Part shown: in pieces, positions 1 to 64,000 of the stretch
Layout: each line of letters opens with the position of its first letter
Numbering within the stretch: the stretch's first letter is position 1
Assembly: GCA_965227515.1 (NCBI GenBank)
Contig: CBDDFZ010000002.1
Span: 416,001-480,000, forward strand
Direction: 5' to 3'
DNA length: 64,000 bases
Source: Alphaproteobacteria bacterium
Lineage (GTDB): Bacteria; Pseudomonadota; Alphaproteobacteria; CALKHQ01
The notes under the pieces: generated by a model
Seen by the model: only the letters and a program-made list of their open reading frames with translations
The model's database searches: none
Told to the model about the DNA's origin: nothing
Translations under genes and position numbers: made by a program

Positions 1-1131
1 TTCGACCACATCCGCCTTGAGGTGAGCCACGCGGCTGCGGTCGCCGATGTCCTCCAGCCCCGCAGCCACCACGATATCGGTGGTGGTCAGTATGTCGCCG
101 CCGAACACCAGCGCCTTTTCGGTCAGCTCGTAGCCCACCGAATCCGGGCCGATGCGGGCCCCGTCGTCGCGCACCAGGCTGCCGCCGCCGAGCCCTATCG
201 CCAGCACGTCGGGCATGCGGAAATTGGTCCGCACCCCGCCGATGTCGACCGCGACCGCGCTTTCGCGCGGGAAGCCGTGCAGCAGCATGCCGACGTCGGA
301 CGTCGTGCCGCCGATATCGACCACCATTGCCTCCTTCGCCTTGGCCAGGAAGGCGGCACCGCGCATGGAATTGGTCGGCCCGGACGCGAAGGTCAGCACC
401 GGGTAGCGCGCCACGTGGTCGGCGGTCATCAGGGTGCCGTCGTTCTGGCTGATGTAGAAGGGTGCCGTGATCTTCAACTGGTCGAGGGCGGAGCGGAAGC
501 TGTCGACCACCCGGCTCGCCAGGTCGGCCAGGCAGGCGTTCATGATGGTGGCGTTCTCGCGCTCCAGGAAGCCGACGCGGCCGATCTCGTGGCTGACCGA
601 AATGGCGATGTCCGGCAGCTCCTGCTGCAGGATCTCGGCCGCCCGTTGCTCCATCTCGTTCTTCACCGGCGAGAACACGGAGGTGACGGCGGCGGCGCGC
701 AGCCCCTTCGCCTTGATATCCTTTGCCGCGTCCTTCAGCGCCTGCTCGTCGAGCGGCGCGATCTCGCGGCCGTCGAACTCGTTGCCGCCGTGGATCAGAT
801 AGCGATGGCGGCCCAGCGTGTCGGCGAGGTCGGCCGGCCAGTCGACCATCGGCGGCAGGCCCTTGGTCGCCGGCAGGCCGAGCCGCACCGCCGCCACCTC
901 CAGCAGGCGCCGCCGCTCCACCACCGCGTTGGTGAAATGGGTGGTGCCGATCATCACCGCCTGGATGTCGGCCGGCGCGACGCTGCTTTCGTCAAGGACG
1001 GTCTTCAGGGCCGCCATGATGCCGCCCGACACGTCCGCCGTCGTCGGTGTCTTGTGAGCCGCGACGACCGTCAGCCCATCCATCAGCACGGCGTCGGTGT
1101 TGGTGCCGCCGACGTCAATTCCCACGCGCAT
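1..1131 (-). CDS. Hydantoinase/oxoprolinase family protein (3' end outside window)
   Basis: Not in ORF track because it runs off the window. Minus strand from ATG at 1131 reads MRVGIDVGGTNTDAVLM..., with FASGPTNSMRG and VDIGGTTSD motifs; close paralog of 13642..15189. Confidence 0.9.
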   Translation of the reverse strand, partial: MRVGIDVGGTNTDAVLMDGLTVVAAHKTPTTADVSGGIMAALKTVLDESSVAPADIQAVMIGTTHFTNAVVERRRLLEVAAVRLGLPATKGLPPMVDWPADLADTLGRHRYLIHGGNEFDGREIAPLDEQALKDAAKDIKAKGLRAAAVTSVFSPVKNEMEQRAAEILQQELPDIAISVSHEIGRVGFLERENATIMNACLADLASRVVDSFRSALDQLKITAPFYISQNDGTLMTADHVARYPVLTFASGPTNSMRGAAFLAKAKEAMVVDIGGTTSDVGMLLHGFPRESAVAVDIGGVRTNFRMPDVLAIGLGGGSLVRDDGARIGPDSVGYELTEKALVFGGDILTTTDIVVAAGLEDIGDRSRVAHLKADVVE

Positions 1132-1162
1132 GTTCGTTCCGCTTGTTTGGTGTGAAGAAGGC

Positions 1163-1248
1163 GTAGCCCGGGTGAAACGTAGTGGAACCCGGGGATGACA
1201 AGATTGCGATGGTCGATCCCGGGTTCCGCTGTGCTCCACCCGGGCTAC
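1163..1248. repeat. GTAG-type REP/REPIN-like inverted repeat
   Basis: GTAGCCCGGGTG...GGAACCCGGG / CCCGGGTTCC...CACCCGGGCTAC arms; related copies at 23850..23905 and 47985..48037. Confidence 0.8.
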
Positions 1249-1263
1249 AATTCCGTGACGGCA

Positions 1264-2337
1264 TCACTCGACCAGCAGGGCAGTGCCGTCGGCCGGCCAG
1301 GCGACCGCGACCTCGGTGCCGTCGGCCAGCACCGCGCGGTCGGAGCGGTTGGGCGTCTCGGCGACCAGGGTCTGGCCGTCGATATCGAACCGGTAGCGGA
1401 TGACCGCCCCCTGATAGGTGTGGTCCATCACCCGCGCGGTGATGCGGTTGGCGCCAGTAGCCGCATCCGCCTCGACGCCGACGAGCACGCGCTCGGGGCG
1501 GATCACCAGCGCCACCGCCGCGCCGGGGCCGAGGCCGTCCTGGTGCATGGCGCCGATGGTGTGGCCGCCGATGGCGAGCTGGCAGTCGGCGCCGTCGACG
1601 GCCTGGACGGTGGCGTTCAGGATGTTGGACTCACCGATGAACTCGGTGACGAACCGGCTGGCCGGGTGCTCGTAGATCTCCTGCGGCGAGCCGATCTGCG
1701 CCACCGCGCCCTTGTTCATCACCGCGATCCGGTCGGACATGGTCAGCGCCTCGCCCTGGTCGTGGGTGACGTAAAGGGTGGTGATCTTCAGTTCGCGCTG
1801 CAGGTTCTTGATCCAGTACTTCATCTCCTCGCGCAGCTTCTTGTCGAGCGCGCTCAGGGGCTCGTCGAGCAACAGGATCTTCGGCTCGGTGATCAGCACG
1901 CGCGCCAACGCCACGCGCTGCTGCTCGCCGCCGGAAAGCTCGCGCTGGTAGCGGCGCTCGTAGCCGGCCAGGCCGACCTGTTCCAGCGCCGCCGCAACCC
2001 GCCTGGCGATCTCCGGCGCAGGCGCGCGGCGCAGCTTCAGCCCGAAGGCGATGTTGTCGAACACGTTCATGTGCGGGAAGATCGCGTAGTTCTGGAACAC
2101 GATCCCGATGCCGCGCTTTTCCGGCGGCATGAACGTCAGGTCGGTGCCGCCGATTAGGATCGCGCCCGTCGTCGGCTGCACGAAGCCCGCGATCATGCGC
2201 AAGGTGGTGGTCTTGCCGCAGCCGGACGGGCCGAGCAGCGAGAAGAACTCGCCCTCCTCAACGCGCAGGCTGGTCGGCGTCAGGGCGACATTGTCGCCGT
2301 AGGTCTTCGACAGCTCGACGATTTCGACGTCAGACAA
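1264..2337 (-). CDS. ABC transporter ATP-binding protein (PotA/spermidine-putrescine-like)
   Basis: Walker A GPSGCGKTT, LSGGEQQR signature, LLLDEP, C-terminal TOBE-like region. Confidence 0.92.
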   Translation of the reverse strand: MSDVEIVELSKTYGDNVALTPTSLRVEEGEFFSLLGPSGCGKTTTLRMIAGFVQPTTGAILIGGTDLTFMPPEKRGIGIVFQNYAIFPHMNVFDNIAFGLKLRRAPAPEIARRVAAALEQVGLAGYERRYQRELSGGEQQRVALARVLITEPKILLLDEPLSALDKKLREEMKYWIKNLQRELKITTLYVTHDQGEALTMSDRIAVMNKGAVAQIGSPQEIYEHPASRFVTEFIGESNILNATVQAVDGADCQLAIGGHTIGAMHQDGLGPGAAVALVIRPERVLVGVEADAATGANRITARVMDHTYQGAVIRYRFDIDGQTLVAETPNRSDRAVLADGTEVAVAWPADGTALLVE

Positions 2338-2399
2338 GTTTCATGCCTCGACTACCCATATTGCGGCCCTCTCGCGCGGCCGTTCATCGTAACCACCAC

Positions 2400-2490
2400 C
2401 GTCATGCCCGCACTTGTTGCGGGCATCCACGTCTTGTTGGCGGCCTAAGCCGCCATCTCGTGGATGGTCGGGACAAGCCCGACCATGACG
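2400..2490. repeat. CGTC-type REP palindrome pair
   Basis: CGTCATGCCCGCACTTGTTGCGGGCATCCACG ... CGTGGATGGTCGGGACAAGCCCGACCATGACG; related to 18767..18876 and about 24105..24163. Confidence 0.8.
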
Positions 2491-2524
2491 ATTGTGATGG
2501 TGGCAACACTTCGCGTCGTTACGA

Positions 2525-3670
2525 TCACCCGGCGAAGATGTCGTTCACCGTCTCGACGATCTCGTCCTCGTTTTCCAGCCACCAGTTCCAGTCCGGGATC
2601 CACAGGCCCTCGACCGCGTCGGCGGTGTTCTCCACGCCGTGCGGCACCAGGTTCTCGTGCACCGCGGCCTCGCTGTGGGTCGGGCGCAGGTAGAACACGC
2701 CGTCGAACTTGGTGATGAACTCCGGATCCAGGCGCCGGTTCAACAACGCCATCGCCAGCCGCTTCTGCATCGGGTCGGAATACCGGCTCAGCGTCTGGGT
2801 CTGGGTCAGGATCGGCTTGTACTGCGACCACATATACGGTGCCACCGGCACGCCGGCCTCCTGCTGCATGTAGACCTCACCGTCCACGTGCACGCCGATG
2901 GTGGCCTCGCCACGCTCGATCAGGGTCGACATATTGCCGGTGAAGTCGGAGATCTTCATCGGCATCGCGCGTTCCATCGCGTCCAGGCCGGCCGCCATGT
3001 CCTGCTGGCTCTCGCCGAAGACGGCGTTGGCGGTCATGAAGAAGGCCATGAACAGCGTGTTGGAGGTGATGTAGGTGGCGCGCTTGTCGGCGTACTGGTC
3101 CTGCCAGAAATCCTCGAACGAGGTCGGCGCCGGGTCGGCCAGGTCGGTGCGGTAGGAATAGCAATAGCGGCCGAACGCCCAGGTGATGCCGACGCCGTTG
3201 TCCAGCGCGAACGGCCACACGCCGCCGGCGTTGGGCACGTTGGCGATCACCTCTTCCTGCGACAGGAAATAGTCGCCCGCGCCCGCGGTCTTGTACATCT
3301 CCGGCAGGTTCCAGTTGGTCGACGCATAGGGCGGGTCTTCCGGCCCGCCGGCGACGAATTTCGGGAACCACGGCCACGTGCTGTCGTATTCGACCGTGCA
3401 GTTGAAGTCGCGCTCGAAGTCGTTGATCAGCAGCTCGCGGATGTTCTCTTCCCAGAAGCCGCCCCACTCGGCGATCGGCAGGGTCGCGCCCTCGGCGTCG
3501 AACACCTCGCCGTCGTAGTGGACGTCCTGGCTCCAGGCGTGGTTGATGTTGAACAGATGCACGCCGGCCGCCGCGGCGCCCGCACCCGCCAGCACATTAC
3601 GACGGCTGACGCCCTTGGTCGTTCCAGGCAGGATCAACCCGCTGTCTCCGATACCTTTCTTTTTGGCCAT
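2525..3670 (-). CDS. ABC transporter substrate-binding protein (PotD/PotF-like), Tat-exported
   Basis: Start trimmed to ATG of MAKKKG; twin-arginine SRRNVL signal; WGG motif; PTSFEDFW; lies in operon with permeases and ATPase. Confidence 0.85.
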   Translation of the reverse strand: MAKKKGIGDSGLILPGTTKGVSRRNVLAGAGAAAAGVHLFNINHAWSQDVHYDGEVFDAEGATLPIAEWGGFWEENIRELLINDFERDFNCTVEYDSTWPWFPKFVAGGPEDPPYASTNWNLPEMYKTAGAGDYFLSQEEVIANVPNAGGVWPFALDNGVGITWAFGRYCYSYRTDLADPAPTSFEDFWQDQYADKRATYITSNTLFMAFFMTANAVFGESQQDMAAGLDAMERAMPMKISDFTGNMSTLIERGEATIGVHVDGEVYMQQEAGVPVAPYMWSQYKPILTQTQTLSRYSDPMQKRLAMALLNRRLDPEFITKFDGVFYLRPTHSEAAVHENLVPHGVENTADAVEGLWIPDWNWWLENEDEIVETVNDIFAG

Positions 3671-3742
3671 GTGTCGAACTCCCTCTGGGTTGCGGTTGGC
3701 GCACGGACCGGCCGCGACGTGCGGCGGCCCCAAATCGGGTCG

Positions 3743-4597
3743 TCAGCTGAACTTGATTCCCCCGAATTTCCGAATGTTGACGAGCTTGGCGGTGATCAGC
3801 ATCGAGATCACCACCAGCGCGATGGCGAAGATGCCGGCGGCGGCGGCCGTCGGCTCGAACTTGTAGCGAAGCGACACATACAGCGCGATCGGCAGCGGCT
3901 CCAGGTTCGGCGTGCTGAGGAACAGCGACACCTCGAACTGGCCGAACGACACGATGAACGCGAAGATCGACCCGGCCATGATGCCGGCCGAAATGTTGGG
4001 CAGCGTGACCTTGCGGAACGCGGTCCAGGGGCCGGCGCCCAGGCTGCGCGCAGCCTCCTCCAGCGAGGTGTCGAAGGTGACGAGTGCCGCCGACACGGTG
4101 CCGATGACGTAGGGGGTGGTCACCAGCACGTGGCCGATCACCAGCCCCGGTAGCGTGCGCGCCAGCCCGATGCCGGAGGAGACATAGAACACGTAGAGCG
4201 CCAGCCCCAGCACCACGCCGGGCAGGATCAGCGGCGACAGGAAATAGGCGCGCAACAGGTCGCGGCCGCGGAAGCGCGCGCGGGCCAGCACGATGGCGGC
4301 CATGGTGCCGAGGACGGTGGAGATCACCATGGTGATCAGCGCCAGCAGCAGGCTGAAAAGATAGGCGCCCATCCAGGTGTCGGAGGACAGGAACTCCTCC
4401 ACCCAGCGCAGCGACAGCCCGTCGGGCGGGAAGCTGAGATACTCGCCGGAGTTCAGCCCGGCCAGCACCACGATCACCACCGGCAGCAGCAGCACGATCA
4501 GCGCGATGACGGCGCCAATCTTCAGCGCCAGCGGCACCTGCGCTTCCGACCACTTGCGCGCGCCATTGCGCTGCAGGGTAGATGCCAGGTTAGCCAT
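3743..4597 (-). CDS. ABC permease (PotC-like)
   Basis: Multiple TM segments, EEAARSLGA EAA loop. Confidence 0.92.
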   Translation of the reverse strand: MANLASTLQRNGARKWSEAQVPLALKIGAVIALIVLLLPVVIVVLAGLNSGEYLSFPPDGLSLRWVEEFLSSDTWMGAYLFSLLLALITMVISTVLGTMAAIVLARARFRGRDLLRAYFLSPLILPGVVLGLALYVFYVSSGIGLARTLPGLVIGHVLVTTPYVIGTVSAALVTFDTSLEEAARSLGAGPWTAFRKVTLPNISAGIMAGSIFAFIVSFGQFEVSLFLSTPNLEPLPIALYVSLRYKFEPTAAAAGIFAIALVVISMLITAKLVNIRKFGGIKFS

Positions 4598-5512
4598 CTA
4601 CGTGCGCCCCCCTGCGGTGCTGGCGGCATAGCGCTGGTAGATCACCACCGCGACCACGCTGGTGGCGAACAGCACCACCGCGATGGCGGCGCCGAACTGC
4701 CATTTCCCCAGCTCGGCGATCTGCTGGTAGATGTGGATCGGCATCAGCACCACCTTCCAGCCGCCCATCAGCGCCGGCACCACGTATGAGCTGATGGAGA
4801 TCGCGAACACCAGCAGCGATCCGGCCAGGATGCCCGGCATCGACAGCGGAAAGACGATGCGCCAGAACGCGGTCCAGCGGTTGGCGCCCAGGCTGCGCGC
4901 CGCTTCCTCCAGCGACGGGTTGATCGAGCGGATGACGCCGATTAGCGACAGCACCATGAACGGCAGGGTGAACTGCACCAGGCCGACCACCACGCCGAAG
5001 AAGTTGTACATCAGCGGCATCGGCTCCTCGATCAGGCCGATGTCCTGGAGGGCGACGTTGATGATGCCGTTGTCGCCCATCAGCACCATCAGGCCGTAGA
5101 GCCGGATCACCATGTCGAGCTGCATCGCGCACAGCACCAGGATCATCAGGAAGGTGTTGCGCCCCGGGTGCTCGGTCTTGGCGATCAGGAACGCCAGCGG
5201 ATAGCCGAGGATGAGGGTGACGATGGCGACCAGGCTGGCCATGCCGATGGAGCGCACCGCCGCCCAGTAGTAGGTGCCGCGCGAGAAGAAGCGGGCGAAA
5301 TTGTCGAGCGAGAAATCGCCCTGCGGCGCCACCACGCCGGTGGCGGGCTTGTCGATCGAGATCAGGAACAGCGACAGCACCGGCAGGATGAAGAAGATCA
5401 GGAAGAACACGAACGCCGGCAGCACCAGCCAGAACGACCTGTTGCCGCCCATGAAGGTGCGCATGCCGCGCCCGAAGCCGCCCAGCGCCACCCTGTCGGT
5501 CGCCGCGGTCAC
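4598..5512 (-). CDS. ABC permease (PotB-like)
   Basis: TM segments, LEEAARSLGA EAA loop. Confidence 0.92.
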   Translation of the reverse strand: MTAATDRVALGGFGRGMRTFMGGNRSFWLVLPAFVFFLIFFILPVLSLFLISIDKPATGVVAPQGDFSLDNFARFFSRGTYYWAAVRSIGMASLVAIVTLILGYPLAFLIAKTEHPGRNTFLMILVLCAMQLDMVIRLYGLMVLMGDNGIINVALQDIGLIEEPMPLMYNFFGVVVGLVQFTLPFMVLSLIGVIRSINPSLEEAARSLGANRWTAFWRIVFPLSMPGILAGSLLVFAISISSYVVPALMGGWKVVLMPIHIYQQIAELGKWQFGAAIAVVLFATSVVAVVIYQRYAASTAGGRT

Positions 5513-5557
5513 CGGTTGTTGGCTCCTGGCGCTGCGATTGGGGCCGTGCCCAGCAAG

Positions 5558-6322
5558 CTATTCGGCCGCCTGGCGCGCTGGCGTCAGCGCGGGCATGTCA
5601 TAGCCGACCACCGGCTTCGGCGGCGGCGGCTGGAACGCGATGCGGCTGTGGCTGAGCCCGGTGTCGATCAACGCGCCCGCCATGCGCACGGCCGCCGGCA
5701 CCGGATCGATCACCGGAATGTCGTAGCCCCTGGCGAGCAGTCCGTCGCGGACCGCCTCGGCACAGCCCAGCATGCCGGTGCAGCCGAAGATGATGGCGTC
5801 GGCGCCGTCTTCCTCCACCGCCAGCAGGGCCTGCTCGGTCAGCGTGCGCTGGGTGCCCGCGATGTCGTTCTCCAGCGCCAGCACCGGGATGTCGACGGCG
5901 CGGGTCGACGCGTACTTGTCGGCGCAGCCATAGACCTTGGCCTGGTTCTCGATCATCACGTTGATGCGCCGGAGCACGGTGACGACGCTGAACTTGTGGC
6001 CCAGCATCGCGGCCAGGTGCATGGCGGTCTCGCACGGCCCCAGCACCGGGATCGACACGCACTCGCGCCCGGGCTTCAGGCCGGGGTCGCCCATGCAGTC
6101 GATGATCACCGCCTGGGCGCCGTCGCGCTCGGCCTCGATGATCTTGGCCACGGTGTCGGGCACCGCCAGCATCTCGTCGTATTCGCATTCGATGGAGGCG
6201 GGCCCGCGGTCGATCTCGACGTGGCTGATGGTCGTGTCCGGGCCGACCAGACCGTCGAAATCGCTCGCCTTGCGGAACCCATGGGTGGTGATCGGCGTGA
6301 CGACGCGAATGTGCTTGCTCAT
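5558..6322 (-). CDS. Asp/Glu/hydantoin (allantoin-type) racemase
   Basis: Start at MSKHIRVV; two catalytic Cys motifs IIDCMGDPG and IFGCTGM; VIDPV. Confidence 0.88.
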   Translation of the reverse strand: MSKHIRVVTPITTHGFRKASDFDGLVGPDTTISHVEIDRGPASIECEYDEMLAVPDTVAKIIEAERDGAQAVIIDCMGDPGLKPGRECVSIPVLGPCETAMHLAAMLGHKFSVVTVLRRINVMIENQAKVYGCADKYASTRAVDIPVLALENDIAGTQRTLTEQALLAVEEDGADAIIFGCTGMLGCAEAVRDGLLARGYDIPVIDPVPAAVRMAGALIDTGLSHSRIAFQPPPPKPVVGYDMPALTPARQAAE

Positions 6323-6447
6323 GGCGTGCTCCCCGAAATCGCTGCCTGGCCAGACAGGTCGCCCAAACATGCGGCGCAAACCCGGCTGGGCGTCTAGCGC
6401 CCGGTCGGTCCACCCCCTGACCCGCACGCATGCAAGTTCAAGTGCAC

Positions 6448-6462
6448 GCAATTGCCATGCCA
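6448..6462 (-). promoter_or_regulatory. Putative sigma-54 (-24/-12) promoter
   Basis: Minus strand TGGCATGGCAATTGC matches TGGCACG-N4-TTGC with exact GG/GC spacing, about 125 bp upstream of the racemase-ABC-hydantoinase operon. Confidence 0.6.
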
Positions 6463-6582
6463 GCAGGTCTGCACCGCCCGCGGCTCAATCGAACGTTAGC
6501 ACCCCGCCGCACCCGCAGCAATTGCTGTGGCGCAACAAGTTTTCCTGCGTGGAAAGAGCGGGGCGGGCGCGACCGCGGCCGA

Positions 6583-7346
<764 letters not shown>

Positions 7347-7350
<4 letters not shown>

Positions 7351-8426
7351 GACTTCATCTTGTAGGCGCGTTGCCGGATGTAGATGTTCAGGATCACCGC
7401 CAGCACCGTCAGCACGCCGATCGCCAGCTTGAACCAGTTGGCGTCGATGCGCGACATGACCAGCCCGTTGTCGATCATGCGGATCAGGAATGCACCGACC
7501 ACCGCGCCGATGATCGAGCCGATACCGCCGGTCAGCGCGGCGCCGCCGATGACGGCGGCGGCGATGGCCTGCAGCTCCAGGCCCTCGCCCACCGAAGGCA
7601 CCGCGGAGCCGAGGCGGAAGGTCTGGATGATGCCTGCCAGCCCGGCCAGCAGCGAGCACATCATGAAGCACGTCATCTTCACCCGGCGGACGTTGATGCC
7701 CATGTCCTGGGCCGCCTGGCGCTGGCCGCCGGTGGCGTAGATCCAGTTGCCGAAATTGGTGCGGTGCAGATAGATGCCGAGCGCCACGGCGAGTGCCGCG
7801 AACCAGATGAACGACGCGCGGAACATGCCGGGCACCAGAACCTCCGCGTTGCGCGGGCTTGGCTCCATCCACAATGGCTCGACGAACAGCCAGGTCGGCA
7901 GCGTGTCAGGGAAGCTCGGCGGAAAGCCGCCGGACAGCACCACGGTCAGGCTGCGGGCGACGAACAGCATGCCGAGCGTGGTGACGAACGACGGAATGCC
8001 GAACGACAGTGTCACCCAGCCGTTGATGGCGCCGATGCCGAGCGCGACCAGCAAGGCGACGACGATGGCCACCCACGGGTTGCCCAGCGTGTAGGCAAGC
8101 CAGTGCGGCAGGTCGATCAAGCCGAACAGGAACGGCACTTCGCCGCCGGCGTCCGCTGCGCCGGCGAAACCGCAGAGCACGATGGTCAGCATCGGCACCA
8201 GCGCGAACACGGAGCCAACCGACAGGTCGAACTCGCCGGAGATCATCAGGATCGTCACGCCGATGGCGACCAGGCCCAATTCGGGCACGATGCTGAAGAT
8301 GCCGGTCAGGTTGGTCGTCGACAGGAACTCCTCGGCGTTCAGCCGGAACCCGACGACGACGATGATCAGCATTACCAGGGCACTGATCTCCGGCCGCGAC
8401 AGCAGGGCCTTCAATATCTTCTGCAT
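7347..8426 (-). CDS. Sugar-type ABC permease (RbsC-like)
   Basis: GEFDLSVGS, IPSFVTTLGM, ELQAIAAAVIGG motifs. Confidence 0.92.
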
Positions 8427-8478
8427 TTCAGTCCGTGTTCAAACGAGGTCGAAGTTGGATGGGGCCAGTGTAACGCGA

Positions 8479-8503
8479 CACCGGGCGCCGTTGGCGCCCG
8501 GTG
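8479..8503. terminator. GC-rich hairpin after SBP gene (mRNA stabiliser or partial terminator)
   Basis: CACCGGGCGCC-GTT-GGCGCCCGGTG perfect 11-bp stem between SBP and permease; no clear U-tract. Confidence 0.5.
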
Positions 8504-8530
8504 CCATTATCGCAAGGACGGCAAAGCTGC

Positions 8531-9514
8531 CTAGCGCAAGCCCTGCTCGGAGAGCGTGCGCAGCGCCGGCACGTCGCCCGGCACGATCAACGACTTGCCC
8601 GTGTTCACATCCCAGGCGCCAAGCTCATACTTGCTCATCAGGTAGAGCTGCATGATCGGCAGGAAGCCTTGCAGGAACGGCTGCTGGTCGACGGTGACCT
8701 GGATGTAGCCCGACTCCATCTCGTCGAACACCACCGGCAACAGGTCGAAGCCGCCCAGCAGGATCTCGCCCGGGCCATAGCCCAGGTCGCGCAGGCCGAC
8801 GGCCGCACCGGCGTGCCAGTAGCCGGCATCGAAATAGGCGGTCAGGTCCGGGTTGCCCTGCACATAGGCGCTGACACGCTGCTGGGTGAGCGCCAGGTCG
8901 AGGCCGGAATCGATCCGTTCCCAGGTCACTTCGCGGTCTGCGTTCGCCGCCGCGTAGTCCTCCATGAAGCGCGCCACGCCGGCCATCCGCTGTTCCGCCC
9001 AGCTCTGGCCGGGGCCGGAGACGCCGAGTAGCACGGAGATCGGACCGTCGGCGGGGAAGTGCTCGGACAGGCCCTTGGCGAGGTCGTAGCCGGCCTGCTC
9101 CAGGTCCTGGCCGACGAAGCTCAGGCGGCTGTTGCCGTCCTCGCCCATGGTGTCGTCGACGTTGGAACCGAGCACCGGGATGCCCAGGTCGTTGGCGCGC
9201 TGCACCGCCTCGTCGAAGATGTCGTCGTTGACCAGCGTGGTGATGATGCCGTCCGGCTCGTTGGCGATGGTCGCTTCCAGGTTGGCCAACTGCTCGTTCA
9301 GATTGCCGTCCTGGTTCAGGAAGATCATCTGACACTCGGCGTTGATCATCGCACACGCCTCGTCCATGCCGTTCTTGACGGCCTGCCAGAACACGTTACC
9401 GGTCGACGAGTGCATGATGTAGGTGAACTGCAACGGGTCGTCCTGGGCTTGGGCGCCGGTAGCACCCATGGCACTGACAATGGCGACGGTCGCCAACAGC
9501 TTGCTCTTGGACAT
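8531..9514 (-). CDS. Sugar-type ABC substrate-binding protein
   Basis: Signal peptide ending AQA; FWQAVKNG, VGQD, GGFD, DQQPFLQG motifs of periplasmic binding protein type 1. Confidence 0.9.
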   Translation of the reverse strand: MSKSKLLATVAIVSAMGATGAQAQDDPLQFTYIMHSSTGNVFWQAVKNGMDEACAMINAECQMIFLNQDGNLNEQLANLEATIANEPDGIITTLVNDDIFDEAVQRANDLGIPVLGSNVDDTMGEDGNSRLSFVGQDLEQAGYDLAKGLSEHFPADGPISVLLGVSGPGQSWAEQRMAGVARFMEDYAAANADREVTWERIDSGLDLALTQQRVSAYVQGNPDLTAYFDAGYWHAGAAVGLRDLGYGPGEILLGGFDLLPVVFDEMESGYIQVTVDQQPFLQGFLPIMQLYLMSKYELGAWDVNTGKSLIVPGDVPALRTLSEQGLR

Positions 9515-9641
9515 TTGACTTCCTCCCCTGTTTTGGAGCCGGTCGCGGGCACCGCCCGGTGCGATCGCGCCAACCGAACTGCCGCGACCCTAATCGCTAT
9601 GGCGGGCATTGGCAAAACCAAAGCCCGTGCGCAGCCACGCA

Positions 9642-10976
9642 CTAGCGTTTGTGGCCGATCGCCAACGCCACCAGCATCAACACGAGGGCCGGCACGGTCT
9701 TGACCATCGCCCCCAACGGGTCGAGCCACAGAGCGGGCAGCAGGACCAGCGATCCCAGCAGGTAGCCGGCCGACAGCAGGATGCCGGCCATCAGCCCGAG
9801 GCGGCTGGTGCGCTGCCACGCGATGGCAATGCCGATCGCCACGTCGGCCAGGCCGGTGACGACTGTCAGCACCGAGGCGGCGCCAGGGCCGATGCCGGCG
9901 GCTTGCAGCACTTGGGACGCTGCCTCGAACGACACCGTCAGCGCGATAAGACCGCTGACGATCCAGAACAACGACAGGACCACCAGGACCAGCGCCTTGA
10001 GGAGGTAGAGGCGGGCGAACCACTTCTCCTGCACGCCGAACGGCAGCCGCGCCAATGAGGTCGCCAGCGGCGTCGGCGCGATGCCGGTGGCGTCGATCCA
10101 GGGTTGGGGATCGCCGGCGACACCGCGCCGCATCTCGGCCAGCGCCGTGCTGCGGATCGGCGGCGACCAACCGAGGTGGCCCGCCACGTCGCCCGCCCGC
10201 GCGCCCAGCGCCATCAGCGGTCCGGGAAGACGGAAGAGGGGGCGCGGCCCGCCGATCCGCTGCCGCATCGCCGCCAGCACGTCGCCGACGGTGCCGGCCT
10301 CGCGCTCCATCACGTCCCAGGCCACGCGCCAATCGCGGCGGCCGTCCCGCCATGACTTGGCCAGGAAGGCGACCGTGCGCGCCAGGTCGTCGATATCGGT
10401 CGCGGCGAACGGCTGGCCGGCTTCGCGGCGCGGCAAGTCCACCGCCAGCGCCGCCAGCGCGCGCATCAGCGCGCTGCCGCCATAGGCCACCGGCGCTAAT
10501 ACGAACCCGGGCCGCAGGATCGCGTGCGCCACGGGACTTGCCGCGATCGCTGCCTCGGCCGAACGTTTGGTGCGGGCGAAATCGGTGCGGTCCTCGTCGG
10601 GATCGCCGGGGATGGAGACGTGCACCAGCAGGGCATCGCGCGCGCCCAGAGCCTGGACCAGGCGGGCGACGAACGCGTGATGCACGTCCTCCGCGCCGCC
10701 GCCTGGGCCGTCCTGCAACACGCCGAGGCAATTGACCACGATGTCGGCGCGATGGGTGTCGAGGAGCGCGCCCAGGTCGTCGGCGCCCAGGTCTTCGAAG
10801 CCGAGGTCGACGACCGGTGCCTCGACGGCCTCGAAAAGGCCGGCCCGTTGTGCGGCATCGAACCGGCGTGCAATCCCGACCACATCGAACGATTCTTGCG
10901 CCAGCAGGTTGGCCAGCGCGCCGCCGATCAGGCCCGACGCCCCCAGGATGACAATGCGTGGGTCCGCGCCTTCCAT
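9642..10976 (-). CDS. NAD-dependent epimerase/SDR fused to DoxX-like membrane domain
   Basis: GASGLIG Rossmann motif, VVNCLG, LRPG; C-terminal 4-TM segment ending LWLDPLGAMVK. Confidence 0.8.
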   Translation of the reverse strand: MEGADPRIVILGASGLIGGALANLLAQESFDVVGIARRFDAAQRAGLFEAVEAPVVDLGFEDLGADDLGALLDTHRADIVVNCLGVLQDGPGGGAEDVHHAFVARLVQALGARDALLVHVSIPGDPDEDRTDFARTKRSAEAAIAASPVAHAILRPGFVLAPVAYGGSALMRALAALAVDLPRREAGQPFAATDIDDLARTVAFLAKSWRDGRRDWRVAWDVMEREAGTVGDVLAAMRQRIGGPRPLFRLPGPLMALGARAGDVAGHLGWSPPIRSTALAEMRRGVAGDPQPWIDATGIAPTPLATSLARLPFGVQEKWFARLYLLKALVLVVLSLFWIVSGLIALTVSFEAASQVLQAAGIGPGAASVLTVVTGLADVAIGIAIAWQRTSRLGLMAGILLSAGYLLGSLVLLPALWLDPLGAMVKTVPALVLMLVALAIGHKR

Positions 10977-10983
10977 GCCGGTC

Positions 10984-11454
10984 TCAGAAATAGGGCTTGG
11001 CGACCATCAGCCAGACGATCGCGATGACGGACGAGAAGCCGGGAATGCCGAACAGGAACCACAGGCGAAACAGGCGCCGATAGGCGTCGGGCAGGTCGGT
11101 CCCCGCCGCCACGGCCTGCCGCGCCAGGGTGCGCATGCGCGCCTGCAGCCAGACCACCGGCACCCAGAACACGCCGGCCAGCACATAGAGGCCCAGCGAT
11201 ATCAGAATCCAGTCGTCGGTCAGCGACAGGCCCATCTCGCGCACCAGCAGATAGCCGGTGATCGGCTGGGCGATGACCGATGTGGTGGTGAACAGCCAGT
11301 CGGCCAGCACCACCACCGAGGCGGTGCGCGCGATGAATGCCGGATCGCGGCTGAGGTGGGCCATCAGCATGAAGAAGGCGATGCCGGTGCCGGTGCCCAG
11401 CACGACGATGGCGCCCATGACGTGCAGGAACTTCAGGATCAAGTACGCCGTCAT
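10984..11454 (-). CDS. DUF2269-type integral membrane protein
   Basis: LKFLHVMGA..GTGTG, ADWLFT, QPITG and C-terminal LMVAKP; usual partner of the SDR-DoxX gene. Confidence 0.8.
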   Translation of the reverse strand: MTAYLILKFLHVMGAIVVLGTGTGIAFFMLMAHLSRDPAFIARTASVVVLADWLFTTTSVIAQPITGYLLVREMGLSLTDDWILISLGLYVLAGVFWVPVVWLQARMRTLARQAVAAGTDLPDAYRRLFRLWFLFGIPGFSSVIAIVWLMVAKPYF

Positions 11455-11478
11455 GTTCCGGACGTACCCTTGCGGACC

Positions 11479-12225
11479 TTATTTCCGATCCAGGAACGAG
11501 CGGTAGAAGCCGGCGATCTCCTCCACCGCTAGGTCGAACAGCCGCTTGCCGTCCTCCGGTGTCGACATGCCGGGCGCCGAGCCGATGCGCCCGTCGGGGA
11601 AACGGCGGCGATAGTCCTCGGCGTCGGCGAAGCCGTCCATAGGCGCCACTTCCGGGTCGATTGGTGCTGTCTTGATGGCGTCGGGGAAGGCGTATTGCGT
11701 GACCGACACCTCCGATGGCGTGGCGTGCATGCCCTCCTTGCGGCCATAGAGCTGGTTGCGGAGCTGGGTGACCTTGCGCCCCTCCCACCAGTTGACCATC
11801 CGGCACATCACCGGGGCGGCGTTGCCCGGCCCGGCGAGGCTCGATTGGGCATAGACCTCCGAGAAGGCGGCGTTGACGGTGGCGATGTTGCCGCCGTGGC
11901 CATTGACGAAGAAGAAGCGGTCGAAGCCGTTGCGCGACAGCGAGTTGATCCAGTCGCACAGCGCCGCGATCATCGTTGTAGGCCTGAGCGTGATCGAGCC
12001 GGGAAACGCCAGGTGATGCTGGGCCATGCCGACGCTGAAGGTCGGTGCCACCAGCGCGTTCGCCGCCTCGCCGACGCCGCGCGCGATCACCTCCGCGCAC
12101 AGGGCATCTGTGCCGACCAGGCCGTTCGGGCCGTGCTGCTCGGTCGAGCCGATGGGGATGATGATCCCTGTCGACCGCTTCAGATAGTCCTCGACCTCGG
12201 CCCAGGTCTGCATGTGCAATTGCAT
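11479..12225 (-). CDS. Creatininase (creatinine amidohydrolase) family protein
   Basis: PIGSTEQHGP..GTD, NGHGGN, HA..SE metal-binding motifs; ATG at 12225 (GTG 12234 alternative). Confidence 0.9.
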   Translation of the reverse strand: MQLHMQTWAEVEDYLKRSTGIIIPIGSTEQHGPNGLVGTDALCAEVIARGVGEAANALVAPTFSVGMAQHHLAFPGSITLRPTTMIAALCDWINSLSRNGFDRFFFVNGHGGNIATVNAAFSEVYAQSSLAGPGNAAPVMCRMVNWWEGRKVTQLRNQLYGRKEGMHATPSEVSVTQYAFPDAIKTAPIDPEVAPMDGFADAEDYRRRFPDGRIGSAPGMSTPEDGKRLFDLAVEEIAGFYRSFLDRK

Positions 12226-12334
12226 CGCGCTCACTCAATGTTGCCGCAGAAGTAGTTTTGTCGTCTTCGCCCTTGTGGCTTCGAGCTTCACACATTTCTC
12301 GAAGGGTGGCTCGATCTCCGAGGCAGAAAGATAC

Positions 12335-12512
12335 TGTCGTCCTCGCCCTTGTGGCGAGGACCCATTGATGGCCAGAGCGTCAATAGGTCATTGCGGAGCG
12401 CTATGCGGGGTGGCAGCCGCCCGGTTTCAAATGGCCAAACATGCCGGCGTCTATTGGCATCGGCCCAGTGTGCCCCGCAAATGGGCCCTCGCGACAAGCG
12501 CGAGGGCGACGA
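12335..12512. repeat. REP-like palindrome pair flanking a spacer (REPIN-like)
   Basis: GTCGTCCTCGCCCTTGTGGCGAGGACCCAT ... ATGGGCCCTCGCGACAAGCGCGAGGGCGACG; partial extra copy near 12260. Confidence 0.65.
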
Positions 12513-12537
12513 GAGAGCATATGCGGACGCTGCATGA

Positions 12538-13629
12538 TCAACCAAGCTCCTCCAGCGGCACGTAGTCCATGTCGACACCGAACACGCGCGGGCCCCAGAC
12601 CGCCAGCGCCTCGGGCGTGCGCATCACTGGCGGCACACTGATCGCCATCACCTTGACGCGCTGGCCGTAGCGCAGGCCGTCAGTTGTGATCGGCTCGGCG
12701 GTCTCGCGGTCCAGCACGCAGACCAGGTCGGGCGCCATCGCCAGCGTCCGGCCCTCCAGTTGCACGTGCAGATACTCGTTCTGGAATGCGATATCCATCC
12801 GCTGGCCGCCGCCGTCCAGCGCCTCCAGGATCAGCCGGCCGACCGCGAACCCGCGCGTGGTCTCGCGCAGCAGGTCGACCACCTTGCCGTCGAACAGCAC
12901 CCGGCTGTGGCGCGGCGGGTCGGCGGCGGCGAAGAAGCCTTCCAGCGCCGCGAACGGGTCGCCGTGGGCGGCGCGCGCCTGGCCGATCACCTGGCCGATC
13001 TCGATCGCAAGCGAGATGGTGCGGTGCACCGATTTGGTCTTCGCGTCGCGGCCGCGCATGGGATAGAGCGTGATTTCCGCCTTACCGCCCATGCGGATGC
13101 ACACCACGCGGGCCAGCCACTCCGCGGTCTCGTTGTCGACCGCATTGACCACCACCTCATTCAGGTGCTCGTCCTTGATCACCACCGGGCTGCCGGGAAT
13201 GCCGTAGATGCCGAACGTGGTCATCTGCAATTCAGGGAAGGCGCGGCCCATGCCGTCGGCGTCGACCACCGGCAGGTCCATCAGCGCGCCGACGACACAG
13301 GGCAGGGTGGCGTTGATGCCGCCGGCCTCGATCGGCATCACCGCCGCTGCCTTCTCGCCGGCGATTTCCTCGGCCCGGCGCACGGCGGAGACCGCAGCGT
13401 CGCCGCTGGGGAAGCGCTCGACCAGCACCGTGGGCGCGCCCATGTTGGCGACCGGGATGACCAGGGCGTCGTCGTCCAGGTCGTTGGGGTCGATCAGGCG
13501 CACCCGCTTTCCGCCGGCGAGCTGCTGCTGCAGGATCAGGCGGCCGACATAGGGGTCGCCGCCGCCGCCGGTGCCCAGGAAGGCGGCGCCGCGCGCGAAA
13601 TCGTGCAGGCTGTCGAGGGTCAGGTCCAT
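12538..13629 (-). CDS. DUF917 family protein
   Basis: GAAFLGTGGGGDP, MGAP, EAGGIN, DADGMGRAFPELQM, FQNE, PDL motifs; adjacent to hydantoinase-family gene. Confidence 0.9.
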   Translation of the reverse strand: MDLTLDSLHDFARGAAFLGTGGGGDPYVGRLILQQQLAGGKRVRLIDPNDLDDDALVIPVANMGAPTVLVERFPSGDAAVSAVRRAEEIAGEKAAAVMPIEAGGINATLPCVVGALMDLPVVDADGMGRAFPELQMTTFGIYGIPGSPVVIKDEHLNEVVVNAVDNETAEWLARVVCIRMGGKAEITLYPMRGRDAKTKSVHRTISLAIEIGQVIGQARAAHGDPFAALEGFFAAADPPRHSRVLFDGKVVDLLRETTRGFAVGRLILEALDGGGQRMDIAFQNEYLHVQLEGRTLAMAPDLVCVLDRETAEPITTDGLRYGQRVKVMAISVPPVMRTPEALAVWGPRVFGVDMDYVPLEELG

Positions 13630-13641
13630 GGCGTTTTCCCC

Positions 13642-15189
13642 CTATTCTGCCGCGCCGGCAAGGTCGCCGACCGCCTTCACCCGCACCCGGACCGCGCCGC
13701 CGGGCAGGTAGGTCAGCGGCACCTCGTCGACCTCGATGATGCGCACCGAGCCGGCGGCCGCACCCGCCGCCACCGCGCGGTCGGTGGCCTCCTGCTTGGC
13801 CTCGTCGAGGGCGGCCTCGCGCCCCTTGGCATCGAACGAGAACACGCGGTCGATCTCGCCGCCGACCTGGGCGATGGCGGCCCCGATGGCATTGGCGACG
13901 CCGGCATGCTCCGGCCGGTCGATGCGCTCGGCGCCGGACAGGTCGCGGTCGACCAGCACGCCGCCACCGCCGACCAGCACCACCGGCACCGGCGCCGCGC
14001 TGGTCTTCATCCGGTCGATGCCTTCCTCCAGCATGGCGTGGATGCGGTCCATGCCGGCCTTCACGGTTGCCGGCTCCAGTCCGCCGACGCGTGTGGCGTC
14101 GCCGATATCCGCCGCGCCGGAGGCGACCGCCAGATCGGTTGCGGTCAGCACGTCGCCGCCAAAGACGCGGGCTTTCTCTGTCAACTCGAAGCCGACGGAG
14201 TCCGGACCGACGCGTGCGCCGTCGTCGCGCACATGGCTGCCGCCGCCGAGCCCGATGGCGAGCACGTCGGGCATGCGGAAATTGGTCTTCACCCCGCCGA
14301 CGTCGACCGCGATGGCGGACTCGCGCGGGAAACCCTGGGTCAGCACGCCGATGTCGGTGGTGGTGCCGCCGATATCGACCACCACCGCCTCCTCCAGCCC
14401 GGAGAGGTAGGCCGCGCCGCGCATGGAATTGGTGGGGCCCGACGCGAACGTCAGCACCGGGAACTTCTCCACGAAGTCGGCGGTCATCAGCGTGCCGTCG
14501 TTCTGGCTGATGAAGAAGGGTGCTGTGACGCCGAGGTCCGTCAGCGCCCCACGGAACGCGCCAACCACCCGCGCCGACAGGTCCATCAGCGAGGCGTTCA
14601 TCACCGCCGCGTTCTCGCGCTCGACCATGCCGATGCGGCCTATCTCGCTCGACAGGGTGACGAACGCATCGGGGATCTCGTTGAGCACGATCTCCTCGAC
14701 CCGCTTTTCCATGTCGTTGTTCATCGGCGCAAACACCGAGCTGACCGCGACCGAGCGCAGGCCGCGCGCCTTGATGTCGGCGACGGCGGCCATGATTTCC
14801 TTCTCGTCGAGCGCGGAGATCTTGCGGCCGTCGAACTCGTAGCCGCCATGGGCCATGATGACGTGGTGGCCGACCTGGGCGACCAAATCCTGCGGCCAGT
14901 CGACCAGGGGCGGCAGGCTGGTGGTCGCCGGCAGCGCCAGCCGGATGATCGCGACCTCGATCAGGCGCCGCCGCTCGACGAAGGCGTTGGTGAACTGGGT
15001 GGTGCCGATCATCACGCTGTCCAGCGTGTCTGCGCCGACGCTCGTGCCGTCCAGCACGTTGCGCACGGCGGCGACGATGCCACCGCCCACGTCGGCGGTG
15101 GTCGGCGCCTTCACCGAGGCGACAACCTTGTCGCCGTCCATCAACACCGCATCGGTGTTGGTGCCGCCGACATCCACCCCGATCCGCAT
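13642..15189 (-). CDS. Hydantoinase/oxoprolinase family protein
   Basis: GVDVGGTNTD, SGPTNSMRG, DIGGTTTD, GLGGGS, ANAIGAA. Confidence 0.92.
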   Translation of the reverse strand: MRIGVDVGGTNTDAVLMDGDKVVASVKAPTTADVGGGIVAAVRNVLDGTSVGADTLDSVMIGTTQFTNAFVERRRLIEVAIIRLALPATTSLPPLVDWPQDLVAQVGHHVIMAHGGYEFDGRKISALDEKEIMAAVADIKARGLRSVAVSSVFAPMNNDMEKRVEEIVLNEIPDAFVTLSSEIGRIGMVERENAAVMNASLMDLSARVVGAFRGALTDLGVTAPFFISQNDGTLMTADFVEKFPVLTFASGPTNSMRGAAYLSGLEEAVVVDIGGTTTDIGVLTQGFPRESAIAVDVGGVKTNFRMPDVLAIGLGGGSHVRDDGARVGPDSVGFELTEKARVFGGDVLTATDLAVASGAADIGDATRVGGLEPATVKAGMDRIHAMLEEGIDRMKTSAAPVPVVLVGGGGVLVDRDLSGAERIDRPEHAGVANAIGAAIAQVGGEIDRVFSFDAKGREAALDEAKQEATDRAVAAGAAAGSVRIIEVDEVPLTYLPGGAVRVRVKAVGDLAGAAE

Positions 15190-15240
15190 TGGCCGTCCCC
15201 CTGCGTTGTGCGCCGGATGCAGGGTAGGCGCAAACCGGGT

Positions 15241-15291
15241 CCGATGCCCAGACCCGATGCCCAGACCTGATGCCCAGACCCGATGGCTCGA

Positions 15292-15305
<14 letters not shown>
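15241..15305. repeat. 13-bp tandem repeat (CCGATGCCCAGAC, about 3.5 copies plus livF 3' end)
   Basis: Units at 15241, 15254, 15267, partial 15280; same GATGCCCAGA core forms the livF last codons. Confidence 0.75.
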
Positions 15306-16001
<696 letters not shown>

Positions 16002-16005
<4 letters not shown>

Positions 16006-16904
16006 TTGCTTGATCCCGCGCCTTGCGCGGAGTCTGCGCCAGCCCTCTCCCCCACCCGGCCACCCACACCAGTATCATTGTCGGGTGGCCGGGTGTGGGA
16101 GAGGGCCGGTGCCGATTCCGCGTCAGCGGGAGACGAAGACGTGCTGCCTGTCCCTAGATAGGCAGCAATCACATCCGGGTGGCGGCCGATCTCCTCCGGC
16201 GAGCCCTCGGCCAACAGCTTGCCGAAGCTCATCACCGTGATGCTGTCGCACAGCCCCATGATCGCGTGCATGTCGTGCTCGACCAGCAGCACGGTCATGC
16301 CGGCCTCGCGCAGTTTGCGCATCAGGCCCATCATGGTGTTGGTCTCTTCGGTGTTCATGCCGGCGAACGGCTCGTCGAGCAGCATCACCTTGGGCTGGGC
16401 GGCCAGCGCCACCGCCATGCCCAGCGCGCGCTGGTGGCCGTGGGCGAGGTCGCCGGCGCGGGTATCGGCCAGTCCCTCCAGGTGGAAGAATTCCAGCGCC
16501 TCTGCGGCGGCCGCGCGCATGCTGCGGCGGGCCGGGCCGTCGCGGCCGATCAGCGCCTGCCACAGCCGCGGCGGGTGGATCATGTGGGTGCCCATCTCCA
16601 CGTTCTCCATCACCGTCAGCTCGGCGAACAGGGTGGCGTGCTGGAAGGTGCGGACCACGCCCTGGCGCGCCACCCGGTGCATCGGCTGGCCGGAGAGGCG
16701 TTGGCCGCTGAGCCGCACCTCGCCCTGGTCGGGGCGGTAGAAGCCGGAGATCAGGTTGAAGGTGGTGGTCTTGCCGGCGCCATTGGGGCCGATCAGGCCG
16801 TGGATGGTGCCTTGCGCGACCTGGAAGCTGAGGTCGTTGACCGCGCGCAGGCCGCCGAACGAGCGGCTGAGGCGGTCGACCTCCAGGATCGGTTGCGCGT
16901 TCAC
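16002..16904 (-). CDS. livG: Branched-chain amino acid-type ABC ATP-binding protein with repeat-derived C-terminal extension
   Basis: GTG start overlapping livM stop; FGGLRAV, GPNGAGKTT, LLDEP, VEHDM, AYLG then about 50 extra residues; TGA overlaps livF ATG. Confidence 0.88.
16026..16122. repeat. Palindromic element inside livG coding sequence
   Basis: GCCCTCTCCCCCACCCGGCCACCC ... GGGTGGCCGGGTGTGGGAGAGGGC; second copy at 53391..53470. Confidence 0.8.
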
Positions 16905-17887
16905 GACGCCACCTCCGCGCTCGCACGTGTGCGCCAGAAGGCGAGTTTCGGCACCAGGCTCTCCAGGCCCTTGGGCAGGAACAGCACGGTCACGATCAGG
17001 ATCGCGCCATAGACCAGCGGCCGGCTCTGGTCGAAGTCCAGTTCGCGCAGCACGATCTCGTCGATCACCGTCAGCACCACGCAGCCCAGGATCGGCCCGT
17101 AGAAGGTGGCGGTGCCGCCGACGATGGCCCAGGTCAGCACGTAGACCATCTGCTCGATGTCGAAGCTGTTCGGGTTGACGGTGCCGATGTAGTGGGCGAG
17201 GAGGGCGCCGGCGAGGCCGGCCACCGCCGAGGCGATGACGAACGCCATGGTGCGGTAGCGGCGCACGTTGACGCCGACAGACGCGGCCAGATTGTCCTGC
17301 CAGTGCACGGCGTGGAAGGTGAGCCCGACGGCCGAGCGTTCCAGCCGCCGCATGCCCCACAGGCACACGATCACCACCAGGCCGGCGAAGTAGTAGTAGT
17401 TGGTCGGCTCGAAGAAATCGAAGAAGTAGATGCCGAGGTCGATGTCGGGCATCGGGTCGATGCGGCTCAGCCCCTGCGGGCCGCCGAACGGCTCGCGGAA
17501 GCGGCGCCAGAGCAGGCGGATGATCTCGCCGGCGGCGAACGAGCCAATCAGGAAGTAGAACCCCTTCATCCGGAACAGCGGGAACGACAGCACCCAGGCG
17601 ACCGCGCCGGCGACCAGGGCGCCGAGCAGCATCGAGATGGGCACCAGCCCGATCTGCTTGGAGATCAGCGCGCTGGCATAGGCGCCGACGCCCATGATGA
17701 CGACATGGCCCAGCGACCACTCGCCGGTCAGCGTCAGCAGGCGGTAGCTGCACACCACCAGGATGTTGATGGTGAGGAAGACCAGGATTTCCTGCTGCGA
17801 GTAGCTCAGCACGTGGGGCAGCGCGATCAGCGCCGCGGCCACCACGGCGCCGACCAGCAGGCGGTTGAGCATGGTGCCGCTAGGCAC
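16901..17887 (-). CDS. livM: Branched-chain amino acid-type ABC permease
   Basis: TGEWSLGH, GGPQG, IVGG..T..GPILG, LFLPKG. Confidence 0.88.
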   Translation of the reverse strand: MPSGTMLNRLLVGAVVAAALIALPHVLSYSQQEILVFLTINILVVCSYRLLTLTGEWSLGHVVIMGVGAYASALISKQIGLVPISMLLGALVAGAVAWVLSFPLFRMKGFYFLIGSFAAGEIIRLLWRRFREPFGGPQGLSRIDPMPDIDLGIYFFDFFEPTNYYYFAGLVVIVCLWGMRRLERSAVGLTFHAVHWQDNLAASVGVNVRRYRTMAFVIASAVAGLAGALLAHYIGTVNPNSFDIEQMVYVLTWAIVGGTATFYGPILGCVVLTVIDEIVLRELDFDQSRPLVYGAILIVTVLFLPKGLESLVPKLAFWRTRASAEVAS

Positions 17888-18746
17888 GGTCGGCGGTCCC
17901 GAACAGGCCGGTCGGCTTCACCACCAGCACCACCAGCATCAGGGACAGGCCGACGATGTCGGCGGTGACGCCGTCGATGTAGGTGGTGACGAAGGTGTGG
18001 ACCAGCGCATAGAGCACGGCCGCGATCACCGCGCCGCCCAGGCTGCCGACGCCGCCGACGATGATGACGATGAACGCGGTGACGATGACGGTGTGGCCCA
18101 TATGCGGGCTGACGGTGACCAGGGGCGCGGTCAGCGCGCCGGCCACGCCCGCCAGCGCCGCACCGATGAACATGGCGATCCGCGCCGTCGAGCTGATCGA
18201 TATGCCTTGCAGGGCGGCCGCCTCCGGGTCCTGGGCGCTCGCGCGCACCGCCCAGCCGAAGCGGGTGCGGGTCAGGAACAGCCATAGCCCGACGAGCAGC
18301 ACCACGGCCGCGATGATGACATAGAGGCGGGAAACGGCGAGGCTGATCTGGTCGCCGAACACGATGACCTCCTGGGTCACCGGCGGCACGTGCTCCATGC
18401 GCACGCCGAACCCGATGTCGGCCAACGCTTGCAGGATCATAAGGAGTCCGATGGAGGCGACGAGCCCGCCCAGCGGGTTCTCGCGCAACGGCCGGAACAG
18501 CCCGCGTTCCATCGCGATGCCGACCGCGCCGACGAAGATCAGGCCGGCCGCCACCGCCAGGATGAACGGCAGTTCGGCATCGGCGTAGAGCGCCACCACG
18601 CCATAGGCGCCCATCATGTAGAGCTCGCCATGGGCGAAGTTGATGATGCCGACGACGCCGAAGATCAGCACCAGCCCGACGGTCACCAGCGCGATGTAGC
18701 TGGAGGCGTAGACCGCGTTGAGCACGGTTTGCAGGAACAGGTCCAC
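17880..18746 (-). CDS. livH: Branched-chain amino acid-type ABC permease
   Basis: GLVLIFG..INFAHGELYM, GGVGSLGG, KPTGLFG. Confidence 0.9.
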   Translation of the reverse strand: MDLFLQTVLNAVYASSYIALVTVGLVLIFGVVGIINFAHGELYMMGAYGVVALYADAELPFILAVAAGLIFVGAVGIAMERGLFRPLRENPLGGLVASIGLLMILQALADIGFGVRMEHVPPVTQEVIVFGDQISLAVSRLYVIIAAVVLLVGLWLFLTRTRFGWAVRASAQDPEAAALQGISISSTARIAMFIGAALAGVAGALTAPLVTVSPHMGHTVIVTAFIVIIVGGVGSLGGAVIAAVLYALVHTFVTTYIDGVTADIVGLSLMLVVLVVKPTGLFGTADRA

Positions 18747-18766
18747 TGCTACGCCAACCCCTCAGG

Positions 18767-18876
18767 CGTCATGGCCGGACTTGATCCGGCCATCCACGTG
18801 GATGTTGCAGTACGACGGCGTAGCCTGTGCTTCGTCATCGTCTGCGTGGATGCGCGGATCAAGTCCGCGCATGACG
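18767..18876. repeat. CGTC-type REP palindrome pair
   Basis: CGTCATGGCCGGACTTGATCCGGCCATCCACG ... CGTGGATGCGCGGATCAAGTCCGCGCATGACG. Confidence 0.82.
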
Positions 18877-18900
18877 AGAGAAAGCGTGGAAGTCAGCCGA

Positions 18901-20208
18901 TCAGCCCCGCTGGTAGTACATCTGGCCGTAGGCTTCCATGTGCTTGATCATCAGGTCGCGGTGCTCATTGTACCAGGCCGGGATCGAGCGGAACTCCTCG
19001 ATGGTCGCCTTGCCGTTGCGGATCACCACCACCGGCCAGTTGCCGACCAGCGCATTGTTGATCCCGAACAGGTCCTCGCCCCACCACTCGGCCTCGCCGA
19101 ATGCGTGGCGGCCGGTGCCGCCTTCCTTCATCGCCGCCAGCACGTCGGCGGGCTCGGCCGAGCCGGCGCTTTCCGCCGCCGCCTTCCACAGGTCCATGAT
19201 CGCGGCGTACTCCCACGACACAGCACCCCACTCGCCGGGATGGCGCTCGTTGTAGACCGCGAAGAAGTCGTTCGGGTTCTGGAAGTTCAGGCTCTCGTCG
19301 TTCAGCGCCGGGTCGTCGAAGTCCGGGAACTGGAACACGAAGCCTTCCATGAACTCGACCGAGGTCTTCTCGATCATCTGGTCGTAGAAGTCGGCGGTGC
19401 AGGAGATGATCTGCCCCTGATAGCCCTGCTGGAACAGCTGCTCGGTGATCGGGTGCACGTAGTCGGAATAGCAGGTGTCCAGGCACACGATGTCCGGCCC
19501 GTCAGCGATGAGGCGCGAGACGATGGGCGCGAAGTCGGTGGTTGCCGGGTCGAACAGCAGCGGCTCGGACTGCATCTCGATGCCCGCGGCCTCGAACGCG
19601 GCCAGGTAGGTGGCGACCGAGGGCAGGCCCAACAGGTCGTCCTGGGCGCACATCACCGCGGTCTTCAGGTCGGGCTGGTTCTCCGCCAGCCAGGCGACGC
19701 CGGTGACGTTGTAGATCGGGTGCACCTCGGCCGGTGCCAGCAGGGTCGGCGTGTCGGGCGACAGGTCCGACGGCAGCAAGGTGGAGAACAGCATGCCGGT
19801 GCGGTCGGCCACCGGCTGCACGCCGGGCCAGGTGTCGCCGCCCAGCATCATGATGAACTTGACCCCATCCTCGCGGATCAACTGGGTGGCGCCGGTGCGC
19901 GCGATCGCCGGATCGTACTCGTTGTCGTAGCCGATGAACTCGACCGGGTGCGCGGTGTCGCCGATCTGGATGCCGCCGGCCTCGTTCACCCACTCGGCCC
20001 AGATCTGGCAGCCGTCGAGTCCGGGCCGTCCCCAGGCCGCCACCGGACCGGTCAGCGGCGCCAGGAAACCGATCTTGATCGGCTCGCCCTGTTGCGCGCG
20101 CGCCTTGCGCGGCAGGCCGGATGCGAGCGCGGCACCGCCGGCGACGGTCGCCGACGTGCCCAGGAAACGGCGTCGATTGAGCTTGTTGCGCAGCGGATTG
20201 CGGATCAT
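18901..20208 (-). CDS. Liv-type ABC substrate-binding protein, Tat-exported
   Basis: Start MIRNPLR; NRRRFLG twin-arginine motif; IKIGFLAPLTGP..WG, NEAGGI, TTDF. Confidence 0.88.
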   Translation of the reverse strand: MIRNPLRNKLNRRRFLGTSATVAGGAALASGLPRKARAQQGEPIKIGFLAPLTGPVAAWGRPGLDGCQIWAEWVNEAGGIQIGDTAHPVEFIGYDNEYDPAIARTGATQLIREDGVKFIMMLGGDTWPGVQPVADRTGMLFSTLLPSDLSPDTPTLLAPAEVHPIYNVTGVAWLAENQPDLKTAVMCAQDDLLGLPSVATYLAAFEAAGIEMQSEPLLFDPATTDFAPIVSRLIADGPDIVCLDTCYSDYVHPITEQLFQQGYQGQIISCTADFYDQMIEKTSVEFMEGFVFQFPDFDDPALNDESLNFQNPNDFFAVYNERHPGEWGAVSWEYAAIMDLWKAAAESAGSAEPADVLAAMKEGGTGRHAFGEAEWWGEDLFGINNALVGNWPVVVIRNGKATIEEFRSIPAWYNEHRDLMIKHMEAYGQMYYQRG

Positions 20209-20340
20209 GGATGCCTCCCGTTTCGGCGCGTCGCCCGTGGCTTGCGGCCCCCTCGGCCGGCCCCCTGACCAACCCCAAGACCGGCAATGGCTTGCGCACG
20301 ATATCTGGTCGGCGCGAGTGTGGCGCAAGTTTCCAAATAC

Positions 20341-20376
20341 GTCCACAGGACCAAGAAAGGTTGTCCACCGGTCCAA
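20341..20376. promoter_or_regulatory. Repeated operator-like motif GTCCAC(A/C)GG(A/T)CCAA (possible GntR-family sites)
   Basis: Two copies at 20341..20354 and 20363..20376, 22 bp apart, in a divergent promoter region. Confidence 0.4.
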
Positions 20377-20446
20377 AGACCGGCAACCTATGTGTGTGCG
20401 TCATGTCGCCGGGTTGAGGCGCCGACTTGTGCACTGTATCGTTTCT

Positions 20447-20458
20447 GTAATCGATTAC
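20447..20458. promoter_or_regulatory. LacI-type operator-like palindrome GTAATCGATTAC
   Basis: Perfect 12-bp palindrome with central CG upstream of a sugar ABC operon; identical copy at 38497..38508. Confidence 0.6.
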
Positions 20459-20559
20459 TGGTCAACAGGCCTGCAAGGCCGATGACAATTGACCGGTCCG
20501 TGCGGAGCGCCGCCGCCAGCAAGGCCAAAAACAGAGCGCCAGCACCGGGAGGGATCTTC

Positions 20560-21363
20560 TTGAGCGACGGCTCACCCTACGTCCATGCCATGCGCATGGC
20601 GAACATCCACAAGCGCTTCGGCAATGTCGTGGCGCTCGACGACATTTCCATCGAGGTCGGCCGAAACGAGGTCGTCGGCCTGCTCGGCGACAACGGCGCC
20701 GGCAAGTCGACCCTGATCAAGATCCTGACCGGTGTCGAGCGCCCAACGTCCGGCGAGCTCTACGTGCGCGACCAGCGCGTCGACCTCAACCGGTACTCGG
20801 TACGCCGCGCCCACGAGCTTGGCATCGAGACCGTCTATCAGCAGAAGTCGCTGGGCGAGAAGCTGCCGCTGTGGCGCAACTTCTTCGTCGGCCGCAACAT
20901 CACCAACCGCTGGGGCTTCATCAAGGTCAAGGAACAGAAGGAAATCGCCGAGGAGATCTTGAAGAAGTCCATCGGTTTCCGCGGCGTCGGCATCGGGGTC
21001 GATGCCGAGGTGGCCAGGCTCTCCGGCGGTGAGCGCCAGGGCGTCGCCATCGGGCGTGCCATGCACTTCGACGCCGATCTGATCGTGCTCGACGAGCCGA
21101 CGGTGGCGCTGGCGGTCAAGGAGGTGCGCAAGGTGCTGAACTTCATCGAGGACATTCGCGCCTCCGGCCGCGCCTGCCTCTACATCGAGCACAACCTGGC
21201 GCATGTGCACGAGGTCGCCGACCGCATGGTCATCATCGACCGCGGCCGGGTGGCGGGGGAGGTCAAGCGCGGCGAGATGGATGTGCACCAGCTGACCGAC
21301 TATTTCCTGTCCCTGCAGCATGACAACGCCGCCGCAGACACTATGGCCGAGGAGGTTGCCTGA
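20560..21363 (+). CDS. Sugar-type ABC ATP-binding protein
   Basis: TTG start after GGGAGGG RBS; GDNGAGKST, LSGGERQ, VLDEPT; paralog of 6583..7350. Confidence 0.88.
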   Translation: MSDGSPYVHAMRMANIHKRFGNVVALDDISIEVGRNEVVGLLGDNGAGKSTLIKILTGVERPTSGELYVRDQRVDLNRYSVRRAHELGIETVYQQKSLGEKLPLWRNFFVGRNITNRWGFIKVKEQKEIAEEILKKSIGFRGVGIGVDAEVARLSGGERQGVAIGRAMHFDADLIVLDEPTVALAVKEVRKVLNFIEDIRASGRACLYIEHNLAHVHEVADRMVIIDRGRVAGEVKRGEMDVHQLTDYFLSLQHDNAAADTMAEEVA

Positions 21364-22478
21364 TGGTGCTCGGCAAGGTTGAGGGCCTGCCGGTCGCCAT
21401 CGTGCTGTGCCTCATCGTCGGCGTGTTCATGATCACCGCGCCGAACAGTTTCCTCGGTCCCAACATCTACCTGTCGTTCCTGGCCACGGTGCCGCCGCCG
21501 CTGATGATCGGCCTCGGCCTTACCCTGGTGATCGCGGCCGGCGAGATCGACCTGTCGTTCCCCTCCATCGTCAAGATGTCGGGCATCGTGTTCGCGATCT
21601 GCTTCAAGTTCATCGCGCTGCCGATGGACATCGGCGAGGACAATCTGCCGATGGGCAGCTTGGGGCCGGACCTTCTGATCTGGGTGTTCTTCCTGGCCGC
21701 GATCCTGGTCGGCGCGCTGATCGGGTTCCTGAACGGCATCCTGGTCGCGGTGATCGGCATTCCCTCCATCATCGCCACGCTGGCGATGCTGTTCGTGTTC
21801 GAGGGCGTGTCGATGATCATCGGCCAGGGCCAGCAATATTCGCTGCGCGGCATCGACGACTATTCGATCCACTCGGTGCTGACCGGGCGCTGGTTCGATG
21901 TGCCGTCGCAGGCGCTGTGGGCGCTGGTGGCGACGGTGGGCATCTGGTTCCTGCTCAACCGGCACCGCTTCGGCGAGCACCTGATGTTCATCGGCGACAA
22001 CCAGGAAGTGGCGCGGGTGATGGGCGTCGACGTCAAGCGCCGCAAGATCCTGCTGTTCACGCTGATGGGCGTGATCGCGGCCATCGCCGGCGTGCTGGTG
22101 ACGCTGGAGAACAAGAACTACTACACCACCCAGGGCACCGCCTATCTGCTGATCGTGGTCGCGGCGGTGTTCATCGGCGGCACCTCGATCTCCGGCGGCC
22201 GCGGGCTGATCGTCGGCACCTTCTTCGCCTCCTATGTGGTCGGCTGCATCGAGGCCGGCATCGTCGCCTCCGGCCTTGGCGGGTATTGGACCAGGCTGGT
22301 GGTCGGCCTGATTTTCCTAGGCGCTGTCATTTTCCATTTGGTCGTCGAACAGCCGGCCCGCCTGCGCGAGCTGGTGGGCATGCGCACCGACGGCGCATTG
22401 AGGGCGCGATCGGCGCGCCCGCAACAAACCGGGGACCCGCCTGGGCAACCCGGACAAAGGAGAGGAAGCGATCCATGA
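21363..22478 (+). CDS. Sugar-type ABC permease
   Basis: GEIDLSF, IPSIIATL, AAVFIGGTS..GGRG. Confidence 0.9.
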   Translation: MVLGKVEGLPVAIVLCLIVGVFMITAPNSFLGPNIYLSFLATVPPPLMIGLGLTLVIAAGEIDLSFPSIVKMSGIVFAICFKFIALPMDIGEDNLPMGSLGPDLLIWVFFLAAILVGALIGFLNGILVAVIGIPSIIATLAMLFVFEGVSMIIGQGQQYSLRGIDDYSIHSVLTGRWFDVPSQALWALVATVGIWFLLNRHRFGEHLMFIGDNQEVARVMGVDVKRRKILLFTLMGVIAAIAGVLVTLENKNYYTTQGTAYLLIVVAAVFIGGTSISGGRGLIVGTFFASYVVGCIEAGIVASGLGGYWTRLVVGLIFLGAVIFHLVVEQPARLRELVGMRTDGALRARSARPQQTGDPPGQPGQRRGSDP

Positions 22479-23467
22479 CGAAGACACTTGCCACATTGGG
22501 CGGCGTTGCCGCCTGCGCCTTGGCGGTCGGGCTCGGCGCTCAGACGGCCAATGCCCAGGCCATCGGCGAAGGCTTGGTGATGTACTTCCAGATGGGCGGC
22601 TCGCCGGGCGGCGGCGCCACCCTGCCGCGCACCAACGGCGCGCGCGCGGCGGCGGAGGCCTTCGGTATCGAGCTGCGCGAGCAGTATTCCTCCTGGCAGC
22701 CCGAAACGATGCTGAACCAGTTCCGCGAGGCGGTGGCCGGCAACCCGGATTGCATCGAGATCATGGGCCACCCCGGCTATGACGCCTGGGAGAGCCTGGT
22801 TGCCGACGCCAGGAGCCAGGGCATCACCATCACCAGCGGCAACGCCTCGATCCCGCAGCTTGCCGAGACCTATCAGGCGGACGGCTTCGGCTATGTCGGC
22901 GTCGAGCTCTATGCCGGCGGCTGGCTGACCGGCAAGATGATGGTCGAGCACGGCGGGCTTGCCGAGGGCGACAAGGCGGTGGTCTACGGCCACTTCGCCT
23001 CCGGCCGGCGGCAGTCGGCGGACGGTCTGGCCGATGCGTTGCGCGACGCCGGTCTGGAAGTCGACGAACTGGTCATCAGCTCCGAGGTCGACGCCGACTT
23101 CTCGCAGGCGGTGCCGGTGATCGTCGGCTATCTGGACTCCAATCCGGAGGTGAAGGCCATCGGCACCCAGCACGGCGGCGTGACCGGCATCTACGCCCAG
23201 GCGCTACAGGCGGCGGGCAAGGAGCCGGGCGAGATCGTCGCCGGCGGCATCGACCTTGCGCCAGCCACCATCGACGGCCTGCTCGACGGCTATGTCACCG
23301 TGACCCTGGACCAGCAACTCTACCTGCAGGGCTTCCTGCCGGTCGTACAGTGTTTGGTTTCGGCAAAATATGGTATTACGGGGTTCTCGGTGAACACCGG
23401 TGGCGGCGTGGTGACGCCCGACACGATCAATGATCTCATTCCGTTGATCGAGGAAGGCATCCGCTAG
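22475..23467 (+). CDS. Sugar-type ABC substrate-binding protein
   Basis: Start MTKTLAT (ATGA overlap, AGGAGAGG RBS); signal peptide; GGID, DQQLYLQG; related to 8531..9514. Confidence 0.88.
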   Translation: MTKTLATLGGVAACALAVGLGAQTANAQAIGEGLVMYFQMGGSPGGGATLPRTNGARAAAEAFGIELREQYSSWQPETMLNQFREAVAGNPDCIEIMGHPGYDAWESLVADARSQGITITSGNASIPQLAETYQADGFGYVGVELYAGGWLTGKMMVEHGGLAEGDKAVVYGHFASGRRQSADGLADALRDAGLEVDELVISSEVDADFSQAVPVIVGYLDSNPEVKAIGTQHGGVTGIYAQALQAAGKEPGEIVAGGIDLAPATIDGLLDGYVTVTLDQQLYLQGFLPVVQCLVSAKYGITGFSVNTGGGVVTPDTINDLIPLIEEGIR

Positions 23468-23522
23468 AGCGCATCGCGCGCGTAGCGGAACGACACTGCG
23501 TCGTTGGCTTTTTCTGCCCCGG

Positions 23523-23651
23523 GTGGTGCTGCGCAAGCGGCACCACCCGGTTCGGTATCTGGGGTGTGGTGCTGCGCAAGCGGCACCACCCGGTTCGGTA
23601 TCTGGGGCGTGGTGCTGCGCAAGCGGCACCACCCGGTTCGGTATCTGGGGC
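23523..23651. repeat. Three tandem 43-bp repeats, each with a hairpin
   Basis: GTGGTGCTGCGCAAGCGGCACCACCCGGTTCGGTATCTGGGG at 23523, 23566, 23609; no spacers. Confidence 0.9.
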
Positions 23652-24035
23652 ACCGCGTCGTCATTGCGAGGCGCGCCAATTCGGCGCGACGCGGCAATCC
23701 AGAGCTTAGTGCCCGATATCGTTGCAATCGCCTGGATTGCTTCGTCGCGTAGCCTGTCCTCGGGCGGGCCTGCGGGCCCGAGCCGTGGGCTTCTCGCAAT
23801 GACGCCAACCTTTTGGGGAGTTGGCCAGCAACGCCGTCGGACTCAGCCTGTAGCCTGGGTGGAGCGCAGCGAAACCCGGGTTCCACTTCGTTCGACCCAG
23901 GCTACGCGCTGGTGCTTTCCAGTTCCACCAGGGACGGCATTCCGAACCGCGTCGTCATTGCGAGGCGCGCCAATTCGGCGCGACGCGGCAATCCAGAACA
24001 ACGTGCCCGATATCGTTGCAATCGCCTGGATTGCT
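23652..24035. repeat. About 90-bp direct repeat (CGTCATTGCGAG-type REP element) at 23652..23741 and 23946..24035
   Basis: ACCGCGTCGTCATTGCGAGGCGCGCCAATTCGGCGCGACGCGGCAATCCAG...CTGGATTGCT near-identical twice; first copy closes with CTCGCAATGACG near 23800. Confidence 0.85.
23850..23905. repeat. GTAG-type REP inverted repeat
   Basis: GTAGCCTGGGTGGAGCGCAGCGAAACCCGGGTTCCACTTCGTTCGACCCAGGCTAC. Confidence 0.8.
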
Positions 24036-24199
24036 ACGTGGAGCCTGTGCCAGCCTTCGGCCGGTCCTGAGGGACCATCCATGACTTTCCGCAGTCGTTG
24101 CCAAGACGTGGATGCCCCCTCGGATCAAGTCCGAGGGCAGGCTCCACAAGTGCGGGCATGACGTTAGTGGGTATTTAGTAAACTGTCACCGAATTGGGC

Positions 24200-25705
24200 T
24201 CAGGCGCGGCGCTGCGCGGGGACGTCGCTCACCCAACCGGCCAGTGTCTCGATCTCGCGGTAGAGTGCTGCCGCTTCCGCGTAGAGCTGCTGGTCGTATA
24301 GACCGGTCGGCGACCGGTCCGGCGTCGCGCGGAAGTGGCTCGTGAAATTCACCCGTCCAGGTGCCAGGTCCAGCGCGGCGCAAAGCTGCGTCATGGTCTG
24401 CTGCGGGGCCGCGCGCAGATCGTCCTGCAGCACGAAGATGCAGCGATCGCGGTGGCGCAGGATGTCCCGGAAGGCGTGCACCCAGTAGTCCAGCCAGTAG
24501 TCGTGGGAGTCCGGATCATGGCGCCCGGCCTCGAACCCGGCGAACTGGATCGGCTTGTGGATCAGGCCGAACTCGAAATGCCCGATATCGCGCATGTAGC
24601 GCCGGATGAAGTCGTCCTCGGTCTGCAGTGCGACGAAGTTGCGGTGCTGGCGCAGCAGCGACGCCGCATGGTTCTCCGGCCGCCGGACCGGCACGACGAT
24701 ACGGCAGTCGGGGAAGGCCTCCGCCAGGTAGGGAATGCGCGCGATGTTGGCGTTGTTCTTCGACAGATAGCGCGCGGCCTGGGCTGACTTCGCCTTGTTC
24801 CGGGACAGGCGGGCGCGCACGATCTTCGCCATGTGGCGCTCAAGAAACCGCTCGGCATCGGGCTTCCGGTCAGCGGCCGTCCATGGCGCAATCGACGACG
24901 CGCCATACTTCTCCGGCCAGTACATCTGCCAGACGACCTCCTCGAACGCCTCCGGGCTGTCGAGGTCGATCTCCAGGCCGTCGCCATGGGCGCGGTGGCG
25001 GCGGGCAACGCCACGCCGGTTGCCGCCGGCAAGCCGGTTCCACAGGCTGGGCGCGGTCACGAACGGCATGTCCCGATAGGTATGGGTGGCGACCTCCGGC
25101 AGCTCGTTCAGTGCGTTGAGAAGGGCCGTGGTGCCGCCGCGCGCCAGCGAGGTGACCAAAACCGGCGGCGCGGAAGGTGCGGGTGCGGCCCTCGCCGTCA
25201 GCCGGTCCTCGAGCCACGATGCCGAACGCAGGACGGCCGGGCTGGAGAAGGCGACCATGTGGAAGAAGCGGTCGGCGGTGGAATACAGGCTGGTTTCGGC
25301 AGCTTTCCGGTTGGCGGACGACCGCCGCAACCGCCGCACGACCTCGACGCCGATGCCCGCGACGACGCAGACGATCAGGATGTAGTCCCACCGCATCATC
25401 AGCGTCAGGATCGCGTCCTGCGACGCCAGCGCGAACTTGTCGGCCAGGAAGATCGGCGCCGCCGCGACCGCCAGGGCGGCGAGCGCGCGCCACAGGATGC
25501 TGAAGCTGGCGACGATCAGGCCGAGGCCGGCGCGCCTGACGGCGACCTCCTTGGCGTCGTCGTCCAGCTCGCTGTCCGTCATCGCGGACAGCCCCGCCAT
25601 CATCGTCTTCATGGCGCGGTGGGAGATCGGCACGATGCGCCCCCACCACAGCACCAGGCAGAAGCCGGCGACCGCCAGAAGCGAGATGGCGATCTCCGCG
25701 ATCAT
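24200..25705 (-). CDS. Membrane-anchored sulfotransferase-family protein
   Basis: About three N-terminal TM helices; 5'-PSB-like SLARGGTT, SKNN, 3'-PB-like VRRP..AASL. Confidence 0.78.
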   Translation of the reverse strand: MIAEIAISLLAVAGFCLVLWWGRIVPISHRAMKTMMAGLSAMTDSELDDDAKEVAVRRAGLGLIVASFSILWRALAALAVAAAPIFLADKFALASQDAILTLMMRWDYILIVCVVAGIGVEVVRRLRRSSANRKAAETSLYSTADRFFHMVAFSSPAVLRSASWLEDRLTARAAPAPSAPPVLVTSLARGGTTALLNALNELPEVATHTYRDMPFVTAPSLWNRLAGGNRRGVARRHRAHGDGLEIDLDSPEAFEEVVWQMYWPEKYGASSIAPWTAADRKPDAERFLERHMAKIVRARLSRNKAKSAQAARYLSKNNANIARIPYLAEAFPDCRIVVPVRRPENHAASLLRQHRNFVALQTEDDFIRRYMRDIGHFEFGLIHKPIQFAGFEAGRHDPDSHDYWLDYWVHAFRDILRHRDRCIFVLQDDLRAAPQQTMTQLCAALDLAPGRVNFTSHFRATPDRSPTGLYDQQLYAEAAALYREIETLAGWVSDVPAQRRA

Positions 25706-25935
25706 GCGGGTTCTTGCGAGTTACCGTTGTCTGCATTGCCGCTGGCCTTGGCCTTGCGCATACGCTTCAGCGGGTACCAGAGCAGGCCGACCCCGAGCAG
25801 CAGCACGCCACCGATCAGCGCGACGGTGACCGCGATGGCGCCCAGGCCGGCGCCGGGCCCGATATAGGCCAGCGCGGGGCTGGGCAGCAGCACCGCAACC
25901 GTGGCCAGCATTGCAGCCAGGCGTAGCGAATTCAT
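25702..25935 (-). CDS. Small membrane protein (signal peptide, AYIGPG motif, TM helix, basic tail)
   Basis: AGGAG RBS; stop overlaps sulfotransferase start (ATGA). Confidence 0.75.
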   Translation of the reverse strand: MNSLRLAAMLATVAVLLPSPALAYIGPGAGLGAIAVTVALIGGVLLLGVGLLWYPLKRMRKAKASGNADNGNSQEPA

Positions 25936-25987
25936 CATCGTTCTCCTCGCGTCTAGCGCATCCCATCGTCACCGCTGGCGCACGCCC

Positions 25988-27349
25988 TCAGTTCGCGCAA
26001 GCCGTCCACTCGGTGTCGAAATAGTCCGCGGCATAGATCGCCGCGTTGGTGATCTCGCCGACGAAATCGTCGTTGTAGTGGTTGACGTATTCCCAAACGA
26101 CGTTGCGCCCGGCGTCGACTTCCAGCACCCGGCCGGCATCGAACTCTGTGATCAGGATACCGTCGTCCGCCAGCAGCTCGTGATTGCCGCGAATGACCGA
26201 CAACATTTCCTCACCCGGCCGCTCGCCGAACAGCACCTCGGTCTCCCGGGTCACGGGGTCGACCGCCACGATGTTGGTGGTGAACGGCGTGCTCAGCACG
26301 GTTTGGTCGTCGACATAGGCGGTGCGGTAGACATTGTTGTTGAAGATCGACAGCCGGCCGTCGGGGCGAAACTCGGGGTCGTGCTGGCGCAGCCATGGCC
26401 CGGTCTGGTGCCACTTCACCTCGTAAGTGACCGGATCGACCACCATGACAAGGTTGAGCCCGCGCATGGAGATCGCCAGGTCGCCGGCGGCAAACAACGG
26501 AAACGCATCGGCGATGGCCGTCGGCAGCTCCGTCACCTTGTTGGCGTGCACCAGGTCGGTCCGCTCGACGATGTCGTGGCCGAAGTCGTTGCCGTTCGCG
26601 GTCAGGATGGCTTCCATGCCGGCGTCGCGCATCAGCTCGGGGATCGAGGTCTCCGAGATGATGTCGCCGTCCTCGCTGACCCGCAGGATCGTGTCCTCCC
26701 GCATGACCTGCTCGGTCGCCGCCGCGGCAAACGGTGCCAGCCGGGACGGCGCCTCGATGGCCTTCCAGTTGAGCTGGCCGAGCAGCCAGTACCCGCCGGC
26801 CTCCGCCGGGACCAGGGAATGGTGGGTGGGCTGGTCGATGGTCCAGGCCACGCCGCCGCACTGGTCCAGTTTGACGGTGCCGCAATACTCGTAGTTGAAG
26901 ACCAGCTCGCCGCGCGGCGTCACATGGGCGCCGTGGGTGTCGACCAGCAGCGGCGAGGCGAGGTCGCAGACGCGCGCGTCGACGTCCGGGAAGTGGGCGA
27001 AGTAGTCGAGCGACCACTGTTTCACGATGGTCCCGTCGCGCCGGATCAGGCGCACCTGGTTTTCCTCGTCGAAGAACCCGGCCAGCATCACCAGGGCGCC
27101 GTCATCGGGGCCCGCGTTGATCGTCACGCCGTTGCCCTGGCCGCGGGTCGGCTGCAGGTGCTCGTAGAGCGGCGTGTCCATCAGCCCGCCATCGCTGAAG
27201 ATGGTGTCGTAGGCGTCTTTCAGCTGGGGGATCGGCGGCAGGTTGTTGCCGTGCGCCAGCGCGCCGAAAAGAAACACCGACGCCAGGACGGTAAAGGCCA
27301 GGCAGCCGACGAAAATACGTCTTGCAATGTTGTCGACAAGTTTCGACAT
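25988..27349 (-). CDS. Arylsulfotransferase (ASST)-family beta-propeller protein
   Basis: N-terminal anchor; THHS, D..HAN, ISMR, W..QHD, IFNNN and VWEY motifs. Confidence 0.8.
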   Translation of the reverse strand: MSKLVDNIARRIFVGCLAFTVLASVFLFGALAHGNNLPPIPQLKDAYDTIFSDGGLMDTPLYEHLQPTRGQGNGVTINAGPDDGALVMLAGFFDEENQVRLIRRDGTIVKQWSLDYFAHFPDVDARVCDLASPLLVDTHGAHVTPRGELVFNYEYCGTVKLDQCGGVAWTIDQPTHHSLVPAEAGGYWLLGQLNWKAIEAPSRLAPFAAAATEQVMREDTILRVSEDGDIISETSIPELMRDAGMEAILTANGNDFGHDIVERTDLVHANKVTELPTAIADAFPLFAAGDLAISMRGLNLVMVVDPVTYEVKWHQTGPWLRQHDPEFRPDGRLSIFNNNVYRTAYVDDQTVLSTPFTTNIVAVDPVTRETEVLFGERPGEEMLSVIRGNHELLADDGILITEFDAGRVLEVDAGRNVVWEYVNHYNDDFVGEITNAAIYAADYFDTEWTACAN

Positions 27350-27479
27350 CTCTGCCTCGCACCGAACAAGTGGGCTGATCGATTTCCGTGGTGGAAGTCG
27401 CGCGCGAAAGACCCTATCCCGGTGGGGTTAAAATACGGTTCCGGTGCCCCACGACGCTCATGAAACCGAGGCGAACCCG

Positions 27480-28046
27480 ATGTCCGACAAGAACGAGATT
27501 TTGACCGAGCGCTTGGTATTGCGGCGGGTCGGGCAGGGCGACGTGACCGACATCGTCAGGATGGACGCCGACCCGGTGGTGATGCGGTTCATGGGCGGCC
27601 CGGCGGACCAGACCAGCCGGGAGCGATGGTTCCGTGCCGCCATTCGGCGGGGGTGGCCCGTGGGCGGCGGCCTCTGGGCGGTGCGCGACCGCGCCGACGG
27701 CCGTTTCCTCGGCACCAGCGGCCTGTTCGACATCCCGATGCAGTCGTCGTTCTACGGGCCGCAGCTCTACGAGATCGGCTATCGGTTCTTGCAGCATGCC
27801 TGGGGGCGGGGCATCGCGACCGAGGCGGGACGTGCGGTGCTGGACCACGGGTTTCGGGTCATGGGCCTGGACCCGATCGTCGCGGTCACCAATCCCTTCA
27901 ACTTCAACTCGCAGCGCGTGCTCAGCAAGATCGGCTTCCGCCGCGAAGGCGAACGCGTCGCCTATGATCTGTCGCTGCCGTTCTTCGTCGCCACCCGCAA
28001 GCGCCACGAGGCGATGGCTACGCGCGCCAATGGCAAGGGGCTATAA
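27480..28046 (+). CDS. GNAT N-acetyltransferase (RimJ/RimL-type)
   Basis: TERLVLR, EIGY...WGRGIATE, N..SQRVLSKIGF. Confidence 0.88.
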   Translation: MSDKNEILTERLVLRRVGQGDVTDIVRMDADPVVMRFMGGPADQTSRERWFRAAIRRGWPVGGGLWAVRDRADGRFLGTSGLFDIPMQSSFYGPQLYEIGYRFLQHAWGRGIATEAGRAVLDHGFRVMGLDPIVAVTNPFNFNSQRVLSKIGFRREGERVAYDLSLPFFVATRKRHEAMATRANGKGL

Positions 28047-28077
28047 CGGCGCTTCTTGATCAATAAGGGAAACGGCC

Positions 28078-29007
28078 ATGCCAGTTCGCGAGCTCGACCC
28101 GTGGCGGATGCAGTATTTCGAGAATCTCGACTGCCCGGATGACGTGGTCATCCCGACCGAGGATGGCGACGCCTATATGATGTTTCCCAAGCATCGCTGG
28201 ATCTACAACAAGCTGACGATCTGCGAGAGCCAGGGTATCGCTGGCGCGCCCCATGGCTTCGAGCCCGAGGCCTACCCCGTCTTCTCCAAGCCGATCTACA
28301 ACATGCGCGGCATGGGCGCTGGCTCCCAGGTGTTCGCGTCGCACGACGACTACATGCTCGGCCAGATGCCGGGTCATTTGTGGATGGAGCTGATGAAGGG
28401 CGAGCACGTCAGCACCGATATCGCGGTGGTGGACGGCGAGCCGAAATGGTGGCGCCATGTGACCGGGGTTTCGATCGGCGATGGCGTGTTCGACTATTGG
28501 CACGTGCATGCGGCGCCACGCCCGCAGATCGAGGATTATTGCGGACGCTGGCTGCGCGCGCACTTCACCGGCTACACCGGCATGGTCAATGTGGAGACCA
28601 TCGGCGGCCGCATCATCGAAGGCCATCTGCGCTTCGCCGACCAGTGGCCCGACCTCTATGGCAAGGGCTGGTGCGACGCGCTGGTCGGCCTCTACCGCGA
28701 CGGGGCTTGGAACTTCGACGACGCCGACCGGCGCGACGGCTATAGCGTGGTGCTGTTCGGCGCCCACGGCGTGCCCTACACGCACCCACCCAAGGACCTG
28801 GTCGATGAGCTGCGCGCGCGTCCCGGTGTGTCCAGCATCCAGATCACGTTCCATGACGACCGGCCGCTGGAGGCGCATTCCATGCCGCCCGGCGGCTTCC
28901 GGCTCGCCATCGTCAACTGCCACGACCTCGACCTGGGCCGCGCGATCCGCGACGAACTGGCACTGGCGTTCTGGTCCACGCATACGCTCGGTGCGACGGC
29001 CGGCTAA
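28078..29007 (+). CDS. Hypothetical protein with ATP-grasp-like motifs
   Basis: Host-like codon usage, RBS; YNKL, PVFSKP..N..GMGAG, WME..GEH.S.D, NVE..GG.IIE.H.R. Confidence 0.65.
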   Translation: MPVRELDPWRMQYFENLDCPDDVVIPTEDGDAYMMFPKHRWIYNKLTICESQGIAGAPHGFEPEAYPVFSKPIYNMRGMGAGSQVFASHDDYMLGQMPGHLWMELMKGEHVSTDIAVVDGEPKWWRHVTGVSIGDGVFDYWHVHAAPRPQIEDYCGRWLRAHFTGYTGMVNVETIGGRIIEGHLRFADQWPDLYGKGWCDALVGLYRDGAWNFDDADRRDGYSVVLFGAHGVPYTHPPKDLVDELRARPGVSSIQITFHDDRPLEAHSMPPGGFRLAIVNCHDLDLGRAIRDELALAFWSTHTLGATAG

Positions 29008-29017
29008 GCGCATGTAG

Positions 29018-31051
29018 ATGACAGTCGTTGACGACTTTCCGCACGACATTGAGGAAATAGAGAACACCTGGATCGCGATGCCGGACGGTGTACGGCTGGC
29101 GGCGCGCATATGGCTGCCGAGGGCGGCGCATGACACGCCGGTGCCCGCGATCCTGGAATACCTGCCCTACCGCAAGCGCGACCTGACCCGGCTGCGCGAC
29201 GAACCGATGCACCGCTACTACGCCGGCCACGGCTATGCCGCGGTGCGCGTCGACGTCCGCGGCGCCGGCGACAGCGACGGCGTGCTCGCCGATGAGTATT
29301 CGCGCCAGGAGCACGAGGACGCCCAACACGTCGTTGCCTGGCTGGCGGGCCAGCCCTGGTGCAGCGGTGCGGTCGGCATGGTCGGTATCTCGTGGGGCGG
29401 GTTCAACGCGCTGCAGGTGGCGGCGCTGCGGCCGCCGGCCCTGAAGGCAATCATTACGCTGTGTGCGGCGGATGACCGGTATGCCGACGACGCCCACTAC
29501 ATGGGCGGCTGCCTGATCAACGAGAACCAGCAATGGGGCACGGTGCTGACCGCCTTCAACGCGTTTCCGCCCGACCCGGAGATTTCCGGCGAAGGCTGGC
29601 GCGCGAAGTGGCTGGAGCGGCTGCATCACGCGACCCTGTTCCCGGCGCTCTGGCTGCGCCACCAGCGGCGCGACGACTATTGGCGGCACGGCTCGGTATG
29701 CGAGGCGCCGGACCGGATCGCCTGCCCGGTCCTTGCCATCGGGGGCTGGGCCGACGGCTACTCCAATGCTGTGCCGCGCCTGCTGGCCAGCTTGACCGTG
29801 CCGCGCAAGGGCCTGATCGGACCGTGGGCGCACATGTACCCCCACGACGGTGTGCCCGGCCCCGAGATCGGGTTCCTGCAGGAGGCGGTGCGCTGGTGGG
29901 ATCACTGGCTGAAGGGCATCGACACAGGGACCATGGACGAGCCGATGTACCGGGTCTGGATGCAGGAGAGCGTGCCGCCGCAGCCGAGCTACGACCATCG
30001 GCCGGGCCGCTGGGTGTCGGAAGCCTCCTGGCCGTCGCCGCGCATCGTTGGGCACACGCTGCACCTGGGGCCGGCCGGGCTGGATGCCGCGCCGCAGCCC
30101 GACGCCGAGTTGTCCGTCTCGTCGCCGCAGACGACAGGGTTCCATGGCGGGGTGTGGTGCGCCTTCGGCAGCGAGGGCGAGATGCCCACCGACCAGCGAG
30201 CCGACGACGGCTGCTCGCTGACATTCGACAGTGCGCCGCTGGAGGCCGCTTTGGAAATCCTCGGTGCGCCGGTCGTAACCCTGGAACTGGCGCTTGACCG
30301 GCCCGTCGGCATGATCGCCGTTCGTCTGTGCGATGTCGCACCGGACGGCACGTCGGCCAGGGTGACCTATGGGCTGCTCAACCTGACCCACCGCGACAGC
30401 CATGCGGACCCGGTGTCGCTCGAACCGGGTAAGACCTACACGGTGCGGATCGCCTTGAACGACATCGCCCATGCGTTCCCGGCCGGCAACACGATCCGGT
30501 TGGCGGTTTCCACCAGCTACTGGCCGATCGCCTGGCCGGCGCCGGAGCCGGCGGTGCTGACCGTGTTCACCGCCGGCAGCGCCCTGCAGTTGCCGGTGCG
30601 CCCGCCGGACCCCGCCGACGCGAACCTGCGTCCGTTTTCGCCGCCGGAGCGCGCACCGGGCGAGGAGGTGCAGCCATTGCGCCCGCTGAAGTTCGTGCGC
30701 GAACTCGGCCGCGACCTCACCACCGGCGCCACTGTCTATCGCCTACACAGCGATGCCGGTGAACTGGGCGGGGCGGCGCTCGCCCGCATCGACGCCATCG
30801 ACCTGGAACTCGGCAAGCGGTTCGAGAAGCACTACCGGATCGACGACACCGACCCGCTGAGCGCGCGCTTCGAGGCGAGTTACGCCACCACATTCCGGCG
30901 TGGCGACTGGCGTGTCCGCGTCGACGTCCGCACGCGGCTGACCGCGAGCCGCGACAGCTTCCACGTCGCGGCCACGCTGGAAGCTTATGAGGGCGAAACG
31001 CGTGTCTTCGCCCGCTCCTGGGACGAGGCCATTCCGCGCGATCTGGTGTGA
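29018..31051 (+). CDS. CocE/NonD family hydrolase (peptidase S15-like)
   Basis: PYRK, VDVRG.GDS.G, GISWGG nucleophile, GGWADGY, GPWAH, C-terminal PepX-like domain. Confidence 0.9.
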   Translation: MTVVDDFPHDIEEIENTWIAMPDGVRLAARIWLPRAAHDTPVPAILEYLPYRKRDLTRLRDEPMHRYYAGHGYAAVRVDVRGAGDSDGVLADEYSRQEHEDAQHVVAWLAGQPWCSGAVGMVGISWGGFNALQVAALRPPALKAIITLCAADDRYADDAHYMGGCLINENQQWGTVLTAFNAFPPDPEISGEGWRAKWLERLHHATLFPALWLRHQRRDDYWRHGSVCEAPDRIACPVLAIGGWADGYSNAVPRLLASLTVPRKGLIGPWAHMYPHDGVPGPEIGFLQEAVRWWDHWLKGIDTGTMDEPMYRVWMQESVPPQPSYDHRPGRWVSEASWPSPRIVGHTLHLGPAGLDAAPQPDAELSVSSPQTTGFHGGVWCAFGSEGEMPTDQRADDGCSLTFDSAPLEAALEILGAPVVTLELALDRPVGMIAVRLCDVAPDGTSARVTYGLLNLTHRDSHADPVSLEPGKTYTVRIALNDIAHAFPAGNTIRLAVSTSYWPIAWPAPEPAVLTVFTAGSALQLPVRPPDPADANLRPFSPPERAPGEEVQPLRPLKFVRELGRDLTTGATVYRLHSDAGELGGAALARIDAIDLELGKRFEKHYRIDDTDPLSARFEASYATTFRRGDWRVRVDVRTRLTASRDSFHVAATLEAYEGETRVFARSWDEAIPRDLV

Positions 31052-31058
31052 TCTTGCG

Positions 31059-32918
31059 TCATCTCCTTCCGAACAGGCGTTCGATATCGGCGAGCTTGAG
31101 TTCGACGTAGGTCGGGCGGCCGTGGTTGCACTGCCCGGAATGCGGGGTCGCCTCCATCTGGCGCAGGAGCGCGTTCATCTCCTCTGCGTTGAGGCGGCGG
31201 CCGGAGCGCACCGAGCCATGGCAGGCCATGGTGCCGCACACGGTCTCCAACTTCTCGCGCAGCGCCAGGTGATCGCCCAGGCTGGCCAGTTCGTCGGCCA
31301 GGTCGCGGACCAGGCCCGCGGCATCGGTCACGCCGAGCAGCGCCGGCATCTCGCGCACCACGACGGCGCCGCTGCCGAACCGCTCCAGCACCACGCCGAG
31401 TTCCGCCAGCTCGTCGGCGCGAGCAGCCAGCCGGTCGGCGTCGGCCTCGTCCATCTCCACGACCTCGGGCAGCAGCAGGGCCTGGCGCGCGATGCCTGTC
31501 TCGGCCAGCGCCGCCTTCATGCGTTCGTAGACCAGGCGCTCGTGGGCGGCATGCTGGTCGACAATGACGATGCCGTCGGCGGTCTGCGCGACGATGTAGG
31601 TCTCGTGCACCTGGGCGCGGGCGGCTCCCAGTGGATGGTCTGCGCCATTGGTTGCGGGGGCGGCCTCGTCATCCGCCTCGACCCGCGCGCCGGGCGCGCC
31701 GCCGCCTGCATCCAGGGGCGCCTGATAGGCGTAGCTCGCCTCGGCAAGACCGCGCGCGACATGGCCGCCAATTTGGCCACCGCTGGAGGGCAGAAACGAA
31801 TATCCGCCTACCGCTGTCACCGGCTGCTGCGCTCCGTTGCCGGCGTGAAGTGCGCCAAGCGCGTCCCCCGCCACGGTGGTCGACGCGCGATGACCCGCCT
31901 GCGCCAGCGCATGCCTGAGCGCGGAGACGATCAGGCCGCGCACCAGGGCGGCATCGCGGAACCGCACCTCAGCCTTTGCCGGGTGGACGTTGACGTCGAC
32001 CATCTCCGGCGGCAGGTCCAGGAACAGGGCCACCATCGGGTGGCGGTCGCGGGCCAGGAAGTCCTGATAGGCGCCGCGCACCGCGCCCAGCAGCAGGCGG
32101 TCGCGCACCGCGCGCCGGTTGACGAACAGGTACTGCGCCTGCGCTGTCGCCCGGTTCAGGGTCGGCAGGCCTGCAAACCCGGCGAGCCGGATGCCCTCGC
32201 GCTCGGCGTGCACCGCGATGGCGTTGTCGGCGAAATCGCGGCCCAGCACCGCGCCCAGCCGGGCGAGGCCGGCCGCATCGTCGCTGGCGTCATCGTCGAC
32301 CGCCAGGTTTTGCGCGGCCGCCGGATAGTCGCGCTTGGTCTTGCCGTCGTCGCGCACCCGATAGCCGACATGGGGATTGGCCATCGCCAGCCGGTCGACG
32401 ATGTCGTTGATTTGGCCCAGTTCGGCCCGGTCCGACTTCAGGAACTTCAGCCGTGCCGGCGTGGCATAGAACAGGTCGCGGACCTCCACGGTGGTGCCGG
32501 CATCGCGCGCCGCCGGCACCGGCGCCCGGACCGCGCCGCCCTCGACCGTCAGCGCCCAGCCATTATCGTCATGCGCGCGGCGGGTGGTGATGGTCATCCG
32601 CGCCACCGCCCCGATCGAGGGCAGCGCCTCGCCGCGGAAGCCGAGATGGTGGATGTCGACCAGGTCGTCGTCGGGCAGCTTGGACGTGGCGTGGCGCTGC
32701 ACGGCAAGCGCCAGCATGTCCGGCCCCATGCCGGCACCATCGTCGCTGACCTGGATCGAGGCCTTGCCGCCGGCCCGCACCGCGATGTCGATCTGGCTGG
32801 CGCCGGCATCGAGCGCGTTTTCCACCAGCTCCTTCACCACGGCGGCCGGGCGCTCGATCACCTCGCCGGCGGCGATGCGGTTGACCAGGGTGTCGGGCAG
32901 GACGCGGATGCCGGTCAT
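31059..32918 (-). CDS. mutL: DNA mismatch repair endonuclease MutL
   Basis: [57 protein letters not shown]; true start MTGIRVL at 32918. Confidence 0.97.
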
Positions 32919-32929
32919 CTGGCGGCCCC

Positions 32930-33574
32930 TCAGCTCCTCAGTTCGCGCACGCCGTCGACGACCAGCTTGCCGCCGATGGCGCCAAAGATGGCGCCGAACG
33001 CGCCCTCGATCAGGCGGAAGAACCGGCCATAGGCGCGGACCGCGACACCGGTGGAAAACAGCATCGCATAGGCGCCGTAGACCAGCATGGCGGATGCCGA
33101 GGCGGCAATGCCAACCGCCAGGAACTGCCACGCGGTGAGCCCGAACGAGGCCAGGAACATGGAGACCGCCACCCACATCAGCGCCGCCTTCGGGTTGGTC
33201 AGGACGACGAGCACGCCGCGCCGCCAGGCAGCGCCGACTGACGGCATGTCCGCCCCGGCGATCCTGCCGGGCGTCTCGGTTGAGGGGCGAAGCGCGGCAC
33301 GCAGCGCGCGCAGGCCGAGATAGAGCAAGTAACCGCCGCCGATCAGCCGCATCGCGGTCAGCGTTTCCGGATAGGCGTCGAGCACCGCGCCGATGCCGAA
33401 GGCGAACAGGGTCGCCCACACCAGCACGCCGCTGGCGATGCCGGCGGCGGTCGCCAGGCCCGGCCGGCGCCCGGACGCCAGGGAGGCGGCGGCCACCGCC
33501 ATCATGTTCGGACCCGGCGTGATCTGGGCCAGCAGCACGCCCGCCACCAGGGTGAGGATTTCGGCCAGCGCCAT
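32930..33574 (-). CDS. LysE/RhtB family translocator
   Basis: [19 protein letters not shown]. Confidence 0.9.
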
Positions 33575-33631
33575 GGTTGTCTCTCGAGTCGACCTTCAGG
33601 CTTCAATCATAAGGCGCGCCGCGCGCGCTTC

Positions 33632-34453
33632 CTATCCTGCCCCTGTCCCGATCCACGCCGGGTCGACGTCGGGAAGCGGGATCGCGTCCAGCAGGCGGCG
33701 GGTATAGGGGTGTTGCGGCGCGGCGAAAATGTCCTCGCAGCGGCCCGCCTCCACCACCTCTCCGGCGTGCATCACCAGCACCCGTTCGCACAGCACGCGC
33801 ACCACCGACAGGTCGTGGCTGATGAAGATCAGCGCCAGCCCCATCTCGGCCCGCAGCCGGCGCAGCAGGGCCAGGATGGTCGCCTGGCTTGAGACGTCGA
33901 GCCCGGAGACGATCTCGTCGGCGACCACCAGCGCCGGCTCCAGCGCGATGGCGCGGGCGATGCCGACCCGCTGGCGCTGGCCGCCGGAGATCTCGTGCGG
34001 GTAGCGGTCGACCAGCGCGCCGGGCAGGCCGACGTGGTCCAGCAGGTCGAGCGCGCGCGCCCGGCGTTGCGACCGGGACGGTGGGCGACCGTTGGCGGCG
34101 CCGAAGGCGACCAGAGGCTGGGTGACGATGGTGCCGATGCGGTGGCGCGGGTTCAGGGCCGACAGCGGGTCCTGGAAGATCATCTGCATGGCGGCGCGCA
34201 TGGGCTGCAGGGCCGCTTCGTCGAGCGTGGCGATATCGCGGCCCTGGAAGCGGATGCTGCCGGCGGTGGGCCGGTAGAGCCGCATCACCGTGCGGCCGAG
34301 CGAGGTCTTGCCGGAGCCGCTCTCGCCGACCAGGCCGAGCGCTTCGCCCGCGTCGAGCGCGAACGAGATGTTCTTGAGGATCTCGACCATGCCGCCGCGC
34401 TTGGTGCGGTCGGGCAGCACCAGGCCGAGGTTGTGCACCTCAAGCAGCGGCAT
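33632..34453 (-). CDS. Oligo/dipeptide ABC ATP-binding protein (OppF/DppF-like), orphan
   Basis: GESGSGKT, FQDP..LNP, SGGQRQR, HPYTRRLL. Confidence 0.88.
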   Translation of the reverse strand: MPLLEVHNLGLVLPDRTKRGGMVEILKNISFALDAGEALGLVGESGSGKTSLGRTVMRLYRPTAGSIRFQGRDIATLDEAALQPMRAAMQMIFQDPLSALNPRHRIGTIVTQPLVAFGAANGRPPSRSQRRARALDLLDHVGLPGALVDRYPHEISGGQRQRVGIARAIALEPALVVADEIVSGLDVSSQATILALLRRLRAEMGLALIFISHDLSVVRVLCERVLVMHAGEVVEAGRCEDIFAAPQHPYTRRLLDAIPLPDVDPAWIGTGAG

Positions 34454-34590
34454 GGGCGGGAACGTGCAAAAGCGCGGCCATAAGGCCGCGCTTCGCACGG
34501 TCGGGCGTGCCGGTCAAGTGGGGGCTTCTGGCGTCCCCCTTGCCTGACCGGTGCGTGCGGCCACAACGCCCGACCGATTAAGGTTGGCGA

Positions 34591-36288
34591 TCAGAGGACC
34601 AGGTTCAGGTTCACCAGGTCCGCATCCATCAGGATGATGCCGTTGGCGTTGGCGTTGTAGTTCAGCAGCACCAGCGACAGCTCGTCATTGTGGTCGAACA
34701 CGTGAGTGTGCAGGCCGACCACGGCGTAGTTGTCGCCGACCACCACATCGAGCTCGGCGGCGTCGTAGTCGGACACATAGTCGACGCCGGTGCCTTCGCC
34801 GGCGACCCAGTACGACCAACCGGTCTCGGGCGAATAGGTCTGGGTCATGCCGCGGATGAACAGGTCAGCGCCTGCGTCGCCGGTCATCTCGTCGCCGTCG
34901 CCGCCACCGATCAGGATGTCGTTGTGCGACCCGCCCCACATCTGGTCGATGCCGGCGCCGCCGATCAGCACGTCCTCGCCTTCGTTGCCGTTCATGATGT
35001 CGCCGGCGCCGTCCCCGTCGCCATAGAAAAAGGGATCCTCGTCCTCGCCATCGGCGAAGTACTCGCCGCCGTCCCCGAACATCACGTCGTCACCGGAACC
35101 GCCGGTCATCTCGTCCGACCCGGTGCCCCCGAACATATGGTCGTCGCCCCACTGGCCGTACATGGTGTCGGCACCGTCGCCGCCGAACATGATGTCGCCC
35201 TGGTCGCCGCCGAACATGTCGTCGTCGCCATACTCGCCCAGCATGTAGTCGGCCCCGCCGTTGCCGAACAGCAGGTCGTCGCTGTGGTCGGCAACCAGCG
35301 GCCCATAGGCGATGCCGCCGAGCAGGAACATGCCGCCGAACACGAAGTCGTCGCCCGCGCCGCCGCTGGCGGTGTCGGCGCCATCGCCGCCGGCAACGAT
35401 GTCGTCGCCGTCGCCGCCACCGACATAGTCGATGCCGCCGTCGCCGATGACGACGTCGTTGTTGGCCTCGCCCAGCATGGTGTCGTCGCCGTCGTCACCG
35501 AACATGGTGTCGTCCTGGTTGCCGCCCCACATGTCGTCGTCGCCGAGCCCACCGAACATGAAATCGTCGCCGGACCCGCCCCACATCTGGTCGTTGCCTT
35601 CGCCGCCGAAGATGAAGTCGGCCTCGCTGTCGCCGTACAGGTGGTCGTTGCCGGTACCGCCATCGAGCAGGTCGGAGTCCTCGCCGCCATAGGCCGTGTC
35701 GTCGTCGTCGCCGGCAAAGATCCAGTCGCTGCCCTCGTCGCCCAGCACGGTGTCGTTGCCGTCGCCGGTGAGCACCAGGTCGTCGCCTTCGCCGGCGACC
35801 ACGAGGTCGTCGTCCTCGAACTGGAACGCGCCGTCCAGGTCCATGCCGGCCACGATCACGTCGTTGCCGCCGGCGCCGTAGATGGCATCGTTGCCGAGGT
35901 AGGTCTCGATGGTCTCGGCATTGTCGCTGGCGATGATGACATCGTGGCCATAGGTGCCCGTGATCGGCAGCAGCGCCTGGTTCAGGATCACAAGGTCGTC
36001 CGCGCCGTCCATGACGGTGTTGCGGTTGCTGCCGAGGATGTACTGGGGCCGATATGCCGCTTCCAGCTCGGTGCCGGGGTTCGCGGCAAGCCCGCCGCCG
36101 TCGTTGCCGACGACCGGCCCGGTGCCCGCGTCCGGCGCCGCCTGCGGTGCGTCATGGTTCATGATGATTTCCTGCACCAGGACGGTCTTGCCCAGCCCGG
36201 AACCCCCGGCTTGTCGGCGCGGATCGGTGTGCCAGGCGCCGATATCCGTCTCAAGGTTGGTGGCGGCAAGTTCGGTCGTGTGCGACAT
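34591..36288 (-). CDS. RTX/hemolysin-type Ca-binding repeat protein
   Basis: Many GGxGxDxUx nonapeptides; very acidic; no Sec signal; GGAG RBS. Confidence 0.88.
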   Translation of the reverse strand: MSHTTELAATNLETDIGAWHTDPRRQAGGSGLGKTVLVQEIIMNHDAPQAAPDAGTGPVVGNDGGGLAANPGTELEAAYRPQYILGSNRNTVMDGADDLVILNQALLPITGTYGHDVIIASDNAETIETYLGNDAIYGAGGNDVIVAGMDLDGAFQFEDDDLVVAGEGDDLVLTGDGNDTVLGDEGSDWIFAGDDDDTAYGGEDSDLLDGGTGNDHLYGDSEADFIFGGEGNDQMWGGSGDDFMFGGLGDDDMWGGNQDDTMFGDDGDDTMLGEANNDVVIGDGGIDYVGGGDGDDIVAGGDGADTASGGAGDDFVFGGMFLLGGIAYGPLVADHSDDLLFGNGGADYMLGEYGDDDMFGGDQGDIMFGGDGADTMYGQWGDDHMFGGTGSDEMTGGSGDDVMFGDGGEYFADGEDEDPFFYGDGDGAGDIMNGNEGEDVLIGGAGIDQMWGGSHNDILIGGGDGDEMTGDAGADLFIRGMTQTYSPETGWSYWVAGEGTGVDYVSDYDAAELDVVVGDNYAVVGLHTHVFDHNDELSLVLLNYNANANGIILMDADLVNLNLVL

Positions 36289-36671
36289 CGGATGGTCTCC
36301 TCGGATCTGCTCGTTCGTTCTTTGAAATTGAACGTTGTTTACTAACGGAGCAGTCGCATGCGGAGAGCTGTCGGTTCACGCCATTTCCAGGAAGCCCTGA
36401 AAAAGCCCATATTCGAAATCGGGCGCCGGATTTTCGTTTTCGCGCATGGACATGACGGCCGTGGGGGCGGCCGCGATAGCGGGGCACGAATGGCGTGCGA
36501 AAGGGGGCGCGGTCCTGCGTAGGAGCACCCGGGCCGCCCGAGCATCTTCTTGTTGCTCTTGGTGTCGGGCGGCCGGGTGCGTGCGCCGGCGATGGGAGGG
36601 AGCGGATCGCCTGCGCGGGTTCGATGTCGGCTGGATCAGGGCCAGCTAGCGTTGACCGAAGTGAACGCGCG

Positions 36672-38300
36672 CTAGCTGAGCAGGGCGCCGAAATCGATCA
36701 TGTCGGCACCGGCCAGGATCAGACCCTCGGTGTCGGCGTTGTGGTTCAGCAGCACCAGGGCCACATCGCCGTTGCCGTCCAGCACATGGGTGTCGGCACC
36801 GACGACGACGTAGCTCTCTCCGACGGCGATATCGTTGTCCGCGTACTGATAATCGTGGACGTAGTCGAAGCTGGCGCCGACCCCGACCTCATAGCTGCCG
36901 TCGGGCTGGCGGGCCACGCCGCGGACGAATACGTCTACGCCCTGGCCGCCATGCAGATCGTCGCCGTCGCCGCCGCCGAACAGGAAGTCGGCGCCGTCAC
37001 CGCCCCACATATTGTCGTGGCCTGCGCCGCCGACCAGGACGTCACGGCCTGCGGCACCATCGATGAAGTCATCGCCTCCGGGGCCCGGTCCGAAGTGGAA
37101 GTCGCCCGCCGCGCTGCCGTCGCTGAACAGATCCTTGCCGTCGCCGAGCAGCACATCGTTGCCGGTGCCGCCGTAGATCTCGTCGTTGCCGGTGCCGCCA
37201 ACAAGCGCATCGTCGTCCCATTGGCCATAGAGCGAGTCGTTGCCGGCGCCACCGATGGCGAGGTCGGCTCCGGTGCCGCCCATGATGAAGTCGTCACCGC
37301 CGTCGCCGATCATGATGTCATTGCCGGCGCCGCCATAGAACTCGTCATGGCTGTCGTCGTAGACCAGCGGTCCCACATGACCCTCCGTGCCGACAATGCC
37401 GCCGTACATCATGTCGTCGCCGTCGCCGCCGATCATCGTGTCGATGCCCAGGCCGCCGTACATGTAATCGTGGCCGTCGCCGCCGTTCAGATAGTCGCTG
37501 CCCTCGCCGCCGAACATGGCGTCGTTGCCGTCCTGGCCGAAGATCGCGTCGTCGCCGGCGTCGCCGGACATGAAGTCGGCCTCGTCGCCGCCGGCCATGT
37601 TGTCTTCGCCGTCGCCGCCGGACATGAAATCCTCGCCGGTGCCGCCGCTCATGGTGTCGTCGCCCTCGGCGCCGAACAGGATGTCGTCATCCTCCTTGCC
37701 CAGCAGATGGTCGTCGCCGGTGCCGCCGTAGAGCACGTCGTTGTTGAAGCCGCCATCCAGGTAGTCGTTGTCGGCGCCGCCGAACAACCAGTCGTCGCCC
37801 TCATCGCCAAATGCGGTATCCTCGCCGTCATACAGCAGGACCACGTCGTCGCCGGACCCGGCCGCCACCCAATCGTCGTCCGCGAACACGCCGCCTTGGT
37901 CCACACCGGCGATGATGATGTCGGCGCCGCCCTGGCCGAAGATGATGTCGTTGCCCTGGAAGGTCTGGATGTGTTCGGCCCAGTCACTGCCGACGACCAG
38001 ATCGTTACCGTCGGTGCCGTAGATGTAGACAAGCTCGATCCCGAAATCGACCTCCGCTGGCGGTAGGCCGGGCTCGAACTGGAATGGCACGGCATCCGGT
38101 CCGGCGGTGACGGCAGCAAGGTCCGTTGCGCGGCGCATCGCGCTGTCGTCGCTCTCGGCCGCCGCGAAATCGAAAAGGGCGTCGGCGCGGCCAATGCCGG
38201 AGTATTGCTCCGTTTCTCTTTGGGCCGTGCCGGACGCCAGGCTATCGCGACCGAGGTCGCTTTCCAGGCTGGTGGACAGCGCTGCGCTGAGGTGTTGCAT
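36672..38300 (-). CDS. RTX/hemolysin-type Ca-binding repeat protein (paralog of 34591..36288)
   Basis: GGxGxD repeats; shares GPLV.D.S.D insert and C-terminal DYV.DY...THV.D.N...LVLLN.NA..G.IL domain with neighbour. Confidence 0.88.
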   Translation of the reverse strand: MQHLSAALSTSLESDLGRDSLASGTAQRETEQYSGIGRADALFDFAAAESDDSAMRRATDLAAVTAGPDAVPFQFEPGLPPAEVDFGIELVYIYGTDGNDLVVGSDWAEHIQTFQGNDIIFGQGGADIIIAGVDQGGVFADDDWVAAGSGDDVVLLYDGEDTAFGDEGDDWLFGGADNDYLDGGFNNDVLYGGTGDDHLLGKEDDDILFGAEGDDTMSGGTGEDFMSGGDGEDNMAGGDEADFMSGDAGDDAIFGQDGNDAMFGGEGSDYLNGGDGHDYMYGGLGIDTMIGGDGDDMMYGGIVGTEGHVGPLVYDDSHDEFYGGAGNDIMIGDGGDDFIMGGTGADLAIGGAGNDSLYGQWDDDALVGGTGNDEIYGGTGNDVLLGDGKDLFSDGSAAGDFHFGPGPGGDDFIDGAAGRDVLVGGAGHDNMWGGDGADFLFGGGDGDDLHGGQGVDVFVRGVARQPDGSYEVGVGASFDYVHDYQYADNDIAVGESYVVVGADTHVLDGNGDVALVLLNHNADTEGLILAGADMIDFGALLS

Positions 38301-38496
38301 CTTTCTTGTCTCCCGGTGCGCGTATTTGTTTTTTCGTTGGCGCTTGTTGGTTTTCGAAAATGCAGTCGAGTGACGAAACGCACAGGTTCAAGGGAATTTG
38401 ACTGGAAGCCGAAAAAAGTTTTTCGCAATGCCGGAAAAGATGTTCGTTTGCGCGCATGGAAAATGGCGCGACCCCAGGCGGGCCGCGGGATTCCGC

Positions 38497-38508
38497 GTAA
38501 TCGATTAC
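38497..38508. promoter_or_regulatory. LacI-type operator-like palindrome GTAATCGATTAC
   Basis: Identical to 20447..20458, about 200 bp upstream of the RTX gene start. Confidence 0.5.
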
Positions 38509-38560
38509 AGACTGGGCGCGAAAAAAGAACGCCGGGACGGCCTGGTGCGGCGCCCGCCGC

Positions 38561-39232
38561 TCAGTCGACGCTCATCGCGAGGGTGCGGCTGATCGCGCTC
38601 ATCGGCAGGCCGCTTTCCGCGGCCCAGGTGTTGAACGCGGCCTGCACGGCCGCCAGGTCGCGCTTCGATGACGGCGGCTTGTCCACCACGCCGGCACCCA
38701 TCAGCGCCTTGACCACGTCGTTGGAAAGCACGAAGCCGTCGACGCCCATGAAGCGCAGGAAGTACTGCGCGGTGTTGCCGCCCAGCCGCTGCGCGCGCTT
38801 CTTCAGCACGTCGAGCAGGCCGACGAAATCGTCATCCGGCCAATCGGCAAAGAAACGTCCGGCGCTGCCGTGCTCCCTGGCCAAGTCGACGACGAACGTC
38901 GCGTTGTGGCGGGTCGCCGCCAGCTTCTTGCCGTGGCGGATCAGCCGCTTGTCGGAGACGCAGCGCTCCAGGTCCTCGTCACTCATCATCGCGACCCGGT
39001 GCGGGTCGAAGCCGTGGAACACTTCCTCGAAGTCGGGCCACTTCGCCTCCACCACCTTCCACACGAAGCCGGCGCGAAACACCGCCTTGGTCATCTCCGA
39101 CAGCCAGCGGTCGCTCGGGATGGCCGCCACCTCCTGCGCCGGCTTCGGCGGTGCCGGCAGCAACGCGTCCAGGGCCTTGGCGCCGCCCTTGCGGTCGGCC
39201 GCCCGCGCGTGAATTTCGCGGAATGGTGTCAT
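38561..39232 (-). CDS. DNA-3-methyladenine glycosylase I (Tag)-like protein
   Basis: Start MTPFREIH; VFRAGF.W.VVEAKW..F...F.GFDP, LIRH.KK..AT..NA, LGG.TAQYFLR..G.D. Confidence 0.8.
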   Translation of the reverse strand: MTPFREIHARAADRKGGAKALDALLPAPPKPAQEVAAIPSDRWLSEMTKAVFRAGFVWKVVEAKWPDFEEVFHGFDPHRVAMMSDEDLERCVSDKRLIRHGKKLAATRHNATFVVDLAREHGSAGRFFADWPDDDFVGLLDVLKKRAQRLGGNTAQYFLRFMGVDGFVLSNDVVKALMGAGVVDKPPSSKRDLAAVQAAFNTWAAESGLPMSAISRTLAMSVD

Positions 39233-39536
39233 GGCAGCCCTCGGATCGGCTGGGCGCGCGCGCCGGGAACAGGGCCCGCCCCGTGGTGTTGTGCTGATCG
39301 GCGGCCGGCGGTCCGGCCGCCGGTACGTCACGCAGGTCAGAATAGGTCGGTACCGCGTTGCCGTCGACGGTCGACGGCTTGGCGGTGCGGATGGCAATTG
39401 GCCGGCGCCGATCGGGGTCTGGCCCCGATCGAGGCTCGGCGTCAAACGCGATCTTGAGCTTTCACCCACTGACACGCTACCAGTGTGCCGTGCCACCGGC
39501 CGCCGTCCAGCGGTCGCGCGATGACGGAGGACGCGG

Positions 39537-40853
39537 ATGACATACACACACGAGATCAAGGGCTGCCTGGCGGAAGACGTCGGCGAGCGCGGCCTGGACA
39601 ATACGGCATGGCAGACCGCGCTGGCGGACGCGGAACATGCGCTGGAGCATCTGCGCACGCTGAAGTCGGACAAGGCGCTGCCGCTGCTCGACCTGCCGGC
39701 CGCGCGCGACGACCTGGAGCAGATGAAGCCGGTGGCGGCCCGCTTCCATGAGTATTTCGACGATGTCGTGGTGCTGGGCACAGGCGGGTCCAGCCTGGGC
39801 GGCAAGACGCTCTATGCCCTGGTCGACCAGGGCTTCGGCCCGGCCGCGGAAAACCCGCGCATGCACTTTCTGGACAATGTCGACCCGACGACCTTCCTGG
39901 CGCTGGACCGCGCGGTCGATTGGGAGCGGACCGGCGTGCTCGCGATCTCCAAGTCCGGCGGCACGGCGGAAACCCTGACCCAGATCATGAGCCTGTTTCC
40001 GCACCTGTATGCGGTGGCGGGACCGGACGGCGTGCGCGACCAGGTGGTGTGCATCACCGAGCCGGGCGCCAACCCGCTGCGCAATTTCGCCGAGCGGTTC
40101 CAGTTGCAGACGCTGGATCACGACCCGAAGGTGGGCGGGCGCTTCTCCGCCCTGTCGGTCACCGGCATGCTGCCGGCGATGATTGCCGGCGTCGATGTGG
40201 TGGCGGTGCGCGAAGGTGCGGCCGAAGTGCTGGACCAGGCGCTCGCGGCGACCAATGCGGAGGCTTGCCCGCCGGCGGCCGGTGCGGCGGCGGCGGTGGG
40301 GCTGATGCGCGCCCACGGCATCTCCATCAACGTGCTGATGCCCTATCTCGACGGCCTGGCCGACTTCGGCCTCTGGTTCCGCCAGCTCTGGGCGGAAAGC
40401 CTGGGCAAGAACGGCACCGGCCTGACCCCGATCCGGGCCATGGGCGCGGTCGACCAGCACAGCCAGCTTCAGCTCTATCTGGGCGGGCCGGCGGACAAGA
40501 TGTTCACCGTCATCCAGTCGGCGTGCCGCGGTACCGGCGAGGACGTGCCTGCCGACCTGGCCAACGATCCCAGCCTCAGCTACCTGGCCGGGCGCCTGAT
40601 GGGCGACCTGATGGACGCCATGCAGCGCGCCACCGCCGAGACCCTGATCAAGAACGGCCGCCCGACCCGCGTGATCGGCATCGACACGCTGGATGGCCGC
40701 ACCCTGGGCGCCCTGATGATGCACTTCATGCTGGAGACCATTTATGCCGCGCAGCTTCTGGGCGTGGATGCGTTCGACCAGCCGGCGGTGGAGGAGGGCA
40801 AGGTGCTCGCCCGCCAGTATCTGAGTGAGATCCCGCCGACCGAGGATGCATAA
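39537..40853 (+). CDS. pgi: Glucose-6-phosphate isomerase
   Basis: GTGGSSLG, SKSGGTAET, VGGRFS, QLWAESLGK, DQHS, FDQPAVEEGK. Confidence 0.95.
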   Translation: MTYTHEIKGCLAEDVGERGLDNTAWQTALADAEHALEHLRTLKSDKALPLLDLPAARDDLEQMKPVAARFHEYFDDVVVLGTGGSSLGGKTLYALVDQGFGPAAENPRMHFLDNVDPTTFLALDRAVDWERTGVLAISKSGGTAETLTQIMSLFPHLYAVAGPDGVRDQVVCITEPGANPLRNFAERFQLQTLDHDPKVGGRFSALSVTGMLPAMIAGVDVVAVREGAAEVLDQALAATNAEACPPAAGAAAAVGLMRAHGISINVLMPYLDGLADFGLWFRQLWAESLGKNGTGLTPIRAMGAVDQHSQLQLYLGGPADKMFTVIQSACRGTGEDVPADLANDPSLSYLAGRLMGDLMDAMQRATAETLIKNGRPTRVIGIDTLDGRTLGALMMHFMLETIYAAQLLGVDAFDQPAVEEGKVLARQYLSEIPPTEDA

Positions 40854-40884
40854 AGCTGCGCGGCGGGTGAGGGGGAATGTGGCG

Positions 40885-41310
40885 ATGATCAAGATCTTTG
40901 CCGCCGCAGCGCTGATGCTGGCGCTCGGCTCATGCCAATCGGGAAGTGGTGGTGGCAACAGCCAGACTTTGACCACGCCACCCGGGACGACTGGGCAGTC
41001 GAATTACATCCCGATCCGTTTCGAGAGCCAGACCGCGACCGCAGATGAGCGCGCCGCTTGCGAGGCTGCCGGCGGTGAAATCCAACAAGGCGGCCTGCTC
41101 GGCGGGGAGATCTGCGTGCAGACGTTCGCCGATGCCGGCCAGAGCTGCACCGATTCCAGCCAGTGCATGGGGCTTTGTCTGGCCGCCGGGGACTTTGTCG
41201 TCGGCAACAGCCAGCCTGTCACCGGCCAGTGCAAAGCCGACGACAATCCATTCGGCTGCTACCAGGAGGTTGAGAATGGGTCCCCGCTGGGCGCATTGTG
41301 CGTCGACTAG
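40885..41310 (+). CDS. Cys-rich lipoprotein of unknown function
   Basis: Start MIKIFAAA; lipobox LGSC; eight further Cys (C..AGG, DAG.SC.D.SQC.G.C, G.C, FGC, LCVD). Confidence 0.75.
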   Translation: MIKIFAAAALMLALGSCQSGSGGGNSQTLTTPPGTTGQSNYIPIRFESQTATADERAACEAAGGEIQQGGLLGGEICVQTFADAGQSCTDSSQCMGLCLAAGDFVVGNSQPVTGQCKADDNPFGCYQEVENGSPLGALCVD

Positions 41311-41357
41311 CGGACAACGAAGCCGCATACGCGAGACATGCTAGCCGGGGGGACGCG

Positions 41358-41849
41358 ATGGCCTGGGACAGAATGGCGGAGTCGGCCAACTACGTCGGCG
41401 GACAGAACGGCCGCTGCCACCACATGGCGGCAATGTGGGCCAGCCGGGTCCGCCGCGGATGGGGCGTCCAACAGTCGGTTCCGGCGTTCGCGAACGCCTT
41501 TCCCCTGGCCGCCGAAGGCGTGGCCGGCATGGATGCCGCGACCGTCTATATCGAATACTGCCACAGCAACCACGCGCCCGCCGACGCGGCGGACCTGAAC
41601 CACTTCATCAACAACGCCGTTGGCACCCATGTGGCGACATTGGGGTTTGGACATGTGGTCCATACAATCGCATTCACCCGGCGCGGTGGCATCAGCTATG
41701 TCTACGATCCCGATACCGGGGTATGGGGCGGCGACGGCACCCTTGCCGAACTGGCGGACCTGTCGGCCGAGTTCAGCCAGACACTGTCGGCGCTGATTGG
41801 TGCGGGCGTGGTGGCCGGGGGGCATTACCGCGTCCATCAACTAACATAG
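41358..41849 (+). CDS. Putative YopT/AvrPphB-like (C58) papain-fold cysteine protease
   Basis: GGGGGG RBS; NGRCHHMAAMW (C20), HTIAF (H102), YDPDTG (D117). Confidence 0.6.
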   Translation: MAWDRMAESANYVGGQNGRCHHMAAMWASRVRRGWGVQQSVPAFANAFPLAAEGVAGMDAATVYIEYCHSNHAPADAADLNHFINNAVGTHVATLGFGHVVHTIAFTRRGGISYVYDPDTGVWGGDGTLAELADLSAEFSQTLSALIGAGVVAGGHYRVHQLT

Positions 41850-41861
41850 CGGCTGGCTGGC

Positions 41862-42398
41862 ATGACGCTGCCGGCCTTCCAGACCGCGCGGCTGCTGGTC
41901 CGGCCGCGCACGATGGACGACTTCGACGCCTGCATCGCCATGGACCGCGACCCGGCGGTGACCCGTTTCATCCCCGGCCCATGGCAGGACCCGGCGCGGC
42001 ATGAGGCGTTCGTGCGCCAGCGCATGGCGGCGACCTACCCGCCCGGCCTCGGCTACTGGTCGCTGTTCGCCAAGGACGCGCCTGACGCGTTCCTCGGCTG
42101 GGTGATCCTGATCCCGTATGACGGCGAGGGGCCCGAGATCGAGATCGGCTGGCGGCTGGCGCGCCGCGCCTGGGGCAAGGGCTATGCCGCCGAAGCTGCC
42201 CGCGCGGTCGCGGACCACGGGTTTCGTACGGTCGGCCTGGAGCGCATCGTTGCCGACATCGACCCGGAGAACGCGGCGTCGATCCGGGTGGCGGAGAAGA
42301 TCGGCATGACGTTCGCCGGTGAGGGCACTTACGACGGCGCAGCGTGCCGCAGCTACGTGCTGACGCGGGCCGACTGGGCGGTGAGTACGGCCGGTTAG
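41862..42398 (+). CDS. GNAT N-acetyltransferase (RimJ/RimL-type)
   Basis: TARL, EIGW...WGKGYA.E, N.AS.RVAEKIGM. Confidence 0.9.
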   Translation: MTLPAFQTARLLVRPRTMDDFDACIAMDRDPAVTRFIPGPWQDPARHEAFVRQRMAATYPPGLGYWSLFAKDAPDAFLGWVILIPYDGEGPEIEIGWRLARRAWGKGYAAEAARAVADHGFRTVGLERIVADIDPENAASIRVAEKIGMTFAGEGTYDGAACRSYVLTRADWAVSTAG

Positions 42399-43765
42399 TG
42401 CAGGGCGTCGATCGACGTCCTGACCGCGCGGCCGATCAACTCGGCGGCGCGTTCAAGCTGGCCCTCGGTGGAGACCAGGGGCGGCGCCATCTCGATGGAC
42501 GTGCCGGTGGAACACACGGCGACTCCCAGATCGGCGGCCTGCTTGACCACGTCGGCGGGCAGGCTGACGGGCGGCGGCGCCTTGGTTGCCGGGTCGCCGG
42601 TGAAGTCGACCGCCAGCCACATGCCGATGCCGCGCACGTCGCCCACCATCTCCACGTCGTCGAGGGCCGCGTGCAGGGCTTTCAGGAAGAACGCGCCCTT
42701 GGCCGCCCCAGCCTCGACAAGGCCCTCCCGCGCGACGATGGCGATGGCGGCGTTGGCGGCTGCCGCGGCCGCGGCGTGGCCGGAAAACGTGTGCACGTGG
42801 CGGAACATCGGCAATTCGTCGGCGATCTCCGGCCGGGTCATCACGCCGCCCATCGGCATGTAGCCGGCGGTCAGCGCCTTGGCGATCGTCATGATGTCGG
42901 GCTCGATGGGGCCGGTCGGTTTGTCCTGGAAATGCTCCATGGCGAACCACTTGCCCGTGCGCCCGAAGCCGGTGATCACCTCGTCGCAGATGAACATGAC
43001 ATCGTGGCGGGTGCAGATGTCGCGGCAGCGTGCCAGGTAGCGCGCCGGCGGCACCTGCACGCCATTCGCCTGCATCACCGGCTCGGCCAGGAAGGCGGAG
43101 ACGAGTTCCGGCCCCTCGTGCTCGATCTGGCGTTCCAGATAGTCGGCGCAGAAATCGGCATAGGCGTCCACGTCCATGCCGAACGGGTTGCGGTAGCGCA
43201 TCGGCCCCGGGATCAGCGAGTAGCCGGGCACGCCGGGCTCCGACGCGTGGCGGGTGCCGAGCCAGTCGGTGGCCGCGATCGCGCCCATGGTGGCGCCGTG
43301 ATAGGCGTTCCAGCGCGAGATCACCTTGTAGGCGCGTGGCTTGTCGCCTTTGGCCTGGTGGTACTGGCGGGCGAGCTTGAGGGCGGACTCCACTGCCTCC
43401 GACCCGCCGCTGACGAACATGGCGCGCGACAGCCGACCCGGCGCCAGCGAGGCCAGGGTGGCCGCCAGCCGGATCGTGGCCGGCGCGAAATTGGCACCGG
43501 TGCCGATGTAGTGGAGTTCGGCGAGCTGGTCGTGTACCGCCTGCGCGATCTCGCCATTGCCGTAGCCCAGCGTGTTGGCGCGGGTATGGCTGGACATCAT
43601 GTCGAGGACGCGCCGGCCGCCTTCCTCGATCAGTTCCGCCCCATCGCCGCCGACATAGATGGTGGGCCCATCACGCCGCACCGCCGCGTTGTCGGACAGC
43701 GGGAACATGCAGTGGTCCATCGCGAGCCGCATCAGCTCGCTTTCGTTACGGCCTTCGAATGACAT
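42395..43765 (-). CDS. Class III aminotransferase
   Basis: SGGSEAVE, AYHGAT, EPV, DEVITGFGRTG, AKALTAGY (PLP Lys), HTFSGH. Confidence 0.92.
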   Translation of the reverse strand: MSFEGRNESELMRLAMDHCMFPLSDNAAVRRDGPTIYVGGDGAELIEEGGRRVLDMMSSHTRANTLGYGNGEIAQAVHDQLAELHYIGTGANFAPATIRLAATLASLAPGRLSRAMFVSGGSEAVESALKLARQYHQAKGDKPRAYKVISRWNAYHGATMGAIAATDWLGTRHASEPGVPGYSLIPGPMRYRNPFGMDVDAYADFCADYLERQIEHEGPELVSAFLAEPVMQANGVQVPPARYLARCRDICTRHDVMFICDEVITGFGRTGKWFAMEHFQDKPTGPIEPDIMTIAKALTAGYMPMGGVMTRPEIADELPMFRHVHTFSGHAAAAAAANAAIAIVAREGLVEAGAAKGAFFLKALHAALDDVEMVGDVRGIGMWLAVDFTGDPATKAPPPVSLPADVVKQAADLGVAVCSTGTSIEMAPPLVSTEGQLERAAELIGRAVRTSIDALH

Positions 43766-43919
43766 GACGGTCCCCCGGGATGGTGCTCGGGGGATGATGC
43801 GCCGATCGGGCAGGGGCGTCCAGTTCGGCGGTCAACGAATCCCGGTGCCTTGGCTTAGGCCGCCTGGCTCAATCCGCCATGCGGTCAAGCCATGCTCATT
43901 CGGGGCGCCACCGGTGGGG

Positions 43920-44054
43920 TCAGGAGACGAACCCCATCAGCAGCAGCGTCGCCAGGATGACCATGACGGACAGGGCGGCCGCCCAGGTCTCGTCGGCGGG
44001 CCGGTAGCCTTCGGTCGCGGCCATGGACTGCGAGGTCGTTGCGGGTGTGGTCAT
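43920..44054 (-). CDS. Small single-TM protein (44 aa)
   Basis: Below ORF-track cutoff: MTTPATTSQSMAATEGYRPADETWAAALSVMVILATLLLMGFVS; GGAGGA RBS; GC-rich third positions. Confidence 0.6.
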   Translation of the reverse strand: MTTPATTSQSMAATEGYRPADETWAAALSVMVILATLLLMGFVS

Positions 44055-44326
44055 AGGGGCATCCTCCGTGGTACGGGCGGCACCTGTTTCGGAGGGGCCG
44101 CGTCGTTGCGTCCGCCCAAATATCGGTGCCGGTGCCCGGCTGCACTATGGGGTCTATCCCCCAATTGGGGCGGTTGTGCGGTGGAGAGATGGTGATTTGA
44201 GATTGCGTAGACTTCGCCGCAAGCCGACCTCAATCAAGTTGCGTGGTCTCTTGGGCATCGCACGCCGCGTGCTGTAGCATCGCGCGCCGGCTCGGCAGTT
44301 CAGAACAAGACGAAGGGGGAGTTTCG

Positions 44327-45301
44327 ATGAAAGCGATCCGCGCACACACATTCGGCGGGCCCGAGGTCTTGCAGCTCGACGACGTCGACGATCCGCAGCC
44401 GGGTCCCGGCGAGGTGCTGGTCGACGTGCGCGCCGCCGGGGTCAACCCGGCCGACACCTACATGCGCAGTGGCACCTACGCCATCAAGCCGGACCTGCCG
44501 TACATTCCCGGCGGCGACGCGGCCGGCACGGTGGCGGCGGTGGGCTCGGCGGTCGACGGTTGCGCGCCCGGCGACCGGGTGTTCGTCGGCACTGCCCTCA
44601 GCCTGAAGCTGACCGATTGCTACGCGGCGAAGGTGGTGCGCCCGGCGGCCGAGGTGATGGCGCTGCCGGACAACGTCAGCTTTGCGCAGGCGACGGCGTT
44701 CGGCGTCTCCTATCCGACCGCCCATTTCGCCCTGTTCGCGCGCGGACGCGCAAAGGCTGGCGAGACCGTGTTCATCCATGGCGCCAGCGGCTCGGTCGGC
44801 ACCTCGGCGATCCAGCTCGCCAAGCGGGCCGGGCTGACGGTGATCGGCAGCGCCGGTTCGGCGGCCGGGCTCGACCTGGTGCGCGCCCAGGGTGCCGACC
44901 ACGCGGTCAACCACACCGCCGACGGCTACATGGACGACGTGAAGCGGGCGAGTGGCGGCAACGGCCCCGACCTGATCCTGGAGATGCTGGCCAACGTTAA
45001 CCTGGCCGCCGACATGGAGGTGGCCGCCAAGTTCGGGCGCATCGTGGTGATCGGCAACCGGGGCGAGATCACCATCAACCCGCGCCTCGCGATGATGAAG
45101 GAGCTGGACATCCGCGGCACCGCGCTGTGGAACGCGACGCCGGATGAGATCGGGCCGATGATGGCCGACATCGTCGCCGGTGCCGCCGACGGGTCGCTGA
45201 CGCCGGTGGTGGGCCGCGAGATGCCGCTGGGCGAGGCCGCGCAGGCGCACATCGACGTTCTCGGCTCCGGCATCGGCGGCAAGATCGTGCTGGTGCCGTA
45301 G
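44327..45301 (+). CDS. NADPH:quinone oxidoreductase (MDR/zeta-crystallin family)
   Basis: MKAI..FGGPEVL, GVNPAD, PG.D.AG.V, HGASGSVG, GKIVL. Confidence 0.92.
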   Translation: MKAIRAHTFGGPEVLQLDDVDDPQPGPGEVLVDVRAAGVNPADTYMRSGTYAIKPDLPYIPGGDAAGTVAAVGSAVDGCAPGDRVFVGTALSLKLTDCYAAKVVRPAAEVMALPDNVSFAQATAFGVSYPTAHFALFARGRAKAGETVFIHGASGSVGTSAIQLAKRAGLTVIGSAGSAAGLDLVRAQGADHAVNHTADGYMDDVKRASGGNGPDLILEMLANVNLAADMEVAAKFGRIVVIGNRGEITINPRLAMMKELDIRGTALWNATPDEIGPMMADIVAGAADGSLTPVVGREMPLGEAAQAHIDVLGSGIGGKIVLVP

Positions 45302-45342
45302 CCCGCACCGACGCATATACTGCGGCGGGGAGGCGGACCGAT

Positions 45343-46740
45343 ATGGAACGGCGGCTGGCAGCCATTCTGGCGGCTGACATGGCCGGCTACAGCCGGCTGA
45401 TGGAGCATGACGAGGCCGGCGTGATCGACCGGCAGAAGGCCCACCGCCGCGAGTTGATCGACCCCGAGATCGCCAACTTCCGCGGCCGTATCGTCAAGAC
45501 CACCGGCGACGGCATGCTGGCCGAGTTCGCCAGCGCGCAGGACGCCGTGCGCTGCGCCATCGAAATCCAGAATGCGATGCCGGCGCGCGAGGACGGCATC
45601 GCCGAAGACCAGCGCATCCGTTTTCGCGTCGGCATCAATGTCGGCGACGTGGTGTTCGACGATGGCGACATTTTTGGCGACTGCGTCAACGTCGCCGCGC
45701 GGCTGGAGGGGCTGGCCGAGCCCGGCGGCGTGTGCGTGTCGAGCGCGGTCCACGCCATGGTGCAGGAGCGGGTGGACGAGCCGTTTCGCAATCTGGGCGC
45801 CCAGCGGGTGAAGAACATCGCCCGCCCGATCCAGGTGTGGCAGTGGACGCCCGAGGCGCGCGCGCACGAGACGGAGGTCGCGCCGGCCGGACGCAACCAG
45901 TCGATCCAGTTCTGCACCGCGCCGGACGGCGTGCAGATCGCCTATGCCAGTGTCGGGTCCGGCCCGCCGATGCTGAAGGCGCCGAACTGGATGAGCCACC
46001 TGGAGTACGAATGGCGCAGCCCGGTGTTCGCGCCGCTGCTGACCGGGGTGGCCGAGAACCGGCGGCTGGTGCGGTTCGACCAGCGCGGCAATGGGCTCTC
46101 CGACTGGAACCCGGAGGAGATCTCCGAGGACGCGATGGCGTCGGACATGGAGACGGTGGCCAACGCGGCGGGGCTGGACCGGTTCGACCTGTTCGCGATC
46201 TCCCAGGGCTGTGCGTTCTCCATCCGCTATGCCGTCGAGCATCCGGAAAAGGTGCGCTCGCTGGTTCTGGTCGGCGGCTATGTGCTGGGCCGGCTGCGTG
46301 GCAATTCGCCCGAGGCCAAGAAGCTGCACGAGGTCTCGAAGGCCATGATCCTGCAGGGCTGGGGCTCGCCAACCCCGGCCTTCCGGCACTTCTTCACCTC
46401 CATGTTCATGCCCGACGCATCGCCGGAACAGGCGAAGAGCTTCGACGAGATGCAGCGGATGTCGGCGAGCCCGGAGACGGCGGCCCGCATCGCCGACATG
46501 AACGCCCTGATCGACGTGCGCGACCTGGCCCGGCAGGTTGCCGTGCCGACCCTGGTGCTGCATTGCAGTGGCGACCAGCGCATCGCGGTGGAGGATGGGC
46601 GCGCGATCGCCGCCCTCATTCCCGGCGCCCGCTTCGTCACCATCGACGGCAACGACCACATCCCGCTGGCCGGCACGCCCGCGCTCGACGACATGCTGCG
46701 CGAGGTGAATGCGTTCCTGGCCGACGTGGACGCGGCCTGA
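45343..46740 (+). CDS. Class III adenylate/guanylate cyclase fused to alpha/beta hydrolase
   Basis: AILAADMAGYS, KTTGDG, RVGINVGD, GDCVNVAARLE; C-terminal FDQRGNGLS, AISQG, GDQR, NDH. Confidence 0.88.
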   Translation: MERRLAAILAADMAGYSRLMEHDEAGVIDRQKAHRRELIDPEIANFRGRIVKTTGDGMLAEFASAQDAVRCAIEIQNAMPAREDGIAEDQRIRFRVGINVGDVVFDDGDIFGDCVNVAARLEGLAEPGGVCVSSAVHAMVQERVDEPFRNLGAQRVKNIARPIQVWQWTPEARAHETEVAPAGRNQSIQFCTAPDGVQIAYASVGSGPPMLKAPNWMSHLEYEWRSPVFAPLLTGVAENRRLVRFDQRGNGLSDWNPEEISEDAMASDMETVANAAGLDRFDLFAISQGCAFSIRYAVEHPEKVRSLVLVGGYVLGRLRGNSPEAKKLHEVSKAMILQGWGSPTPAFRHFFTSMFMPDASPEQAKSFDEMQRMSASPETAARIADMNALIDVRDLARQVAVPTLVLHCSGDQRIAVEDGRAIAALIPGARFVTIDGNDHIPLAGTPALDDMLREVNAFLADVDAA

Positions 46741-46757
46741 CGCCGCCACCGCCCGCC

Positions 46758-47951
46758 GTGGAGCCGGCCGGCATCCACCTGCCCGCGTTCGTCGCCGCGC
46801 GCATTTTCACCACCGCGGTCTTCATGACCTATCCGGCCTGCCTGGCGGTGCTGGAGGAGGCGTGGGGCACGACCTCGACCGAGGCCGGGGTGGTGCAGGG
46901 CGTGTTCACCGGCGCCTTCGCGTTCTCCATGCTGGCGACCTCGATCCTGGCCGACCGGATCGGCGCGGTGCGCATCTACAACGTGGCGACCGTCGCCTGC
47001 GCGCTGACGGCGGTGGCGTTCGCCGTGTTCGCCCGCTCCTATGGCACCGCACTGGTCACCGTGGCGCTGGTGGCGATCGCACAGGGCGCCACCTACACGC
47101 CCTCGCTCTTGATCCCGGCCGCCAACGCCCGCGCCGCCCGCAAGGCGACGGCGGTGGGCTGGGTGCTGGCCGGCATGTCGGGCGGCTACGTCGTCTCCAT
47201 CCTGGTGGCGACGGCGATGCTGAACTGGTTCGACTATCGCTGGGCATTCGCGGCGACGGCGGCGCTGACCTTGCCTGCGATCCCGCTCGGCCTGGTCGCC
47301 ACCCGGCGCGCGGTCGACGCGGCACGCACGCCGGCCACCGACAGGGCGCCGTTCGGCCCGGCGGCGCGGCGCAACGCCCGGCTGCTGACGGTCGGCTATA
47401 TCGGCCATTGCTGGGAGCTGTTCGGTGCCTGGGCCTGGGTGCCGGCGTTCCTGATGACGGCGAGCCTGGCGGCCGGCACGCCATCTGAAGGCAGCATCTC
47501 GTACCTGGAGATCGGGCTGTGGACCGCGCTGGCGCTGCACTTCTCCGGCTTCATCGCGTGCTTCACCGCCGGTTACGCCGCCGACCGGCTGGGCGCGAAA
47601 GCGGTGCTGGTGGCGTTCGCCGCCATCGCGGGCGTGTGCTCGTTCGCATTGGGCTGGCTGGTCGACGCGGGCCTCGTCGCCCTGTTCGCGCTGGTCGCGG
47701 TCTACGGCTTCGCCACCATCGGGGACAGCGCCGTGCTGTCGTCGGCGATGACCGACACCGTGCCCGCCGGACACCTCGGCAAGGTGCTGGGGCTGAGGTC
47801 GGTGCTCGGCATCGGCGCCGGCGCGCTCGCCCCGGTCGGCTTCGGCGCGGTGCTCGACGCCGCCCCCGCCGCCACCGAGTGGGGCTGGGGCTTCGCCCTG
47901 CTCGGCCTGGGCGCACTGGTCGCCGTGGTCTGCGCGGCCAGATTGCGGTGA
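46758..47951 (+). CDS. MFS transporter
   Basis: About 12 TM segments, LADRIG and ADRLG loop motifs, HCWEL; start trimmed to GTG after upstream stop. Confidence 0.85.
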   Translation: MEPAGIHLPAFVAARIFTTAVFMTYPACLAVLEEAWGTTSTEAGVVQGVFTGAFAFSMLATSILADRIGAVRIYNVATVACALTAVAFAVFARSYGTALVTVALVAIAQGATYTPSLLIPAANARAARKATAVGWVLAGMSGGYVVSILVATAMLNWFDYRWAFAATAALTLPAIPLGLVATRRAVDAARTPATDRAPFGPAARRNARLLTVGYIGHCWELFGAWAWVPAFLMTASLAAGTPSEGSISYLEIGLWTALALHFSGFIACFTAGYAADRLGAKAVLVAFAAIAGVCSFALGWLVDAGLVALFALVAVYGFATIGDSAVLSSAMTDTVPAGHLGKVLGLRSVLGIGAGALAPVGFGAVLDAAPAATEWGWGFALLGLGALVAVVCAARLR

Positions 47952-47984
47952 GGGGTTGGTGTGCGGCGGGCCTCGGTCGGGGCT

Positions 47985-48037
47985 GTCGCCGGGGCGGAGC
48001 GCAGCGCAACCCGGGTTCCGTGGCGTTCCATCCGGGC
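47985..48037. repeat. Degenerate GTAG-type REP
   Basis: GGAGCGCAGCGCAACCCGGGTTCCG core shared with 23850..23905. Confidence 0.6.
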
Positions 48038-48081
48038 CGGGCTTGCTGACCCGACCCTCCCCAAGTTGCCGGAGAGGCCTT

Positions 48082-48125
48082 ATGATGGCGACGCTGTCGC
48101 GTGATGATGGCGACGCTGTCGCGTG
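48082..48125. repeat. 22-bp perfect tandem duplication
   Basis: ATGATGGCGACGCTGTCGCGTG x2. Confidence 0.85.
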
Positions 48126-48185
48126 CCGCCGGGCGCGGGCAACGAACCCCGAGATCAGGGGAGAAACAGGGATGGAAGGGTGCCT

Positions 48186-48476
48186 ATGATTCGTCACACA
48201 GTCGTATTCACGCTGAAGCACGCGCCGGGCTCGGAGGCGGAACGGGTCTTCATGGACAAAGCCATGGAGCTCACCGAGATCCCCACCGTGCAGAAGTTCG
48301 AGCAACTGCGCCAGGTCAGCCCGAAGTGCGAATACACCTACGGATTCTCCATGGAATTCGACGACCAGGCAGCCTTCGACCTCTACATGAACCACCCGAT
48401 CCACGTGCGCTTCGTGGAGGACGTGTGGCTGAAGGAAGTGCCGGAATTCCAGGAAATCGACTACGAGTTGATGTGA
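48186..48476 (+). CDS. Dabb (stress-responsive A/B barrel) family protein
   Basis: MIRHTVVF, IPTV, F.D...Y..HP.H..FV, IDY. Confidence 0.85.
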   Translation: MIRHTVVFTLKHAPGSEAERVFMDKAMELTEIPTVQKFEQLRQVSPKCEYTYGFSMEFDDQAAFDLYMNHPIHVRFVEDVWLKEVPEFQEIDYELM

Positions 48477-48908
48477 GGGTTTGCGCCGGACTCCGCGCCG
48501 TTGAGTCGTGGGCCGGAGAGACCACACACTACCCTGCAAGGCGTGAGCGGCGCTGATTGGTACTTGGCTGACAACCGAAGGCAAAGTGCTCAACTGCCCG
48601 CAATATGCATTCTACATGGTCATTGCCACCGTCGTCACAGAGGCCAACCTCTGTTCCGTCGTCACCGCCTAAGAGCGCGACCTCACGGGGATTTAATGCA
48701 CCACTGCCATGGGTTGAACTGCGACAGAATGGATGCTGTTACAGTAGCCCTCGCAATACGGTATTAGTCGGAGCCGGCGTGAGCACGCCCCGACCTGCAG
48801 CTTGGGTGAGGTAGAGGCGAGACTCAGGCTCAGACCAGTTTTGCCCAATTGCACAGAGTGGTATGCTACGACAGCAAGCAACCTAAGTGCTGTTGGTTTC
48901 GCAAAAAT

Positions 48909-49310
48909 GTGATTCGTGAATTGTCAATCTGGGCCTTTTTTTGCTATGATGATGGTCGCAACGACGACCTTTGGCAGCAGTGGTGGAATGCGGCCAGTGT
49001 TACCGACCGTGATCGAGGCGCTCATGACGAAACTTTCGATGTGCTTGAGAGTAGGCCTCTTTGGTCAAATCCACCCGTTAAGAACTTACGGGACGGCTTG
49101 CTTGAAATCAAATTCAAGGGGCGCGTGCAATGGCGGTTTTTGGGATTTTTCCATCCGAAAAGACCTCGGAATGCGTTTACCATTGTTATGACTTGTTACC
49201 ATAAGGAGAATCGATACTATCCAAATGACGCAATTAAAGTAGCGCGTAAAAGGGTTCTCGGTATCGAGAGGAATCCTTTGCTGGTGAGGGCAAGTGTTAG
49301 ACCAACTTAG
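48909..49310 (+). CDS. RelE/HigB (Gp49-like) type II toxin
   Basis: VKNLRDGLLEIKFK..VQWRFLGFF...FTIVM..YHK...AIKVARKR pattern; start uncertain (GTG 48909, ORF open from 48849). Confidence 0.72.
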   Translation: MIRELSIWAFFCYDDGRNDDLWQQWWNAASVTDRDRGAHDETFDVLESRPLWSNPPVKNLRDGLLEIKFKGRVQWRFLGFFHPKRPRNAFTIVMTCYHKENRYYPNDAIKVARKRVLGIERNPLLVRASVRPT

Positions 49311-49950
49311 GTTTTCCAAATTGGATAATAGCCAAGAATACCGATCATCATACGTGGGGTCGCGTGTTCGGTTGGCAATTGCTGCTCAGATACGCGCTTT
49401 GCGGGAACAGTATTCATCTTCGCAAGCCGAATTTGCAAAATTAGTTGATATGAAACAAAGTGTAATTTCTCGCCTCGAGAATCCTGACTATGGTCAAATG
49501 TCGATTCAGACACTCTTGCGCTTGGCTAGCAAGCTTGACATTGCGTTGGTTGTCAAGTTTGCATCATATGAGAAATTCTTTTCTGAGTTGGATATAGATT
49601 TTTTTGAGCCTAGAAATTTGCAGGTAGACAATTTTGCCGCATCGAGAACCGCGCTGAGTGGAAGCAGAACGGTGTTTTCTTTCTCTCATCTCAGAAAGCG
49701 CGAAGCGCAAAGTCGTTGGTCACAAATTCTAGACAGTAACGGGGATCTCGGCCGGATTCGAAATCGGAACTCCAATTACGTATCGAGGCAAATTCGGGTT
49801 CAAAACAGAGGCGACATGATTGATACTATGAGTGTAGGGCGCGGTGCCTTTTTCATTCCTAGACAACAAAGTCAGATACAACATCTCCCTGCTTTATGGC
49901 AGGCGGATGAATTTGGAATTCAAAATAGATCTGTATTGAAGATATTGTAA
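49294..49950 (+). CDS. XRE-family HTH antitoxin with long C-terminal extension
   Basis: QIRALREQ...SQAEFAKLVDMKQSVISRLEN...SIQTLLRLA..LD..L.VKF; start overlaps toxin end. Confidence 0.8.
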   Translation: MLDQLRFSKLDNSQEYRSSYVGSRVRLAIAAQIRALREQYSSSQAEFAKLVDMKQSVISRLENPDYGQMSIQTLLRLASKLDIALVVKFASYEKFFSELDIDFFEPRNLQVDNFAASRTALSGSRTVFSFSHLRKREAQSRWSQILDSNGDLGRIRNRNSNYVSRQIRVQNRGDMIDTMSVGRGAFFIPRQQSQIQHLPALWQADEFGIQNRSVLKIL

Positions 49951-50624
49951 TGAAAGTCATTAGCTACGAGCTAGGCAGGATAATTGTCTTGTTTCCCTTT
50001 GAAGAAATTCGTCCCAATGGAGGTTTGTATGCTCCTCTAGCATTTGAGGCATTTAGAGATCGATATGGCTTTGTTGGGCTTCCGAAGCTCGGACGGACGC
50101 GGGAAGAAGTGGACCGAGAGGGAGTGCGATTCCAGCAGGGGCACATAAATCTTGACGGAAGAGAAATTAGTATTTCTGAGCTGGCCATTTTTGTCGATGG
50201 AGTGGTGATTGATTGCACACAAACAGCTAACTCATTAGTGGTTTGGGATGAGTTGATCTCTTGGGTTGTTGAGGAGTTAGGATTCAAGCCTCCATTCAGT
50301 GATCTCAAGATACACTATAAAAGCACTATAATTGTTCAGTTTGAAAAAAGAATGAATAAAATGATCAATAAGTTTTCATCCTTGTCTAAAATGTACGCAG
50401 ATTTCCTGCAGAAATATTCCCCTCACGAGCGGCAGGAAATTGACATGGTGAGTGTTTCTTTAGGCAGTGATGTTGGGCGTTCAACAGATATCATTAAGCC
50501 ATCTCCCCTCAATATTGAGAGGAGGGCGGGTATCGGATTTGATAAAGAAAGATACTTTTGCGAGGCTTCACTTCCGTCTGAACAGTTGGAAGAGTTGTTA
50601 GTCACAATCGAGAACATGCTTTAG
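49950..50624 (+). CDS. Hypothetical protein, third gene of TA-like operon
   Basis: 224-aa ORF in AT-rich DNA; TAATG overlap with antitoxin stop; globular-looking, acidic, no TM or signal. Confidence 0.75.
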   Translation: MKVISYELGRIIVLFPFEEIRPNGGLYAPLAFEAFRDRYGFVGLPKLGRTREEVDREGVRFQQGHINLDGREISISELAIFVDGVVIDCTQTANSLVVWDELISWVVEELGFKPPFSDLKIHYKSTIIVQFEKRMNKMINKFSSLSKMYADFLQKYSPHERQEIDMVSVSLGSDVGRSTDIIKPSPLNIERRAGIGFDKERYFCEASLPSEQLEELLVTIENML

Positions 50625-50734
50625 TGGCCAACGGAAAGTGACAGTTTGCCAAGCAATCATAGTGGTGGCTACGCACTCCCTTAATACTATGTTATCATTT
50701 TGTCAGGACACAACAAGCGGCGGAGAGGCCACCC

Positions 50735-53332
<2,598 letters not shown>

Positions 53333-53390
53333 CAAAATACCTCTGTCAGCCGGTCGCCCCTCTGCTTTGCACGCGGGGCGACCCGAAGTC

Positions 53391-53470
53391 GGCGCCGGCC
53401 CTCTCCCCCACCCGGCCACCCACACAGGATACTACCGTTGGGCGGCCGGGTGGGGGAGAGGGCTGGTGCC
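53391..53470. repeat. Palindromic element (same family as the livG insert) in clpB leader
   Basis: GCCCTCTCCCCCACCCGGCCACCCA ... TGGGCGGCCGGGTGGGGGAGAGGGC. Confidence 0.8.
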
Positions 53471-53473
53471 GCG

Positions 53474-53503
53474 AGATGGGCCGGGTGGCCCATTGAGTTC
53501 AAC
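53474..53503 (-). promoter_or_regulatory. Putative RpoH (sigma-32) promoter of clpB
   Basis: Minus strand GTTGAA-N17-CCCATCT resembles CTTGAA-N(13-17)-CCCATNT; clpB is a classical heat-shock gene. Confidence 0.55.
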
Positions 53504-53649
53504 AGAACGACCCGCTGCGCCAGAGGAGGCAACAATGCCGTTTCGCGCCAACGGATCCGTTGATCGTCATCAGGCCATATGGGTGTGGCACATCGGCAAC
53601 ACAACCCCGATTGACAGCCGAAATTGCCGCACCGATAGTCCGCGCCATC

Positions 53650-54405
53650 ATGCCACGCATTACCGACATATTCCGCTACCCGGGGAAGAGCCTGCCGGGC
53701 GAGCGGCTGGCGCGCGCCGTGCTGGCGCCGGGTGCCGTGCTGCCCGGCGACCGGCGGTTTGCGGTTGCCATGGGGGCGGGCGAAAATGGCCAGGGTTGGG
53801 CGAAAAAGACCGCGTTTCTCAACCTGATGCGCCACGAGCGGTTGGCGCTGGTGGACGTCTCGTTCGATGACACGACCGGGGTGATGAGCGTTGCGGCTGA
53901 CGGCCATGCGCCTGTTTCGGGGGATATCTCGAAGGACGAGGGCAGGGCGGCTGTCGAGGCATTCTTCACCGGCATGTTCGCCGACGAACTGGATGGGGCA
54001 CCTGCGCGGCTGTGCGACGGCACTGACAGCGAGACCGCCTTCACCGACGAGGCTGACGCCTATGTCTCCATCATTAACCGCGCCAGCGTGGCGGCGCTGG
54101 AGGCCAAGGTCGGCCAGCCGGTGGACCCAAGGCGCTTTCGCGGCAACATCCTGATCGACGGCGGCGACGCCTGGGCGGAGTTCGACTGGATCGGCCGCAC
54201 CGTGCGTGTGGGCGCGGCCACGCTGGAGATCGTGGAGCGGATCGAGCGCTGTGCCGCCACCAACGTCAATCCGGACACCGCCGCGCGCGACCTCAACCTG
54301 CCGAAGGCGCTGTCGCAGGGCTTCGGCCACGTCGACATGGGCGTGTTCGGCCGCGTGGTCGATGGCGGCGCGATCGCGGTTGGCGACGCACTGGAGCCCG
54401 TATGA
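53650..54405 (+). CDS. MOSC domain protein (YcbX/mARC-like)
   Basis: RYPGKS, GDRRFA, RRFRGNI, RC.AT, G.I.VGD. Confidence 0.88.
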   Translation: MPRITDIFRYPGKSLPGERLARAVLAPGAVLPGDRRFAVAMGAGENGQGWAKKTAFLNLMRHERLALVDVSFDDTTGVMSVAADGHAPVSGDISKDEGRAAVEAFFTGMFADELDGAPARLCDGTDSETAFTDEADAYVSIINRASVAALEAKVGQPVDPRRFRGNILIDGGDAWAEFDWIGRTVRVGAATLEIVERIERCAATNVNPDTAARDLNLPKALSQGFGHVDMGVFGRVVDGGAIAVGDALEPV

Positions 54406-55037
54406 CCGAGACGCCCATCGATGCCCCTGATGGCGCCTATCGCGAGCGCGCCATCGTGCCGGCGAGGACCGCGTTGCTGTCGGTCGATATGCAGAATCTG
54501 GAGCTGGCGCCGGCACGGCTGGCCGAGGCCGACCCGGCCTATGCCGCGCGCATCCAGCAGGTGGTGATCCCGGCGCAGCAGCGCATGCAGGCCGCCGCGC
54601 GCGCCGCCGGCATCGAGGTCATGTTCACCGTGATCGAGAGCCTGACCCAGGACGGCCGCGACCGCAGCCTGGACCACAAGATCAGCCGGCTCAACGCGCC
54701 GAAGGGCTCGTTCGACGCCCAGGTCATCGACGCGGTGGCGCCGGTGGGCGACGAGATCGTGATCCCGAAGACCTCGTCGGGCGTCTTCAACTCCACCAAC
54801 ATCGACTACGTGCTGCGCAATCTAGGCGTCGAGTACCTGGTCATCTATGGCGTGCTGACCGACCAGTGCGTGGAGTCCGCCGTGCGCGACGCCGCCGACC
54901 GTGGGTTCCTGGTCACCATGGTGGAGGACGCTTGCGCCGCCCATACCGCCGAAGAGCACGACGCCAGCATCCTGGCCATGGGCGGGCACTACGCGCGCTG
55001 CCGCACCGCCGCCCAGGTGATCGCCGAGATGGGCTGA
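54402..55037 (+). CDS. Isochorismatase-family cysteine hydrolase
   Basis: VDMQN, K..S.VF.ST, G..TDQCVES.VRDA. Confidence 0.9.
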   Translation: MTETPIDAPDGAYRERAIVPARTALLSVDMQNLELAPARLAEADPAYAARIQQVVIPAQQRMQAAARAAGIEVMFTVIESLTQDGRDRSLDHKISRLNAPKGSFDAQVIDAVAPVGDEIVIPKTSSGVFNSTNIDYVLRNLGVEYLVIYGVLTDQCVESAVRDAADRGFLVTMVEDACAAHTAEEHDASILAMGGHYARCRTAAQVIAEMG

Positions 55038-55056
55038 CGCCCCAAGCGAGCTGCGC

Positions 55057-55764
55057 TCACACCGAGATCGCGTTGTTCATCACGTTGGCGACCACGGCCG
55101 CGGACTCCGGCCTGACCTCGATCTTCTCGGATTTCAGGTAGTCGATCAGGCCGTTCACGTCGGTGTGCTCGCTGCTGCCGCCGGAGATCAGCATCACGTA
55201 GTTGGCGCTCGCCGCCGCCATGTTCGCCACCGACTTCACGTAGAGCCGCGGTGTCGTCTTGTCGTTGACGTAAACACCCAGCGACACGAACTCGCCCAGG
55301 TCACCCAGGCTGTTGAACTGTTTGATGGCCGCCTTTTGCACCGTGTACATGGACGAGCCCAGCTCACCGGTCATGGTTCCGGAAGCGGACCCGTAGTGGG
55401 CCAGCATGGTGGCCGGCTTCACCCGGCCGCTGACCAGCAGGCTGCGGCAACTGGGAATGAAGCCGGCGCTGAAGCAGCAGTCCAGCACGATGCACCAGGC
55501 CTGGATGTTCAGGCTCAAGAGCTTGGCGAGCAGCAGTTCGGCGGCATCGGCGCCCAGACCGTTGAGCCTTGTCGGCTTGCCACCGACGAAGTTGCCGTGG
55601 CTGCCGCTCATGACCAGATAGTCGATCTCGCCACGGTGGGTGTCGGGGATCGACGTCACGTCGACTTCGGCCGCATTGGCCGGGTAGGTGATGACGTGGG
55701 CGGTGGGTATCTTGGCCTGCAAATGGGGCTCTTGGTTGCACAACAGTTGAATGATCTTGGCCAT
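55057..55764 (-). CDS. Hypothetical protein, putative caspase/clan-CD-like cysteine protease
   Basis: GGAGGAG RBS; YLVMSGSHG (H56) and IVLDCCFS (C97) each after a hydrophobic strand. Confidence 0.6.
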   Translation of the reverse strand: MAKIIQLLCNQEPHLQAKIPTAHVITYPANAAEVDVTSIPDTHRGEIDYLVMSGSHGNFVGGKPTRLNGLGADAAELLLAKLLSLNIQAWCIVLDCCFSAGFIPSCRSLLVSGRVKPATMLAHYGSASGTMTGELGSSMYTVQKAAIKQFNSLGDLGEFVSLGVYVNDKTTPRLYVKSVANMAAASANYVMLISGGSSEHTDVNGLIDYLKSEKIEVRPESAAVVANVMNNAISV

Positions 55765-55865
55765 CGTTGGCTCCTCCGATCAGCCCCCCGCTACGTGACG
55801 CTATCTTACCTCACCTGCCTGATAGAATTATGACGATTAAGGCTTACCCCGTTGTGGTGTGCGCC

Positions 55866-56753
55866 CTACTCCTGCTTCGCGGCTTCCAGGGCGCGGCGGA
55901 CCTTGCGGGCGCGGGCGAACAGGTCGAACAGAGTGTCGCCGTCCGAGCGCCGGATCGCGCGCCGGAACTTGGTCATGTCCTCGTCGAAGCGGGCGATCAC
56001 CTCCAGCACCGCGTCGCGGTTGTCGACGAAGATGTCCCTCCACATCGTGGGGTCGGAGGCGGCGATGCGGGTGAAGTCGCGGAAGCCGGCGGCGGCGAAG
56101 CGGATCACGTCCGACTGCAGCTCGTCCTCCAGCTCATGGGCGGTATCGACGATGGTGTAGGCGATCAGGTGCGGCAGGTGGCTGGTGATCGCCAACACCA
56201 TGTCGTGGTGGCCGGCCTCCATCACTGCCACCTCCATGCCGCACGCTTCCCACATCGCGCGCACCCGCGCGACCGCATCCGGGTCGCATGCCGCGTCCGG
56301 CGTCAGCACGCACCAGCGGCCGTCGAACACCTCGGCGATGGCGGCGTCAGGGCCGGAGTTCTCGGTCCCGGCGATCGGATGGCCAGGCACGAAATGCACG
56401 CGGTCGGGCAGCAGCGGCGCCAAGGCCGCGATGGCGGTGGCCTTGACCGAGCCGACGTCGGTGACGATGGCGCCCGGTTCCAGCGCGTCGGCGATGGCGG
56501 TCCCGACACCGGCATAGGCGCCCATAGGCACCGAGATCACCACCAGGTCGGCGCCGCGCACCGCCTCTGCGGGGTCGGTGGTGCCGCTGTCGACCAGCCC
56601 CAGCTCCTGTGCCCGGGCCACCGTTTCCGGCTTGCGCGCGCAGCCGACGATGTGGCCGGCCATGCCCTCGCGCTTCAGGCACAGCGCCAGCGAGCCGCCG
56701 ATGCCGCCGATGCCGATGATCGCGGCACGGTCGAAGGAGACGGGCGCGGTCAC
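55866..56753 (-). CDS. tyrA: Prephenate/arogenate (cyclohexadienyl) dehydrogenase
   Basis: GIGGIGGS, DVGSVK, GHPIAGTE.SG, HD..LA.TSHLPH, GFRDFTRIA.SDP.MW. Confidence 0.93.
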   Translation of the reverse strand: MTAPVSFDRAAIIGIGGIGGSLALCLKREGMAGHIVGCARKPETVARAQELGLVDSGTTDPAEAVRGADLVVISVPMGAYAGVGTAIADALEPGAIVTDVGSVKATAIAALAPLLPDRVHFVPGHPIAGTENSGPDAAIAEVFDGRWCVLTPDAACDPDAVARVRAMWEACGMEVAVMEAGHHDMVLAITSHLPHLIAYTIVDTAHELEDELQSDVIRFAAAGFRDFTRIAASDPTMWRDIFVDNRDAVLEVIARFDEDMTKFRRAIRRSDGDTLFDLFARARKVRRALEAAKQE

Positions 56754-57907
56754 GTTTCGACGAAGGCCTTCAGCGCGTCGACCACGGCCTGGTTCTCGTC
56801 GGCCAGTCCGACGGTGATGCGCAGGCAGTCAGGCAGGCCGTAGGGCACCACCGGGCGCACGATGATGCCCTTGTCGGCCAGCGCCTGCAGGGCGGCCGTC
56901 GCGCGGTCGGCGCTGTCGAACCGGGCCAGCACGAAGTTGCCGGCGTCGCCCACCACCGGCATGCCGAGGTCGGTGATCTGGCCGGCGAGCCAGGGCCGCC
57001 ACTCGTCGTTGTGCGCCTTGGAGCGGTTGACGAAGTCTATGTCAGTCACCGCCGCCGTCGCCGCCACCTGGCCGGCCGCGTTGACGTTGAACGGCCCGCG
57101 GATGCGGTTCAGCACAGCGGCCACCGTCGGCGGGAAATAGCCCCAGCCGACCCTGAGCGCGGCAAGCCCGTGGATCTTGGAGAAGGTGCGCAGCATGACC
57201 GTGTTCTCATGCCCGCCGATGGACGCGGTGACCAGGCTCGCGCCGTCGTCGTAGTCCGCCTGGTCCATGTATTCGGCATAGGCGCTGTCGATCACCAGCA
57301 GTACGCGCTCCGGCAGTTCGGCGCGCAGCCGCGCCATCTCCGCACTGTCGATCCAGGTGCCGGTCGGGTTGTTCGGGTTGGCGACATAGACGATGCGCGT
57401 GCGCTCGGTCACCGCGCCCAGCAGGGCATCGACATCGGTCGTGCAGTCGCGCTCCGCCGCCGCCACCGGGGTGGCGCCGACCGCCATCGCCGACAGCCGG
57501 TACATCAGGAACCCGTGGGCCGGGAAGAGGATCTCGTTGCCCAGGCCGGCGTAGCCGCGCGCGATCAGGCCGATCAACTCGTCGGAGCCGGTGCCGCAAA
57601 CCACATAGGCGGGGTCGATGCCATGGGCCTCGCCGATGGCATTGCGCAGCGCCGCGGCATCGCCGTCCGGGTAGAGATGCAGCTTGTCGCTCATCCGCGC
57701 CAGTGCGGCGCGGGCCAGCGGGCCGGTGCCGAGCGGGTTCTCGTTGGAGGCAAGGCGGATGACACGGCTGTGGCCGGCCAGCGACTGGCCGCCGGGGACA
57801 TAGGGCGCGATATCCATGATGCCGGGGCGGACCAGTGGGCGTGCGATGGTCAGCCGGTCGGCCAACGCATCGCCGCCGGTGCCAGGCGTGGTGGGTGCAT
57901 CGGTCAT
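56750..57907 (-). CDS. hisC: Histidinol-phosphate aminotransferase
   Basis: LASNENP, YPD, NPNNPTG, DSAY.EY, RTFSKIHGLA.LR.G; start MTDAPTT with ATGA overlap. Confidence 0.93.
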   Translation of the reverse strand: MTDAPTTPGTGGDALADRLTIARPLVRPGIMDIAPYVPGGQSLAGHSRVIRLASNENPLGTGPLARAALARMSDKLHLYPDGDAAALRNAIGEAHGIDPAYVVCGTGSDELIGLIARGYAGLGNEILFPAHGFLMYRLSAMAVGATPVAAAERDCTTDVDALLGAVTERTRIVYVANPNNPTGTWIDSAEMARLRAELPERVLLVIDSAYAEYMDQADYDDGASLVTASIGGHENTVMLRTFSKIHGLAALRVGWGYFPPTVAAVLNRIRGPFNVNAAGQVAATAAVTDIDFVNRSKAHNDEWRPWLAGQITDLGMPVVGDAGNFVLARFDSADRATAALQALADKGIIVRPVVPYGLPDCLRITVGLADENQAVVDALKAFVET

Positions 57908-58866
57908 GCCGACAGTTCCGTCAGTTCGCGGTCCGGCGCCGTGCCGGCGGTGGCCGGCGCCAGGTTGAGCGGTGCCGGGTAGGCGCCCAGATGATGGATC
58001 GCCTCGATGCCCTCGCGGCTGCCGCCGACGATGGCCTCCAGGCGCGGGTCGGTCTCGGTGACATAGCCCTCCACCTCCACCAGCACCATTTGCGCCGGCG
58101 CGTCCTTCGCCAGGACCTGGGAGGCAAGTCCCGTCGGCGGCATGTCGTACTTGGCGAATGCCGCGGCCACGGAGGCGCGGCTGATGTCGCGGCCAAAGCG
58201 CACCGCCAGAAGCGAACGGTCGTCGCCGCTCGGCTCGGGGCGCGGGTCGACGGCAATCGCCATCGCGCCGTCGGACAGATGGGCGTCGCCGGACACCGTG
58301 AACGGCAGGCGCAGGATGACGCGCAGGCGCTGCGGCGAGGTGTCGATCAGCGTCGCCCACCACGGCGCGGCCTCGCCGTCCTGGGGTGCCGGCATCACGC
58401 CGATGGCGTGCTCGCCCTCGCGCAACATCCGGAACACGCTGGCCGGATCGTCGCAGCGGTCGATGCTGTTGGCGTGGCCGAAATGATCGCGGGCATGGTC
58501 CCAACACGCCGGCAGGTCATCGGGCACGTAGGCGGCGACCCTGAGCCTGCCCTGCAGCGAGATCGAGGCGCCGATCAGCTCGCGCCAGATCTGGACCACG
58601 GCGGCATCGGGTGCCACCCGCTCGGGGTCGGCCAGCAGGCGGCGCAGGATCTTGGCCTCGCGCGCCGGGCGCACCGCATCGACCACCCGACTCAGGCGCT
58701 TGGCCTGCGCCACCGCGCCGGCCAGCGCGGTACGTTCCTCGATCAGGCGGTGTATCTCGTCGTCCAGACCGTCGATGCGCGCGCGCACCTTGGCCAAGGC
58801 CTCGTCGTCCAATGTGCGTTCGCCGCACCAATCGCTGGGTTCATCGGGGTCTTGGACGTCTGTCAT
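57904..58866 (-). CDS. Chorismate mutase with degenerate PDT/ACT-like C-terminus
   Basis: L..VRARID.LD..I..LI.ER, RPARE, WRE..., C-terminal LGAYP; typical position upstream of hisC-tyrA. Confidence 0.85.
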   Translation of the reverse strand: MTDVQDPDEPSDWCGERTLDDEALAKVRARIDGLDDEIHRLIEERTALAGAVAQAKRLSRVVDAVRPAREAKILRRLLADPERVAPDAAVVQIWRELIGASISLQGRLRVAAYVPDDLPACWDHARDHFGHANSIDRCDDPASVFRMLREGEHAIGVMPAPQDGEAAPWWATLIDTSPQRLRVILRLPFTVSGDAHLSDGAMAIAVDPRPEPSGDDRSLLAVRFGRDISRASVAAAFAKYDMPPTGLASQVLAKDAPAQMVLVEVEGYVTETDPRLEAIVGGSREGIEAIHHLGAYPAPLNLAPATAGTAPDRELTELSA

Positions 58867-59139
58867 GATCTGGTCCGTGGTGGTCGGTGCACCCGCTCGG
58901 CGCACCTGGTCGGCGCACCCGGTCGGCAACGCACGCACGTTGTATTGTCGGGCAAGCGATGACGCAAAGTCAAAGCTGTCGCGCGGTGGTAGCAGGCGTT
59001 CCGTGCGGCACCGATCACGCGCCGTTCAAGCTTTTGCGGCTGGGCCGATTTCGCTCAGGTTTGGCTTGACCGGCCTGCTGGGACGTGAAAAGCAATTCCG
59101 TTTCAGGCTGTTCAGAGCTAGGCAGGGATACCAGCCCCA

Positions 59140-60315
59140 ATGTCGCAGACCGCCATGGCGCAGGATCGCGCGGAACCGGCGACCCGGCAATTGCCCGGGT
59201 CGCGGGCGTTGTTGGCGACCGAAGAGCCGTTCCGCCTGGAATCCGGCGCGACCCTGTCGCCGGTCACGGTCGCCTACCAGACCTATGGCGAGATGAATGC
59301 CGACAAGTCCAATGTCATCCTGGTCTGCCACGCGCTGACCGGCGACCAGTTCGCCGCCGAGCGCCATCCGATCACCGGCAAGCCCGGCTGGTGGGACATG
59401 GTGGTGGGGCCTGGGTTGCCGCTGGACACCGACCGCTTCTGCATATTGCTGTCGAACGTGTTGGGTGGCTGCATGGGCACCACTGGCCCGTCGGACATCA
59501 ATCCGGCCACCGGCAAGCGCTGGAACCTGGACTTTCCGGTGGTCACCATCGCCGACATGGTGCGCGCCCAAGTGCTGCTGATCGACCATCTGGGGATCGA
59601 CAAGCTGTTCTGCGTCATCGGCGGATCGATGGGCGCGATGCAGGTGCTGCAATGGGCGGCGAGCTATCCGGACCGGGTGCTGACGGCGGTCCCGATTGCC
59701 GGCTCCGCCCGCCACACGGCCCAGAACATCGCGTTTCACGAGGTCGGGCGGCAGGCGATCATGGCCGACCGCGACTGGTGCGCCGGCGCCTATGCCGACC
59801 TGGGCCGCAACCCGACCCGGGGGCTGGCAGTGGCGCGGATGACCGCGCACGTGACCTACCTGTCGGAGATGGCGCTGCAGCGCAAGTTCGGCCGGCGGTT
59901 GCAGGACCGCACGGCGGTCACCTTCGGCTTCGATGCCGACTTCCAGGTCGAGAGCTACCTGCGCCACCAGGGCAGCACCTTCGTCGACCGGTTCGACGCC
60001 AACTCCTACCTCTACATCACCCGCGCCATGGACTATTTCGACCTGGCGGCGGAGTACGGCGGCGACCTTCAGGCCGCGTTCAAGGACACGCCGGTCAGTT
60101 TCTGCGTGATCTCGTTTTCCGGCGACTGGCTGTTCCCGACCAGCGAGAGCCGGGACGTCGTGCGTGCCCTGAACGCCAACGGCGCCCGGGTGACGTTCGT
60201 CGACATCGACAGCGACAAGGGCCACGACGCCTTCCTGCTGGACGAGCCGGATTTCCACCGCACGCTGGCCGGGTTCCTGGACGGTGCCGCGCGCAATCTG
60301 GCGCCGCCCGCCTGA
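59140..60315 (+). CDS. metX: Homoserine O-acyltransferase MetX
   Basis: CHALTGD, GWWD..VGPG..DT, GGSMGA, RFDANSY, D.LFP, GHDAFL. Confidence 0.95.
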
Positions 60316-60491
60316 GCCGAGCACAGCCAGGTCATCCGATTGCGAACGATGCCGCCATTGGGTATCACTGCACGCCTGCGCGGCCCAATCGACGCACATG
60401 CGTGGCAGATTGGGCGCGATGGCGTTTCCAATACATGACACCCGTCACGTGTTACGCGAAGGCCCGTCACTTGTTACGCGAAGGATTGTCG

Positions 60492-61436
60492 ATGAACACG
60501 CAGGTCATGCCCGGTCACGTCTGGCAGCGCCGCTGGCTCAAGCTGATCGCGGCCGGCGCCATCGCCGCCGCCGCAATCGGCCCCGCCAGCGCCGACCTTG
60601 GCACGCTGATCGAGAACGTCCAGTCCGACTACAACGACATCTACATCCACGAGAACGCCGACGGCTACCGGACCATGGTGTTCGGCTACCAGACATACGG
60701 CTATACGGAATCGGTCTACAACATCAACGACCCGACCGAGCTGCCGGTCCGCTACACGCGCCGGATCATGGCCGCCCTGGCCTATCCGCTGCAGGTCAAT
60801 GACGCCATGTTCATCGGACTCGGCGGCGGCCGCACCTCCTGGTACATCCACCACTACATGCCGGAAGTGAACATCCAGGCGGTGGAACTGGACCCGGAGG
60901 TCTACAAATTCGCGCAGGAATATTTCGGCATCGTCGAGGACGAGAACTACCGCGTCGACGTCAGGGACGGCCGCATCCACGCAATGCTGAACGACGCGAC
61001 CTACGATTTGGTCGTGGTCGATGCCTATCGCGGGCCGTTCGTGCCGTTCCACCTGATGACGGTGGAGTTCTACGAGCTGCTGAAGACGCGCCTGAACGAG
61101 GGCGGCGTGGTGGCGCAGAACATTGAGCCGTCGACCATGCTGTTCCAGGCCGCCGCCGCCACCCTGCAGGAGGTGTTCGACAACGTCGACTTCTACCCGG
61201 CCGGCGGCAATGTGGTCGCCATCGCCTATGACGGGCCGGCCCATTCCGACGAGGACCTGAAGGCGCGCGGCGCTGCGATCACCGCGGAGTTCGGCCTGCG
61301 CTATCCGATCGAGGACCTGGTCGACGGCAAGGTCGCGTACGAGCTGTCGGAGGATGCGGAGTATCTGACCGACGATTTCGCGCCGGTGAACACGCTGATG
61401 ATGATCGAGGCGCACAACGAGCCACTGGCCGAATAG
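60492..61436 (+). CDS. Spermidine-synthase-like SAM-dependent transferase domain with signal peptide
   Basis: QRRWLK plus hydrophobic/ASA signal; IGLGGG, VELDPEV, DGR, YD.VVVDAY, P.HL.T.EF, LTDDFAPV. Confidence 0.8.
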   Translation: MNTQVMPGHVWQRRWLKLIAAGAIAAAAIGPASADLGTLIENVQSDYNDIYIHENADGYRTMVFGYQTYGYTESVYNINDPTELPVRYTRRIMAALAYPLQVNDAMFIGLGGGRTSWYIHHYMPEVNIQAVELDPEVYKFAQEYFGIVEDENYRVDVRDGRIHAMLNDATYDLVVVDAYRGPFVPFHLMTVEFYELLKTRLNEGGVVAQNIEPSTMLFQAAAATLQEVFDNVDFYPAGGNVVAIAYDGPAHSDEDLKARGAAITAEFGLRYPIEDLVDGKVAYELSEDAEYLTDDFAPVNTLMMIEAHNEPLAE

Positions 61437-61477
61437 CCGCGGGCGCGGGTTCGGCGACATCCGGAAAGTTCCCTGAC

Positions 61478-63001
61478 ATGCGAATACAAGTGGCTTTCAT
61501 TTACCTGACCGCATTCGTGCTGGGCAATGTGGTCATGGGTTACGAGATGATCGCCATCCGCTTCCTGACCCCCTATTTCGGCAGTGGGGTGGAGGCCTGG
61601 TCCGGGCTCATTTCGATATTTCTGCTTGCGTTGATGGTCGGTTACTATTGCGGCGGATATATAGCCGACAAAGTAAAGAACGCATGGGTTGTGCCGCTCA
61701 TATTCTTGTCGGCGGCTGTCTTCTTTTTTGTGTTCCCGCCATTTCGGCAGGGCGTCATCCTTTGGATTGCCGAGGTCTTTGGCGTCGAGCTGGTCGGTAT
61801 TCTGTTGGCCTCGATCACCGCGGCGATGATTCCGCTGTTGTCGCTTGGCATGTTTCTGCCCATCGCCGTGCGCATGTGCCTGCCCGACACGACCCGCGCC
61901 GGGCGCGTTGCCGGCACCCTCTATGCCATCTCGACACTGGGCAACGTGGTCGGCACCCTGGGCACCACGTTCGTCCTGATCCCGGTGTTCTCGCTGACCA
62001 ACATCTCGTTCATCTTCGGCGGCACGACCATCGTCGCGATCCTGCTGTTTCTCTGCTACCGCGGTGTTGCCCGGCGCGCGGCTGTGGCTGGGGCTGCGGC
62101 GTGCGTACTGGCCGTCGGCGTCACGCTGGCCGGCAACTCGCGCCCGGCCATGGCGGAGGACGGGCTGTGCATCCAGGCGGTCTATCCGGAGGGCGCGATC
62201 TGGATCGGCAACGACCTGCTCTATGCCGACATGCGTACCAACGCGCTGCACCGGGTTTCGTCGGCCGGCGACGCTGGTGTGACGCTGCCCTATCCCTGCG
62301 GCCCCACCGCGATCGCGCCCTATGGCGACGGCTACATGATCGCCTGCCACCAGGAGAGCTACCTGCTGCAGGTCGACGAGGCATTCGGCAACGCCACACC
62401 GATCGCCAATCTCTCGGGACTGAGCGAGCGTCCGAGCGGGCCGAACGACTGTTTCGCGGACGGTGACGGCGGTGTCTATTGCTCGTTGCCGGGGCTGTTC
62501 AAGGTGCCGTCAGCCGACGACGGGCTGGTGATTCATGTCGACCCGGCGGGCGACGTCACGGTCATCGCCGACGGTTACCGCTATTCCAATGGCGTCACCC
62601 TGTCGCGCGATGGCACGAAGCTCTACGTGTCGGAGCATCTGGGCGGCCGGGTCACCCAGATCGCGGTCCATGACGACGGCACCTATGGCGCGCCGGAGAC
62701 GTTCGCCGAGGTGACACCGTTCCTGCAAGAGGAAGTGGTGATGTTGCAGCACGCCGGGCCAGACGGCCTGGAAGTGGACGAGTGGGGCAACGTCTATGTC
62801 GCGGTCTACGGCACTGGAAACGTGGTGATCTACGATGCGGACGGCCATCGCAAGCGGGTGCTGCGCAATTTCGCGCCCTACGTCACTAGCGTCGCGATCC
62901 AGGACGAGTTGGGGCTGGTGGCCGTGGTCGGCGCCGGTGACGCCATCGGCGCGCCGCAGCCCTGCAACGTGAACATTTTCCAGTTCCGCGCCGACGGGTA
63001 G
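61478..63001 (+). CDS. Membrane domain of 'fused MFS/spermidine synthase' type joined to SMP-30/gluconolactonase beta-propeller
   Basis: N-term E...R.L.PYFG...W...I...L...GY..GG..AD and AG.LYAISTLG; C-term PEG, GPND, SNG..LS.DG..LYV, PDG..VD..GNVYV. Confidence 0.8.
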   Translation: MRIQVAFIYLTAFVLGNVVMGYEMIAIRFLTPYFGSGVEAWSGLISIFLLALMVGYYCGGYIADKVKNAWVVPLIFLSAAVFFFVFPPFRQGVILWIAEVFGVELVGILLASITAAMIPLLSLGMFLPIAVRMCLPDTTRAGRVAGTLYAISTLGNVVGTLGTTFVLIPVFSLTNISFIFGGTTIVAILLFLCYRGVARRAAVAGAAACVLAVGVTLAGNSRPAMAEDGLCIQAVYPEGAIWIGNDLLYADMRTNALHRVSSAGDAGVTLPYPCGPTAIAPYGDGYMIACHQESYLLQVDEAFGNATPIANLSGLSERPSGPNDCFADGDGGVYCSLPGLFKVPSADDGLVIHVDPAGDVTVIADGYRYSNGVTLSRDGTKLYVSEHLGGRVTQIAVHDDGTYGAPETFAEVTPFLQEEVVMLQHAGPDGLEVDEWGNVYVAVYGTGNVVIYDADGHRKRVLRNFAPYVTSVAIQDELGLVAVVGAGDAIGAPQPCNVNIFQFRADG

Positions 63002-63067
63002 AAACCGCACGGACGGGCTGGCGCAGACTTCGGCGAAAGCCGATCAATTGATGCGGGAGGGCAGGGC

Positions 63068-64000
63068 ATGAAATTCGGCGCTTCGTCGTGGCCGTTCCAG
63101 TGGGAACCGCCTTATGAGGACTGCATCCGCTGCATCGCCAGCCTGGGCTTTCGCGCGATCGAGCTGATCGCCTGGAACAAGGACTACCTGGACGACTACT
63201 ACACCAAGGACACCATCGCGAACCTGAAGGCGGTGCTGGACGGCGAGGGGCTGGAACTCTCCCAGTTCGTCTCCACGCCGCACGACCTGTCCCACGAGGA
63301 CCAAGCCAAGCGCGATGCCGCCGTCGACCACTGGAAGAAGACGGTGGAGGTGGGCGTCGAGCTGGGGGCTGGGCTCATCAACATGGTCTCCTCGCACGCG
63401 TTCGCCATGCGCGACGGCGTGCAGGTGCCGCGGCTGATGAACAAGCCGGTGCTGCAGACCTATGCCATCGACGCGCCGGCCGGGAAGGACTGGAACCGCA
63501 ATTACGACGACTATGTCGCCGCGATCCGCCGTTGTGCCGATGCGTGCGAGGCTGCCGGCGTCGCGATGACGGTGGAGCCGCATCCGGGCCGCTACCTCGC
63601 CAACACCGATGGCGCGCTCCGGCTGCTGGAGCACGTGGACTCGCCGGCGCTGGGCGTCAATTTCGATCCCAGCCACACCTTCCCCTGCGGCGACTTTCCC
63701 AACGTCACCGTCTACCGGCTGGGCCTGAACATCCGCCACTGCCACATCTCCGACAATGACGGGGTGACCAACGCGCACTGGCGGCCCGGCATGGGCAAGA
63801 TCGACTGGCGGGCGATGTTCGCGGCGTTGCAGGAGGTTGGCTACGACGGCGTGGTGTCGATCGAGCTGGAGGACGTGCCGGGCGTGTCGCGCGGCGGCAA
63901 CCCCAGCGTACCCGGTGTCTTCCGCAACGTCACCGCGACCGAGACCTTCATCGCCGAGACGGTGGCGGCGCGAGACTACCTGATGGCGATCTGCGACGAC
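63068..64000 (+). CDS. Sugar phosphate isomerase/epimerase (xylose-isomerase-like TIM barrel), 3' end outside window
   Basis: Not in ORF track; ATG 63068 MKFGASSW..GFRAIEL; VEPH, NFDPSH, CHISDND, HW.PG.GKIDW, GYDG.VSIELE. Confidence 0.88.
   Translation, partial: MKFGASSWPFQWEPPYEDCIRCIASLGFRAIELIAWNKDYLDDYYTKDTIANLKAVLDGEGLELSQFVSTPHDLSHEDQAKRDAAVDHWKKTVEVGVELGAGLINMVSSHAFAMRDGVQVPRLMNKPVLQTYAIDAPAGKDWNRNYDDYVAAIRRCADACEAAGVAMTVEPHPGRYLANTDGALRLLEHVDSPALGVNFDPSHTFPCGDFPNVTVYRLGLNIRHCHISDNDGVTNAHWRPGMGKIDWRAMFAALQEVGYDGVVSIELEDVPGVSRGGNPSVPGVFRNVTATETFIAETVAARDYLMAICDD

Follow-up and report, generated by a model that had tools for sequence, protein, structure and literature searches.

The window, as we call the whole 64,000-nt stretch of alphaproteobacterial DNA analyzed here, contains an AT-rich islet with three tightly packed genes, which encode a HigB-type toxin, an XRE-type antitoxin with a long tail predicted to be disordered, and an acidic protein of a new family with a predicted TBP-like fold. 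We suggest, with roughly even confidence, that the islet is a tripartite system resembling toxin–antitoxin–chaperone systems (TACs), in which the third protein guards or senses the tail of the antitoxin. The original prediction had proposed a TAC analog with a possibly new family as its third component. Linkage of this family to toxin–antitoxin (TA) pairs, long antitoxin extensions, recurrence in more than one TA family, a HigB1-related toxin, and the lack of a SecB sequence match lend that proposal partial support.

The islet (approximately 2.2 kb; 48250–50750, with no strand assigned) is located between a Dabb-domain gene upstream (48123–48476, plus strand) and clpB downstream (50735–53425, minus strand). 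In 500-nt windows, the GC content is 0.426–0.450 across 49000–50749 and 0.67–0.74 in the flanks, with a ramp of 0.49–0.62 spanning 48000–49249. Together with the agreement of gene calls, this contrast upholds the earlier description of an islet of foreign composition with three overlapping genes, all of which are on the plus strand. There is no tRNA gene in the window, no flanking direct repeats were found at the islet, Rfam matched nothing within 48000–51000, and scans for promoters and terminators returned hits at chance level only. A contig from run X1 spans 46500–51073 with 0 differences and bridges both islet junctions, but it perhaps represents the window's own source data and is thus not independent. 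When three genomes of the same family were compared for an empty site, their Dabb and clpB homologs were found on separate contigs.

Gene 1 (48909–49310, plus strand; 129–133 aa) encodes a HigB/Gp49-like toxin of the RelE superfamily. Its open reading frame ends at 49310 and has candidate starts at TTG 48849 (the longest frame), GTG 48909, and TTG 48921; the start is most likely one of the latter two, because aligned homologs begin with M-A-[IV]-W or M-W. The Pfam match to Gp49 (PF05973; E = 9.4e-5 to 1.3e-4, 22.4–22.8 bits) is just below the cut-off of 23.9 bits, yet a profile of 12 first-gene homologs, 11 of which align as one toxin family, matches the solved toxins HigB (6af3_A; E = 1.2e-6), HigB1 of the Mycobacterium tuberculosis TAC (7nbu_Y; E = 1.1e-4), and 7awk_A (E = 1.4e-4), in alignments that cover about 110 of the 130 positions of the profile. 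The RelE/HigB-like call made initially is therefore retained. As in the SecB-type TACs, the toxin is HigB-type, and its profile match to HigB1 argues for a TAC-like system.

Gene 2 (49294–49950, plus strand; 218 aa) has a GTG start and overlaps gene 1 by 17 nt, as first described, provided that GTG 49294 serves as the start. An HTH_3 domain (residues 33–85, 49390–49548, plus strand; Pfam E = 2.9e-8, 34 bits, above the cut-off of 23) is situated within an ordered head of approximately residues 10–125, and a profile of such antitoxin heads matches the solved structures of HipB (4z5h_A; E = 2.1e-9), HigA2 (7ewc_A; E = 6.8e-8), and HigA (6af3_B; E = 7.3e-6). In the AlphaFold model, pLDDT is 75–97 at residues 11–120, order ends at about residue 125, and pLDDT falls below 50 at residues 127–218, which form the predicted disordered C-terminal tail (49672–49947, plus strand). 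The long tail of the original prediction thus stands as a predicted disordered region, but at approximately 92 rather than 120 residues, since the modeled order continues to about residue 125. The tail is Arg- and Ser-rich, and the part of the protein past residue 108, with its 9 aromatic residues, has a pI of 11.6. No relatives of the tail were retrieved by a word-based search. A prediction of the complex between gene 3 and residues 90–218 of gene 2, run without controls, scored 0.00 and speaks neither for nor against a contact.

Gene 3 (49950–50624, plus strand; 224 aa) begins with an ATG that overlaps the stop codon of gene 2, as in the TAATG junction reported earlier, and the islet is thus a co-oriented, tightly packed trio with overlaps of 17 nt and 1 nt. 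The same layout is found wherever the DNA upstream of a gene 3 homolog is readable, namely in 15 of 15 loci (the window, L002, L003, L006–L009, L013–L015, L017, L018, L029, L033, and L034): the homolog starts −20 to +5 nt from the stop of an antitoxin-like gene, which is itself preceded by a small toxin-like gene. The original prediction asked whether homologs of gene 3 sit behind toxin–HTH pairs, and in all 15 loci they follow a TA pair, with a DUF2442 antitoxin in L002. In TACs, the gene order is higB-higA-higC, and the conservation of the corresponding order in every readable locus argues for a TAC-like system. Because 19 loci of the survey derive from the single motif NRYFCxAP and the genome samples represent one phylum, the survey is biased, which counts against this reading. 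The family loci were found in different genomes and metagenomes, on one viral contig, and, in decayed form, on one plasmid. We considered that gene 3 might be a passenger without a functional link to the TA pair. No observation favors this, and we assign it a very small probability, given that gene 3 lies directly behind the antitoxin gene, overlapping or nearly abutting it, in all 15 readable loci, with three pair types and across these varied sources.

The three pair types are HigB/XRE, DUF4160/DUF2442, and an unassigned toxin (a first gene of 164–182 aa) with an HTH_3 antitoxin of a different kind. Gp49/HigB toxins account for 8 of the 12 first genes scanned (Pfam, E ≤ 0.01) and HTH_3 proteins for 11 of the 13 antitoxins scanned. 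L002 is a second AT-rich islet in the same genome; its pair matches DUF4160 (E = 2.1e-12) and DUF2442 (E = 2.3e-7), and its third gene product has 24 per cent identity to that of gene 3 (E = 8e-12). The same kind of pair is known from Dickeya dadantii, where it is listed as the TA system dhiTA. L002 differs from dhiTA in having approximately 96 residues past the domain of the DUF2442 protein and a paralog of gene 3 that begins 1 nt after the stop. In a 301-genome sample of the class, DUF2442 proteins are 45–359 aa long when taken as stop-to-stop frames, which overshoot in GC-rich DNA. That three TA pair types share the gene 3 family also supports the proposed TAC-like system, and a third gene common to different TA pairs is likewise a feature of the SecB-type TACs.

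All 13 partner antitoxins that could be aligned extend 57–127 aa past the folded head. In the window, the disordered tail (residues 127–218 of 218) is nearly equal in size and position to the ChAD of Escherichia coli NT1F31 HigA (122–218), a likeness at the level of predicted disorder. Both observations favor the TAC-like reading. It is further supported by a sample of 401 genomes of the phylum, in which only two genomes match the antitoxin-head profile strongly (E ≤ 1e-40), both with gene 3 adjoining the match, whereas the next-best matches (E of about 1e-13), a 137-aa HigA that lacks a tail and belongs to a two-gene HigBA pair (L026) and a 79-aa HipB, have no gene 3. With two-gene HigBA systems, the islet shares the toxin-first order and overlapping genes, and toxin and antitoxin head match the HigBA chains 6af3_A and 6af3_B. 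The islet differs from them in the tail of about 92 aa and in the third gene downstream, both of which the L026 relative lacks. In contrast, the absence of a common motif from the extensions of different pair types, together with their wide variation in charge (pI of 4.7–11.6) and in the number of aromatic residues (1–10), counts against the TAC-like reading.

Between the closely related loci L018 and L029, identity is 42 per cent for the tail, 67 per cent for gene 3, 81 per cent for the toxin, and 89 per cent for the antitoxin head. The tail and gene 3 thus outpace the head and toxin in divergence, which fits the proposed tail–guardian partnership; in the SecB-type TACs, too, variation is reported to be greatest in the extension. 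Such fast divergence is also expected of the parts engaged in an arms race, as they would be if gene 3 were a sensor or switch that binds a trigger (a phage protein, nucleic acid, or small molecule) and either acts on the tail to release the toxin or hands the antitoxin over to a protease. This alternative draws on the same synteny and tail data as a guardian does, and the third protein of the E. coli SecB-type TACs is itself reported to be the phage sensor, HigC being both chaperone and sensor. Nothing in our data separates a sensor from a chaperone, and the two are not mutually exclusive. No trigger is known, however, and with one locus on a viral contig in four scans and no matches in phage genomes, we regard a pure sensor or switch as rather unlikely.

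The gene 3 family comprises at least 755 clusters at 50 per cent identity (E ≤ 1e-3), and its members are all about 220 aa long. It was initially described as unassignable, and our searches concur. The best Pfam match of gene 3 has an E-value of 0.081, with no TBP or SecB match at E ≤ 1, and the best PHROG match has an E-value of 0.49. NCBIfam and the PDB searched by sequence gave no match, PADLOC models also left gene 3 unmatched, and a word-based search retrieved nothing except gene 3 itself. None of 128 family members matches any Pfam family at E ≤ 0.01, including the kinase families, SecB, and TBP. We found no longer, fused forms of the family, which is weak evidence. In the ESM Atlas, the family is represented solely by 'hypothetical protein' clusters, most commonly from Thermodesulfobacteriota and Acidobacteriota, and these assignments are leads only. 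Plasmids contained one decayed copy with gene 3 as the query and none with its paralog; phage genomes yielded no gene 3 matches; and viral contigs yielded a single gene 3-type locus across four motif-subset scans, three of which found nothing.

The protein encoded by gene 3 has a pI of 5.17, and the 128 family members have a median pI of 5.39 (range 4.76–8.96). This acidity is more in keeping with a partner that binds protein than with one that binds DNA and is consistent with a TAC-like system. The charged and polar residues kept across the family (E190-R191-R192, R201, H213, S125, and D174) would be just what a catalytic site or a site for a ligand might contain as well. They accordingly count against a guardian that holds the tail, and could instead provide the ligand site of a sensor.

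The AlphaFold model of gene 3 (pLDDT 96.8, pTM 0.89) places two predicted beta-alpha-beta3-alpha repeats within a single chain of 224 aa, and its closest structure is TBP (Z = 9.0, rmsd 4.4, 162 of 189 residues aligned, model residues 1–224). In total, 38 TBP chains match at Z of 8–9.1, a Foldseek comparison with TBP gave an E-value of 3.8e-4 and TM of 0.42–0.54, and giant-virus TBPs are among the fold matches in BFVD. A Z of 9.0 is only moderately above background, as unmatched models typically reach a best Z of 7–8. We therefore consider the TBP likeness to be moderate, and common descent does not follow from it. To the question raised in the original prediction, whether the fold is SecB-like or of another kind, the model suggests a TBP-like saddle as the answer. 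SecB is absent among the matches listed in four fold searches, although that absence does not exclude a SecB fold. SecB is a single small domain, unlike the predicted two-repeat topology of gene 3. The N- and C-terminal halves of the gene 3 family have no sequence similarity to each other (hhalign, probability 0.4 per cent). No known chaperone is among the fold matches of gene 3, which, together with the moderate strength of the TBP match, weighs against a TAC-like role.

Two tandem beta-alpha-beta(3–4)-alpha repeats that form a saddle, and that align over the full length, are shared by gene 3 with TBP, RnlA, and RNase HIII. RnlA demonstrates that TBP-like domains do occur within TA proteins. 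In RnlA and RNase HIII, binding of the nucleic acid substrate is the task of the TBP-like domain, a fact that counts against the tail-guarding function and suggests instead that the saddle of gene 3 could bind RNA or DNA, as an accessory that helps the toxin find its substrate or that co-represses with the antitoxin. That TBPs are the best full-length fold matches points in the same direction. We nevertheless find a nucleic-acid-binding accessory improbable: the gene 3 family is acidic, no Pfam TBP match is found at E ≤ 1, and the long disordered extension on every partner antitoxin would be left unexplained. TBP is a basic protein, and gene 3 differs from it in being acidic and in having no sequence similarity to it. 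Unlike the domains of RnlA and RNase HIII, its saddle is free-standing, with no nuclease attached, and nothing indicates a role with DNA or RNA.

The second-tier fold matches, McsB and phosphagen kinases (Z of 6.2–7.0, 151–169 residues aligned, whole model), raise yet another alternative, in which gene 3, with a saddle resembling the catalytic domain found in guanidino or protein-arginine kinases, would enzymatically modify the tail or some other target. The conservation of E-R-R, R, H, S, and D in the family and the Arg- and Ser-rich tail of the window would agree with an enzyme, but the kinase Z-scores fall in the range of a common arrangement, the matched kinase chains (231–706 aa) are longer than the model (224 aa), none of the 128 family members matches a Pfam kinase family, and the tails at other loci, with a pI down to 4.7, are not Arg-rich. 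An enzymatic role therefore appears quite improbable, slightly more so than nucleic-acid binding.

The TAC-like reading thus rests on comparison with the SecB-type TACs (M. tuberculosis HigB1-HigA1-SecB(TA) and E. coli HigBAC, CmdTAC, and MqsRAC), which are likewise composed of a toxin, an antitoxin, and a third gene. Gene 3 departs from them in having no Pfam SecB match, in its 224-aa length, and in its predicted two-repeat saddle closest to TBP. In TACs, dependence on the third protein, its binding, and phage sensing have been demonstrated, according to published work. For the islet, PADLOC-DB 2.0.0 contains no models that match genes 1 and 3, and gene 2 matches generic HTH models only, as anticipated for a system not listed there. 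The empty PADLOC result for genes 1 and 3, and the fact that no defense genes adjoining the islet were identified, count against a role in phage defense. We found no non-SecB or TBP-like third component in a literature search, although such neighborhoods might be listed in supplements such as those of the TAC preprint (Dataset S1, Fig. S1) or in the tables of NetFlax.

By analogy with TACs, we envisage the islet as a mobile three-gene TA module that would work like a TAC with a different third protein. Gene 1, judging from its family, would be a HigB-type toxin that cleaves mRNA, probably in a ribosome-dependent manner, and the ordered XRE head of gene 2 would neutralize it as HigA does and repress the operon. 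The disordered tail of approximately 92 residues would make gene 2 dependent on gene 3, whose beta-sheet face may hold the tail and so shield the antitoxin from aggregation or proteolysis. Loss of gene 3, or its diversion by, for example, a phage protein, would let the antitoxin decay and so set the toxin free. The contact between the tail and gene 3, the resulting stabilization, and any defense role are thus inferred from this analogy.

To our knowledge, TACs are the one case of a chaperone controlling a TA pair, and every TAC that we know to have been described uses SecB. According to the respective reports, TACs were discovered through searches for SecB homologs, and the NetFlax census of TA systems retained only two-gene neighborhoods. 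We put forward, at somewhat less than even confidence, that antitoxins came to depend on a dedicated guardian a second time in evolution, without SecB, and that the two-repeat TBP-fold proteins of this family, which is widespread in bacteria with its 755 or more clusters, are dedicated tail partners that were recruited by at least three unrelated TA pairs and may sense phage as in HigBAC and CmdTAC. If this is true, the combination of tail and guardian would be a general solution rather than a peculiarity of SecB, several hundred unannotated protein clusters would acquire a function, and bacteria would gain a full two-repeat TBP-like saddle protein.

GC content falls to 0.426-0.450 across positions 49000-50749 of the window, compared with approximately 0.67-0.74 on either flank, and the dip is filled by three plus-strand open reading frames (ORFs): the toxin ORF (gene 1; end at 49310, with candidate starts TTG 48849, GTG 48909, and TTG 48921), the antitoxin ORF (gene 2; GTG 49294 to 49950, 218 aa), and a third ORF (gene 3; ATG 49950 to 50624, 224 aa). 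These coordinates reproduce both the 17-nt overlap of genes 1 and 2 and the TAATG junction of genes 2 and 3 described in the original prediction. On one side of the islet is a gene with a Dabb domain (48123..48476; Pfam E = 2.3e-16), and on the other is the minus-strand gene clpB (50735..53425; identified from its translated sequence). Searches for tRNAs, flanking repeats, and Rfam families found none that marks the islet. A contig of sequencing run X1 spans positions 46500-51073 with no differences from the window and thus bridges both islet junctions; because X1 may be the data from which the window was built, it does not count as independent support. In X2, a run from another study, a 325-nt contig (depth 2.7) is identical to positions 49391-49715, which are part of gene 2, indicating that the same antitoxin gene was present in a second sample. 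Expression data were sought among the sequencing runs, and none turned up.

Gene 1 scores 22.4-22.8 bits against Pfam Gp49, slightly below the cut-off of 23.9. A profile made from 12 first genes of related loci (11 of these genes form a single alignable toxin family) matches the solved HigB toxin 6af3_A (E = 1.2e-6) and HigB1, the toxin of the Mycobacterium tuberculosis toxin-antitoxin-chaperone (TAC) system (7nbu_Y and 7awk_A; E of about 1e-4). Since the aligned homologues begin with M-A-[IV]-W or M-W, shortly ahead of a conserved W-x-F motif, the true start of gene 1 is probably TTG 48921 or GTG 48909. The best sigma-70-like match of the region (48921-48950; TTGTCA, 18 nt, TG-TATGAT; 10 of 12) overlies the beginning of the toxin ORF instead of preceding it, and the scan overall performed at chance level (4 found vs 2.7 expected).

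Gene 2 carries an HTH_3 domain (residues 33-85; Pfam E = 2.9e-8), and the profile of its head matches the solved antitoxins HipB, HigA2, and HigA. An AlphaFold model (13 homologues in the alignment) is confident at approximately residues 10-125 and has pLDDT below 50 at residues 127-218, so that the long tail proposed originally is real but measures about 92 residues rather than about 120. Beyond residue 108 the protein is basic (pI 11.6) and contains 9 aromatic residues; a search with the tail detected no relatives. At residues 109-119 (window positions 49618-49650) lies a polar-aromatic motif (e.g. L-x-V-x-N-F-A; S-F-D in others) that 11 of the 12 XRE partner antitoxins retain, approximately 20-30 residues past the HTH domain. 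It resembles the polar-aromatic-small sites described, in available excerpts of the literature, for the C-terminal ChAD elements of TAC antitoxins, and could be contacted by either gene 3 or the toxin.

Homologues of gene 3 were present in 2 of 401 genomes sampled from the phylum, 5 of 401 from the class, and 2 of 4 from the order (the window's genome included). Scans with a sub-alignment selected by the motif NRYFCxAP gave loci in genome records (5), metagenome contigs (13), and viral contigs (1), so these 19 loci come from one motif, and all genome samples come from one phylum; three other motif sets gave no loci in viral contigs, and a plasmid search gave one locus. Two duplicates (L030 of L007 and L031 of L008) were counted once per pair. 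Upstream DNA is readable at 15 loci (the window, L002, L003, L006, L007, L008, L009, L013, L014, L015, L017, L018, L029, L033, and L034), two of which, L014 and L015, are nearly identical (213/222 gene 3 residues). At every one of the 15, the start of the gene 3 homologue lies at most 20 nt ahead of or 5 nt past the stop of an antitoxin-like gene, and a small ORF precedes that gene, in keeping with the expectation that gene 3 homologues sit behind toxin-antitoxin pairs. A scan of 12 first genes assigned 8 to Gp49 and 1 to DUF4160 and left 3 with no match at E<=0.01; a scan of 13 second genes assigned 11 to HTH_3 and 1 to DUF2442. The first gene of L029 gives a weak Gp49 match (E = 0.0025). L012 retains the antitoxin and gene 3, its contig ending before the toxin.

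Nine further loci are uninformative or decayed. Six (L010, L011, L016, L019, L020, and L023) start at or near the gene 3 homologue, L022 holds only its last 60 residues, and the copy in L021 is truncated N-terminally. L005, on the conjugative Bradyrhizobium plasmid NZ_CP100605.1 (278043-279237), is a decayed copy with an intact tailed HTH gene, an IS701 transposase at the expected toxin position, and a frameshifted gene 3 (a 52-aa N-terminal ORF, with the remainder in another frame and annotated as a 170-aa hypothetical protein). In L033 (2599-3147, minus strand) and L034 (577-1071, plus strand), the first gene is larger (182 and 164 aa, respectively) and has no Pfam match, and a different tailed HTH_3 antitoxin and then gene 3 follow it; these first genes may represent an undescribed toxin family. 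In the metagenome locus L018 (1426-1834), the toxin N-terminus (MAIWTFRCYD...) and the remainder lie in different frames, reflecting either a frameshifted gene or a sequencing error; the toxin of the viral contig L029 (1918-2337), 81 per cent identical to it, is intact. By eye, the C-terminal strands of the L033 and L034 first genes look RelE-like.

The decisive result of this survey came from a second islet in the window's own genome (L002; other contig, G000:C1, at about 2.16 Mb), which is likewise AT-rich (GC 0.34-0.48 vs about 0.70). Its third gene is a gene 3 paralogue (24 per cent identity, E = 8e-12; profile E = 2.3e-44) that follows genes for a DUF4160 protein (E = 2.1e-12) and for a protein whose DUF2442 domain stops at residue 99 of 195; available excerpts list DUF4160/DUF2442 as the TA pair dhiTA of Dickeya dadantii. 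Unlike the window islet, L002 is bracketed by 157-nt direct repeats (1254-1410 and 3125-3281; 97 per cent identical), each a copy of the 3'-terminal part of a gene for an HlyC-type acyltransferase (Pfam HlyC, E = 6.6e-28). The islet looks as if it had inserted into the end of that gene and had duplicated or restored its target.

In each of the 13 partner antitoxins that were aligned, the chain continues for 57-127 residues past the folded head. A profile restricted to the head (A7) was searched against a comparable sample of 401 genomes from the phylum; its strong matches (E = 9e-44 and 5e-41) were confined to the 2 gene 3-bearing genomes, immediately ahead of gene 3. The next match, a 137-aa HigA that stops just past the HTH in a two-gene HigB-HigA pair, and another, a 79-aa HipB adjoining HipA (both E of about 1e-13), are without gene 3. 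In this small sample, the tail and the third gene go together, which points the same way. Between L018 and L029, identity is 81 per cent for the toxin, 89 per cent for the antitoxin head, 67 per cent for gene 3, and 42 per cent for the tail (23 gapped positions); between L012 and L013, it is 88 per cent for the head, 85 per cent for gene 3, and 63 per cent for the tail. We consider it very likely that the islet represents a real module of three TA-linked genes, conserved and mobile, whose third gene has a functional tie to the extension of the antitoxin; that gene 3 is a passenger beside such a pair is scarcely credible.

Gene 3 has no match in Pfam, NCBIfam, PADLOC, or PHROGs, a word-based protein search with it returned only itself, and the ESM Atlas gave only 'hypothetical protein' clusters. 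When 1.84 billion cluster representatives were scanned in full with HMMER, a family of 755 members emerged at E<=1e-3, of which 277 reach <=1e-10 and 6 reach <=1e-30; the best 150 are nearly all about 220 aa long and can be aligned over their whole length. Of the 128 members aligned, none matches Pfam, and the family profile found no solved structure by sequence. At 276 aa, the L017 member (2462-3292) is longer, its C-terminus running about 55 residues past the usual body.

The AlphaFold model of gene 3 with the family alignment (pLDDT 96.8, pTM 0.89) consists of two similar halves, each beta-alpha-beta-beta-beta-alpha, with no sequence similarity to each other. TBPs rank first in Foldseek against the PDB (E = 3.8e-4, TM 0.42-0.54) and in a Foldseek-independent aligner (1mp9_B; Z 9.0, rmsd 4.4, 162 aligned, whole model), a second fold look gave 38 TBP chains at Z of at least 8, and a viral library returned giant-virus TBPs. 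Because unmatched models commonly reach a best Z of 7-8 with this aligner, we read the predicted fold as TBP-like architecture rather than homology to TBP. A nucleic-acid-binding accessory is improbable: TBP-like domains of the TA toxin RnlA reportedly help bind RNA, according to available excerpts, but gene 3 is acidic (pI 5.17; family median 5.39, n = 128). Second-tier matches (McsB kinase domain, Z 6.7, and archaeal SerRS N-domain, Z 6.5; McsB or phosphagen kinases at Z 6.2-7.0 in the second look), together with conserved E-R-R, R, H, and S residues, would suit an enzyme with a guanidino-kinase-like saddle, a reading we regard as highly improbable. Gene 3 shows no SecB membership by sequence, and SecB appears in no fold-search list, an absence that does not amount to exclusion.

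A literature search over the full texts of articles found only systems that use SecB, with no non-SecB or TBP-like third component; in the available excerpts, TAC searches began from SecB homologues and NetFlax retained two-gene neighbourhoods only. As predicted, the system is unlisted in PADLOC, whose models include none for gene 1 or gene 3. A role in phage defence is conjecture; phage and plasmid collections contain almost no members of the gene 3 family, and a single viral-contig copy was found.

Excerpts on TAC systems describe a SecB-like chaperone that binds the disordered ChAD element of the antitoxin, which otherwise aggregates or is degraded; ChAD removal makes the pair chaperone-independent. 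In Escherichia coli HigBAC, they name the chaperone as the phage sensor, and gene 3 might similarly be a sensor or switch working through the tail, an unlikely role in our estimate that is compatible with a chaperone. Gene 2 closely parallels the ChAD-bearing antitoxins so described. By this analogy, we see an even chance of a TAC-like mechanism, in which gene 3 would bind the gene 2 tail and so keep the antitoxin stable.
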